A DNA stretch of 64,000 nucleotides from Ylistrum balloti (lineage: Eukaryota). A model generated the notes under the pieces. It worked only from the letters and a program-made list of their open reading frames with translations, was not told the DNA's origin and did no database searches. Location: the NCBI RefSeq assembly GCF_031769215.1, contig NW_026782949.1:1-64000 (forward strand), given 5' to 3'. The position numbers and the translations under genes are program-made. Positions 1 to 64,000 of the stretch are shown here, in pieces (within the stretch, counting starts at the first letter, position 1; each line of letters begins with the position of its first letter).

Positions 1-358
1 AGCTATTTATCCTTTGGATTGTAGTAATATAGCTTTGCGGTTATTTGTGAACATTTTTCATTACGTTTAGCCTTTCAGTACTTTCAGTACTTTGATTTTG
101 ATATTTCTGTCGACCTATTTTCAGTTTGCTCTGTCGTGTGCTATGTATCAACACCTAGGTTCCGTAACAGCTGTATGATGACTCATTATCATATTTCATA
201 TATATATATATATATCGAGACATACATTGTTTTTTTAAACACACTGTGTCCAAAACAGCTGTACGGTGCGTTGGCCCTGTAGTCTCATTTCAAATTTGTA
301 TCCACAGACATATCGTTTTTTGTGTCTTTTGAAATACTCGGGGTCCAAAACAGCTGTA

Positions 359-2655
359 GGGGGGACCGGGGCACAGTGAATCATGGGGCACAGTGAATCA
401 TTGATCATTTATAGAATTTGGTTTGTGTTAATAGACTGATGACATCATCAGTATATGTGTATTGAAGAGTTCCTGCCAAATTGTCTTGCAGTATCAGTTA
501 TCTGGAGCCAGAAAAAAAATTGCAAGGTAAAGTATGTTTTACACCCCCAAAAGTAAATTTTTGTGCTCTCAATCCCTTTGAGATACTCACTTGATAGTCA
601 GTTGATAGACACTCAATCATATTTCATTAGTTACATGGATGTTTGGAGATGTTGACGAAGTTGTGTTATCCATGTGATACTAAGCCTTGTCAGGATGGTG
701 GTCACATGATTAAAATATGACCATATGGGGCACAGTGAATCGGGGCACAGTGGCTCACTTTGAATAGTGATTCAGTGTGCCCCGAGTAATGTTTTTTTTC
801 TTTATCTCAACTCTTGGCATTGATTACTTTGACTTTTCACTTACTATGCAGATAAAAGTTAATTAGTATAATTGCATATTATATTCTTTTTCAGCATCAT
901 AAAATATGGTGCGTAATAGAAATAAAGAGGATAGGAAAATTGGAAAGACTACCAGTACTAAAATGAAAGAGGCCGTTCAGAAAGTTATAGGAGAACAAAG
1001 GAGTATTAGAAATGTCTGCAAGTCATATGATATTCATTTTTCAACCTTGCGTCGTTATGTACAGAGAGCACGGGAACATGGAAACAGAGAATCTATGTCA
1101 TATTCACCAAATTACAGCTGCCGTCAGGTTTTTACTGAAGAAGAAATACTTCTACAGGAATATCTTATCAAAGCCTCTAAAATGCACTATGGGTTGACAC
1201 GACAGCAAGTGCGTGAATTAGCATTGATCGCAATGATAAAGTATTTCCGGAGTCTTGGAGGCAGAACAGACGTGCTGGTGAAGATTGGTTTGCTGGGTAT
1301 ATGAAAAGGTATCCTAACCTGTCCTTACGTCGTCCAGAAGCAACCAGCTTATCGCGTGCCACAAGTTTCAACAAGAAAAATGTAAAAGACTTCTTTGATA
1401 ACCTGGAGAAAATAATGAAGGAACATAATTTCAGTCCAACTGACATATACAATTCAGATGAAACTGGGTGCACAACCGTTCAGAAAGTTGGAAACACTAA
1501 AGTAGTTGCTTGTACAAGTGAAAAACAAGTTGGCAAAATCACTTCGGGAGAAAGAGGAACATTAGTAACAATGCTTGGCACAATAAATGCTGCTGGGAAT
1601 TCAGTACCGCCATTCTTGGTATTTCCTCGTGTGCATTTCAAACAATCCATGCTATATGGAGCTCCGCCTGGAACTGTTGGTGTAGCAAATCCATCAGGAT
1701 GGATGACCTCAGAGAACTTTACTGTATATATGCAACACTTTATTAAGGCAACCAAATGCTCGAAAGAGCGTCCTGTTCTGTTGATATTAGATAATCATGA
1801 ATCTCATATATCAATTGAAACAATTTTCCTTGCCAAGGATAATGGTGTTACTATGTTAACACTTCCGCCTCACTGTAGTCACAAAATGCAGCCCCTAGAC
1901 CGTTCTGTGTATGGTCCTTTCAAGAGCCTCTACACCAAGGCAGCAAATGATTTTATGATAAGTCACCCTGGCCAGCCAATCACAATTCATAATGTAAGTC
2001 AGATTATCGGCAAAGCTTACCCACTGGCATTTACTCCAAGGAATATCAATTCCGGATTCAAAATATCTGGTATCCATCCTTTTGACGCCAACATCTTCAG
2101 TGATGAAGATTTCATGTGCTCATACGTAACAGATAGGCCAATAACTGAAAACGTCACACATGTTGCTGTCAATGGATAGACAGTTCCTTTACTTACGATG
2201 TTTTAGTGGCAATTTTACTCATGTGAATTTAGAAGACACCTAGTCACACATGTTGTTGTCATTGGTTAGATAATTTTGTGGTCTAAATTACTGCATTTAG
2301 ACTGAATTTGGTTTTTCTTAATTATTGAATAAATAATTCTGTTTGCAAAACATTTATGTTTGTAATTTTTTATCCTTTTTAGAGAAAAAAAATCCACTGA
2401 TTTCACTGTCTGATTCACAGTGCCCCAGCTGATGGTCCACTGTTCCCCGGTGCCAGGGCACAGTGAATCAGCTTTTTTAAAAAATTCAAACACTTGTATA
2501 TTTAAAATTGTCAAAGTTGGCATGTAATATTTGCCATGTTTAAACACTGACCATGGGTCATTATCGTTTGCACTTAAAAGACAATCAATTCTGCCTTTTG
2601 ATAAGGAGTAATATTCAAAAACAACTTTTCCGATTCACTGTGCCCCGGTCTCCCC
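359..2655 (+). mobile_element. pogo/Tigger-type (Tc1-mariner superfamily) DNA transposon with TIRs and TA target duplication
   Basis: Left end TA|GGGGGGACCGGGGCACAGTGAATC (TA at 357-358). Right end GATTCACTGTGCCCCGGTCTCCCC|TA (TA at 2656-2657), one mismatch between TIRs. Subterminal copies of GGGGCACAGTGAATC near 385, 727, 770, 2410 and 2455. Confidence 0.93.
906..2179 (+). pseudogene. pogo-like DDE_1 transposase (psq-type HTH + CENP-B-like HTH + DDD core), frameshifted near 1220-1235
   Basis: ORF 906-1304 carries KMKEAVQKV..SIRNVCKSYDIHFSTLRRYV. The other frame reads KVFPESWRQNRRAGEDWFAGYMKRYPNLSLRRPEATS into ORF 1301-2179 with YNSDETG, LDNHESH and QPLD catalytic motifs. Confidence 0.88.
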
Positions 2656-2713
2656 TACGGTGCGTTCGCCCTGTAGTCTCATTTCAAATATGTATCGAAA
2701 CATACGTTGATTT

Positions 2714-2756
2714 CAGAGACGTATATATCACATGTGATGTGATATATACGTCTCTG
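2714..2756. mobile_element. 43-bp perfect hairpin mini-element with 8-bp target duplication (hAT-like)
   Basis: CAGAGACGTATATATCACAT-gtg-ATGTGATATATACGTCTCTG, flanked by GTTGATTT at 2706-2713 and 2757-2764. Confidence 0.75.
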
Positions 2757-2934
2757 GTTGATTTCGGTGTCTTTTGAAACATAATGCGTGTCTTTAGTGC
2801 AACCTAAGACATTAATTATCTAAATCAACACAAGAAAAAGACATATATCGATTAAAATGATTTACCATACGTAGTTGTTCAGGTATTGTCACAAACTACA
2901 TGTACAACAGATCCAAGCTGTGGTATATGATTCG

Positions 2935-3195
2935 GGCCGCGGTAGCCAAGTGGCCTTATCACTAAGCCTCCGTTATTCCCCCTGTGTCCGAGTATCGTCT
3001 CACCGACGAACGTCAGTGTTCTGGCGACGTCTAGGTCGGGAGTTGGAGGCCTACGTTGGGCAGGCGCCAGGTACTGGCCTCAGGTCGGTGTTTTTTTCCC
3101 TCCGGAAACTCTGTGTTTACTTCACCAACCAAATCTGTCACGTCCTTGAATGACCTTGACTATTAATAGAACGTAAAACAATAACAAACCAAACG
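2935..3195 (+). mobile_element. Probable tRNA-derived SINE
   Basis: GC-rich island starting GGGCCGCGGTAGCCAAGTGG (A-box-like) and ending in an A/C-rich simple tail (gtaaaacaataacaaaccaaac). B-box not clearly identified. Confidence 0.4.
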
Positions 3196-3740
3196 AGATC
3201 AGAAGAAGCGATTTGCATGAAGTGTATCTCTTTGTTACAGTTCCATAATCGCTGTAATCGTTCTGACCTCTATCCTTGTTGGAATTGGCGCACTTTTCTG
3301 TATTGGAGGTGTATGTTTCTGTTGCTATAAGAAATGTAGTGGTAAGTAGTGATCTTTGTACCGTCATATTATAGTGTTGATCTGTTAAGATAAATTAGGC
3401 GTTTCACGCAATAAGAAATATTGAAGAACAAATATATTATTTTGCTGAAAAAAAATCAAAATAGGTCTTCTTATGATAAAGTTGTTCCTTCGTAATACAA
3501 TCATTGTTAATTGGTATCAGCAGGGACGTTTAATATAGATTGTATTATACGTCCCTGGTATCAATGTTTTTTTTTATTTCTCTTAACTTTTCAAAATAGC
3601 TCACTCTATTTTTTTTGTTTCCATTAAAAAAATTATTTAAAAGTGGGATATATAATATGTTGATCAATATCACAGAAGATTTTGAAGTAAATTAAGGTTT
3701 TCTCCCTTTCTATTCTTGGTTTCAAAATGTAGGCTCTTAG

Positions 3741-5038
3741 CATCACTGACAGACCTAAAAGGACAAAACATCTGTATAAAGTACCATCATTGACAGTCCT
3801 AAAAGGACGAAACATCTGTATAAAGTACCATCATTGACAGTCCTAAAAGGACAAAACATCTGTATGATGTACCATCACTGACAGTCCTAAAAGGACAAAA
3901 CATCTGTATGATGTACCATCACTGACAGTCCTAAAAGGACAAAACATCTGTATGATGTACCATCACTGACAGTCCTATAAGGACAAAACATCTGTATGAT
4001 GTACCATCACTGACAGTCCTATAAGGACGAAACATCTGTATGATGTACCATCACTGACAGTCCTATAAGGCCGAAACATCTGTATGATGTACCATCACTG
4101 ACAGTCCTATAAGGACGAAACATCTGTATGATGTACCATCACTGACAGTCCTATAAGGACGAAACATCTGTATGATGTACCATCACTGACAGTCCTATAA
4201 GGACCAAACATCTGTATGATGTACAATCACTGACAGTCCTATAAGGCCGAAACATCTGTATGATGTACCATCACTGACAGTCCTATAAGGCCGAAACATC
4301 TGTATGATGTACCATCACTGACAGTCCTATAAGGACGAAACATCTGTATGATGTACCATCACTGACAGTCCTATAAGGCCGAAACATCTGTATGATGTAC
4401 CATCACTGACAGTCCTATAAGGCCGAAACATCTGTATGATGTACCATCACTGACAGTCCTATAAGGACGAAACATCTGTATGATGTACCATCACTGACAG
4501 TCCTATAAGGCCTATAAGGAAACATCTGTATGATGTACCATCACTGACAGTCCTATAAGGAAACACTGTATGATGTACCATCAAACATCTGTATGATGTA
4601 CCATCACTGACAGTCCTATAAGGACGAAACATCTGTATGATGTACCATCACTGACAGTCCTATAAGGACGAAACATCTGTATGATGTACCATCACTGACA
4701 GTCTTATAAGGACGAAACATCTGTATGATGTACCATCACTGACAGTCCTATAAGGACAAAACATCTGTATGATGTACCATCACTGACGAGTCCTAAAAGG
4801 ACGAAACATCTGTATGATGTACCATCACTGACAGTCCTATAAGGACAAAACATCTGTATGATGTATCATCACTGACAGTCCTATAAGGACCAAACATCTG
4901 TATGATGTACCATCACTGACAGTCCTATAAGGACGAAACATCTGTATGATGTACCATCACTGACAGTCCTATAAGGATGAAACATCTGTATGATGTACCA
5001 TCATTGACAGTCCTATAAGGACAAAACATCTGTATGAT
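3741..5038. repeat. 44-bp minisatellite array, ~29 copies
   Basis: Unit AAACATCTGTATGATGTACCATCACTGACAGTCCTATAAGGACG, period 44 (e.g. 4030 to 4074), with slippage irregularities at ~4500-4590. Confidence 0.97.
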
Positions 5039-5759
5039 TCAGTTTACTTCCTTATTTGGCTCTTCTTATCTAATTCTTCACTGAAAGATGTAGATCTCAC
5101 TTATGTGTCTTTTGCAAGTCAATCACTGTGAATGTAGTTCATGGAAGAATGTATGATATTGTACAATGTTACAGTATTTAAATAATACATTACCAATCTC
5201 AATATTTACGAACTCATTTTGCAATCCAAACAAATAAAACTTCAGGAATGTAAATTCATAGACCTTCATTTGCAAATCTTTTTTGGTGTGCAAATTTAAT
5301 TTTTTGAAATTAATGGCAAAAAATTTACACTTAACAAAAGTCGAGTTTTTCAAATACACAGGGAGAGTTGACAAGTATACAGTCTTCAGGAAAACACTTC
5401 TAATTACTGTATAAGCTTTGTATTGTTTTGACAGTATCTATTGTATATTACAGATGGCTGTTATGTGTAGGATGATGCGGTGCTGAATATATTGGATCAA
5501 TAATACCACCACCACTTGCCACCATTCATTTGTTTTGATACTGTTCTCATGATGCTTTCACCAAAGACATTCTATTGGTGAAATGAGTGTTTGGGGCAGG
5601 CCAAGAGATTTATGAATGAAAATGCACTTTGTGTGTAATGTCTTGTCATTTTGAGTGTTGTGAGTGTTTGAGTAATTTGAAAGTATCTTTAACTTTGATG
5701 ATATTGTGCTTGACCAAACATTCAGTTTCTCAAATGTTTAAATGTTTATTTTTAATAAT

Positions 5760-6240
5760 TAGCTCCTGCCCTCCTCCTGAAACAAAGTTAAGGGTGGAGG
5801 GGTGTATACTGGAATCAGCTTGTCTCTCTGTCTATCCCTAAAACAAACTTATCCTGACAACTCTTCCTAAGCTTGCAATTTAAATGAAACAGTAATGTTA
5901 GCTAACATGTATAGATGTGCATGCAAATGTTTTGTTCCAAATCTTTTGGTTGCCATAGCAACTGATCACTATGAACAGATTTTCTTACAAACTGATCACT
6001 GTCCAGATAACTCCTCCAAAGCTTGTGGAGCAATTTCATAAAAAACTACACAGAAATGTTTCAAGAATGTTAGCCACCATGTATAAGTGTGTGCTCAAGG
6101 GGCAAGATCTGCAGTTTGATTCCCTTTCAGCTGCCTACAGATGACTTTTTATTTTAAGTCCCTGTCACCTAAGAAAGCTTCAGACCTAATTTGGACAAAA
6201 TCCAACTCATTCCTACAAAAGAGAAGGGATTTCAGAGAAT
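5760..6240. mobile_element. Degenerate non-autonomous interspersed repeat (Helentron/HINE- or pearl-like)
   Basis: Starts TTAGCTC...GGGTGTATACTGGAATCAGCTTGTC, resembling common bivalve non-autonomous elements. Recognised by motif only. Confidence 0.3.
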
Positions 6241-8149
6241 TTGCTTTATTTGACCATTTGAACTTTGCCTCTCCTGCACCAAAGGTCACAACCAATCGTT
6301 TGTAGAAACTGTATCCCCCTTTACCGAGAATGCTTCAGAAACAAATTGGGACAGAACTGGGCATTCCTAAAGTGTGACCATCACAATGTTAATTTCTATC
6401 TCTGGATAGTTAGAAACACTATTTACAAGTTAATAATTTATACTGAAAATATTTTATTTGCTTCAGCTGAAAAAAGACTCCAACAAAACATTTTGTCTTT
6501 TTTTAAGATATTCTATAAATAATAAATACTTGTTTTACAAGAAAAAGGGTAGATCTGAATGTCTGTCATTTAATTTTATTAATTTATTACCAGTACTGGT
6601 ACTGATATATGGAGTAAAAACAAGAACATCATCATGAGGGTTGAAAGTTTTAATATCTTTGTGTTTGGGTTACAAACAAACAATGTCTTCCTCTCCACTA
6701 CCCCAACCCCACTAACAAATATCCTGTATATTTAATTCTGGAATTATTCACTGAACCTTTCAATTCATGAAATAAAACATAGTTTAGTGGATCTAGAAGA
6801 CTACATAATTTTTAAAAATATAAATTAAAGGGAAAAAGACAGTGAAGTCTGCAATTACAAATGATCACTAACATGATTCCTAATACCGGTATGTAGTCAT
6901 CACAGGAATATATTGCATTTTGTCATTTTCGTCAGACCAAATATACAGATATTATATCTGCAATTGCAACTGCATTGTTACATATTTCTGAGAAATTTTC
7001 AGAGTAAAAACATGATCACCTATTCTGACAGGTCGGAATATAGATGTTTATGTTAGGATGCTGGAGATGACTTGGTTGAGTGTTTGGTATGAATACATTT
7101 TACATTACCTTGTTTAAATATCACACTGAAATATGACCATAGTGATTTAAGAAAAAATTGTATGCACAGTAAATATCAATGATAATAAAATATTTTATAA
7201 ACTATCACTGATGAGTTTGTCAATTTTTTCAGAGTATAGTTGCCTGTTCAAACTGAATATATCTATCAGCTTAAGTTGTTTAAAGAGTAAGCACTCAAAT
7301 TTTGGCACATTTGAAATTATAGTCTCTCTAGGGATTGTATTGATGCAGAGCAGTGTCTTGAATGATAGCAGCATTATATACAGAATTAGACTGCCGTTTG
7401 GTAGTGTGATGAAAAATTGTTAATTACACACGGTTTGAAAATAAACTGAAAGTGTGGCAAGTTTAGCTTAAATAGTTATGATTGCTGTACTGTTAGAAAA
7501 AAGAAAGTGAAATGGAGAAATGATCATAGAGAAAATAACTAGTGAATTCAGGAATTGAAGTTCAGTTTACCACATGCTGACTGGAGTCTAGTAACAGAGA
7601 TCTACATAAAACTGTAGAGTTTGTAATATTTGTGGGGAATTTAATCTCGCTATATTTGCAGTTAATTAAGAAGAATGAAAATAAATAATTTTAAAATGAA
7701 TCAAAATATAAGGAAAAAGACGTTCTGCCCAACAGGTATACACTGATATAAACTGATAGATGTATAAAAATGTAATACATATGAACTAACCGAAACAGGG
7801 ACAACCATGTAATATTTAGCCCAGGAAGTTAACTAACTGTAAAGTATAAGAGAAAATGATTCTACAACATCTATTTCTACTTTTAAGTTTTATTTTTCAA
7901 TGTAATACATGTACTTAGAATTTGAACTCTAATCCTAACATAGATATTTATTTTGTCTACTTTCAAATCTACAAAATGCAGTGAAATTGGTCTAAAAAAA
8001 CTACCTTAATTTTAATTTTACAAGTTCCCCATGCTATGTCAATCAAGAGGGGTTTGATTCATTGAGATATTTGATTTCTAGACTTACAACAACACTATTG
8101 TTTCAATTTATGCAAAGTCAATATTTAGTTCTTAATAATTTTGAGCAAA

Positions 8150-8380
8150 TATTCTAGGTAATATACTTGCTTCAATAATCCATAACCATATCCTAATAAT
8201 GAGACCAATCATTTATACAAACTATGTTCCCCTTCTCCAAAGGATGCTTCTGACAAAATTTGGTCAAAATCCTCTCAAATTTTCATGACTATTAGTGATT
8301 TGTAGAAAAAGTTGATGGACAGAAGACAGACACAGTGGTATACCAATAGCTAAATTGGCCCTTTGGGCCAGTTGAGCTTA
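8150..8380 (+). mobile_element. 3' end of a Helentron/HINE-like non-autonomous element
   Basis: Terminal stem-loop TGGCCC-TTT-GGGCCA (8356-8370) framed by ATAGCT..GAGCTTA and preceded by a GACAGA-type microsatellite. Confidence 0.4.
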
Positions 8381-8605
8381 CAACTAGAAGTATTATTTCA
8401 TTTATCTACTGGCATATGAAATGTAACCATGGCTACAGTCTCAACATCTTGATAAATTTAGGACGGAATCAATTCATCACATATACACTGTCATCACTGC
8501 ATTTGGTGACAAATTTCAGCAGCACTTGAAAATCTTCTCACCAGTGATAATGGAATGACCGAAGAAAAAGACAGTCATTGTCTATTACACGACTAAAGCG
8601 TAGGT

Positions 8606-11600
8606 CTACGTTCCCGTCATTGGCTTGCTACGGTTTACAATGGAATTAAACTTTGGTCGTTTTTTCAATTCTTCTGATTTACTGAGTGAGAACTTGTTGG
8701 AGAGCCCAGGACTCCTGTGGAAGTTTAAAAAGGAAATGTTTTAATACACAGTCAGTTTATTTACTTATAAAAACAAACACAAATGTCAGAACAGTATGTA
8801 TTGTCCACCTATTCTAAACATAGGAAATACATGATGTATTGTTTTTTGGACAATCAAGGATTTCTAAAAAATCTTGATCCATTTCAAATAGTTTTTAAAG
8901 TCAATCTTATCTTTTGAGCCAAAGACTTGTATGTTGAACTGAGAAGGTTGTTTTTACAGTTCAATTCTATCAGTTTTACCCACTGTTATAACACAAAGTA
9001 AGATTTTTTTTTTCATGGAAATCAATTTTTGAGTTTTTATTCCACCTTGAAAAAAACAACAACAGTAAGATAACTTCGGGTGCTACAGCATAAATATCAC
9101 AACACATAGGTGGTAAACTGACCACAATCATAACACAGAGGTGGTAAACTGACCACAATCATAACACAGAGGTGGTAAACTGTCCACAATCATAACACAG
9201 AGGTGGTAAACTGTCTACAATCATAACACAGAGATGGTAAACTGTCTACAATCATAACACAGAGGTGGTAAACTGTCTACAATCATAACACAGAGGTGGT
9301 AAACTGACCACAATCATAACACAGAAGTGGTAAACTGTCTACAATCATAACACAGAGGTGGTAAACTGACCACAATCATAACACAGAGATGGTAACTGAC
9401 CACAATCATAACACAGAGGTGGTAAACTGACCACAATCATAACACAGAGGTGGTAAACTGTCCACAATCATAACACAGAGGTGGTAAACTGACCACAATC
9501 ATAACACAGAGGTGGTAAACTGACCACAATCATAACACAGAGATGGTAAACTGATCACAATCATAACACAGAGATGGTAAACTGACCACAATCATAACAC
9601 AGAAGTGGTAAACTGACCACAATCATAACACAGAGGTGGTAAACTGTCTACAATCATAACACAGAGGTGGTAAACTGTCTACAATCATAACACAGAGATG
9701 GTAAACTGACCACAATCATAACACAGAGGTGGTAAACTGACCACAATCATAACACAGAGGTGGTAAACTGTCTACAATCATAACACAGAGGTGGTAAACT
9801 GACCACAATCATAACACAGAGATGGTAAACTGACCACAATCATAACACAGAGGTGGTAAACTGTCTACAATCATAACACAGAGGTGGTAAACTGTCTACA
9901 ATCATAACACAGAGGTGGTAAACTGACCACAATCATAACACAGAGGTGGTAAACTGTCTACAATCATAACACAGAGGTGGTAAACTGTCTACAATCATAA
10001 CACAGAGGTGGTAAACTGTCTACAATCACAACACAGAGGTGGTAAACTGACCACAATCATAACACAGAGGTGGTAAACTGTCTACAATCATAACACAGAG
10101 GTGGTAAACTGTCTACAATCATAACACAGAGGTGGTAAACTGACCACAATCATAACACAGAGGTGGTAAACTGTCTACAATCATAACACAGAGGTGGTAA
10201 ACTGTCTACAATCATAACACAGAGGTGGTAAACTGACCACAATCATAACACAGAGGTGGTAAACTGTCTACAATCATAACACAGAGGTGGTAAACTGACC
10301 ACAATCATAACACAGAGGTGGTAAACTGTCTACAATCATAACACAGAGGTGGTAAACTGACCACAATCATAACACAGAGGTGGTAAACTGTCTACAATCA
10401 TAACACAGAGGTGGTAAACTGTCTACAATCATAACACAGAGGTGGTAAACTGACCACAATCATAACACAGAGGTGGTAAACTGTCTACAATCATAACACA
10501 GAGGTGGTAAACTGTCTACAATCATAACACAGAGGTGGTAAACTGTCTACAATCATAACACAGAGGTGGTAAACTGACCACAATCATAACACAGAGGTGG
10601 TAAACTGACCACAATCATAACACAGAGGTGGTAAACTGTCTACAATCATAACACAGAGGTGGTAAACTGACCACAATCATAACACAGAGGTGGTAAACTG
10701 TCTACAATCATAACACAGAGGTGGTAAACTGTCTACAATCATAACACAGAGGTGGTAAACTGTCTACAATCATAACACAGAAGTGGTAAACTGTCTACAA
10801 TCATAACACAGAGGTGGTAAACTGTCTACAATCATAACACAGAGGTGGTAAACTGTCTACAATCATAACACAGAGATGGTAAACTGTCTACAATCATAAC
10901 ACAGAGGTGGTAAACTGTCTACAGTCATAACACAGAGATGGTAAACTGTCTACAATCATAACACAGAGGTGGTAAACTGACCACAATCATAACACAGAAG
11001 TGGTAAACTGACCTCAATCATATCACAGAGATGGTAAACTGACCACAATCATAACACAGAGATGGTAAACTGTCTACAATCACAACACAGAAGTGGTAAA
11101 CTGTCTACAATCATAACACAGAAGTGGTAAACTGTCTACAATCATAACACATAGGTGGTAAACTGTCTACAGTCATAACACAGAGATGGTAAACTGTCTA
11201 CAATCATAACACAGAGGTGGTAAACTGTCTACAGTCATAACACAGAGATGGTAAACTGTCTACAATCATAACACAGAGGTGGTAAACTGACCACAATCAT
11301 AACACAGAAGTGGTAAACTGACCACAATCATAACACAGAAGTGGTAAACTGACCACAATCATAACACAGAGATGGTAAACTGTCTACAATCACAACACAG
11401 AAGTGGTAAACTGTCTACAATCATAACACAGAAGTGGTAAACTGTCTACAATCATAACACAGAGATGGTAAACTGTCTACAATCATAACACAGAGGTGGT
11501 AAACTGACCACAATCATAACACAGAGGTGGTAAACTGTCTACAATCATAACACAGAGGTGGTAAACTGACCACAATCATAACACAGAGGTGGTAAACTGA

Positions 11601-14600
11601 CCACAATCATAACACAGAGGTGGTAAACTGACCTCAATCATAACACAGAGATGGTAACTGACCACAATCATAACACAGAAGTGGTAAACTGTCTACAATC
11701 ACAACACAGAAGTGGTAAACTGTCTACAATCATAACACAGAGGTGGTAAACTGTCTACAATCACAACACAGAAGTGGTAAACTGTCTACAATCACAACAC
11801 AGAAGTGGTAAACTGTCTACAATCATAACACAGAGGTGGTAAACTGACCACAATCATAACACAGAAGTGGTAAACTGTCTACAATCATAACACAGAGGTG
11901 GTAAACTGTCTACAATCATAACACAGAAGTGGTAAACTGTCTACAATCATAACACATAGGTGGTAAACTGACCACAATCATAACACATAGGTGGTAAACT
12001 GACCACAATCATAACACAGAGATGGTAACTGACCACAGTCATAACACAGAGATGGTAAACTGTCTACAATCATAACACAGAAGTGGTAAACTGTCTACAA
12101 TCACAACACAGAAGTGGTAAACTGTCTACAATCATAACACAGAGGTGGTAAACTGACCACAATCATAACACAGAAGTGGTAAACTGTCTACAATCATAAC
12201 ACAGAAGTGGTAAACTGTCTACAATCACAACACAGAAGTGGTAAACTGTCTACAATCATAACACATAGGTGGTAAACTGTCTACAATCATAACACAGAGG
12301 TGGTAAACTGTCTACAATCATAACACAGAGATGGTAACTGACCACAATCATAACACAGAGATGGTAAACTGTCTACAATCACAACACAGAAGTGGTAAAC
12401 TGTCTACAATCATAACACAGAAGTGGTAAACTGTCTACAATCATAACACAGAGGTGGTAAACTGTCTACAATCATAACACAGAGGTGGTAAACTGTCTAC
12501 AATCATAACACAGAGGTGGTAAACTGTCTACAATCATAACACAGAGGTGGTAAACTGACCACAATCATAACACAGAGGTGGTAAACTGACCACAATCATA
12601 ACACAGAGATGGTAAACTGACCACAATCATAACACAGAGGTGGTAAACTGACCACAATACAATCATAACACAGAGATGGTAAACTGACCACAATCATAAC
12701 ACAGAGGTGGTTAACTGTCTACAATCATAACACAGAGATGGTAAACTGACCACAATCATAACACAGAGATGGTAAACTGACCACAATCATAACACAGAGG
12801 TGGTAAACTGACCACAATCATAACACAGAGGTGGTAAACTGACCACAATCATAACACAGAGATGGTAAACTGACCACAATCATAACACAGAGATGGTAAA
12901 CTGACCACAATCATAACACAGAGGTGGTAAACTGTCTACAATCATAACACAGAGGTGGTAAACTGACCACAATCATAACACAGAGGTGGTTAACTGACCA
13001 CAATCATAACACAGAGGTGGTTAACTGACCACAATCATAACACAGAGGTGGTAAACTGACCACAATCATAACACAGAGGTGGTAAACTGACCACAATCAT
13101 AACACAGAGGTGGTTAACTGCCCATAATCATAACACAGAGTTGGTAAACTGACCACAATCATAACACAGAGGTGGTAAACTGACCAGAATCATAACACAG
13201 AGGTGGTTAACTGCCCATAATCATAACACAGAGGTGGTAAACTTACTACCATCATGATTTGAAGAAAAACATACAGAAACAATCACAACAAAAATTTACA
13301 AGGTTAAACCGAATAACTGGAAATCAGTATTGATAATCTTTCAGAACATATCAATTCCTACTGGTAGAAGATTTAAAGCGTTTTTCTCAGTAATGTTGTC
13401 ATACTTACGCCATAAGTATCTCTATTGTACGTTCAGAATCTTTCGCCTTTTTGGAATTCTTTCCTAGGACCAGACACTCGATGTTATGACACTGTTAACA
13501 AACACAACAAAGATAGATATTAAAAAATGAAGACTGTATTTTATACAGGTAGCAATACTTTATAATCTTTAAGTAAAACTTTGTAAATTATAGAAATTTA
13601 ATTGTTATAGCTTTAATCAAAATTTTGTTCCAATTGTAACTCTGGTAAATGCTAGCTGCAAAGTACCGCTAGGCTAGAGAGAACTCCTCTCTAGCTTGAT
13701 TGGTTGAGTGTCAGACTAGTGAGCCAGGGGTCTCAGGTTAAAATCCTAGCGGAGAGGAATAATGACTTCTTTTACACAATGCTAGTATTTGTTTTTATTG
13801 GTTATAGCACGAAACACACAAGAGGGAAACTTTTTTACAAAATATGCTCATGTTTATCATTTTAAGGTGTATGGTAATCTAAATATTTTGACCGAGTGAA
13901 TCTTGTAATAATTTTATCAATAGGACAGAAGTGCTGGATATGATTTACTTCAATCTGTAAAGACCTCCTACAGTTTGGTCTTTTGAGCCAGTACATTTAC
14001 ACAATAAGGACATGTGGTGTTTTGTGTAACATTCTGGTGACAGGCTTATGTTTACGTTTATTTATTTGCTGTTTCATCGCCCATTGAACAGCTAGGATGA
14101 TTTTGAGGTGAGGTTTCCTTGTGTACATGCAGTAGTTGATGGCTACTTTACTGATCAACATATGAGAGGCCCACCACATGTAATACAGGGTTAAAGGTCA
14201 TTTCAAAGAGAAAACTACTACCTCGAATCCTACAAGTAAGATCCTGACTTGGGATTCCATAGTGAAATTCTCTATCCATGTATTAACATCTATCTAAAAT
14301 TCTCTAGGATACACTAAACAAGTTACAACATCAGCCATAGATCACAATTCTAAACAAGGGAAATAATCCTTGCGTTACCTTTTGATAAGCTCTGATGGCC
14401 TTCTCTGTAGCACTGCCAGACAGATGTACTGAGGCAATGAGTTTGTATGTATCAGAAACCTGTTCTGAGTAATCTCCGTAAGCTTCACACTTTCCGGGCA
14501 GACTGGAGCGCAAGATACTCAAGGATTCCTGGGAACACAAATTAACAGTGACTTTTTCGTTTAGATAATTCAAACCAAGAATAAAATTGTTCAAAATTAT

Positions 14601-17600
14601 CCAGCTTTAAAAAAATCACTGTAATTAATCAAAATTATCAAGAATTTCTCAGCAGTTTACACTATCCAAAATCAACTTCAGATACTTAGAATACATTAAG
14701 CAAAATGTTTTTAATAGCATTTTCAAGCACTTGCCAATACTCACTTTTTAGTGCATTCTACAAACCACCTATATTTGAACTCTTTTCACACTTAGAACAC
14801 CTCCCATTCTCAGTTTTACATTTGTTTAATTTTTCTCAGTTGTCTCATAGATTTCAACAATAAATCCCCTAGCATCAGGCCCTTTACTAATCCTAAAAAG
14901 ACGGCACAGTTGAATGATGTAGTTTATTCCTTGTTTGGTTATTTATGCAGTGTATCAAATTCTAAATTTGAATAGAAAATAGCAATCCACTTGTGTACAA
15001 TAATGTCAGAATTATTTGTTTGAGTGAACTCTCCTTTCTGTGTGATGACAGTAGAGAGTAAACCAGTCCTCTGTAGACACAACTATCACAAGTGTAAATT
15101 CTACCAAAGACTAAATAACTCCTGCCTTCACTCCTTATGATATCCAAATTTTAGATCCTACAGGTTTTCGCTTTGGTTGTTGCCAAAATAGTGCTTTGAA
15201 AGTCTTGCCCACTGTTTTTATTATCTTTATACAAATATCTTGAATATATCTTGTGCCTATCCTTATCTTGATTTTAAAAAATGCCTCTGAAGCAACAAAG
15301 ATATTTAAGAATTTAATCAGTCAATCCTATTCAATTTTTTACATGACACACAATAGATATTTTGAATGAGTCTTCATTCTTTTCCAGACTATTTACCTCT
15401 TGCCTGTCAACACGGACCAGTAGTCGTGCTAATTCATCCATGACTTCCAATGTTTTCTTGTGATTAGAACCATGACACGTCTGACAAATTGCTAGACATT
15501 CATTTAAATATTTTTCTGCCACTCCTGATAAAACACACAAATAATACACATTAAAGAGACAGAAAAAAATAACTTGGAATGATTATCTTAGGGTGTGAAT
15601 TTGTTGCATGAGTTTGTTATACAAACTACAAACAACATTTATATCTGTTACACCTCTGAGTCACCCTTCTGGTACCTCAATTAAACATTGTGATATATCG
15701 TAATTGTAATAAATGTAGATTTTGCATAATTGTGTTTTTATCAAATTGGAATGGATGGTCATTTATAAAAAAATTAATTCTCCAGAACATTTATTGTTAA
15801 CTATATCAGTTTTTCCGGTTCTTCAAGACTGCCAAATAAATTGATGCAAAAAATATATCTTAGACATCTTTATTTTTCTAGATTCATGCCATTCACAAAT
15901 CTGCTAAAATCTCAAGGACGCTAAAAAAGTCCAATTTACACTACGAGATATATAGACTAATTTACCAACTTCCTAGTCAGCCAACACTGGATTGTACAGA
16001 AACATGCCTGATCACACGCATATATCATGGTATCAATTACAAGAGCTTTCAGGATCCAGACTCCCAGCAACCTTCTCCCAAAGTTCACTATCTTACAATC
16101 TACTTAGATTACCACTATATTACCTTCAGCTTCCTCCCTTCCAGTTTGAGAATAGGCCCTTGCTAAACTAAGAGCAGTATCCATAGTAACAAGGTTTTCT
16201 TCATGGTAACTAAAATGAAAAAATATGTTTTCATATGTTTTGTATAATTTTTAGGGGAAATAAACAGCGATTTATATCATCCAAAAGTTCAAGCAGAATT
16301 TTGACTGGAATATGTAGTGCAAATTATTGAAATATGGATTCTAAAGAATAACATTTGTTGTGGAAACTTTTTTGAGTTCCTTATTTCAATCCTATAAAGA
16401 TAAATGTATGTCATGTGTAAGAGAGAATTTGCTCTTTAGCAATATATCATTATTGCCTGCTTGCAGTGTGTACCTTTTTAAATGACAGTGTATCTTATAA
16501 TTAAACTTTTGCTAAGAATCAATCAACACCCTTTGTCTGAAACTTTACCTACATTTTTTTTCAACTTTCAGGAAAATGTAAAAATCATCCTATCATACAA
16601 ATGTTTGTGTAGAACAGTAAATTATAACACTTACTTGGCACCTGCAATAGAGTGGGCTTGTAGGTACATCTCTATGGCTTTGTCATGGTTTGCATGTCGA
16701 CCTTTACTCTGTTCCAGGTGGCTACCGTTAAGGATGAATCAACCTTGTCAGTCATTGTATTTTAATTTTCACATTTTACATATCTTCGGCATAGATTAAA
16801 TTACGTAATGTGGCAACTTAATATTAAATTTCAAATTTCTGGATTTACATTAGATGATAGTAATTCTGTGTAACCATTAGGAATGTGTAGTGTGCAGAAT
16901 TTGAAGATATACATTTTGGTTTGTTTGGATATTCAAAAATTACTGTTGTGTTAACACTTGATTTTGTGGATAAATATAGAACAATATATCTATTTATGCT
17001 TATCTTAAAAGTCAGGTGAAATAAGAGTTTGTGGATTAAGAGAACCAACAAAATTAATGAAAATAAATCTCTCACAAAAACCATAGATTTTACAGTAGGA
17101 TAAGAATTAATATGAGAAATATCTAAACCAAAGATCCCAGAAAGATCATGGCGACCATTTAGCTCTTTATCAGTTGGATCTTTTTTTCTCTTCTATTGAA
17201 ACAAATGTACAGATCAAGGATCCCAGGTGAATTTACGTAGAAAATTTGAGAAAGATCCATCAAATACTTCTAAAGAAGTATTGATTAAAAACTTTTAAAT
17301 TCAACTGTTTGCCATTTTCTAGTCTGTCCCAAAACTGAACATGCACAAATAGGGGTTAAGGAGAGATATGATATTTGACAAGGATCCATCTTTTAGTTCT
17401 TTAGAGAAAATTCTGACTTGCTAAAGAAAACAGAAAATGTGTATAGGAAATGAATGCCACAAACCAAAATCTTATCAGATGGAGAAGCTGCCATTATGAT
17501 ATCACAGTGTAATTATATACCAATCCTGTTGAGAGGTTTTCAAGACATTAATTCCAAACGAGACAAAAGAATAAACAGTAACAGTGTATCCAACCCTTAT

Positions 17601-20600
17601 CCAACTAAAATGATTCATTGTAATTATAAGGATATCTGTCCATTTTCCTGGTAAACAGGCACCAATTCCATACTGTCTTTGCCATAGTGAGCCTCCATCT
17701 GGTCCAGTAGTTTGTCATACTGGCTGCTGGCAAGGGCATGCTTCTTTTGTTTCCAATAAAGTCTACAAAACAATAAAAATGTATATCAAGTCTATGTGTT
17801 TATCTTCCAATTCTATGACAAATAATCAAATTTCATTAGCCAATTGTGATGGGCAAAGGAGACAACTCCTAATGATAATTAATTACCAGGTCTATATGGT
17901 AGTCATGTATTCATCAAGGACTATAGTAAGACTAGAAGTTTAAAGTAAAGGTTGAAACTGTCGAAGGCGAGATACCATTTGTTAGTTATTATTTTCACTG
18001 AACAGCAACATACAATGGTGAATGTATTTCATATGTATGGTATAATGTAAAACAATGAAAGCAGTCCACCACCCCATGAGCCCGCTATCACCAGACCCAG
18101 CTGAACCAGCGAGAGAAATGCCAGGCACAGGGGACTGATGCTGAATTGTGGAATATTTGGCACATGTGGTTTAAGGGTGTAAACATTCCTGTCTGAGACT
18201 AACTGGTTGAATATAATTTGTTTTTCGAGTTTCAGCAAGGTTGATGCCATAAATATTTTGAAAAATATACAGTACAGGGTTAGCTGAAACATAGTTTACT
18301 ATTGGTTCACTGTTAAATGTTTGACAGAAAATTCTGAAACTGTACACTTTGACCTTTACAAGTAACAATTCAACCATACTTAACAAGTGTGTTCATTTAT
18401 AAAGAAATACATATGTGCCAACTGGACCTTTTCTGTCAAGTTACACAAAAGCAGTCTGAGGTAGTGAAATGTATTGAGAGACACTCCGGCAAATACCCAT
18501 AAATAAAAAATAGGACACGAAAACCTCACAACTTCTTGATAATAATCCCATACAAAATTTGACAGCTGTTTCTGTATCAATTCTGAAATAAGCCTAGGGA
18601 GCAAGCACACAATCTGACTTGAAATAAGGCCATGACATATTAAGCAGACATTGTAGATGAAGTATTGTGTAGTGGCATGCTACCAATGAAGTGGCTGACA
18701 GAGCATCAAGTTTTAGAAAGTGAGCAGGTGGAAAAGTTGGATTTCACAAAACCAGGCGGTCATGTTTATTTCAACAGAATTCAGTTTTATATAAGCTGGT
18801 GGACACCTCACTGAAAATACTGTGGAAGGCACAGGACATCAGGGAAAAATGTCAGACTGGAAACCCTAATCAGGACAGTCTGTGATCTTGTTTTCTGCAA
18901 ACCAAAAACCTCCATGGTTCATTATACTGTAATGTTACCTTGCTTTAGCATGTGAAATATCAATTTCCATTTCATCACATTCATCCTGAGTCACACATGA
19001 CATCTTGAAAATGTCGGCAAGAAATTTATCTGCCTTGGAGAGGATCTGTTCAGCTTCTGGATACTTCTTCAAAGAGGTCAAGGCCCGACCTTTAGTGTAA
19101 TAGAGTCTGAACAAAACAGTGTAAACATTGGCTTTCTCTGTCTCCGTGGTAATCATTGGCGGGGAGTTAAGGAGAATAGCTTTACCGTTGTCTGTGTGAT
19201 AATCAGCCTGTGCAGCGTATGCTGTAACATAATCACAAAGATATGATGCAGCAATTTCATTTTGTGTCACACTTCAACTGAATTCATACATTTATTAATG
19301 CCCATTCATCTTCATATCTTTACACATATACAAAACAAAGACAGGAAATCACCATGTTGTTGGTCTATATTGTTTGGAATGAGATGAAAAGTACTTATAT
19401 CTGTACATAGGAGGGTTCACTATCAGGTATATATTTATTGTAAAATAAATTAAGGCATTAAAATGAAAACTCATATGCAATTTACCCTAGGAAGATTGTA
19501 GATCTGATGTAATCTTAAATTAAGATTTTATGAAAGAAAAAATCCAGAAAAACATTTTTATTGTAAAAACTGGACAAGATTTTTAATGTTCCTCACATTT
19601 GTGATCAAGGTAGGCCTCTGCCAAATCAGCGTAACACTGAGCCAGTCTCCAGTTGTCAGCACCATGGACCATCCTGGCATATGCTATACACTTGACATAT
19701 TCTTGGATTCCTTTGTCTACCTGTAGTAATTAGAAGTTAAACGAGACAGTAAGGTATAAACTGTCAGAATTATTTTCCTGAGTGAACTCTCCTTTCTGTG
19801 TGACGGCAGTAGAGAGTAAACCAGTCATCTGTAGACTCAACTATCAAAGTGTAAATTCTACCAACGACTAAATAACTCCTGCCTTCACTCCTTGTGATAA
19901 CCAAAGTTTCTATCTTACATGTTATGTTAATAATAGTTTTAACATAAATTTTAGTGATGCATTAAAATGATTTTCTTTCAGAATATTGTAATATAATTAA
20001 AATCCAATTCATATATTCATATATTCAAAATGTCACATTATACCAGGACCCTAATAACAATATAGGTAGCCCCTCACCTTGCCCTGTTCAAGGAATTTGT
20101 TAGCCTTCTTTGTGGAACTCTTCAGCAGGCGATCTGGAGGTGTTGTATTAACCTTCTTGCGTCCGTTTTTTGGTCTATGCGTAATGTGTGATGTGCGAGG
20201 TGCTTCCTCCATCATCTCTTCATTCTCATCATCCATACTGAAGGTGGAAGATGACATTTGTTAAGATATCAGACTCTAAACCAAAACATACCTTGGTGCC
20301 AGGCTAATGTTAATTGGAAATGCTATAGAGTCCATCATAAATTATCAGTTAAAATCAGGTAGAACTTTCAATTTTTATGTAGTTACTCCTCAATTACATC
20401 ATAGACTATTAACTGTTTGTTCAATATACACTGAAGTACACTCTCTAATACAGTGATATTACTTTTTTCTAATACTTTAACCTAAAATGTTTAACTTGCC
20501 TAAAGTAGATTTGCATAAGAGTGAAATGTTTATAGGTTTGGAAACACTTGGTATGTTTTAGGTGTATTTCATTTCTGGAGGTATAGTGTTGTTCTGAAGG

Positions 20601-21344
20601 GATGTTTCAGTTCTAGTGGTCTATTTTAGTTCTGTAGATATGTTAAGTTGTGGAGGTGTGTTCTGGAGGAACATTATAGTTTTAGAGTAGAAGGGATGTT
20701 TCAGTTCTTCTAGTGGTGTTCTAGAGGTCAGATTTATTTTAGTTCGAGTGTTAGTTCTAGAGGTATGTTCTGGAGGAGTTGTGGCAGCAGGTCAGATTTA
20801 GTTTGGAGGAGAATTTAGTTTGGAGCGAGTGTTAGTTCTAGAGGTCAGATTTAGTTCCGGAGGAGAATTTTAGTTCTGGAAGCGAGTGTTAGTTCTAGAG
20901 GTCAGATTTAGTTCTGGAGGAGAATTATAGTTCTGGAAGCGAGTGTTAGTTCTAGAGGTCAGATTTAGTTCTGGAGGAGAATTATAGTTCTGGAAGCGAG
21001 TGTTAGTTCTAGAGGTCAGATTTAGTTCCGGAGGAGAATTTTAGTTCTGGAAGCGAGTGTTAGTTCTAGAGGTCAGAGGTGTTCCGGAGGAGAATTCTAA
21101 TGCGTTAGAGAATTAATCGCAACAAGAACAAGTGTCACCAGTTAGTGGGTACTTTACTTAATTGTCTATTAGTTTCGCCTCTATTCGAGGCTTCATCAGG
21201 AACTTTAACCAGAAGATGTATAATGATAAGTAACAAATCTTACTCTTCATCATAGTCATCTGAGTAATCATCTTCATCATCATCGTTATGCTGACTTCGC
21301 TGGGTTTTTGGTGTTCTTGGTGTCTTGAGCAAGGTCCTGCCCAT
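8606..21344 (-). CDS. TTC23: Tetratricopeptide repeat protein 23-like (TTC23/TTC23L family), 11 coding exons, ~477 aa from Met 21344
   Basis: Minus-strand exons 21344-21244, 20237-20078, 19720-19597, 19221-18939, 17762-17636, 16717-16635, 16209-16124, 15524-15397, 14528-14379, 13491-13409, 8714-8606 join in phase without stops. Peptides GIQEYVKCIAYARMVHGADNWRLAQCYADLAEAYL and LVPVYQENGQLEQ..HDKAIEMYLQAHSI resemble TTC23 as recalled. The true start is uncertain (alternative ATG at 21567). Confidence 0.82.
9101..13250. repeat. 31-bp minisatellite array (~134 copies, ~4.1 kb) in the last intron of TTC23-like
   Basis: Unit GGTGGTAAACTG(AC/TC)(C/T)ACAATCATAACACAGA with recurring sequence variants. 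Confidence 0.98.
13655..13755 (+). mobile_element. tRNA-like SINE-type repeat with conserved 5' extension; related copies at ~24555-24670 (-), ~24790-24885 (-), ~29115-29175 (+), ~29205-29285 (-)
   Basis: A-box-like TAGCTTGATTGG and B-box-like GGTTAAAATCC. Copies share an upstream ctaggctagagagaact-type segment. Confidence 0.5.
15004..15165 (-). ncRNA. Duplicated intronic segment, copy 1 (candidate snoRNA/scaRNA-like RNA)
   Basis: Nearly identical, same-orientation copy at ~19762-19925. Host strand has an ACTCTC..GAGAGT hairpin and a terminal ATAATTCTGAC (box D-like CTGA). No canonical box C found. Confidence 0.3.
16718..17635 (-). other. U12-type AT-AC intron (918 bp)
   Basis: 5' site |ATATCCTT at 17635, branch TCCTTAAC at 16734-16727, 3' AC| at 16719-16718. 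The junction GGA CAG|CTG GAA keeps the frame. Confidence 0.92.
19762..19925 (-). ncRNA. Duplicated intronic segment, copy 2 (candidate snoRNA/scaRNA-like RNA)
   Basis: Paralog of 15004-15165. The CTGA end lies ~45 nt upstream of the acceptor at 19721. Confidence 0.3.
20745..21090. repeat. 57-bp tandem repeat (~5 copies) built from TAGTTCT sub-repeats
   Basis: GCGAGTGTTAG recurs at 20825, 20882 and 20939, preceded by degenerate TAGTTCT-rich sequence from ~20580. Confidence 0.85.
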
Positions 21345-23739
21345 GCTCTGGATATCATTCTAATCGTGGTGGCAGCACGTTTTAGATTTAATTTTGGAGC
21401 TGACCTCCGACCTTGTGTCATCATAGTCATCTGTAATCATCTTCATCATCATGGCCTTTTGGTCCAAGCATCCGACCTTGTGTCCGTGATGATGGCCTTT
21501 TGGTTCTTTTAACCTCAATGACCATTGGCCGGCCTTCCTCTGCTGAATAATCTTCTTCTTCGGACATGCTTTCTCTGTTAGGATTATCTGATTTGTTGTT
21601 TTTGTTTTTTTCTTCTTCAATTATTCTGCTTTTTCAGTGCTTTAGTCAACTTCTTCTCACCTGTAAAGAACCAATTTGTTAAGTTTGTCAATTGTCAGTT
21701 TTTAATACAGAATAAATTTTAGGGAAATTGTTATTACATGGAAAAGAATGCATGAATATATTAACATAATTCAGTTTTTACGTTTGTTCACCGTCATGTG
21801 AAGTCATTCAAGTCCCTTCTCTATCATGGTATTTACCTATGCCTCATTAAATAGTGTAGACTTTGCATAAACCAGCAAGCTGACCAGAGCCATTTTGTCC
21901 GTCAGTTAGAAGTGAATCATTTTTGTAACAAAATATGTACCAATTAATTAAAGTATTATATTACAAAACTTACATGAATCAGAAAATTAATGCCATTTAT
22001 TTAAGGATTACTTTCTCCACAGTTTGGACTGAAAACGGTTTACAAAAATAGGGTGTGATTTCAGCTGTAAATACCTTAAACATGCACTCCTGTTTTATAA
22101 ATATTAAAGTTAATATTATTTGTTTTGTCACAAAAGTCAGCACAATTAGTTTTGAAAATATCAAGCTTCCTACTGCTGTTTATTTTGAAAAGATTATTAA
22201 TGTATTTTGGGGGGAAATAGTTTATAAGCACAGCAATGCTAGCTAAATCACATTTGTTTGCTTCAGAGTTAAAATGAGACACAGGCAGATTCTTATCTCT
22301 CTTAAATTCAAATTCCTGTTTATACTTATGTAAAAGGGGAGGGGTGAATGTTTACAGTGTACATACAAATGTATGACACATAAAGCACTATTATCTGATG
22401 AAGTCAGCTGATTTTTGTGCGTGTCTTGTACTTGAAGATCTCAGGATGCTCTGCAGGAATTTGTTTTTTCCAAATCTGTGTGTTACTCTTCGTGAACTTT
22501 GGTAAATCAAAACTATTTCTTTTGTTCAAATACGGAAGGTTTTCTTTTGGATAATACCTAAAGGAGGCTGACAAGACAGATGTCTATCAAAAATTTAAAG
22601 ATTTTTACTCATTGCAGTAACTCTCTCTCAAATACATGATAAATTTGTCACATGTCAAGTTGTGCCCAGCATGATTATTATAATGATAATGAGAAATGCA
22701 ATTCATTTCTTGAAATTACATATATAGTGAAACCCATAACTGCGTAACATGAACATTTATTTTATTTTTGAAGTGCGATGGTGATCTTGGCGTTGTATAG
22801 AAAAATATGTACAATATCACTAATTTTTTGTCATTACGTGTATTACATTACATGCGAAGAATGTCAGATAAACTAGCTGGTATTATAATGAAGAGCGCTT
22901 ATATAAGAATAAGCAAATCAAAGCCTACCATTTTTATTGGTATAATTATTTGAACAGCTCTTAATTAACAATTATTATGATCAAAGATATATGTCATACT
23001 CATATTGATGATGTATATATATAGACAGTGAGAAAAATATGTTTTTTCTAATAAACATGTAAATTTTATGAGGAAATGCGTAATTAACTGAATTGGATGG
23101 ATACTATTTATTTATTCAATATAGATAAATATATTTCTATCCTACTTTAATACAACATGTCAATGAAACCTGTTTTTTCTAATTTTTGTAAGAGCATTTT
23201 ATCATTTCGTTATATATGTTATCAACATATATAACTAGATATTGAAAAATGGGGCTTTGATGAAGAAATATATTCCTCATTGCAGAGCCTGACAACACTC
23301 TTATTTCTTTTACTTCAGAATAGTTAAGAGTTCTGCATTATAATCTGGCATTATATGTCAGGTGCTTGTAAGTTCCTCTCCTTCATGGCGCATTTCAATA
23401 CTTTTCATTCGATCAATCAGAATGATATTTTGGATGATGTTAGATATTTAAGTCAAATGAATCATGCAAACAGTATGTAAAAATATCAATAAATGAATTG
23501 CTGGGCGTAAACCGGTCCAATGGCATCAATTCTTTCCATGACAAATAATATGCCTTTATAACCAGATTCAAGACAGTTTATCGGTTTTTCCATTCTCTAC
23601 TGTTCTAAATGCAATTTTCCCTTCTGCATCTCTCAAATACCTGGTTTCAGAATAGTAAAAATCAACTCTTTTGTTATACAAGCAAAACGATAAGTCAAAG
23701 TATATTAATCACCATATTTCGACGAGTCTCTCAGTAGTT

Positions 23740-24040
23740 TGTTTACGCTGTCGCCATGTTTTCTCGTTTAAAAAATACTCTCAAAATGCATTCAATGTTT
23801 TTAACCGCTAATTAGATAAGTGATTGATCAAAATATGTGTTTGTATAATATGTTACGTTTTAGCATTTTACAAACATAAGGTGGCATTTATATTCAAAAT
23901 TTGTTGGAAATACATATTTGTATATAAAGCGTTTAGAGAGTATATATAGCATCACACGAGCGTTTGAAACTTAAGGCCGGGCACTTGTCAACGACACATT
24001 GCAATCAACGTGGATTCATTGGCAAGCATGGCGGCTTCCC
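23740..24040. promoter_or_regulatory. Probable bidirectional promoter between TTC23-like (-) and WDR61 (+)
   Basis: Divergent gene orientation. YY1-like CATGGCG motifs on the minus strand (~23752-23762, AACATGGCGAC) and plus strand (24027, overlapping the WDR61 ATG), with a local rise in CpG. Confidence 0.45.
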
Positions 24041-27000
24041 AGTTGGTAAGAAAACAAAGTAGTCAAATTCTTGATTTATTCGGTTAATTTCTTTTAAATG
24101 ACACTAGGAAATTGACAAAATTTATAAATTTTGCAATGGAGAGAAATGTTCAACGTCGCTGGATGATTGTTGAGAAAGCCTCCACTACTTGGATGATGTT
24201 GCTGCTGCTACTGAGAGGATTTCTCTACTTTCGAATTCAATAATCCTGGTATTTTTAAAACTGACATTTCTGTAAGATTGCCACGATATTTTGTTTGCTT
24301 GCGTATATCAACGAAACATTAGCTATATCGGATGAATAGGTATAATTTCTCTCATTCTTCTCGGCTATGTTGATGTTAAATTCTTGTTTTTTTTTTTCTA
24401 TTTGCAGTATTCAATCATTTTCAAACAAGAACAAGGTAAGTTATTTCATCATGGAAACCAGCATTATCTCTAATATCTTATTGCGGTAAATAAACACGAC
24501 AAAATATTTAATCTTAATAATTGTAACAGAGGTCATTATTTATTTAAACACATCAATTAGGATTCAAAACCGAGACCTCAGGCTTCCTAGCCTGATGCTC
24601 AACCCATCAACTAAAGAGAAGCTCTCTCTAGCCTAGTGGTATATTGCGACCAGAATTTACCAGGGTTAAATACTCCCCAACTAGGAAATAACTTGTCCTC
24701 AAGTGTCCAGGGGTTACAGTGGAAATATTCCTGGGTTCCTACATGGGCACCAGTGTAACAGAGGTCATTATAAATTTGAATGCTTCTGCTAGGAATTGAA
24801 CTGGAACCTCAGACTAGCTAGTCTGATGCTCAACCAATCAAGCTAAAGAAAAGTTCTCTCTAACCTAGTGGTATATTGCAGCTATTACATAATTATTTAA
24901 CCTAAAGTTAATATATTGTTGTTAATGTGTCCCCTAACAATATATATCTCATAATGTTTTGTTTTTCATAGTTTATCCCTGCCGCCCAAGATGCTAATCA
25001 CTTAGTCACATTCAGTTGGACCCTTGTATACACACATGATGAAGCATTTCAGTGAACAGGACCTATTTGTAGCTATGTCCACATGATGCTATCTGCCATT
25101 GGCGCAAAGCTTTACTGGGAATTCCACGTTTGTGTTACAATATCGTGACTGATAGGATGTGTAAATATTTTTTAAAATTTTTGGCTCGTTCTTTCCACGT
25201 CAATATCACTCTCGGTATAAGTCACTATTAAAATCTACGTTTTACTGCATACATCAGTTCATCTACATTATTTGTTGATCTTGTGACTTGGTAAATACCA
25301 GCCATGATATATGGCTTGGCGAGAAATGTGTGGAGCATTATACTAGAAATCCAGTGGCTCTGAGTACGAATCCAAGCGGAGGGATTGAGATAAATAATGA
25401 CCTCTATTACAACCTAAAGGTTTCTCAGCCAATATCATATATCTGATTGAATTATTTCTATTTATTTATCATTAATTATTTTTGTGAAAGAACACAGGAA
25501 TAAACTCATTCCTGGCAAGTGTTCAGACAGGAATCAAACCCACGTCCCATGGTTTTCCATAATTTTGTTAGTAGTAGGCTGTGTAGTGAAAGTAGGAGGC
25601 TGGCCTGCCGTGTACGTGTAGTTGTGTACGGAACATTATTACGGAACTGGATTGGTGTAGGCGGCCAAATGATCAAAGTAGCCGGTCAAATTGGCCGGCG
25701 ACCAGCTCTTATGGAAAACCCTGCACGACCCCTGTATGATAATATGATATTACCGGTATACAGTTCTACCAATTGTAAGCCAAAGAGGCATATTCTGTCA
25801 TCAGAGTAACAAAATTTAACACCATGAAAAGGTCTCACTGAATTACTTCTTTTACACTACACCCGTTTTTCTTGAGATTTTCCATATTTTATCACAGTTT
25901 TGGCTTTCTAAGTCCACAACTTGTGGGATTTAGTAGGATGCCATTGTGAAAGAAAAACATATATCCATTTCTTGACCAGTGCCCTACAGGAATCAATTCA
26001 CGTCCAAGCCAGAGAAGCACAACTCACCTTTGTTGATCATTAGCAAATAAAACCAGGCATGAAATAGTGGTGCATCAATCTTATCCCTGATTCTGTTGAT
26101 GACTTCAGTCATCCAAATTTTTGTACTTTGATAGAAGATAATGGAACATATATGCACTAATTGTTAACAATTCATTGAATTACTGAACTGGTAAGAAAAT
26201 AATTTTTAGTACATTTCTCATCTTTCAGTTCAAGAAGACAATACGAAATTGTCATATATGTATATACAAAATGTTTATGGTCCATGTATAATTAAGCATA
26301 AATCTAAGGCAAGAGCTGATTTTATCTTGTCTTAAAAGCAGGTTTACCACTTAAGCTTGATAGTGTAAATGTATTTTCTGTTTTTTAACCTTCACAAAGA
26401 AAATGTAGTTGTTTTAAAAAATCTTCATCAGTTTATAATTGGTTATCTGCGTCCGTCAACACCTATTGCACCTGCTTCCTTACTGTGCGTAATTCTTTGT
26501 TCCTAGAGGCTATCCCAGAGAAACATCTACATGTACTTCACTGAAAAAAATTATCAGTTGATGTTTTACATAAGCAGTCCTAACAGACATATAAGAGATT
26601 TGATGTTTAGAACTCTTTCCAAAGTCCTGTATTTGAATTTAATATGATGTTTTAAACATACTTGCAGCTCATGAAGACAGCATATGGAGTTGTTCCTGGA
26701 GACAGAATGAGAGAGACAGAACAGAGAATATTGTTACTGGAGGCATTGATGATATGGTCAAGATTTGGAGATGGTTTGTAAACACTCATTCTGCAAACAA
26801 TAGAACAACTTTCCAGGCAGTCTGATCAATTTACATATCTATGAAATTATAAATCTATGAAAACATTTTAAATCTTGATTAACGAAATGACTACAAGAGT
26901 CCTGGTGTGTTGTTCAGAATATCAAGAGATGAGCTGTATGTAAACTTTTCCGGAATTTTAATGACATAGATCAAGTGTATTCAAACTTTGAAGTCAGATT

Positions 27001-30000
27001 AAATTGCTTTTGACAGTCTACCAGATGTAATACTTGTAATACTGGATGTCTAACTCGAATTATTTGGCATAGTGCGTCTCATTAGAAATGTGTTTGTGTT
27101 ACAATGAAGTATTCCTAGTTCTGTTGATATGGCTTTCATTGTACATTTAAAACTTGTGTTTGAGATCGCTGTGTGTTTCACTGATTGATTGCCCTAATGA
27201 CCTTTTATGTGGTGATGGGCCGTTCAGAATGTAATAATAATAATAAAACTTGTGTTCTATAGGTCGGATGAGAAACTGGACCTGAAGCATGAGTTAGAAG
27301 GCCACCAGCTAGGAGTTGTCTCTGTAGATATGAACCAATCAGGCACATGTATCCTTGATCACTTTAATTTCTTTGACATCACAAGGCTTGCTTGCCAAAA
27401 TGGGGCTAAATAGAGTCAATTTTACAGTTATAGTAAAGATTCTGTTCTTTTTTATATACACATAACAGCATCTCAATATTTAAAAATCTTGTATCAATTT
27501 AACATATAAATATAAAACAAAACAAAAAAAATGTAAATCTGTCTCACTATATTTACCCATTGTCATGTTTAGTTTGAATACATATATGTATATATATTAA
27601 AAAAATATATATTAAAAAAACATAAAGGAAGCTTTATGACTCACTTTAACCTTGACCATGGTCAGTGGCCGCCTCCAGCAGTTTGGACAGCCATGTCAGA
27701 GTCTGGGATGTAGAGACGGGCAAGTGTATTAAGAGTATGGACGCCGGGCCAGGTATGGTAATAGATGTTCTACCAATTGCAGGAGCATTTTGTTATAAGT
27801 CCAAGGGACTATAGGGTTTGTTGTCATCCATATGTGTGTCTGCATGTCCAGATGGTTTCCAGATGATAATTTGAGTAAGGGATGGCAGATTAGGCTGAAA
27901 TTTGAAAGTTGTAGTTTAGTTTAGGAGACCTAGTGTTTGATTGTGTTTGTGATCAAAAGTCAACTATAGAAGTCACTGTTGCTAAAAATAAGATTTTTTG
28001 TTTCCAGATAACTTGCTTCATAAATGCTGATTATAGCATGGCAGCAGATTGTGTTGTTTGCAACACAAACTGTCAGCTTGTTATGATTCAAGATTTACTC
28101 TTTATTTACCGTGTTTGAAAACACATTTCTGTTTAAGCATACCATGATTCTTCGGTAAGCCCAAGGCTATCATAAACTCCAAGTAATAGGCATTTTGCAG
28201 GACTATGAAAAAATATCTGTTGGCAATGCTATTGACCAATATTAACTAATGACAGACACATAATCAGGTATAGGTTAATTGCAGGATATACAGGGAAAAT
28301 TGTGATGGAAACTGATTTTTTTTTCATGAGTAGAAATTTGTCAACAGATATAATTTAAAAATTGGATTGTATGTTCACAGTTGATGCCTGGACACTGGCA
28401 TTCTCTCCAAACTCCCAGTTTCTGGCATCAGGAAGTCACAGTGGGAAGATAAACATGTTTGGTGTGGACACAGGGAGAAAGGAACAGTCCCTGGACACCA
28501 GGGGGAAGTTTACCCTTAGTCTCGCATTTGTAAGTTCATAAATATCACCTGTCAATATAGACCTACTATACATAACATACCTGTCTATAGAGTCCACCCC
28601 TATATCAATAACCTGTCTTTAGAGGCCACCCCTGTATAAAACAAATATGTGCCATAAAAGGCCACCTTTAGATAACAATACCTGTATATAATGATCACTG
28701 CTATACCATAAATACCTCACTTTAAAGATAACCTCTATAAGAATTTATTTCTCTGAAAAGGCAACTGATTCTTGGGTCCAGTGTTTTTTATGCAGAGTGA
28801 GTTAACCTCTGCATAAAGGCCACTTGTTGTTGTTCCTTTGTATGGCCTTAATAAACAGGTTTTAATTTAAACATGATATATATTTCCAGTCTGTTGAATG
28901 TCTTTTGAATAATTTGTGTTGCATATGCAAATATGATTATATCATTTATCTTGTATCCGTCTCTAGAGTCCCGATGGTCGACATATTGCATGTGGAGCTA
29001 TTGACGGGATCATCAATGTGTTTGATATAGAATCTGGCAAGCTTATACACACACTGGAAGGTAAACAGAAAATCAGTTATACTCTGTAGTTGTGCAGCCC
29101 AGGTAAATATACTTCTCCTTAGCTTGATCAGTTGAGTGCAAGACGAACCAGAGGTCCCTGGCTTGAATCCTACCAATGATAATGGTTATTTGCTATGCCT
29201 CCTCTAGAATTTGAACCTGGAACCCCTGGCATTCAACTGATCCAGCTAAAGAGAAGTTCTCTCTAGCAGCTGGTATTTTATCCAGGGTTACATTTACAGA
29301 ATCAATTACTTGTATGGTTTAGCTGTTGGTATCCTGTGTTATTTTGTGTCTTTTGAAAATTATGAGAAGCAGTAAAATGATTTACTTAATCTACTACTAT
29401 TACTGTGTTTAACAGAGACTTGTCCCTGAACACAAGGGTTGTAATAGCCCAGTCAGTCAGAGTATTGGTCTACCAAATAACATCAAGGCAAAGGTCTGAG
29501 GAGTGAGGTTTGACACTCCCTCCTCATGTCATAATCTTGAAAAATGACTGCTTTGTGCTGATTTGGTTGTATCCTTTGTCAAGACACTTTGCTCTAATTG
29601 CTTTTTATCGCATGTGAAGGGCCTCCTGTATATTGTTCAGTGTGTTAAACACCAGTTACTAGGAGGAGACCTCAGAGCAATAAACCCAGCCAACAAACAA
29701 AATCCCCAATACTGATATGTATATCATTGGGTGGTCGGGTGATGCAATGGTAATGCACTTCCCTTTCACATAGCCATCCAGGGTTTTATTCCTGGAACGG
29801 AATTGAAAAGTAAGGGGTCATCTGCCCAACACCATGGGTTTTCTGCGGGTGGTCCGGTTTCCTCCCACAATAAGACCCCTCGCATGCTTACATCCGGGCC
29901 AACAAGAGTGATTAGTATAAGTTGAAATAACTTGTTTTGCAATTGTTGTAAAATAAATAAAGATTATACATCAATCTATTTACTGTTGGGATGGAGATTG

Positions 30001-33000
30001 TGCCAGGTCTCTGTACAGTGTTATTGTGTAATGTTCTGTATACTACTCCTCTATCTTGAAGTAAAGTGAAATGTGTATTTTGCAAAATTGAATCACAAAG
30101 TGTAATTCTGAAGAACACTTTGTGTATTATGTATACTGTGTCAAAGTCTTTTACATATTGTTCTGACAGGATATTGAATGCAGTTTACATTTCACTTTTC
30201 CAACAAAAAACGCAAATGTATGTTATGTCTGTGTATGTAACTAAGTGTTACACAGTATATCAGGAAGTAATACTACATTGATCTTAGCGTTAGATTAATG
30301 ATGATTAAATATGTTTATTAAGTGATTTTGTTGTCAAACTTTTGTAAAAATGATGAAAAATAGTGGCTGACATAAAAAATTTATTTTTCATATAGTTTAT
30401 ATAATACAACTTTGTATTTTTTAGGTCATGCTATGCCAATCCGTTCCCTGTGTTTCTCTCCTGACTCACAGCTCCTTGTTACTGGATCTGATGACAACCA
30501 GATCAAAATTTATGATGTGTGAGTGAAGATGTTATATTCTTACCCATCTAACAGAGTTTTCCATATAACTAAGGAGAAATGTTGATCCTAACCCCTAGGA
30601 CAAGTGCTTGTGATATTATATTGACATCGCCTTGATAATAATATGTTTTCATAAATACTTCTGTTGTGATAAATTGATGCCTTCATTTATCATGGCTTCC
30701 TCAATACTCCAGGGAGTTATGATCACTACATCCTCAATACTCCAGGGGTTATGATCACTACATCCTCAATACTCCATGGGGTTATGATCACTACATCCTC
30801 GATACTCCAGGGGTTATGATCACTACATCCTCGATACTCCAGGGGTTACAATCACTACAACCTCGATACTCCAGGGGTTATGATCACTGCATCCTCGATA
30901 CTCCAGGGGTTGTGATCACTACATCCTCGATACTCCAGGGGTTGTGATCACTACATCCTCGATACTCCAGGGGTTGTGATCACTACATCCTCGATACTCC
31001 AGGGGTTATGATCACTACATCCTCGATACTCCAGGGGTTATGATCACTTCATCCTCGATACTTCAGGGGTTATGATCATTACATCCTCAATACTTACGGG
31101 GCTACGATCACTACATCCTCGATACTCCAGGGGTTAGGGTCACTACATCCTCGATACTCCAGGGGTTACGATCACTACATCCTCGATACTCCAGGGGTTA
31201 CAATTACTTTCGCTCTCTGCACTCCTGGAACTTGTCATGCCAAAATTTAAGGCACAGTGATTTGGTTGGTTCCCAGAGAAAAACACTGACCAATCACAGG
31301 CCGATTCACTCCTATTGAAGATTACAAAGGAGGAAAACGGAACATCAAAGCCATTACAACACACCATTATTGGACATCAAGATTCGTCTGATGTACATCA
31401 AAGAATCAAACTAGTTTTCATCTCGTCCACAAGGTGTTTCACTTGGAAACTCCTGTTTTGTTACGACATGTTCCAGTAGTGGAGAGAGTAAAAGTGATTA
31501 TATAACTCCTGGATGTTACCTTGTTTATGTGTGTTGAGTTTATTGTAACACTCTAAATCTTACTCAGTGGATTGGCAGAGTGGAAAATAAAGCCCAGAAA
31601 TTAAATCAAAATAAGAAAATTTATTTACTAGCAATATTTTTAAAAAATCTTAGAATTCATTTTGACATTTTTGGCATCACATATTGGTAATTGGTTATAT
31701 CATCAAAACGTTTTAACTATTTTGAAATTGAAGACACCCAGTGAGTTCAATTGTACAGGTGACAACTAATAAGGAAGTTTCTCCTGCAGATACAGATTAG
31801 GGGGTGGGGTTGGGGTTGGGTGTTGTTTGGGGATCAGGGAATCTTAGTATTTGACCTCTTCATTTCTTTCTGACCTTCTATTTTTCTGGGCTTTGTTTCA
31901 CTCCTGGTGTCCTTGTTGGCACACAACCGTATATGACCAGCTGTTGTAAGGACATTAAACCCTATAAACCCAAACACATCCAATATGTATCATAGAATGA
32001 TTGAAAAATTCAAAACTAATGCTCAGCGATCAGTCTCCTTGAATAAAAGTCAACTAATGAAACATTATATTTTTTACCCACTTTATTATATAACTATCAG
32101 CATTTAAATTCCTTATTTGTTATGATATCATTATTATTATATTATTAATAGAATTTATTATGATATCCATACACTGTTCACAATCTAAGTTACAACAGTG
32201 AAGTTTCAATGAATTTTATTATTAATGATGAGATTAAACGCCGTATTACAATTGTTTGCTTTGATGAAGATGAGGGAGTGTAATCACTGAAATATTACAC
32301 ACGTTTCTAATTGAAAGACTTATTCACAAATACATACTTACCAACCTGAAGAATCTGTTTTGTGATGGCATGCTGATTGATTTATTTCAAATTTTATAGG
32401 CAGCATGCAAATTTAGCAGGAACATTATCCGGCCATGGCTCCTGGGTGTTGAGTGTTGATTTCTGTCCAGACAATACCCACTTTGTCTCTAGGTAAGTCT
32501 GTGACAAAAATGAGAGCTTTTATATAATTAGTCTATGTTGAATGTGTGTAATATCTTGTTCATGTGAGTGATTAGATGTGTTGTTACTATGCATGTAGGT
32601 GTATGTATTGTTACTATGTAAGTGAGTGTATGTATTGTTACTATGTACGTGAGTGTATGTATTGTTAGATGTATGTAAGTGAGTGTATGTATTGTTACTA
32701 TGTACGTGAGTGTATGTATTGTTACTATGTACGTGAGTGTATGTATTGTTACTATGCATGTGAGTAAGTTTTTGTGTTGTTGCTATGTATGTGAGTGAGA
32801 TTTTGTGTTGTTGTTATGCATGTGAGTGAGTTTTTGTGTTGTTGTTATGCATGCGAGTATGTATTGTTACTATGTATGAGAGTGTATGTATTGTTACTAT
32901 GTAAGTGAGTGTATGTATTGTTGCTATGTAAGTGAATGTATGTATTGTTATTATGTAAGTGAGTGTATGTATTGTTACTATGTATAAAGGTGAGTTTATG

Positions 33001-35155
33001 TATTGTTACTATGTATGTAAGTGAGTGTATGTATTGTTACTATATATGTAAGTGAGTGTATGTATTGTTACTATGTAAGTGAGTGTATGTATTGTTACTA
33101 TGTAGTGAGTGTATGTATTGTTACTATGTAGTGAGTGTATGTATTGTTACTATGTAAGTGAGTGTATGTATTGTTACTATGTATGTAATTGAGTGTATGT
33201 ATTGTTACTATGTATGTAAGTGAGTGTGTGTATTGTTACTATGTAAGTGAGTGTATGTATTGTTACTATGTATGTAAGTGAGTGTATGTATTGTTACTAT
33301 GTATGTAATTGAGTGTATGTATTGTTACTATGTAAGTGAGTGTATGTATTTTTACTATGTAGTGAGTGTATGTATTGTTACTATGTACGTGAGTGTATGT
33401 ATTGTTACTATGCATGTGAGTAAGTTTTTGTGTTGTTGCTATGTATGAGAGTGTATGTATTGTTACTATGTAAGTGAGTGTATGTATTGTTGCTATGTAA
33501 GTGAATGTATGTATTGTTATTATGTAAGTGAGTGTATGTATTGTTACTATGTATGTAAGTGAGTGTATGTATTGTTACTATATATGTAAGTGAGTGTATG
33601 TATTGTTACTATGTAAGTGAGTGTATGTATTGTTACTATGTAGTGAGTGTATGTATTGTTACTATGTAGTGAGTGTATGTATTGTTACTATATATGTAAG
33701 TGAGTGTATGTATTGTTACTAGTTAAGTGAGTGTATGTATTGTTACTATGTATGTAAGTGAGTGTGTGTATTGTTACTATGTAAGTGAGTGTATGTATTG
33801 TTACTATGTATGTAAGTGAGTGTATGTATTGTTACTATGTATGTAATTGAGTGTATGTATTGTTACTATGTAAGTGAGTGTATGTATTTTTACTATGTAG
33901 TGAGTGTATGTATTGTTACTATGTACGTGAGTGTATGTATTGTTACTATGCATGTGAGTAAGTTTTTGTGTTGTTGCTATGTATGTGAGTGTATGTATTG
34001 TTACTATGTATGTAAGTGAGTGTATGTATTGTTACTATGTATGTAAGTGAGTGTATGTATTGTTACTATGTATGTGAGTGTATGTATTGTTACTATGTAA
34101 GTGAGTGTATATATTGTTACTATGTATGTAAGTGAGTGTATGTATTGTTACTATGTATGTAAGTGAGTGTATGTATTGTTACTATGTAAGTGAGTGTATG
34201 TTTTGTAACTATGTATATGAGTGTGTATATCTATTATGTCTATACATGGGAGTTAGTATAAGTTTGTGTATGTCATGGCCAGTCAATACGTCATGTGATA
34301 CGTCAGTTCCTGTCTGTCGAGGTTAGTTTGCCGAAGTCTCATTGTGAGGATAAAGGTAGATCAAAGTGTCTTGAGAGCCTGTCCTATCTAGTTGTTCGTT
34401 GATACTTGTAGTTACAGGATCTGTCTTGTCTACTTTTCACTTTTGTAATACAGAAGTATAAAATACCTGGAAACACAGATTTTACTCAAATCAAAAATTA
34501 CTTAAATTATGTAGATGTCTAAAGGGGATTTGCTAGTTTCTGAGGTTAAGGTTCTTATTTAATTGAACAAGATGTACAGTCAGATTTAGTAATGTAGAGG
34601 TATATCTGTCCGTGTTTGATTTCACATAGAAACATAACACACTGTATTTTTGTATACTTACCTGCTGATGTATCTAAATACAGTAGCCAGTGTTCCTGAT
34701 AGCAAATTCTTTATGTCAAGTTTCTTTAGATTCTGTATATCACATCAAGCTTGTCCTGATTGGATGAAAGTCTGAATTTAATTTTTGTTTCACAGTTCGT
34801 CAGATAAGACTGTAAAGATCTGGAATGCAGGTTCCCGACAGTGTGTTCACACATTCTATGACCATTCAGATCAGGTAACCACCCTGCCTTGTGATGTAAC
34901 ATTCAACAAACATGAAGTGAGAATATTGCAAAATCAGATTTATAATCAGTCTAATGAAATGCTATTTTATCATGGCTGCTTACAAAAGTATCTGATGTGA
35001 GAAATAGAATCCTATATTTGTGTCCGTTTCATGCAAGATTTGTCTATGTTTTATAGGTGTGGGGAGCTAGGTACAACCATGATGGATCAAAGATTGTGTC
35101 GGTGTCAGACGATCGAGCGATACACGTGTATGACTCCCCTCTAATGTCAGGCTGA
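24028..35155 (+). CDS. WDR61: WD repeat protein 61 / SKI8 (SKI and PAF1 complex subunit), 11 exons, 310 aa, intact
   Basis: Exons 24028-24045, 24408-24435, 26668-26773, 27263-27348, 27666-27752, 28381-28529, 28967-29060, 30425-30518, 32400-32492, 34796-34874, 35057-35155 join in phase (933 nt). Peptides [49 protein letters not shown] and [17 protein letters not shown] match WDR61. Confidence 0.96.
25549..25723. mobile_element. hAT-derived MITE (~175 bp) in WDR61 intron 2
   Basis: Left ATGGTTTTCCATAA and right TTATGGAAAACCCTG (reverse complement CAGGGTTTTCCATAA). Flanks CACGTCCC and CACGACCC give a 7/8 match for an 8-bp TSD. Confidence 0.65.
27349..27665 (+). other. U12-type GT-AG intron (317 bp)
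   Basis: 5' site |GTATCCTT at 27349, branch-like CCTTGAC at 27650-27656 close to CAG|, and no polypyrimidine tract. The junction ACA T|TG GCC keeps the frame. Confidence 0.88.
29735..29920 (+). mobile_element. tRNA-headed SINE with V-domain-like core
   Basis: A-box-like TGATGCAATGG, B-box-like GGTTTTATTCC, and core GGGTTTTCTGCGGGTGGTCCGGTTTCCTCCCACA resembling the V-SINE domain. Confidence 0.5.
30700..31200. repeat. 32-bp minisatellite (~15 copies) in WDR61 intron 8
   Basis: Unit TACATCCTCGATACTCCAGGGGTTATGATCAC, period 32 (30792 to 30824). Confidence 0.95.
32560..34230. repeat. Variable 26-31-bp TG-rich minisatellite in WDR61 intron 9
   Basis: Core GTGAGTGTATGTATTGTTACTATGTA with +/- TGTA slippage variants. 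Confidence 0.95.
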
Positions 35156-37089
35156 TTCAGAAGACTGTCTTATTATATATGTTACAAACATTATGTGAAA
35201 TTATTTTTGTAGTAATCTTTTTCATTCTGTAATGGTTGTTTTTTTCCTTAATCCAAAATCCTGTAGTTAATATCTGCAAGGAAAATTTATGTATTTGTCA
35301 TGGAGATTATGTTAGGAACTAAAATTTTTGTAATATATTTAATTTTCAGGATTTCATATCTTTCTCAAAAATAGCAAAAGAAAATAAAAATGAAATCCTT
35401 TAAACATAACAACCATTACAATTAATACGTAAGTATCCTCCTTTGAAAATTTTGAAAGGATAAAAAAGTGCTCAGAGAAATTCTGTTTGTGGAAGATAGA
35501 TTACAAAAATTAAAGAATTTTCAATATCAGAAATGGTATATGTATATATATACAAGTCATTTCTTATAAAACATTTTGGAAAAAAAGTTCTATTTACCTA
35601 TAAGCTAAGAACCAACATTTGTAATGTACTGTGATATTGTTTTCGTTTTATTCGGATCAAACAAATTTAGTGATAAAATGTGAAAGGACTAAAATAAGCC
35701 ATACTTGGTTTTCAAATTTGTTTGTATGAAATAGGATTTCTTTCGGAATTTCACAGAATATTTGTGATTTCCATTATGTATAATAAACTTATTTTTGTAT
35801 GTATATACATGTATCAAAAGAAATTTTATGTAAGAATTGAAATTCTTAAATCCAGCCTGTTCTTAATTATAGTCGCAAAATCATCAGCAATCATATGTAT
35901 ATGTAATGAATGTGATATGTATGTGATTCAAAAGCAAATGTGTTGAAAATTAAAACAGGTTTATGATGGACAAGCAGATTTCTTACAAACCCTTGTACAA
36001 TGTACAGATACTTACCAGCTGGAGGAGACCTTAGTACTAGGTTTGTTTTTCCAAATTCCTAGTACTAATCCCCACAATATTTGGCCAGTTAATTTTATGT
36101 TATGTTTTGAATCTGCAATCACCAGATTTTTGAGTAACTTTTTGGATTTTGGAGTGTCATCTAAAATACATCATACAGGGTAAGAGTTATTGCCCTTTAG
36201 CAACTTGATCCTTGCATTCTAGCCTATATCCTAGTTTACTAGCAACAAGGCAGCATAGTGACTGTAGTGTGTCCTGTGTTTGTGCACTGGCTTGAATGAC
36301 ATGGGGAGGTGGGGGAAAGTGCAGGCCTGGAGAGATAATTTCCTCGCTTGAATGTAGTAGCTCACCATCTGTTCATATTTAAGAATATCATTCTTTGAAT
36401 GTTACTTCTAAGAATTTACAAATACTTTTGTACTTCTTGTATATAAATCTTTATTATGTCCTAAAAACTATGATGCTTAATGAAGTTATGAACATCATCT
36501 TGGTAGTGCTGAAAATATACAAGATGGAATATTTGGTTTAAATTAGGTTATATCTATCATATACTGAGAGAAACTGGTTAAAATTGACCTTTGACCTTTA
36601 TTGTATTTCTTAATGTTGATGAATATGAAGTCCAGATAACAGAATTGTGAATTTGTTTACGTGTATATACAGAAGGTTTTTGGAGTAAAAGAGTACATGT
36701 GGTGTGAGAGAAGTAAGAAGCGAATGTAAATTGTACAGATTATGTAAATAAAATAACCAAATGTGAACTTTTGATTTTGTTTTTAAATTAAAATAAGACT
36801 GGGCTTAACTGAAGCTGTTAAATCAAGGTGATCACAAGTTGAAAGTCTCTTCCGTCAGTGCTCAAACAAAAGATCCCAGAGAGATTTTGGCATCATCATT
36901 GTTTGATCTTTAATTGCTCTTTGTGAATTGGATTTTTAGTCTATTCAAATTGCCATGTCCATTGTCCGTCTGTAACCATTTCTCGTTGTCACTATTTCTT
37001 GAAAAGTAAGGGATGGATCTCTCGGAATCTGTAGTTGTGCCCATATAACTTGGAGACTGATCAGGAAAACAAAATGTCTGAAATGTGAC

Positions 37090-38440
37090 CATCTTGGATT
37101 TTGACTTTGAACAGTTTTATGGCCATTTCTTTGAAGTTCTTGATGGATTTTTCCTAAATTTCATATGTAGGTTTCCTATGGGCCCTCATGTGCCGTTTGA
37201 CATTGGGTCTAATAAAAAAAATGACTGACAGGCGGCCATCTGGTATTTTAACTTTGAAAGTTTGTTATTGCTATTTCTTGAGAACTACTTGATGGATCTT
37301 TCTCAAATTTCATATGTAGGTCCCCCTTGGTCTCTTGTTGTGCCCATGTAACTTTGGGTTTGATCAGAAAAACGAAATGGCAGACAGGCAACCATCTTGG
37401 ATTTTCCCTAGTAAAGATGGTTATTGCAATTTCAAAACAAGTACTGAATGCCCATCTCTCAAACTTCATATGCATGTTCCCTTTGATCTCACCTTGTGCT
37501 CGTTTGCTATTGGGACTGATCAAAAGAAACAAAATGACTCACGACCAGAAACATGTCCTTTATCCATGGCGTTGGGCTGACCAGACGTGTTCTCACCAGT
37601 GGTGGCGGTTCTCTACGTGTGCAGGGCGATACTCCCCAGTTTGTTTTGCATTTTGGTTCATTTCATAGCAGGTTTTACCGCTTTCCATTCTCATTGTTTG
37701 TATTAAGTTTGCCTGTTTATTTCAGCCTGTTTTTTCCCCACTCGTGTTCAGACATGTGTCAGTGAATCTTAGTATTTTTTGTTCATTGTTTTTTCATGCT
37801 GGGTTGCTGTTTGTTACATGTTTTTTTCTGTTGAATTGTATTCAATTCATTCAAGTAGTGTTTACCCTCTTTTTGTTTTACAGCGATTGAATTAATTTGC
37901 GATCTGAAATGATCGTGACTTGACCAAAGTTTGTTAATTTCGGGTCAGTCCAATATCCAACATGGGCGCCATTTTGAAAATACATTGAAAACACTTTTTC
38001 AACTTCTTCTCAAGTTCTACCTGTTACATTGAGCTGAAACTTACCTGAAATGATTGTGACATGGCCCTGCCTAAAGTTTGTTAATTTCGGGTTGGTCAGA
38101 AATCCAAGATGGCCACCATCTTGAAAACACATTTTCAACTTCTTCTCAAGTTCCACCAGTGCAATTGCGTCAAAACTGGCATGAAATGATCGTGACATGG
38201 CACTGACCAAAGTTTGTTACTTCAAACATCCTCTGAATAACCAGAACACCCAGGGTGATGATATTTGGCCTGTAGCATGCTGGGATGAAGGTTTATGAAG
38301 TTTCTTGAAATTAATAACCTTAACCCACTTTCAAGGTGGTGGTTGAGTGTCCTTAATTCTTAAATCCAGGTGAAATAAGTTCAAAATTTGAAATCTTGTA
38401 TTTTATGTCAGATGACCATTTAGGCCCATGGGCCTCTTGT
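37090..38440. mobile_element. Degenerate Helentron/HINE-like non-autonomous repeats
   Basis: Internal repeats of a CAAGATGGC(C/G)GCC/GCCATCTTG type and a terminal palindrome AGGCCCATGGGCCT followed by CTTGTT near 38422-38441. Confidence 0.4.
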
Positions 38441-38493
38441 TTGTATTTTTCATTTCTATTGTTATGAGCTTTTCGTTCTGTGTAGCAGAGGTT

Positions 38494-40372
38494 ATGGCTA
38501 GTAATGGCCTTCGCTGCAGTACCGTCAATGGGTGCGGCGGTCACTTTTATAGTGAAGCCGACCCCCATTCCCCTTGTCCCCAGTGCCGCAACTGCTCAGA
38601 GGAGAAACCCTGTGATTTCTGTTTGATTGGTTCTCCCTCTGGCAGTGTGGTGGCTACTGTTAAGTGCTCTTACTCAGACTGAAAGGGTAAATCTTCCGAC
38701 CGGGGTAAGGACAAGTGCAAGATTGTCACTAGGTTGTCTAAGGATGTTGCCCACAGTGTACTTGTGTCTGGACCCACCGCCTCCATTTCAGTGGCATTAG
38801 TTGGTGCCAGGAGTGGCCCATCCCTCGCAGACTCTTGGGAGGAGCAGTTCAGCTCAGAGTGGGATTGTGCTGATGCTGAACTGATTGGGACCCAGTTTTT
38901 CCAGAGCTTGCCTTCGGTTAGGGGCGTGTCCCAATCATCATTCACCAACTTGTTTGGTGGCCCTGGTGTACCGGTAGCTTCTGGTTCTGGGGAGGGTCCT
39001 TGTCTGGTTCCTGGGTTGGCCCTGCCCCCAGGTTTTGAGGCCCGCTCCTGTAATCCTTTAGGTTTACATGTGGTGCCTGACTTTCCAGCCCCACACCCAA
39101 GCAGGCCAATTTGGCCAACCCTGGGGTCACTCCCATCCTTGGAGTCCTTCTTCCTACCCTCACTGGAATCCTTGGGGTTTGGTTTCACCAAACCAGCAGA
39201 GATACGGTAGTTTGTTGGTCCCCCACTCCCCAACAATCCTCCTGTTTGGGGGCCATTTCGGCACTAGGAGACACCAGGCTGTTAGTGCTTTGATTTCTTG
39301 GGCGGTCCCCTCTGCTCATTCCAAGGGGCTTGAGGCATCCAGGTTTGCTGCACGCCCTAAGGCCAAGGTGGGTAAATACTCTCCTAAACGTTCCCACCTG
39401 GAGTCCACACAATTCAGGCTCTGATGGCTTCCTCAAGATGTTGATGCCTTGGAGCCCATGGATTGTGAGGGATCTGGCATTGCAGAGTGTGACGTTCTTA
39501 ATCTGTCACCTGGGTGCTCAGAGGTCGATGACCTATCAGAAGTCCCAGTCATCAGACGAGGCAGAGGTGGTAGCTGATATTTCCCATCTGCTTTTACGTC
39601 ATTGGTCCCAGAGGCCACCACATCCCTAAGTTTTGTGGTACCTCCTAAACCTGCTCCTTGCAGTGACAGGACCCTACCAGAAGGGACAATTGTGTCCTCA
39701 GCTCTGGCTACTGCTCAGGGGCGTGTCATGGAGAAAAATTCCTACTCTAGATGGGCTTCTGGGTTTCCTGGGCTGCAACTTGGGGTGACAGACTTATCAG
39801 AGGTTAGACCCTCCGATTATGCTATCCACGACGAAAAGCTGTCTCCTCATCCAGCCAAGCTGGAGTCAAGGGACCTTTCTTCCTTGCCCAGGAAGGCGGT
39901 AGACCGTGTGGTGTTCCAATCTAAGGAGCATCACAAGGTCATGAGGATGTTGCACCTCTCCCTTCATATCCTGTCATACATCAATTGTTTTACCGTATTC
40001 TTGTACAGACTGTCTGATCTGCCCGAGGATTGGCTCTCTGTGGAGGAGAGGCAGGATATGCAGGACAGACTTAGATCTGCCCTGAATTCTGCATTACATT
40101 CGGTTGTGGCGTTGCAATATTCGCTGCTTGCCCACATGATGCTCACTCGTCTGTGTTCCATCTTAGTGAGCGAACCTTTCCGCTCCAGCCTTTTGATGGT
40201 CCTCGTCAATGGTCCCACTCTGTTCAGTGGTGTTTTACCTTTTGCTCAGAAGGACCTGAAGAATTACCAGGTAGCCTCTGGCATTCTTTTCAAGAACCTT
40301 GGGCCCAGGGGTCCTAGTTTTTCACAGGGTGCTGGGCCTGCTGCGAAGAGGTCTAGGCCTAATCCCAAGCAG
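38494..40372 (+). mobile_element. DIRS-type retrotransposon, gag region (degenerate)
   Basis: N-terminal Cys/His cluster MASNGLRCSTVNGCGGHFYSEADPHSPCPQCRNCSEEKPCDFC, Pro/Ser-rich GC-rich middle, and C-terminal helical ORF 39602-40426. Colinear with a DIRS RT at 43425. Confidence 0.7.
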
Positions 40373-43334
40373 CATGCTTGGCCGAGACCTCTTCACAGCA
40401 ATTTTTTAATTTTTTTGAATTTTTAAAAAACAATCTGTAAAATACGACTAAGTCCGGATTGATTTTGTTTGATCATGGTGGATGACAGTGATGACTTGGA
40501 TTCGACGTCATTGTTGGAGTACAAGAAGTCTTACCATGAATTGAGGCATGAACTGGGGCCCTCTATCAAAGGTGAACACTTCATACATTGTGAAGTTTGT
40601 AGAGTGGACTTTAGCTGTGCCCATGCAGGGAGGAATGACTGCAAACGACATGTGACATCAAAAGTCCATGTTGACTGGCCATCGTTGCAAAAATCAAACT
40701 GCAAGCTCACTTCCTTTTGCTAGCAATCACAAACAACTGAGCAGTTTGAACACAATTTACAAGTGACGAATGCAGAATCTGGTGTGAGTGAACTGATAGC
40801 TGAATTCAACTTGTCATTAAGTTCAGCAGACGCTCTCTGTCTAACGCTCAAAAGTATTTTCATTCAGTTGTATGTCAATTCTCATTGTAGCATTACAATG
40901 TGGTCGAACAAAGGCAACTGCCATGATAAAGGATTTGGCTGATATAACAAAAGACTCTCCGACAAAAGGCCACAGAAAGGAATATTTACCATATCCACAG
41001 ATGGAAGCAATGACATTAAAAGCAAGCAGTATCCTTTGGTAGTGAGGACTTTAAAAACAGAAACTATGACAGTGGATTCAGAGCTTCTATCCATTCCCAT
41101 ATGTAAGGGAGCAGCAACAGGTAAGTGAAGTGCATGGACTAATAACATCAAAGTAGCAAATATATATAAATCATGATTGATATTTGTTTTACATGCCTTG
41201 TATATGTAGTTAATATCTTGTTCGAGGTAATTTATTTTATTGGTTTTGTTTGTTTGGTTTTTTGTTTTTATTCAAAATTAAGTTCATAATATGAAAAAAT
41301 CAGTTTAAAACGGCAGGACTGATTGTATTGATTCATCTTTTTAAATGCATTTTAATTAACTTGAATAGGTGATAATATTTTCTAGCTGATGGATGAAGAA
41401 CTTCAGTCCAGAAACATTCCATGGTCAAATTGTCTGGCTTTAGGTTGTGATAATGCCAGTGTAATGACTCGGCACAAGAAAGGAGTATTTTCATTTGTGA
41501 AAGAGAAACAACTGCAAATATACCTGTCAGGATGCCCTCATCATTTAGTGCATATAACTGCTCAGAAATTTGTCAAGTGTCTTCCAGCTGTTGACGAGGC
41601 TGTGGTGAATATCTTTTTTTTTATTTTAACAAGAGTGATAAAAGGCATTCAGAGCTCAGAGAAGCACAGGTTTTTCTTGAAATGGAACAGAAAGGGATGA
41701 TAAACCATGTTTCTACCAGGTGGCCGAGTATTGGGTGGTACGTAATATATCACTACATGATATTATCAATGTGTTAACTTATAAGAATTGTCAATTACTG
41801 ATTACTGATATTAATAATTATGTATGTTTATTCCACTTTGTACCCTGTCAAGTTGCTATTGATAGTCATTTTTGTCCTTGTGTTTTTCAGATGCGTTGAC
41901 CGCCTCCTTCATCTGAAGATCTACTTTAAGCAGCAGAAAGAAATCCTGGACACAAAACTACAAAAACAGGCTATGAAGCAGAAAGGAAAGGGGGATAAGT
42001 CAAGCATTACTCCTTCACAAACTGAGGTCTCCTATGCACAAAAGAAAATATTTTCAATTTTGTAAGGTCTCCTACAAACAAACTGTATGTGATGTTTTTA
42101 CTACACTATAAAGGTGTTTGATGAAATTCTTAAGAAACTACAGGCAGAGGATTGAAAAGTCCACACACTCAAACATGCTCTACATCATCTTATGAGGACA
42201 CTGTTATTAAGGTTTGTAAAACCTGCAGCCATGAATTATGGCAAACCTGTTGATGAAGTTTCCATTCTCAGTACAACATCAAAGAAAGAACTGACCTAGT
42301 CATTGGAGAGGAAGCAAAGGAGTTTATCAGAAACAAAAATATCACAAGCTGAGGGACTCCATGATTAAAGAATTTTATAGTGATGCTTGTTTGCTTCTTC
42401 CAAACAGAATGTGACTACATCAAGGAAAAACTTCCAATCAACGAACCAGTTCTTCGGTATGCTGAAGTGTCAGATGTAGCTTGGCAGTTGACAGCCAAGT
42501 CTGGACATCTTGAAATATTACTGGATAAATTTCCTTGTTTGTTAACATCAATGGACATAGATAAGGACAAACTCATGGAAGAGTTTGCATTGTATCAATC
42601 CCAAGATATCCACTCATGCATCAGAGATTGATTGGATTAAACCTGCGGAGAAATTGAAAACTTAAAAGGTGACAATGGTAAAAAAAGTTGTTCAAGTGTT
42701 TTCCTAAAGTAATGATGGCAATTGTGACTATTCCCGACAGCAGTGCTCACTGTGAGAGTGTGTTCAGCACGGCGCGGAAAAACAGAATAGACCAGAGAAG
42801 TGCACTGTCAGATTCTACACTAGAATCACTTCAAGTTCTGAAGGCAAGACCTGTTGATTTAGAGGCCAAACTAAAAAAAGGCTTTAATAGGGAAACACTC
42901 AAAAGACTGAAATCTGCTTATTATGTGTCTAAATCTAGTCACAACAAAAGTTGAACCTGTTTATAAACTTAATAAACTAAAATAAAGAGACAAAAAGAGG
43001 TAATCCCCTCAGGTCAAGTTCATTGTTTTATTGTGTTTTTTCTACAGTTAACTTACATTCATATTATAAAAGTTTTTGAATTCAAATTGCAATTTTCAAA
43101 ATGTTTTTAAATTGTGAATTTGAAATAAAATGTTTTTAGAATGCATATGTAGTTGGAGTAGTATTATGATTGTAATTGTATTGCTGTTTGAAAGGCCATC
43201 TTATGTCATTATTTGACTAGCAATAAACACATTAAATAAAACCAACAACTACTACATTTCTGAAGGGTATTTAACAATTATGTGGTGGGTGTATTTGAAA
43301 TGATCACACATAAATAATCTAATTGACAAGCATG
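40373..43334 (+). mobile_element. Decayed intron-containing hAT transposon inserted in the DIRS element
   Basis: Zn finger CEVCRVDFSCAHAGRNDCKRHVTSKVH, ISTDGSND, GCDNASVM, GCPHHLVH, STRW, and hATC motif IPDSSAHCESVFS. Contains stops and frameshifts. Ends approximate (CATGCTTGGC / GACAAGCATG, no TSD seen). Confidence 0.8.
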
Positions 43335-43424
43335 TGAAAATACTGACTGCAAGTCCTCATCTTACTGATGACATAAAATGAGGGTACACAGATCTGGTTT
43401 AGATGTACGGTTACCGGAACATCC

Positions 43425-43790
43425 GGTAAGCAGTCGTCTGGCCTCATTTCTCACATAGTGGAGGGAAATAACTCAAGACAGCTGGGCCTTATCAGTGGTG
43501 TCGGAGGATTTGGGGATTCCCAATGGTGAGGTCGAGGAGATTCCAGTGTTGGGATGTACACCCTGCTTCTACTCTAGAATGTTTTTGGTACGGAAGAAGT
43601 CTGGTGTTTGGCACCCAATCATCAATCTGAGTACTTTCAATAAGCATGTAGATTCTCACTTCGGCCTAACCATTGCCCCTTTGGTTTTTACCAAACTGTT
43701 ACAGGTGGTGTTGAGTTTCCTGCACTCGTGGAGTATAGATGTTCACATGACAATGACGATTCCCTCATGTTACACATGGTCTTGCTGAAG
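43425..43790 (+). pseudogene. DIRS reverse transcriptase fragment
   Basis: PVSSRLASFLT*WREITQDSWALSVV (DIRS pol-start signature), then FYSRMFLVRKKSGVWHPIINLSTFNKHV..FGLTIAPLVFTK with internal deletions. Confidence 0.8.
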
Positions 43791-44099
43791 ATATGCTTCA
43801 TTCCCTCTGTAACACAGTAAGCATAAACACAAGTACTTGTTGGCAAGTTGAATAATAATAATGTTACATGTACAAAAGCAACATCTCACCAACATATAGA
43901 GTTCATATACTCATACTAGTACTTCGCTTTGTGTCTCGTATCAGAACTGTCCTTGTACTTCTTAGGTATACACTAAAATACCCACTCCTATGATACTGTT
44001 CATCATGGTGTAACCTGTCTGTCCATATGGTGTGTGAGCTCTCTGTCTGTCCATAGGCTAGTGAGCTCTCTGTGTCTGTCCATGAGGCTAGTGAGCTCT

Positions 44100-44850
44100 C
44101 TTCCCCACCCAAAATCTCCCATCCTTTTTATCCATATTCTATCAGATTTTGTCATGGAAATGCCACAATCTAATGCCCCATTGGCTGAGTTTCATATCAG
44201 GGTGGACTTCAGTTCATTAGCTTTCCTAATACATGTTAACCTGAGAATCTCATGTTTTAGGGTTTTAATCGTTGGCACGGCGGGCATTTCCAAAGGCATT
44301 TCAAAAGAAAGTCCACCGTAAATATAGTTTTCATGCCTGGTCTACCAGATATAACATATTGATCAAATTACAAATAAACAAAATAAAAGGATTTTGTTCG
44401 CTCATCAACCAGAATGGGTACACCACAGAGAGATAGATTTGGATTGTCGTGATGTTTCCGAATTTGACCAAAATGCATACAAACTGTTTTTGAGTGTGAG
44501 AATTTAAAACCAAGACAGATTCCAGCTTTGTTTACTTTGAACTTGACAGAGGAGAAGGATGCCTAAATCTTTCTCCTGGGAAATATTTATTTTTAGGTCA
44601 AACTGAAAATTTCCTATTCCACAATGATAAAATAAGTGGTTCAATGTCCCGGATTGCAAGCATCGTGCAAAGTGTGGACTGTCAATTTGATGAGGAGACA
44701 AGTCTGTGGTTCATGCCAGCTGTAAACAATCACAAAGGAAGATTATTTCTGATCACCATTGATAAAGTATCTCCACCTCTAGCGACTGCAATAGATAATG
44801 GAAACTTGTGGGTTTTAAACAGCTAAAAAAGACCACACAATTGATGTGTC
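44100..44850 (-). mobile_element. Highly degraded L1/Tx1-like non-LTR retrotransposon 3' fragment
   Basis: IDSPHFARCLQSGTLNHLFYHC resembles the zf-RVT C-terminal motif. Many stops. Confidence 0.4.
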
Positions 44851-44947
44851 TGATCATCATCAAAGAACTTTATTTTAAAGTCCAGCTACTAGTGCAGAAT
44901 CTACTGTAAATATATGTATCTAGAGGAAATATTTGTAGTTTCTTTAA

Positions 44948-47853
44948 TAGAGCTGTCCGGTTAACCGAAAAGGCAACTCGATATCGGTAGTCTCAAAAAA
45001 CCGGAAATACGAACCGAGCATGCGCACAAATAACCGTACTTTCGGTATCAACAGTAACAACGTGGTTATGGCGGGCAGCGTCAAGCAAAGCAGTCCTGTG
45101 TGGCTATATTTCGAGTAACTAGGAAAAAATGAAACATTCGCTAAATGTAAATTATGCCCGGGAGGTAAAAAGGTTGCAGCACGTTATGGTAATACCAGCA
45201 ATCTCACGGGACATATCGAAACTTCGCATAAAACCGAAGCAGTACAGCTGAAAAAAGCTCTCGAAGAGAAGGCATCGCTGAAGCGTAAATTGAAGGTAAG
45301 TTTCTAAGAAAAAAAAAACAGTCGTGTGTTCAACTCAAGTTACCTAATAATACAGACTTTCGGGCAATGTTTCTTGCAGTCTAAAGTACACGGGGCCGTT
45401 TTCATAAAATGGATTATATGAACGATCAAATGCATGCGGAAATAAAAGCTTTCTTTTGAGAGATCGTTTCGAAATGGCCACACTTTTAAAGAGACGTACC
45501 CAGACATGAATAATATATGGGAATAATAATATATGTAAATAGATAAAAATATGGAAAATGAATTAAATTAAAAGATTTGAATGAATGAATTAAATAGATG
45601 GATTGTTTGAATTTAAGTTTGAATTCATATTTCAAATATATTATAGGCCCTACCTATAATTGGGAATATTCTGCTCCTTCCAGGATGAAGCAGTCCCCAG
45701 CGAATCCCCAGGAACATCAAGTAAACAAACAAAAATGGTGCCTTTCCTACAGGACAAAAAGTGGGGCTCTCAGGACAAGAGACAGAGAGATTGTAATAAA
45801 AAATTAACTGAAATGATATGCATTGACCTTCAGCCTGTCAGCATCGTAAATGACCAGGGTTTTCGTGAATTCATTCATTGCCTTCAGCCAGCTTACAATA
45901 TACATAAGAGACTCATTAATTCCAAAGGCATATATGGAGCAATCGTCAGTGATAAAATCAAAACTGAAGGATTGTGTGTCCTTGGGCATTACTCTAGATC
46001 ATTGGACCTCAGTAGCACAAGATGCCTACATGGCAGTGACCGCTCACTTCTTATCAGATAACTTCACCATCAGTGACTACTGCTTAAATGTTGCACATAT
46101 GCCTGAATCACACACAGCAGTGAACATATCTGAAGCTCTACTTTCCTGCCTCGACGTATGGATCCCAGATTATAACGAAAGGACATTGAAGATCTATGTT
46201 GTGACAGATAATGCATCAAATGTGCAAGCAGCTATGAGACAACTTCCATCTTCTAAGTTCGTTCCTCTCAATTGCTTTGCTCATACATTACAACTTGCTG
46301 TGAACGATGCAGTCAAGAAATTCTTTGGGCTTGAAAAAGTAATTGCGAAGGCTAAAGTTATCACTAAACATTTTCATGCAAGCGCAAAGGATACACACAG
46401 CCTTGCTGAGAAGCAGAAATCATTGGGTGTGCCTGTGCATCGTCTGAAGAGTGAATGCCCAACAAGGTGGAATTCATTGTATTATTTACTGGAGAGACTA
46501 GTCGAGCAAAGAGAATCAGTAACCGCTGTATTAGCTACGAACGATAAGATAAATGATCTTAAAAAATCTGAGTGGAAGATCGCTGCAAGTTATGTAAGTG
46601 CCCTGAAACCATTTGAGGATGCAACAAACATGATGTCTGCGTCTAGATATGCTACAAGCTCAATGATAATCCCAGTCCTGCACGTTTTGAATGAGCAGAT
46701 GAAAGACGTTGAAATGAATGACTTTGGAAAGCAGATACATGCCAACATCAATGCCAGATGGCCTGAATATGAGATGAAGCTTGAGTTTGCAATACCCACA
46801 TACCTCGATCCCAGGTTCAAGAATTATGGGTTCAATGATGACACAGCCAGAGACCGGACAGCAAAAGAAATAGTGCAGCTGATGTTAGACAATGCTAAGA
46901 ATCCTCAAGTTATCGAAACTCCGAGTGCATGTGAATCTGACATCAAAAAGCAGTCTGCTAGTGCGACTGAGTCATCAGAGACTGCTACGACGTCAAAGAA
47001 GACTGTGTGGGAAATATTCAAGAAAATGGTAGATAAGAAGAAGCAGACTGCTTCTGAGCACTCAACTGATAATCTACGGGAAAAGATGGAACATGAACTT
47101 CAGTTGTTTTGTAGTGAGGAACTTTTGGAACCTGAGAAATCTCCATTCGACTGGTGGAAAACAAACAAGACTAGGTACTCAAACCTTGCAAAGTTGGCAC
47201 AGGTTTTTCTTTCGATACCAGCCACCTCTGTTCCTAGCGAGCGCATGTTCAGCAAATCTGGTCTCATCATCTCCAATCGAAGATCCTGTCTTGAGCCATT
47301 TTTTGCTGAGCAACTTACCTTTCTCGGACATAACCTGCGACAGTGAACTGTGGTACTGACTTGGTTGAGAAGGAAAATTAACACCCTGATGTGTTCAAAA
47401 AATCAGTTTTGTTCAATACTCATTCATGGCACAAGAAGTGTTAGTCAGTGTAGTCTTGCCTATGTTATTATTGTTACTGTTTTCTTTGAACCATATTGCA
47501 CACTTGCAGCTCCATAACAAGTTTCGAATTTTGAAACTCCAGACTGTGTTATAACATATTCATTATAGCTGAAACCAAACCTGTTATATTTTCTATTATT
47601 TTTTTCTGTCTTGTTACTGTTGATAGGTTTGTGCATTCTTGTTGATATACCAGGTGGTATATTTTTTGTTTCTCTTTCATGTTTGAGTTGGAATATCATA
47701 TTTTGTTATTTATTTTATTGTCTCACAAGTTGTGAACCAGTTATAGATCTATTGTTGAATAAAACTGAAAACCGAAACCGAGAATCAACTTTTAATCAAG
47801 TAACCGAATCGAAACCGAAACCGAAGGTCAATTCCCATAACCGGACAGCTCTA
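44948..47853 (+). mobile_element. Ac/ZBED-type hAT transposon with 16-bp perfect TIRs
   Basis: TAGAGCTGTCCGGTTA at 44948 and TAACCGGACAGCTCTA ending at 47853, with subterminal AACCGA repeats (47761-47825). The 8-bp flanks differ (TTCTTTAA vs GTTGGATG). Confidence 0.93.
45068..47346 (+). pseudogene. hAT transposase (BED finger + DDE + hATC), spliced, with one stop and one frameshift
   Basis: Exon 45068-45295 BED finger SPVWLYFE*LG..CKLC..GNTSNLTGHIETSH (in-frame TAA), acceptor near 45683, frameshift near 45900, then TLDHWTS, VTDNASN, CFAHTLQL, TRWNS and SVPSERMFS. Confidence 0.9.
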
Positions 47854-50800
47854 GTTGGATGATGTATTGCCAAAGTTAAGCAAGGCTAGATGTTTTAGCA
47901 AGCTAGATGTCAAGGATGCATATTGGCACGTGAGACTTGACGAGGAGTCTAGCAAGCTCACAACCATGATAACCCCTTTCGGTCGTTTTCGTTGGGCGAG
48001 ACTACCTTTCGGACTCAAGGTGTCCAGCGAAATTTTCCACAGGAAAATAACTGAAGCGTTAGGTGACTTAGATGGAGTCTTCACGATAGCGGACGACATC
48101 ATTGTAGCCGGTTGCGGAAGCGACGACTCAGCAGCTAATCGCGACAACGACCGGAAACTACGCTCTCTCTATAAGCGGTGTAAGGAGCAGAACATCACTC
48201 TAAATGAGGATAAAAAGGCTATTGGCCTACGTGAGATTTCATTCCATGGTCACTCGATAACCAGTGATGGTGTGAAGCCCGATGACAAGAAGATCAAGGC
48301 AATTATGGAGATGCCAGCTCCCGAGGATGTCTCTGGTGTGAAACGATTTTGCGGAGTTGTGCAATACATGGCCAAGTTTCTACCAGACCTCGCGATCACT
48401 TTGGAACCCATTCGTGCATTGACGCGCAAAGATGTGGAGTGGAACTGGTCTAAAGACTGTCAAACCGCGTTCGACGAAGTAAAGCGCAAACTCACGAAAG
48501 CACCCGTATTGGCTTATTTCGACGCCAACAAGGAAGTCGTTGTTCAGGTCGACAGTAGTCAACATGGAATTGGCGCCGTACTGATGCAATGTGGACAACC
48601 CATAGAATTTGCATCACGATCCCTAACGACATCTGAGCGAAACTGGGCACAGATAGAGAAGGAGGCCCTGGCAATACTTTTTGGTCTCGAGCGTTTTGAT
48701 CAGTACACGTATGGACGAGCCGTTACAATCCAAAATGATCACAAACCGTTAGCATCGATACTGAAAAAGCCACTGAGTGATGCGCCAAAACGACTACAGA
48801 ACATTCTAGTGCGTTTGAACCAATATGATTTCGAATTCCAATTTGTGAAAGGAATGAACCTGACCATTGCTGATGCGTTGAGCAGAGCTGAACTGGTTTC
48901 TGAAACTGAACCGCGACCGAGAATCATGTCTGTAAATGCTTTCAGTAACATTCCCGATGCAAGACTCGAGGAAGTTCGTGAGGCTACTGAAAAGGATCCT
49001 GGGATGCAGGAACTCGTATCATTGATTCTGTGTGGGTGGCCTAGTGACAAGGCTAGCGTTCCCGCTGCTGGGAGACCCTACTTTGATTTCTGCGACATGT
49101 TAGGATATCATGATGGTATTGTGATGAAAGGTGAATCCGTAGTGATCCTGCAATCGTTACGCGCGGACATGAAAGCCAGACTACATAGTGCTCATCTTGC
49201 CTATGACACGAGGCACCATATTTTGGCCCGGCATGGCCAAAGATATCAAGCAAATGGCAGATGCCTGCAAGGCATGTCAAGAACTCAAACCTAGTAACCC
49301 GCAGGAAAGCTTGAAACAACATACAGAGGGTACTCCATGGGAAAAGATCGGGACCGATTTGTTCGAAATTCAGGGGCGTAATTACATCGTCAGTGTTGAT
49401 TACTACTCCAACGACATTGAAGTCGAGCACCTGACGTCAACTACCTCGAACAAAGTAATAAATGTGCTGAAGAAGCAATTTGCCCGATTTGGTGTACCGT
49501 CGGAAATTGTATCGGACGGGGGACCTCAGTACTTCTCCCACGACTTTGCCAAATTTGTTAAATCCTGGGGAATCCATCACAAGGTCTCATCACCAAACTA
49601 CGCCAAGAGTAATGGCAAGGCAGAATCAGCCGTAAAGATCATCAAACATATGATGATTAAGTGCTTGCGCGATGGATCTGACCAATATGAAGCTCTTTTG
49701 GAACTGAGAAATACTCCAAGGCAGGACACTGGCAAGAGTCCTGCCGAAATGATGTTCGGACATTGTACGCGCACTATGTTGCCGTCAATACATCAAAAAC
49801 CGCGTGACGTCGAAGCTATGACCCGTAGACAGTCCCGTAGAGATATTGTCAAACGTAACTACGACAAGAAGTCTCGAGTACTCCCGAAACTGAGGAAAGG
49901 ACAGAATGTGTACTACAAGAAATTCCCGTCTGATATCTGGAGACAAGGAAAGATAATAGATGAAGTGGCTGATAGGTCGTACACGCTTCAAACTCCCAAT
50001 GGTGCGATTTATCGTAGAAATCGTGTTCATCTACGCACAACTACAGTGAACGTGAACATTCGTGATCACACGCCAACACGTCCAGTGAAAAGTGAGCCTA
50101 TCAAATTATCTCAATACGATGGTGTGGTCGTCAACAACGAGGATGTGGGCCGCAACGACTCGCGTGATGTCGATATCGGTACCAAGCAAACCGCGCCTGG
50201 AAACAATACTCCGATCGCGACCAGTGTTGGACAATCAGACACTCCGAGTGCACCCAAGGCCAAGCCTGGCATTATGCAATCATCACGACCAGCAAGGACA
50301 ATTCGCGAGCCAGCCTATTTGAAGGACTATGTGCGCTAGTGATGTGTGACTGATGCAATTCGATCCAGTTTTTACTTTTTAGGTGTTCCGGAACTGTGTT
50401 CAAGTTCAAGTGTTTAATTTTGTGTTAATGTTCAAAGAATTAATCTCATAAAGTAATGGTGTAATTCTGAACATTTTAGTTGTTAAAGGTTATAGAACTG
50501 TCTTTATACTGCTGCATCCAAAGACTACTGCTAGTAATATACTGGTGATAAGTTTTATACAATTTATTAAAGCCTCAAGAACTGTGCTAACAATAAGTGC
50601 CAAATTTGATGTCTATTTCCATTCTTAAAGAAAAGGGGATGTTGATGACATTTCGTTCCATATTAATTCCAAGATATATATATATGCATTCGTTCCGCAT
50701 AATTGTGACAGCCTCGCTAGGATACCAATCCCAATTTTGTGTCTACCTATGTGGTACCATGTGCTTCAGTCGAATACAGTAGATCATGGCGGCTACACGT

Positions 50801-50969
50801 GTTAGTGTTATCTGTATTCTGTCGGTCCTGTTAGACCAGATATAGTTATTCACAATGTTAATTATTGTATTTTGTGGTAAACATATCAAAGCTCTAATCA
50901 GAAACATTGGTGATGTTGAATCTTGTACTTGTCTGTCACATCAGTTCAAAGTTGTAGATTGTTCCAACA
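47854..50969 (+). mobile_element. Gypsy LTR retrotransposon, 5'-truncated (RT-RNaseH-IN + PPT + 3' LTR)
   Basis: ORF 47855-49294: KLDVKDAYWHV, LPFGL, IADD, VDSS, YAQ-like WAQIEKE. Frameshift near 49200. ORF to 50339 with H..TIFWPGM, CKAC, GTDLF, SDGGPQ and NGKAES integrase motifs. Confidence 0.95.
50640..50969 (+). repeat. 3' LTR of the first Gypsy (330 bp)
   Basis: TGTTG...CAACA termini directly after the polypurine tract AAAGAAAAGGGGA (50627-50639). No 5' partner in the window. Confidence 0.75.
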
Positions 50970-51862
50970 TCTCGTAGATTACAAATGCAATTTAGTCTGT
51001 TATATCCAACTGTCAGCCATTATATTATCTTGGGAGCTCGAGTTCTGAATCTTCGTATTTAACATCTTTTGAGCTTGAGGTTTAAAAATAAATCACTTTG
51101 AAACACATTTTAAGGCTTTTCTTTTTTGTGTATTTTCTAAAACACAACGGTTTATCTGAGAATAGGTGATATACTTCACAATGTGTTATACGCACTATTT
51201 AATGTAACTTTGTTTGGTAACCTTGGCGACACATTCAAGCTTTGATGTTTGATTCACGGAGGGTTGATAATACCAAGAATAAAGGATTTTGTGTGGGTAT
51301 TATCGACCCACCTCCTTTCAAGGTCAGACGTTTTCAAACCAACTAATTTTCATTTGTAACTTAAAAACAATATTTGTACTATAGTGGTTTATGCAAACAT
51401 GAACAAACTATCTTTTAAATAATTGTAAAAGGGCCCACACGGTAATAGTTACCCGTTAACCCCCTCCGTAACGCCGACGTTGATCCAGACTTTCGCCGCT
51501 ACTCAACTTCGATCTAGGTTATTTCTGTGCAATTCAAAGCTCAAGACAAACTAATATAAAGACGAAAGATATTCCGAAAAAGTGTTTCTCGGCTATGTTG
51601 GGTGTTTGACAGGCATTGCAATGACCATGTGAATTTTAATGAAGCTTTTATGTGGGAAATGGTCGATAACACCATAATTTGCTCTAGTAAGTCTGTTATG
51701 TTTATGATTGTACTGGTCTGGGAATTTGGGGGAAGGGCGATAACTCTGTGAGTCACTTGCTGAACTCTTCAGAGTGTGAAGAGGGAAAAAGAAAAAGGAG
51801 AATACACGTGGTGTTGAGAACAAATGATGATTTTTTTTTATTTATGTGAAGTCGACACAACA

Positions 51863-51873
51863 TGGTGGAGAAT
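51863..51873 (+). other. Primer-binding site, tRNA-Ala-like
   Basis: TGGTGGAGAAT immediately after an ACA LTR end, complementary to the recalled tRNA-Ala 3' end (..ATTCTCCACCA). Confidence 0.6.
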
Positions 51874-52074
51874 CCAAACTGAGTCAGTATATTTCCCCAT
51901 TTATGTGTTTATGTTAGACTACCTGATTTATTGAGGTAAATGTTCATATCGGACGGTGTTTGCCCCTTTGAATGTTGCCAATTGTTTCGTCCCAGTATCA
52001 CCAGATCACTGAGTATAGTGTGAACATACATCCGACTGCCAATTTTCTGACTTTTGTTCTTTATCGCTGTCTTA

Positions 52075-52586
52075 ATGAACAGCAGGTGTATTTTACTAAG
52101 CGATTCCAGATTCGCTGGAGTTGGATAGAAGCCACAAACTATACATAATCTGTGTAGGTATTAATGACATACCAGATGATATCGGCAACTATTCCATCTG
52201 TGGGCGAAACACATGCTTTAGTTCTATAACTAAAACCATTTCGGACATTGAAAGTGAAATTCTCTGCCAAAATCCAACAGCTCTCATCTTATTTGGCACA
52301 ATCCCCCCCAAAAATTTACAATCTACAATCTACTGTAACAACAAACCATCAACAGTCATTTGAGGATTTTGTATCAAGACTTAATGCATTTATTGGTGAA
52401 TTTAATTGTGCCCATACAGGAGTTCATTTACCCCTCCATACACAGCTGCACATTCATCGGTCACGTGGTAGAACGTCCCATTTTTCCTATTATAACCTGT
52501 ATGATGGTATTCATCCACGACACTGTCTACCAAGACTTTGGGAGGTGAAAGTGTTGGAGGTTTATCACAGATTGTTGAACATTTAA
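52075..52586 (+). pseudogene. SGNH/GDSL hydrolase (esterase)-like ORF, degraded
   Basis: Block I MNSRCILLSDSR (52075), block III YIICVGIND (~52157), block V LYDGIHP (52503-52517). Block II deleted, two frameshifts. Confidence 0.7.
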
Positions 52587-52800
52587 AGTGTTGAAAGCCC
52601 ACAGGCCGACATAGGTTGCAAGCCCACCACCCATCAGTAATTGTTCTTGAGTATGTGTTTGAATTGTTTACACAGAGCAGTTAAATGTTGAAAGCCCACC
52701 GGCCGACATAGCTCTATGTACAGGCACTGCAGTTGTTATTATGTTTTAAGATTTAACAGACCAACAATATAATGCAACAAATGTAACGTCAACATTTGTC

Positions 52801-54040
52801 ATGAGCTGAATATCTCCAGAACCTATTATTGACTCAGATGTTGATAATGATACAGACACAAATGATATAGACACATGTGGTATTCTTGATGATGATTTTT
52901 TAGACCAACATCAACTTTCTATTGACCCCCATACCAATTCTGACATTACATCTGTATTTTGCAATCCTCAATCATTTTCAAGTGTCTTTACAAGTGACAA
53001 TTTCTCAGATGTTTCACTGTCAGACCTACATGGGTTACATTTCTCAGCAGACAATTTTTATGACACTTCCTGTCCTGACCTAAATGAACATACTTCTTTA
53101 AATTCTTTGAGTTTCAGTATGGCAAAGTCAATACCTTGTTAAAAATTCACTGGGTATCCCCATGAAAATGGAGAAAAGTTTCTAAATGAATTTGATTCCT
53201 TCGCTACATTGATAAATGTTGATTCCTCTCCATGGAAGATAGCCGCGTTTCATCTTCATTAACAAGGCCCGGCCCTTACTTGGTGTAATAATCTTATCAA
53301 AACAGAAAGCAACCTGGGATACAGTGTTGGAAGCATTTAAGAACAGATTCCTCACACTAGACTGGCAGAATCCCCACATGCTCTCTGAAAGTGCCAATTT
53401 CCAAGCTTTGAGACTCCTTCCAGGACAACCAATAGAGGATTTCTATGGCCTTGTTCTTGAAAAGGGCAAAATGATGAACAAGTCAGAAAATGAACTAATG
53501 GCTAAATTTATAACTGGCTTGCCAACGGAGTTAGCAGTGTATGTTGGCACTGGTTCTCCAACAACTTTAGACCAGGCATTATCCAAAGCAAAAATGGCGG
53601 AGAGTTGTGGAGCAAGGGCGGACAACCCAGTTTGTGCTGTTACATCACCAAAACCACGTCCATCTGAAATAGAAGAACTTAAAATTCAAGTTAAATCCTT
53701 AACAGAAATGGTGTCAGTGTTAACCATGGAGAAGCGGACACATTCCCAGCCACGTCTACCTCATGCAGCTAGAACTCATAGTTCAAATCAGGATGATCAG
53801 AGGGAATGTTTTACCTGCTATGGTATTGGCCACCTACGTAGACAATGCAACTGGACTGGAGTTGGTGAGTCCGCCTCTGGCATTCAGTGTCAGATCTGCT
53901 TTCAGTTTGGGCACCCAGCGTTCCAGTGCCGCCAATTCCTGCCACCTCAGCAACGGCCCTTTTCTCACAGTGACCATCACCGGGGAAACTACAACAACCT
54001 GAGGAGAGATCGACTCAGCTCCTCAGGACCCCGAAAGTAA
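52801..54040 (+). pseudogene. Gypsy gag with acidic N-terminal extension and two zinc knuckles
   Basis: D/S-rich segment 52801-53120, a capsid-like region with stops, CFTCYGIGHLRRQC and CQICFQFGHPAFQC. Confidence 0.75.
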
Positions 54041-55939
54041 ATACAGCCAATATGGGGTCAACCTCTAACGATGTAGAGCATCATGCTGCGTCTTCCACAA
54101 CCAGACCACAATTTCTTTTCCTTCCTGTAACTATCAATAACATTAAAATTTCAGAGCTTTTGGACACGGGCAGCTCCTTAAATATTATCAGTGAGGATTT
54201 CTTTTCACATATACCTGAAACATTTAAATTTGCATTTGAAATCTCTGAAAATAGTGAAGTAACTCTTGCAAACAATCAGGCTATAACTCTCATTGGTACA
54301 GCAACTATTCGTGTGAATGTGTTGGGCAACACCCACAATATACCAGTTCACATCTTGGCATCAACATCTCATCCTTTGATTTTAGGAACTGACTATTTAC
54401 AAGAAAAAGGTGTTATCCTAGACTTTTCTCAGCATTCCTATTCATTTGGACAATATTCTGTCAGATGCCTACATAGAACCACTATACCTGAAAATTCAGA
54501 AATGGTAATTTGGGGAAAAGTTCCTAACCACGTACTGTATTAATCCCAGGGAATTTGTACAGGTTGTACATATAGTTCCCACCAGCATCTTTTGATTGCG
54601 ATGACGTTAGTGACAGTTTCTCGTGAAAACTCTGTTCCAATCAAAATTATGAACTTTTCTTGAGGGAAAGACTCTAGCTCACTTTACTTACACATCAATA
54701 GATGATGAGAGTTCTCGGTTATCAGATAATTTTGTTCAAAATATCCGGTTAACCTCCACTAAGGACAACAAATCAGAGAGTTACTTTTCCCACTTTGATA
54801 TGCCTGATCATTTGTCTCCACAAGACCAGTCACAGCTCAAAGCTCTCTTATGGAAACATAACTGTTTGTTACTGCTGATTCACCTGATTTAGGTTACACC
54901 GATGTTGTCACTCACAGGATAATCTTAAAGCCGGATGCCAAACGTACTGTATGAATCCCAGGGAATTTGTACAGGTTGTAATCTTAAAGCCGGATGCCAA
55001 ACCAAAACATCAATCACCATACAGACTTTCCCCTGACAAAAGAGAAGTTTTACGGCACCAGCTGGATGAACTCTTGCACCAAGAAATCATAGCACCAGTT
55101 AATGAGGCAGAGGAAATTATTATAACAAGCCCTGTGGTTCTTGTTTCAAAGCGAGGTAAAGGCAGTAAACCTACGAAACCAATCACTAAGGATTCAAGTC
55201 TTTCACAATTTCGTTTTTGCGTTGATTTCAGATTTGGAAACAAATTAGAAAGGGAAGTATTTTCAGATTTTTTTCAAATGATGGATCCATGCTTCCAAAA
55301 GACAATCACAGAAATTCATGAAAATTATCCACTGAATCATCACATTTTCAAAATGCTTCAGTCCTCTTACCAAAACATCATTTTAATTATTTATTTAGAA
55401 TAACTTTAGGATAACAGTTTAGAAGTTGAAAATTTCGAGTCAGTAATTCCTCCTTCTGTATCAGAAGAGGATGATGCAGTCATCTTTAAAGCCAGTGTAA
55501 GTGAACTATTTTTCATCTAACCAGACTCAAGTGTAGAGTAATCATCATGTTCTGTTTTCTCAAAAAAAATATTGTTTACAATTTGTCAGGATGTGACAAT
55601 CTGTAGCTGAATGAAAGATAGATCAATATCAAATATTCGGAATCAAGCTTAAATATAATACACACTGTCAGTAATAGTATAAACCTTAGTTATTATAGGC
55701 ATATTAGTCAAAGCAAAACTTCTTAAACATGCTTTCTAGCTCACCAGAACTTGGTCCTTTTAGCATAGAAAATTTATTTTAAAAAGTTGATATTGTTTCT
55801 GATTAATGTCAAGATATGTGTCATGTTGAAACTATGAAGCTACAAGTGAGTTCTGTACTATGTTATATTGACAACTTTCTTCCCTTACGCGAGATATTAT
55901 TGGTTGCTGACAAAAGCAATAACAACGTCATCACCCAGC

Positions 55940-56970
55940 AAGCAACCCTTACAAACAACAGAAAAAGTGACAAACTCCATTCCTGCATGTATTGCTGCCG
56001 AATGTATGCCCGTATATCACGACATTATACCCGAGTACATTCAAATGTTGCCAAGGTATTAGCCCTGTTTGAAAAGTCGAAAGCAAGGAAAAGCCTGTGG
56101 GCTGAAATCGTCAACGGAGGTGCTTCAATCACAATATCGGTATCATGAAAAACCAACAAGGAATGGTAATACCTAAATATCGACCAAGGACAAACCAGAA
56201 TTGCATGACTAAATATGTTCCCTGCAAGTATTGTTTAGGCATGCTTGTTCCAACCTATCATTGGAAACATACTAGAAGCTGCAAAAGCAGAGATGATCCC
56301 CAGAAAGCAAAAGCATGGTACAGAGAAATGGTGAATAGTGGAAAACTGTTATAAATCACCAGCTGTTTGACAACATTCTTACAAAAATGAAGAATGATGC
56401 CATCACAAGGGCTGCGGAGAATAATGACCTGATTTTACTTTTCGGTGAGAGACTATATAACAAAAACGGACATAATTTCCATCAACATCAATATATTTCA
56501 CAACGCATGAGGGAACTTAGACGATTCCTAATTCAGATGAGAAAGATGTTTCCGTCAGAATCACTCCTGCTCTATTCTTGCCTTCTGCCTGGCAACTGGG
56601 ATAAGCTTCTGAAGGGATTGAAGCAAGTTGCAGGCTATAACGAAGAAACTCATGTTTATGACATTGCTTCTCCCCATTCAAACTAGGACACAGTTTTAGC
56701 AACTGCAGAAGGATTCCTTGAGCTGTATGAATCGGAATGGGCAGAAAATATTTCATCACATGCCTTAACCACATTGCTTAATTCTAAGTTCAACAAACCC
56801 CAGTATGTCCTACTGGCTGAAGATGAGAAAAGGCTAACAATTTATCTGAAGAAAAGAGCTGACGACTTAAAGAGAGTGTTGACTCCAAAGGCCTAGATGA
56901 CTTGGCAGACGTTGTACAAGCACAATTAATCCTTTTCAACAGAAAAAGATGTGGGGAAACCCAAAGGATT
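55940..56970 (+). mobile_element. Crypton-like tyrosine-recombinase-family protein fragment (degraded)
   Basis: CMYC..ISRHY..H, YVPCKYCLG..WKH..C, LILLFGERL, YISQRMREL, ALTTL..KFNKP, and LILFNRKRCGE (YR first-Arg-like motif). Frameshifted. Family assignment is from memory. Confidence 0.5.
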
Positions 56971-57711
56971 TTCTATCCCTATGCAGTCATTTGAGGGGGC
57001 GGGATGTTATATATACAAACTATATGAGATGGTCAAGTTGCTAAATATATATTGAATACTTTTAATAGTTAAATTGTACCTGAAGAGTTATTTCCCTTAC
57101 CATTTAATTCCGGATATTTCATTTCGTATCCTTTTTCATTTAATTATAATTTACTTTTTCTGGATTTTTAGTTTCTTATATTATGTATTTTTTGGTCATA
57201 AGGAAGTTTGAAAAAATATTGAAGTTTGAGAAGCTTTGGTTTTGAATGTTTTCCTGTACTGCACAGATGGGGGAATATGTAGCCCAGTGCATATATATAT
57301 TAGTAATGATACCTATATTATATGTGGCACCCTGTTAAATATTATTAATACCTCATCGTTTTTACTTTCAGTGATGTGTACTATATGATAGTCAGGTATA
57401 CTGCGTGGTCATGTGTACGTTGAGAGTATCCCTTGCTTTGATTTGTTATGTTGTACGGGTGATGTGCCGTTGCTACTCATTGTGTCACGTCTGCGTCGGT
57501 TGTATGTGTGAGTAAATATATGTATATTGCCCTGATACGAACGGATAACAAATAGCTGAGAATACTGATTAGGATTGTTGTCAAATCACGGTTTCAGTCC
57601 AATCATTATATAGTATTCGTCAACCCAAAATATGCATTGTACTATGGTCGTGCTCGATTCACTGGAACTGGTGCGAATCGAATGCGCTGGAACGGGAAGT
57701 GTATTTCCAAT

Positions 57712-59246
57712 ATGGCGACCAACGCCGTAACTTCTGTGTTGTCAGCTTTAGAAATGGATGAAGACGATGATAATTTCAAAGTAGATGAATTAGTAGGTGT
57801 GGCAATGGCTGCATATTGTGCTTGCTGGTAAGTTTCATTCACTGTGTCGTAAGTGAATCAAACTAGATTGTTTTTCGTCCTATCTAAGATAGTACGTTGC
57901 ATCTTCCCGTTGTCGACACACAACATTTCTATCACGCTAGAACCACCAGCAACATGATTTTTCTGACAGACAATTAAACGACACGCAGTGTTCGGACTAC
58001 AAAAAGAGATAATTTACAATTTTCACATGTGGCATTTACATGATATTCTAATAAAATTTATTTATTTATCCCAAAACGCAGGGCTACCATACATAAATAA
58101 TAATCAATAGATTCTTGATTGATATTCATCAGTCTCCATATATTATATCACTACACACTTCATAAAAATTTTGATACAGATTCAGGGCGTTGTGTTTATT
58201 GTAAAGTTAAGTTGATTTTTTTTTATTTCAATTTCAGTGTTGTGAGAGAGCCAAGGTCAAGGATTTTGAATTATGCTGATACTGTAATACCAGAGTACAA
58301 CGAGACAGAGTTTCGACGAATGTTTCGTTTGTCTCGAGAAACCTTTCAGAAAATGAGTAGCTATCTTAAAGATTGCCCGGAGCTAGTAGTTGGTGGAACT
58401 GGTGCACAAGAGCCTATTGCAGTTGAAAAACAGTTATATGTGACATTGTGGTACCTTGGTGGTTCAGATAGCATAATTAAAATAGCTGACAGATTTGGGA
58501 TATCCGAGTCATCAGTGGTTTTATGTAGAAGACGGATTATTGATGCAATATTGAAAAATTTAAAACGCAAATTTATTTCTTGGCCGAAAAATCAATCTAT
58601 GCAGGAAACTGTGGACAAATTTGAACAACGTAATGGATTTCCAGGCATTGAAGGCTCCCTGGATGGAACTCATATTCCAATACGTGCACCAAAAGAGAAT
58701 GCTCAGACATATGTCAACAGGAAAAGGTTCCATTCTCTTCACCTTCAGGCTGAGTGTAATTCAGAAATGATCTTCACAGATTGTTTTGCAGGATACCCTG
58801 GTAGCTGCCACGATGCAAGGGTGTTGCGCAATTCTGACCTGTGGGAGAATGGTTTATTATTGTGTAACGGCAATCATATAATTGCTGATGGCGCTTATCC
58901 CCTTCGTAGATGGCTCTTGACACCATTTAGAGATAATGGACATCTCGCATATCAACAAAAGAATTTCAATTACATGCTGTCTGCAAACAGAGTTGTGATA
59001 GAAAGAGCATTCGGCTTACTGAAAGGCAGATTTAGGCGACTAAATTATCTGGATACTCAAAGTATTAAAACTGCGGTGAAAATAATAATGGTATCATGTG
59101 TTTTGCATAACATTTGTTTAATCCACAACGATGAATATGATGATTACTTGGAAATAGATCCAGCACTAGACTGTCCCCAACAACAAGCCATGCATATGCA
59201 TGAAAATGACAATAAACAGGGTTCGACACTAGCGGTAGCCCGGTAG
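57712..59246 (+). CDS. PIF/Harbinger (HARBI1-like, DDE_Tnp_4) transposase, 2 exons, C-terminus replaced by hAT insertion
   Basis: Exon 57712-57827 (GT donor) joins exon 58238- in phase. Motifs SLDGTH, GSCHDARV, IADGAYP and VIERAFGLLKGRFRRL are intact. Native sequence ends at 59216. Confidence 0.9.
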
Positions 59247-62200
59247 CCCGGGGCTACCAAAATAACTGACGGGCTACCAAAGATCCCATACCCAGTAGCC
59301 CGGCGGGCTACCAAATCTTTTAAAATATACCAATTCAGTATACCCACATTTATTTAACGAATTCGTCCGTGTTTGGTCGTCAAAACTAAATCTAAATGTA
59401 GAACCATCCCGTTCACATTATTTACGTCTTGCGTCATTTCAAGCGTGTTTTGGAGTATCTCACAGCGTCATTCGGGCGTTTGAATTTCTAGCTATCTTCC
59501 GCTGAGCACGGAAAGCGCTAGATTGACAGCGAGAACTTCTGACATTTCCAATCATGGCTTCCATGTGGCGGTGGCTGGACGGCACCCCTCCTCCTAAGAA
59601 GCTAAAGAAGACGAAGACGTCACCAGAGGAAAGCGTCACAAAAAAGGCATTGCAATATGAAGCGGTCAGACAGAGGACTTTCCAGTCGAACTGGAAAATT
59701 AACTATAATTGGTTAATTTTTCATGACGGGAAAATGTACTGTCGGGTATGTCAAAAGTACGACAGTAGCAATAGTAATAATTTCGTGAAAGGGACAAATA
59801 ATTTCAGGCTTGATCCAATAAAAAAACACGACCAGTCAGACAGTCACCGTAGGTCAGTTTTGAAGGAAAAGGCAGTTACATCAATGCCAGGAACATCAAA
59901 AGCTGAAAAAACACTTGTGATGATGAACAAGGCTGCAGTGGGGAAATTATGTACATTGTTTAGAAACGCTCATTTTGTAGCAAAGTCAAGAAGGCCTTTC
60001 ACAGACTTTGTTAAGTTGTGTGACTTGGATCAGGCCAAGGGTACTCAGATAGGAAACGCATACAGGACAGATAAATACTGCCAACATTTCATAGCTGCCA
60101 TTGCTGACACTCGCAGACATGAGCAGAAGGAACTGGTGGAGAAAGCCCCTTTCCTTAGTATTATTTCTGATGGAGCCACAGACTGTGCATCAAAGGAAAC
60201 AGAAATAGTCTACCTACGGTCATCGTTCATGTGCAAGGTATTCATTTATATTTTCACGATGTCTTTCGCCCAGTTTGAAATTCCAGATGATCACGTGATG
60301 TACTTGCAAATTTTGACTGTCTCCTATCAAAACAATACATGCTTGTTTCCAAGCTGAGAATGTAAAGTTTGAACATAATGCTAATCTTTGACATTTTTGC
60401 ATATATCAGATGTTGTAATTATGAAAATAGTCCATTAAGTACTTCAATGTTTACCACAAAACAGTTAGTTAAAGAAAATGACCAAAGTTTAATGATTTAG
60501 TAACTTTAATTTCTTGTCTTACTTATGACCAATTATTATCTTGATAATTCTAAAAAAAAAAAAGAATCACTTCTTTTGTCTCTTAATATAGGTATCTACC
60601 TTCTTTGCTGGTCTGAAACATGTAGGAAAAGCCGATGCACCTAACATCACGAGGGCAATTTCTTCCTTATTAGATAGGAGGTTTGGGGACTCATGGAGAA
60701 AAAAAATTGTGGCAATGGGTACGGATGGTGCGTCAGTTATGTTGGGGAAGAAAAGTGGTGTAGTGGTCAGGATGGCGGAGGAAACAGAACGACCATATTT
60801 GAAAGCCATACATTGTTCTGCTCATAGGCAAGTGCAAATAATTGATCATTGAATTTTAAAAGAATTGTATAGTAAGTCTCTCAGTATACATAAGGTAGCT
60901 TCAAGTAATCTGCAGTCTTTGTGATCAATGTTATTTTTATGGAATATAAAAAAAAGGAATAGATTTTTTTACAGATCTGAACTACTTTTGCAACTTTGAA
61001 AGTTTGTTTATACAAAATATAGTTTCCTTTCTTTTTTGACCTTAGGTTAGAGTTGGCATATAAGGACTCCATCAAAGACATCCCAATACATCAAAAGTGT
61101 GAGCTTCTCCTGACCAACTTGTATTTATTTTACAAGTGAGTAGTTAATTATAACTGGCTTAAAATAATAGACATTACTTTTTGAGTGTAGAATAAAGTAA
61201 TTATACCAATTGTAACAGTTACCATAGGTACATTCATAGTAAGTACTGCAGTACCACATGATGATTGAATCTGATTTTCATTTCAAAAACATGCTACCCA
61301 AAGGTGTGATTAAAAGTGTTACACCTGCTAAATCATAACCACTTGGCCACATGTCCCTTAATTTTATAAGCTAGCAATGCTGCATGTACAGTCTAGTATT
61401 TTGATTTTGTATAAATGATTTCATAACGTTCTCCTCTTCTGACTGTTTTTTTCCAGATACAGCCCTTTAAACAGGAGCAATTTGAAACTGGCTGCCGAGT
61501 CAATTGGGAAAAAAGCCTATGTACCATCACGCACAGGAGGGACCAGGTGGTTACCGCACACTAAACGTGCTTTGCAGAATTTTAAAGCTGGATCAGAAAG
61601 CATTGTCCTTCATCTTGAGCAGGTAATTATGATCACACCTATCTTACAAAGGTGTTGTCTGTCATCAAAGTCTGCTATTTCTTGTATTATGTTCCAGGAA
61701 CAGTTCATTATGTAGGGTAAGATTTTAAGTTAGATTAGTAGTTGAATATGTAATTACATGTGGTATATTATAATTATGTCTAAGATGGAAAGATTGAAAA
61801 CTATCTACAACTGTTGTTCATTCTTTTAGTCATATTCCTATAATGAAATAATTATATTCATGTTGTCTTGACTTTGTAAAATGACCTTAGCTGTTGAATG
61901 ATAAGACTAAAGTCCCATAAATTAAACTAATGATAATGTGTCAATTGAAATCACAGATGCAACAAAATCCATCCAAGGAAGCTAGTGCCAAAGCCCGCAA
62001 CTTCCTGAAAGTGATAAAGGAAAAGCAAACAGACTACTGGATGCATCTCATGATGGATGTAGTAAACACCCTCAGCTACCTTTCACAGGCCATACAGGAA
62101 AGGGAGAGCACAACCGCGGATATAACCATGGAAATAGAATGTGTCCTTTTAACACTGAAAAAGTACAAAACAAGGTACTTGATCCTTGACAGTGTCTTGC

Positions 62201-64000
62201 TATTCAAATGATTATGTCTAATTGCACGCCTACTTTGCTTAGTGCTTGCTCATGGTGGTATGGTCAATACAATATTGAGTGTTTTATCAATTACTGCACT
62301 AACTTATAGCTGCTAGTCTGTCATTGATAGCTTTCTGTCTAACATTTCACAGTATTCTGTAGTGTAGATATGAAATATCTGAAACTTATATTTCTGAATG
62401 CACCAATGTCTAGCTTACCTATTATTTCTGCATGTCTGCTTTTCCCTACTAAATCTTACTAATAATCATAGCAATGGTCCATTCCTGAGAGAAGTGATGT
62501 CATCCCTTGGTAACATGTCTTTCTCGGACTCCCTCATCTCCAGAAAAGACAAACTTCTTGACAACTTGATTGTAAATATTGAGGCAAGATTTGGAGGAGA
62601 TTCAAACCTATTTAAAGCTTCTTCCATCCTCTCCTTAAAAACATGGCCTAGAGATCTGAACTTGGATATAGGTAAAGAGCTGCTGTACAAAACAATGTAA
62701 TATCCTGAATATGGCGCTAATATTATTGTTCATTATTATACTACTAATGTATTGTAATTGCTCTGACAAGGACAAGGGTTTAAAGTATGAATGATGATTA
62801 CTTTCTCTCTACAGACACGTGTATGTATGTTGAATTAGTTATAAAACTTCAAAGAGCTGATTGATGAAATGATATGTATTGTCCTTTAAAGATTTTGGGG
62901 ATGAACACATGCATTCATTACTGCAAAGCTGTGGCCCAGCTCTAAAAGGAACCTGCCCTGACATACATCTAGAGAATATTGAACACGAGTGGACAAGACT
63001 TAAAACAACATTGGTATCTAGGTAAGCAGGCTTGCCTTCAAAATACCAACATGTTTTCAGTGACAATCTTATCTTTACTAAGTGTAATGTAATAAATATT
63101 AATGACATTTGGAATATTTCATTTCATTGGATTATGTATTTTCAGAAAGCGGGGTAAACCATCTTCACTGACAGAACTTGAGGAAGCCTTTGGGGAAGAT
63201 TTTCCCAATCTTTTTCTGCTCTTCAACTACCTCCTGACACTGCCCGGGTCTTCTGTTGAGGCAGAAAGAGGGTTTTCCTGGTGGGTTTTTTCTTTTCTCT
63301 TTTTCAGATATACTGTTGTTTAAAATTAATTGTTTGGATTGAAGTAATTCCAACATTTTGGTTTTGTTGGACGGTGACTAATGGTATCCATGTACTCTTG
63401 TAGTATGAAAATTGTAAAAAATGACTGGAGGTCACGGTTAGGAGAGGACAATCTGTGTGACCTGATGCTTGTCACACTGGAGACAGCAGAAGTTGAAGCC
63501 TTTGATCCCCTTCCAGCCATTAACCTCTGGTATGGACAGGGCCAGAGAGCCAGACGTCCCTTCTACAAGGATGAGTTAAAGGTAGAAGAATTTTAAAGAA
63601 TTTTTACATAATTGAAAATGATAACAAAATGATTCCTAGTTGCTAATCATGAAGTCAAATAAACAGTTATCACTTTTGAAAATAAACATTCCCCATTAGT
63701 GTTGGGATAGGCTGAAACTTCTGTTGAAACTGATGCCTTAATCTTTATGTCCATTTTATTATAATTCAGCGGTGTAACATTCCAAAGCAGATGGTAGTGT
63801 TGGATCCACAAACACAGGAACAAATTTCTGTGGAGGAAGACATCAGCTATGATGATCATCACATTTATCTTGATGAACAGCCTTTGGAGAACGTTGATGA
63901 TGTAGGATCTACAGTTCTTGACAACTCCAGCAGTGATGAGGAAAGTGATGAAATGTCACACAGGGATTTGATTGAACTACAGCAAAAATCCTACAAGATG
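59217..64000 (+). mobile_element. hAT transposon (ZNF862-like transposase group), left end present, right end beyond window
   Basis: Begins CAGGGTTCGACACTAG at 59217, followed by direct and inverted GTAGCCCG/CGGGCTAC subterminal repeats (59236-59315). Confidence 0.85.
59554..64000 (+). CDS. Apparently intact multi-exon hAT transposase (TTF-type Zn finger, DDE, hATC), open at window end
   Basis: Exons 59554-60237, 60592-60827 (GC donor), 61046-61135, 61457-61622, 61957-62174, 62472-62671, 62892-63021, 63146-63280, 63404-63581, 63770-64000 are all in phase with no stops (756 codons). Motifs MYCRVC..H..H, ISDGATD, GTDGASVM, HCSAHRLEL, GTRW and SSVEAERGFS. Confidence 0.88.

What the first reader, a model, noticed from the sequence alone, without database searches (positions are those of the whole stretch)
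51424..55240. Gypsy LTR retrotransposon carrying an SGNH esterase gene between PBS and gag
The order LTR end, tRNA-Ala-like PBS (51863), SGNH ORF (DS, GxND and DGIH motifs), acidic segment, gag, protease, RT places the hydrolase inside the element. SGNH/esterase domains are established in ORF1 of some non-LTR elements (CR1/L2/RTEX) and in Ngaro tyrosine-recombinase elements. I do not know them as a standard part of Gypsy elements. This could be an under-described lineage with a lipid- or membrane-active accessory protein, or a domain transferred between retroelement classes. This copy is decayed.
Basis: partly seen in the sequence, partly recalled or inferred. Interest (0 to 1): 0.72.

Follow-up and report, generated by a model that had tools for sequence, protein, structure and literature searches.

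The report
Scallop Gypsy retrotransposon with esterase gene
The window holds a broken copy of a young Gypsy-type jumping gene that, in better-preserved copies and in another scallop, carries its own conserved esterase gene in front of gag; this is an unusual position for an accessory gene type previously reported only behind pol in rotifer elements.

Summary
The window copy runs from 51694 to 55233, not from 51424. It is a decayed copy, cut off at the start of RT, of a Ty3/Gypsy family.

Two full-length copies elsewhere in the genome (contigs C531 and C702) have 175-178 bp LTRs. Their layout is LTR, 13-nt tRNA-Ala PBS, open 206-aa ORF, spacer, gag, PR, dUTPase-like domain, RT, RNase H, IN.

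The 5' ORF is an SGNH/GDSL hydrolase:
- Pfam hits are weak.
- The AlphaFold model matches only SGNH esterases (Z up to 15).
- The catalytic Ser, Gly, Asn, Asp and His residues are conserved.

The ORF is part of the element, not a secondary insertion:
- Diverged families in this genome keep the same order, as do two contigs from a king-scallop gill metagenome.
- The ORF diverges at about the rate of gag.
- dN/dS between subfamilies is about 0.2.

A 21-nt hairpin-forming motif, found in this genome only in these elements, is repeated in the ORF-gag spacer of every family.

GDSL genes in Gypsy-like elements are already published (rotifer Vesta, as ORF3 after pol). Accessory ORFs before gag are also known (Drosophila MDG1 group). 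I therefore class this as a new variant of a known kind.

The esterase's role is inferred and untested. Earlier notes of this scan report the same ORF-before-gag layout, and a related esterase gene in AcademH transposons, elsewhere in this genome.

The parts
51694..51862 (+). 5' LTR, TG...CA, about 169 bp with small deletions relative to the other copies.
   Evidence: It aligns to both LTRs of the C531 and C702 copies. Similarity stops at 51694.
51863..51875 (+). Primer-binding site, 13 nt complementary to the 3' end plus CCA of host tRNA-Ala(AGC).
   Evidence: 17 tRNA-Ala genes ending ...GGATTCTCCA were found in this genome. The same PBS occurs in family B and in scallop contig L053.
51876..52074 (+). 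Leader between the PBS and the esterase start codon. It contains a GAG|GTAAAT donor-like site.
   Evidence: The splice site is a guess with no RNA data behind it.
52075..52586 (+). Broken remnant of the SGNH/GDSL esterase ORF0 (206 aa in the open copies).
   Evidence: Translations are. It aligns to the open ORF L011:2864-3484, with deletions of about 72 and 33 bp and frame changes.
52587..52800 (+). ORF0-gag spacer with two copies of the conserved 21-nt hairpin motif, at 52590-52610 and 52687-52707.
   Evidence: The motif occurs in every family and in both scallop contigs. There are only 11 exact hits in the 648-Mb genome, all in these spacers.
52801..54040 (+). gag: acidic N-terminal part, capsid, two CCHC knuckles. 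It is broken in its first half and open from 53324.
   Evidence: Pfam hits are Ty3_capsid/Retrotrans_gag/zf-CCHC on the open copy and zf-CCHC on the window piece.
54052..55233 (+). 5' part of pol: aspartic protease, a dUTPase-like region and the first residues of RT. It has a stop at 54543 and a 39-bp duplication. The copy ends at 55233.
   Evidence: No similarity to the family is found further downstream in the window.

Best explanation
The window holds a dead, 3'-truncated copy of a recently active Ty3/Gypsy LTR retrotransposon family of a scallop.

The family's layout is: LTR, tRNA-Ala PBS, ORF0, spacer with 1-5 copies of a conserved hairpin motif, gag, PR, dUTPase-like domain, RT, RNase H, IN, LTR.

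ORF0 encodes a soluble, basic protein of about 24 kDa with an SGNH/GDSL fold. It has a complete catalytic set: Ser in DSR, Gly, Asn in GIND, and Asp/His in DGxH. It has no signal peptide and no membrane span.

Shown:
- The gene is an integral part of the element lineage, inherited vertically and kept under purifying selection.

Inferred:
- It is translated as the 5'-proximal cistron of the full-length RNA.
- It acts inside the cell as an esterase or lipase on an acyl-ester substrate, most likely membrane lipid, helping particle assembly, trafficking or cell-to-cell passage. This parallels what is proposed for the ORF1p esterase of L2/CR1 LINEs and the GDSL ORF3 of rotifer Vesta elements.
- The spacer hairpins serve gag translation or RNA packaging.
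For: Element structure:
- Two full-length copies exist. The C531 LTRs differ only in a T-run, and the copy has a 4-bp CTAT target duplication. The C702 LTRs differ by 2 substitutions.
- ORF0 and gag are open in both, and the pol domains are in Gypsy order.

SGNH identity:
- Pfam Lipase_GDSL E=5.6e-4. Five of eight relatives hit the GDSL families, the best at 1.2e-5.
- The AlphaFold model has pLDDT 71. All top Foldseek hits are GDSL/SGNH enzymes, and VIA gives Z 15.2 over 171 of 206 residues.
- The protein atlas also points to GDSL.
- Catalytic residues are conserved across 14 sequences.

Integral to the element and under selection:
- The order ORF0 then gag is kept in subfamily A2, families B and D, the more distant family C, and scallop-metagenome contigs L052 and L053, which share the PBS.
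- Identity to family A is similar for ORF0 and gag: 45-48% versus 42-48% for family B, and 52-61% versus 46-48% for the scallop contigs.
- dN/dS between A and A2 is 0.18-0.20 at dS about 1.1.

Protein properties: pI 9.5, no hydrophobic span, catalytic Ser at residue 11.

Spacer motif.
Against: - No RNA data exist for this organism in the run index, so neither expression nor the way gag is translated behind a 620-nt ORF has been observed.
- Pfam scores are below the curated cut-off (20.6 versus 23.6 bits).
- The model is weakest (pLDDT below 50) around the Asp/His loop.
- Enzyme activity and substrate are untested.
- Copy number of the family is low: three copies of family A.
- Family D and the window copy have lost most or part of ORF0, so it is not needed once a copy is inserted.
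- Family C has Cys in place of the oxyanion Asn, which hints that catalysis may not be the conserved property across the wider protein family.
Confidence: 0.8

Rival explanations
1. ORF0 is a passenger: a host SGNH gene or a LINE ORF1 fragment that was inserted secondarily into one element, with no role for the element.
For: - LTR elements do capture host fragments.
- The window copy and the C36 copy (L045) have lost much of the ORF.
- Within-family copies evolve about neutrally.
Against: - The ORF sits at the same place and in the same orientation in at least five diverged families and in a second scallop-derived data set.
- It diverges in step with gag.
- dN/dS between subfamilies is 0.18-0.20.
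- Catalytic residues are kept.
- No LINE RT/EN, coiled coil or knuckle is attached, and all near relatives are stand-alone 200-300-aa proteins.
Confidence: 0.05
2. ORF0 protein works mainly as a non-catalytic partner, such as a nucleic-acid or acidic-lipid binding chaperone that helps gag, with the SGNH fold serving only as a scaffold.
For: - The protein is strongly basic, with pI 9.1-9.5.
- A family-specific basic motif HRSRGR is conserved.
- The related family C replaces the oxyanion Asn by Cys.
- The L2 ORF1p esterase was discussed as a membrane- or lipid-binding module (PMC3905857).
Against: Ser, Gly, Asn, Asp and His are all conserved in the A/B-type proteins across species. That conservation is hard to explain without catalysis.
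Confidence: 0.15
3. ORF0 is a counter-defence or host-manipulation enzyme that removes an acyl or acetyl mark from a host molecule, and does not help particle or membrane steps.
For: - This suits a generic host-directed function.
- Structural neighbours include sialate and peptidoglycan O-acetyl esterases and transferases.
Against: There is no direct evidence and no known target. Structural neighbours of SGNH proteins are not substrate-specific.
Confidence: 0.15

Closest known systems
Vesta LTR retrotransposons of bdelloid rotifers with GDSL esterase/lipase ORF3 (Rodriguez, Kenefick and Arkhipova 2017, PMC5408684)
   Same: - Both are retrovirus-like Gypsy-type elements with a stand-alone GDSL/SGNH accessory gene that lacks TM or coiled-coil segments.
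- In both, the catalytic residues are intact.
- Vesta has a dUTPase between PR and RT. Here a dUTPase-like domain is likely at the same place.
- In both cases related esterase genes also occur in another class of mobile element.
   Different: - In Vesta the gene is ORF3, downstream of pol. Here it is the first ORF, between PBS and gag.
- The hosts differ: bivalve molluscs versus rotifers.
- No spacer hairpin repeats are described for Vesta.
- Sequence kinship between the two esterases was not tested, because no Vesta sequence could be reached.
Esterase domain of ORF1p in CR1, L2 and RTEX non-LTR retrotransposons (Kapitonov and Jurka 2003; ZfL2-1 structure 4c1b, PMC3905857)
   Same: Both have an SGNH fold encoded upstream of the polymerase gene of a retroelement, with a proposed link to lipids and membranes.
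   Different: - The LINE esterase is a domain of a multi-domain ORF1p with a coiled coil. Here the protein is stand-alone and followed by a true gag.
- The LINE esterase gave no sequence match (E up to 10) and is not among the 50 best structural matches.
sORF1/sORF2 upstream of gag in Drosophila MDG1-group Gypsy elements (bioRxiv 10.1101/2025.03.14.642691)
   Same: Both are accessory ORFs placed between the 5' LTR and gag, in sense orientation, on the full-length transcript. The sORFs are thought to act at membranes.
   Different: The sORFs are 70-110 aa: a helix-turn-helix-like protein and a FAST-like transmembrane fusogen. They are not enzymes and are unrelated in fold.
SGNH gene of AcademH-type DNA transposons in this same genome
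   Same: The proteins belong to the same family (26-27% identity, same motifs). Both are stand-alone ORFs of 230-240 aa.
   Different: The carrier is a DNA transposon. The gene lies head-to-head with a RecQ-like helicase and next to a THAP gene.

Membership tests
Ty3/Gypsy (Metaviridae) LTR retrotransposon | Paired LTRs with TG...CA ends and a target-site duplication. | tested here: met
   The C531 copy has LTRs of 175/178 bp with 0 substitutions and a CTAT duplication. The C702 copy has LTRs with 2 substitutions, and its flanks share CACCATC at a 3-nt offset. The window copy keeps only the 5' LTR.
Ty3/Gypsy (Metaviridae) LTR retrotransposon | tRNA primer-binding site next to the 5' LTR and a purine tract before the 3' LTR. 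| tested here: met
   The PBS gives a 13-nt match to host tRNA-Ala(AGC). GGCGGGGA lies directly before the 3' LTR.
Ty3/Gypsy (Metaviridae) LTR retrotransposon | gag with a capsid and CCHC knuckle, and pol in the order PR-RT-RNase H-IN. | tested here: met
   Pfam hits on the C531 copy and on L052/L053. In the window only gag, PR and the first residues of RT remain.
SGNH/GDSL hydrolase superfamily | Four or five conserved blocks with catalytic Ser (block I), Gly (II), Asn (III) and Asp-x-x-His (V). | tested here: met
   DSR, G28, GIND and DGxH are conserved in 14 sequences of the A/B type. In the wider family C, the Asn is replaced by Cys.
SGNH/GDSL hydrolase superfamily | Three-layer alpha/beta/alpha flavodoxin-like SGNH fold. 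| tested here: met
   The AlphaFold model has pLDDT 71 and pTM 0.75. All top Foldseek and VIA matches are SGNH enzymes, with Z up to 15.2.
SGNH/GDSL hydrolase superfamily | Score above Pfam's curated cut-off for Lipase_GDSL or Lipase_GDSL_2. | tested here: not met
   20.6 bits versus a cut-off of 23.6, and 17.6 versus 32.9. Relatives reach E=1.2e-5, and some public relatives carry precomputed PF00657/PF13472 hits.
SGNH/GDSL hydrolase superfamily | Esterase, lipase or acyltransferase activity. | not testable with these tools
   This needs a protein assay.
LINE ORF1p esterase (CR1/L2/RTEX type) | Esterase as a domain of ORF1p, with coiled coil, PHD or knuckles, upstream of an RT-endonuclease ORF2. 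| tested here: not met
   The ORF is stand-alone at 206 aa and is followed by a Gypsy gag and pol. It has no match to 4c1b.
Vesta-type GDSL accessory gene | GDSL ORF located after pol (ORF3). | tested here: not met
   Here the ORF lies between the PBS and gag in every copy and family examined.
Vesta-type GDSL accessory gene | dUTPase domain between PR and RT. | tested here: inconclusive
   Pfam dUTPase hits are below the cut-off at the same place in two diverged elements (17.7 and 20.1 bits versus 22). The model is low-confidence (pLDDT 54), yet its 50 best Foldseek matches are all dUTPases, at E 6e-3 to 6e-2. A profile search of the PDB was blank.
Vesta-type GDSL accessory gene | Sequence kinship of the esterase with Vesta/Athena GDSL ORFs. 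| not tested
   No Vesta sequence could be reached with these tools.

The most novel reading that the evidence does not exclude
ORF0 and the hairpin-repeat spacer form a conserved two-gene expression and packaging module of a molluscan Gypsy lineage. The esterase belongs to a large, unnamed family of stand-alone SGNH-like genes: more than 1100 cluster representatives in public data, and at least 55 loci of the C type in this genome. On this reading the family is a shared accessory gene of unrelated mobile elements (Gypsy, AcademH DNA transposons, perhaps LINEs). That would point to a common lipid- or acyl-dependent step, or a common host barrier, in the spread of mobile DNA in marine invertebrates.
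Probability: 0.3. Interest if true: 0.75.

Novelty: new variant of a known kind. Interest (0 to 1): 0.55.

Why it matters
LTR retrotransposons are usually described as gag plus pol, sometimes with env. This lineage has kept a probable enzyme gene in front of gag through family and species divergence.

Relatives of that gene also sit in a DNA transposon of the same genome. This adds to the rotifer evidence that esterases are a recurring accessory of mobile elements, and it offers a tractable case for asking what an esterase does for a retroelement.

The first-cistron position also poses a clear translation problem: how gag is made behind a 620-nt ORF. The conserved spacer hairpin is a concrete candidate for the answer.

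Tried and rejected
Searches that gave nothing or could not run:
- The word-based protein search with ORF0 found nothing. The exhaustive HMM search was then used.
Two stretches fetched were mis-placed and wasted, and no more loci could be cut out.
- Two genome-contig scans, for contaminant contigs in clam-symbiont MAGs, found nothing.
- No RNA run is indexed for this sequence, so read laying was not used and expression and splicing are untested.
- An Rfam scan of the leader and spacer was blank.
- A profile search of the PDB with the dUTPase-like region was blank, as was a PDB search with the chromo-like tail.

Checks that weakened or rejected an idea:
- A 14-nt PBS pattern also hit two chance sites, which I first took for extra copies and then rejected.
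- Donor- and acceptor-like splice sites flanking ORF0 were looked at. The acceptors are not clearly conserved, so this stays a guess.
- Covariation support for the hairpin is modest: one pair shows CG/UG/UA, and 42 of 500 shuffles do as well.
- The tree of 148 relatives shows a well-supported A/B-type clade but no reliable rooting, so no direction of transfer is claimed.
Full report
**What is in the window**

Translation of 51864-53330 in three frames shows pieces of an SGNH-type protein: LLSDSRF, ICVGINDIPDD, GTIPPK and YDGIHP. The pieces are spread over all three frames. They are followed by a gag with two CCHC knuckles (open from 53324 to 54040) and an aspartic protease (54052-54543).

A DNA search of the window's own genome (648 Mb, 1372 contigs) found two much better copies on contigs C531 and C702, at 91-97% identity. 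It also found a diverged subfamily on C425 and C255 at about 69% identity.

**The family's full-length copies**

I fetched both full-length copies.

| Copy | Position | LTRs | Flanks |
|---|---|---|---|
| C531 | 117476-125683 | 175/178 bp, differing only in the length of a T run | 4-bp CTAT duplication |
| C702 | 901507-909672 | 2 substitutions between LTRs | share CACCATC at a 3-nt offset |

The family was therefore active very recently.

In the C531 copy the ORFs on one strand are (coordinates in L011):
- a 206-aa ORF, 2864-3484
- gag, 3839-5080 (Ty3_capsid, Retrotrans_gag, zf-CCHC)
- protease, 5092 onward
- RT/RNase H
- integrase (Integrase_H2C2, rve)
- a tail with a faint chromodomain hit

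Both full-length copies have ORF0 and gag open. Both have at least one interruption in pol: in C531 an in-frame stop and a frame change, in C702 a frame change.

**Borders of the window copy**

Aligned to these copies, the window element begins at 51694, not 51424, and the LTR ends at 51862. The copy stops at 55233, which corresponds to the first residues of the RT domain. Nothing further downstream in the window belongs to it.

The window copy has the following damage:
- two deletions in ORF0, of about 72 and 33 bp, with frame changes
- loss of one spacer repeat
- a stop in the third codon of gag
- a 39-bp duplication in pol

**Primer-binding site**

The sequence after the LTR, TGGTGGAGAATCC, is complementary over 13 nt to the 3' end plus CCA of tRNA-Ala(AGC). 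At least 17 genes ending ...CCCGGATTCTCCA are present in this genome. A longer 14-nt pattern hit only the three family copies plus two chance sites.

**Is ORF0 an SGNH hydrolase?**

Sequence evidence alone is weak but consistent:
- Pfam Lipase_GDSL gives E=5.6e-4 at 20.6 bits, below the 23.6-bit cut-off.
- Five of eight relatives hit the two GDSL families, the best at 1.2e-5.
- A profile search of the PDB lists GDSL-like proteins among its best but non-significant hits.
- The protein atlas places it next to GDSL clusters.

Structure evidence is clear:
- An AlphaFold model built with eight natural relatives has pLDDT 71.4 and pTM 0.75.
- Foldseek's significant matches are all GDSL/SGNH enzymes.
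- The second-look aligner gives Z 15.2 to 12.6 for fifty SGNH entries, covering 157-195 of 206 residues.

In an alignment of 14 proteins of this type, the following are invariant or nearly so:
- block I Asp-Ser-Arg
- the block II Gly
- block III Gly-Ile-Asn-Asp
- block V Asp-Gly-x-His

The protein is 23.7 kDa with pI 9.5. It has no hydrophobic span, and its catalytic Ser is at residue 11, which leaves no room for a signal peptide.

**Is ORF0 part of the element?**

A six-frame protein search of the genome found open relatives at 66-67% identity (C255, C425), at 46-49% (C125, C865, C515), and more distant ones. Where flanking DNA was available, the order is the same:

| Family / source | What was seen |
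|---|---|
| C425 | ORF0, gag, PR, RT, IN |
| C865 and C515 (family B) | ORF0 then gag. LTR ends (TGTTATGTTTAT...) and PBS (TGGTGGAGAATCT) clearly related to family A |
| C36 (family D) | a short ORF0 remnant before gag |
| C103 (family C, 19% identity) | an SGNH-like ORF directly followed by a PNMA/Gypsy-type gag |

A scan of metagenome contigs found two contigs, NSIT01000199.1 and NSIT01000246.1. Their project is a gill-tissue metagenome of the king scallop, Pecten maximus (PMC5772249). Both carry ORF0 (broken), spacer, gag and a long pol. One also has the same tRNA-Ala PBS. Their best DNA match in the window's genome is only 72%, so they come from another species.

Identity to family A is similar for ORF0 and gag:

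| Compared with family A | ORF0 | gag |
|---|---|---|
| Family B | 45-48% | 42-48% |
| Scallop contigs | 52-61% | 46-48% |
| Subfamily A2 | 68-70% | 59-74% |

Between subfamilies A and A2, ORF0 has dN/dS of 0.18-0.20 at dS about 1.1. Copies within a family differ almost neutrally, as expected after insertion. This is the pattern of a gene inherited with the element and selected during its spread. It is not the pattern of a secondary insertion.

**Wider protein family**

The word-based protein search was blank. I therefore ran the exhaustive profile search. It found 1108 cluster representatives at E<=1e-3 and 396 at E<=1e-10. All 150 listed are stand-alone proteins of 91-314 aa, most of them 200-300 aa. 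By best match, the top 150 divide as follows:
- 17 are of the Gypsy A/B type
- 104 are of the C type
- 29 are of a type found next to a helicase

Almost none carries a name. Two are labelled as proteins of clam-symbiont MAGs, most likely host contamination.

The C type alone has at least 55 loci in this genome, many of them open. A FastTree of 148 sequences gives a well-supported clade for the A/B type but no trustworthy root.

**A conserved spacer motif**

Between the ORF0 stop and the gag start, every family has 1-5 copies of GTYGAAAGCCCACCGGCCRAC on the sense strand. In families A, A2 and D the first copy starts 3-6 nt after the stop codon.

The exact 18-nt core occurs 11 times in the genome, all in these spacers, against zero for the reversed control.

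The motif can fold as a 4-bp stem, an AAA bulge, a 3-bp stem and a 4-nt loop. Evidence on the fold is as follows:
- Variation sits in the loop (CACC, CACA, CCCC, CAAC) and in one stem pair that reads C-G, U-G or U-A.
- 92.6% of cells pair, against at most 47% when the partners are slid.
- 42 of 500 shuffles do as well.
- The minimum-energy fold of the C531 spacer forms this hairpin at two of its three copies.

Rfam has no match. I take the motif to be a real, lineage-specific element whose function is open. Packaging or gag translation are guesses.

**How gag is expressed behind ORF0 is unknown**

Donor-like sites (GAG|GTAAAT, TAG|GTAAGT, CAT|GTGAGT) lie in the leader of three families. AG sites lie before gag, but the acceptors are not clearly conserved. 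No RNA run is indexed for this sequence.

**dUTPase-like domain**

Between PR and RT, Pfam dUTPase hits fall just below the cut-off at the same place in the C531 copy and in the scallop contig L052 (17.7 and 20.1 bits against 22). A model of this segment is low-confidence (pLDDT 54), yet its 50 best Foldseek matches are all dUTPases, at E 6e-3 to 6e-2. A profile search of the PDB was blank. The domain is likely but not settled.

**Comparison with what is known**

- GDSL/SGNH accessory genes in Gypsy-like LTR elements were described in bdelloid rotifers. Vesta elements carry a GDSL ORF3 after pol and a dUTPase between PR and RT, and related GDSL ORFs occur in Penelope-like Athena/Terminon elements. 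The authors suggest a role at membranes but found no activity data (PMC5408684).
- Esterase domains in ORF1p of CR1/L2/RTEX LINEs are known, with one crystal structure (4c1b, PMC3905857). That structure appears in neither my sequence nor my top structural matches.
- Accessory ORFs upstream of gag are known in the Drosophila MDG1 group, where sORF2 is a FAST-like membrane protein (bioRxiv 10.1101/2025.03.14.642691).
- Paper searches for an SGNH/GDSL ORF before gag, or in bivalve LTR elements, found nothing. Only open-access text was searched, and Repbase could not be consulted.

**Earlier notes of this scan**

Another first-stage note reports an SGNH/GDSL ORF upstream of gag in a Gypsy element on another piece of this genome (s1-240682).

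A followed-up note reports an AcademH DNA transposon of this 'scallop' genome with an SGNH gene head-to-head with its RecQ-like helicase (s1-238037). I saw the same block independently in four loci: helicase, SGNH-like ORF of 232 aa, and a THAP gene.

Another note mentions a LINE whose ORF1 includes an SGNH esterase (s1-244242). I could not fetch it.

**Verdict**

The gene is an integral, selected part of a scallop Gypsy lineage. The kind of gene is already known from rotifer elements, but its position as first cistron, its bivalve hosts and the conserved spacer hairpins are new as far as I could check. The biochemical role is inferred only.

Noticed in passing
window 52590-52610 and 52687-52707; L011:3488-3508, 3588-3608, 3685-3705; L052:1746-2006 (five copies); L053:1470-1607 (three copies): A 21-nt motif, GTYGAAAGCCCACCGGCCRAC, is repeated in the esterase-gag spacer of every family and of the king-scallop contigs. 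It is found nowhere else in the genome. It can form a bulged hairpin with one covarying pair. Its function is unknown.
   Followed up: partly
L011:5515-5780 (C531 copy), L052:3844-4075; window about 54470-54740: A likely dUTPase-like domain lies between protease and RT. Pfam hits fall just below the cut-off in two diverged elements, and a low-confidence model's best 50 fold matches are all dUTPases. Rotifer Vesta, Juno and TelKA elements have the same arrangement.
   Followed up: partly
L037 (G000:C570:36343-39855), L038 (C825), L042 (C129), L043 (C36): A multi-copy block consists of a RecQ-like DEAD/Helicase_C gene, a divergently oriented open SGNH-like ORF (232 aa, 26-27% identical to the Gypsy ORF0) and a THAP-domain ORF. 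There are two subfamilies at 68% identity with dN/dS about 0.07.
   Followed up: partly
L044 (G000:C103:705558-708914) and at least 55 further loci listed: There is a large, diverse family of open SGNH-like ORFs (about 240 aa, with block III reading GTCDL, so Cys replaces the oxyanion Asn). In L044 one is directly followed by a PNMA/Gypsy-type gag. This type makes up most of the 1108 public relatives. Whether its carrier is a full Gypsy element could not be checked.
   Followed up: partly
window 47855-50339: The RT-RNase H-integrase part of a different Gypsy element lies upstream on the same strand. It has no SGNH match, and no LTR pair was found within 36-56 kb of the window.
   Followed up: partly
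window 58119-59246 and 59554-60357: A PIF/Harbinger-type transposase ORF (DDE_Tnp_4, E=1.7e-37) is followed by an ORF with a C17orf113-type zinc finger (E=1.9e-13).
   Followed up: no
L024:2158-3149 (G000:C125): One family-B copy carries an insertion of about 990 bp between the esterase ORF and gag. The insertion is absent from the C865 and C515 copies.
   Followed up: no
P0169, P0173 (public proteins): Two relatives of the esterase are filed as hypothetical proteins of 'Candidatus Thiodiazotropha' MAGs (lucinid clam symbionts). They are most likely host clam retrotransposon DNA binned into the bacterial genomes.
   Followed up: no
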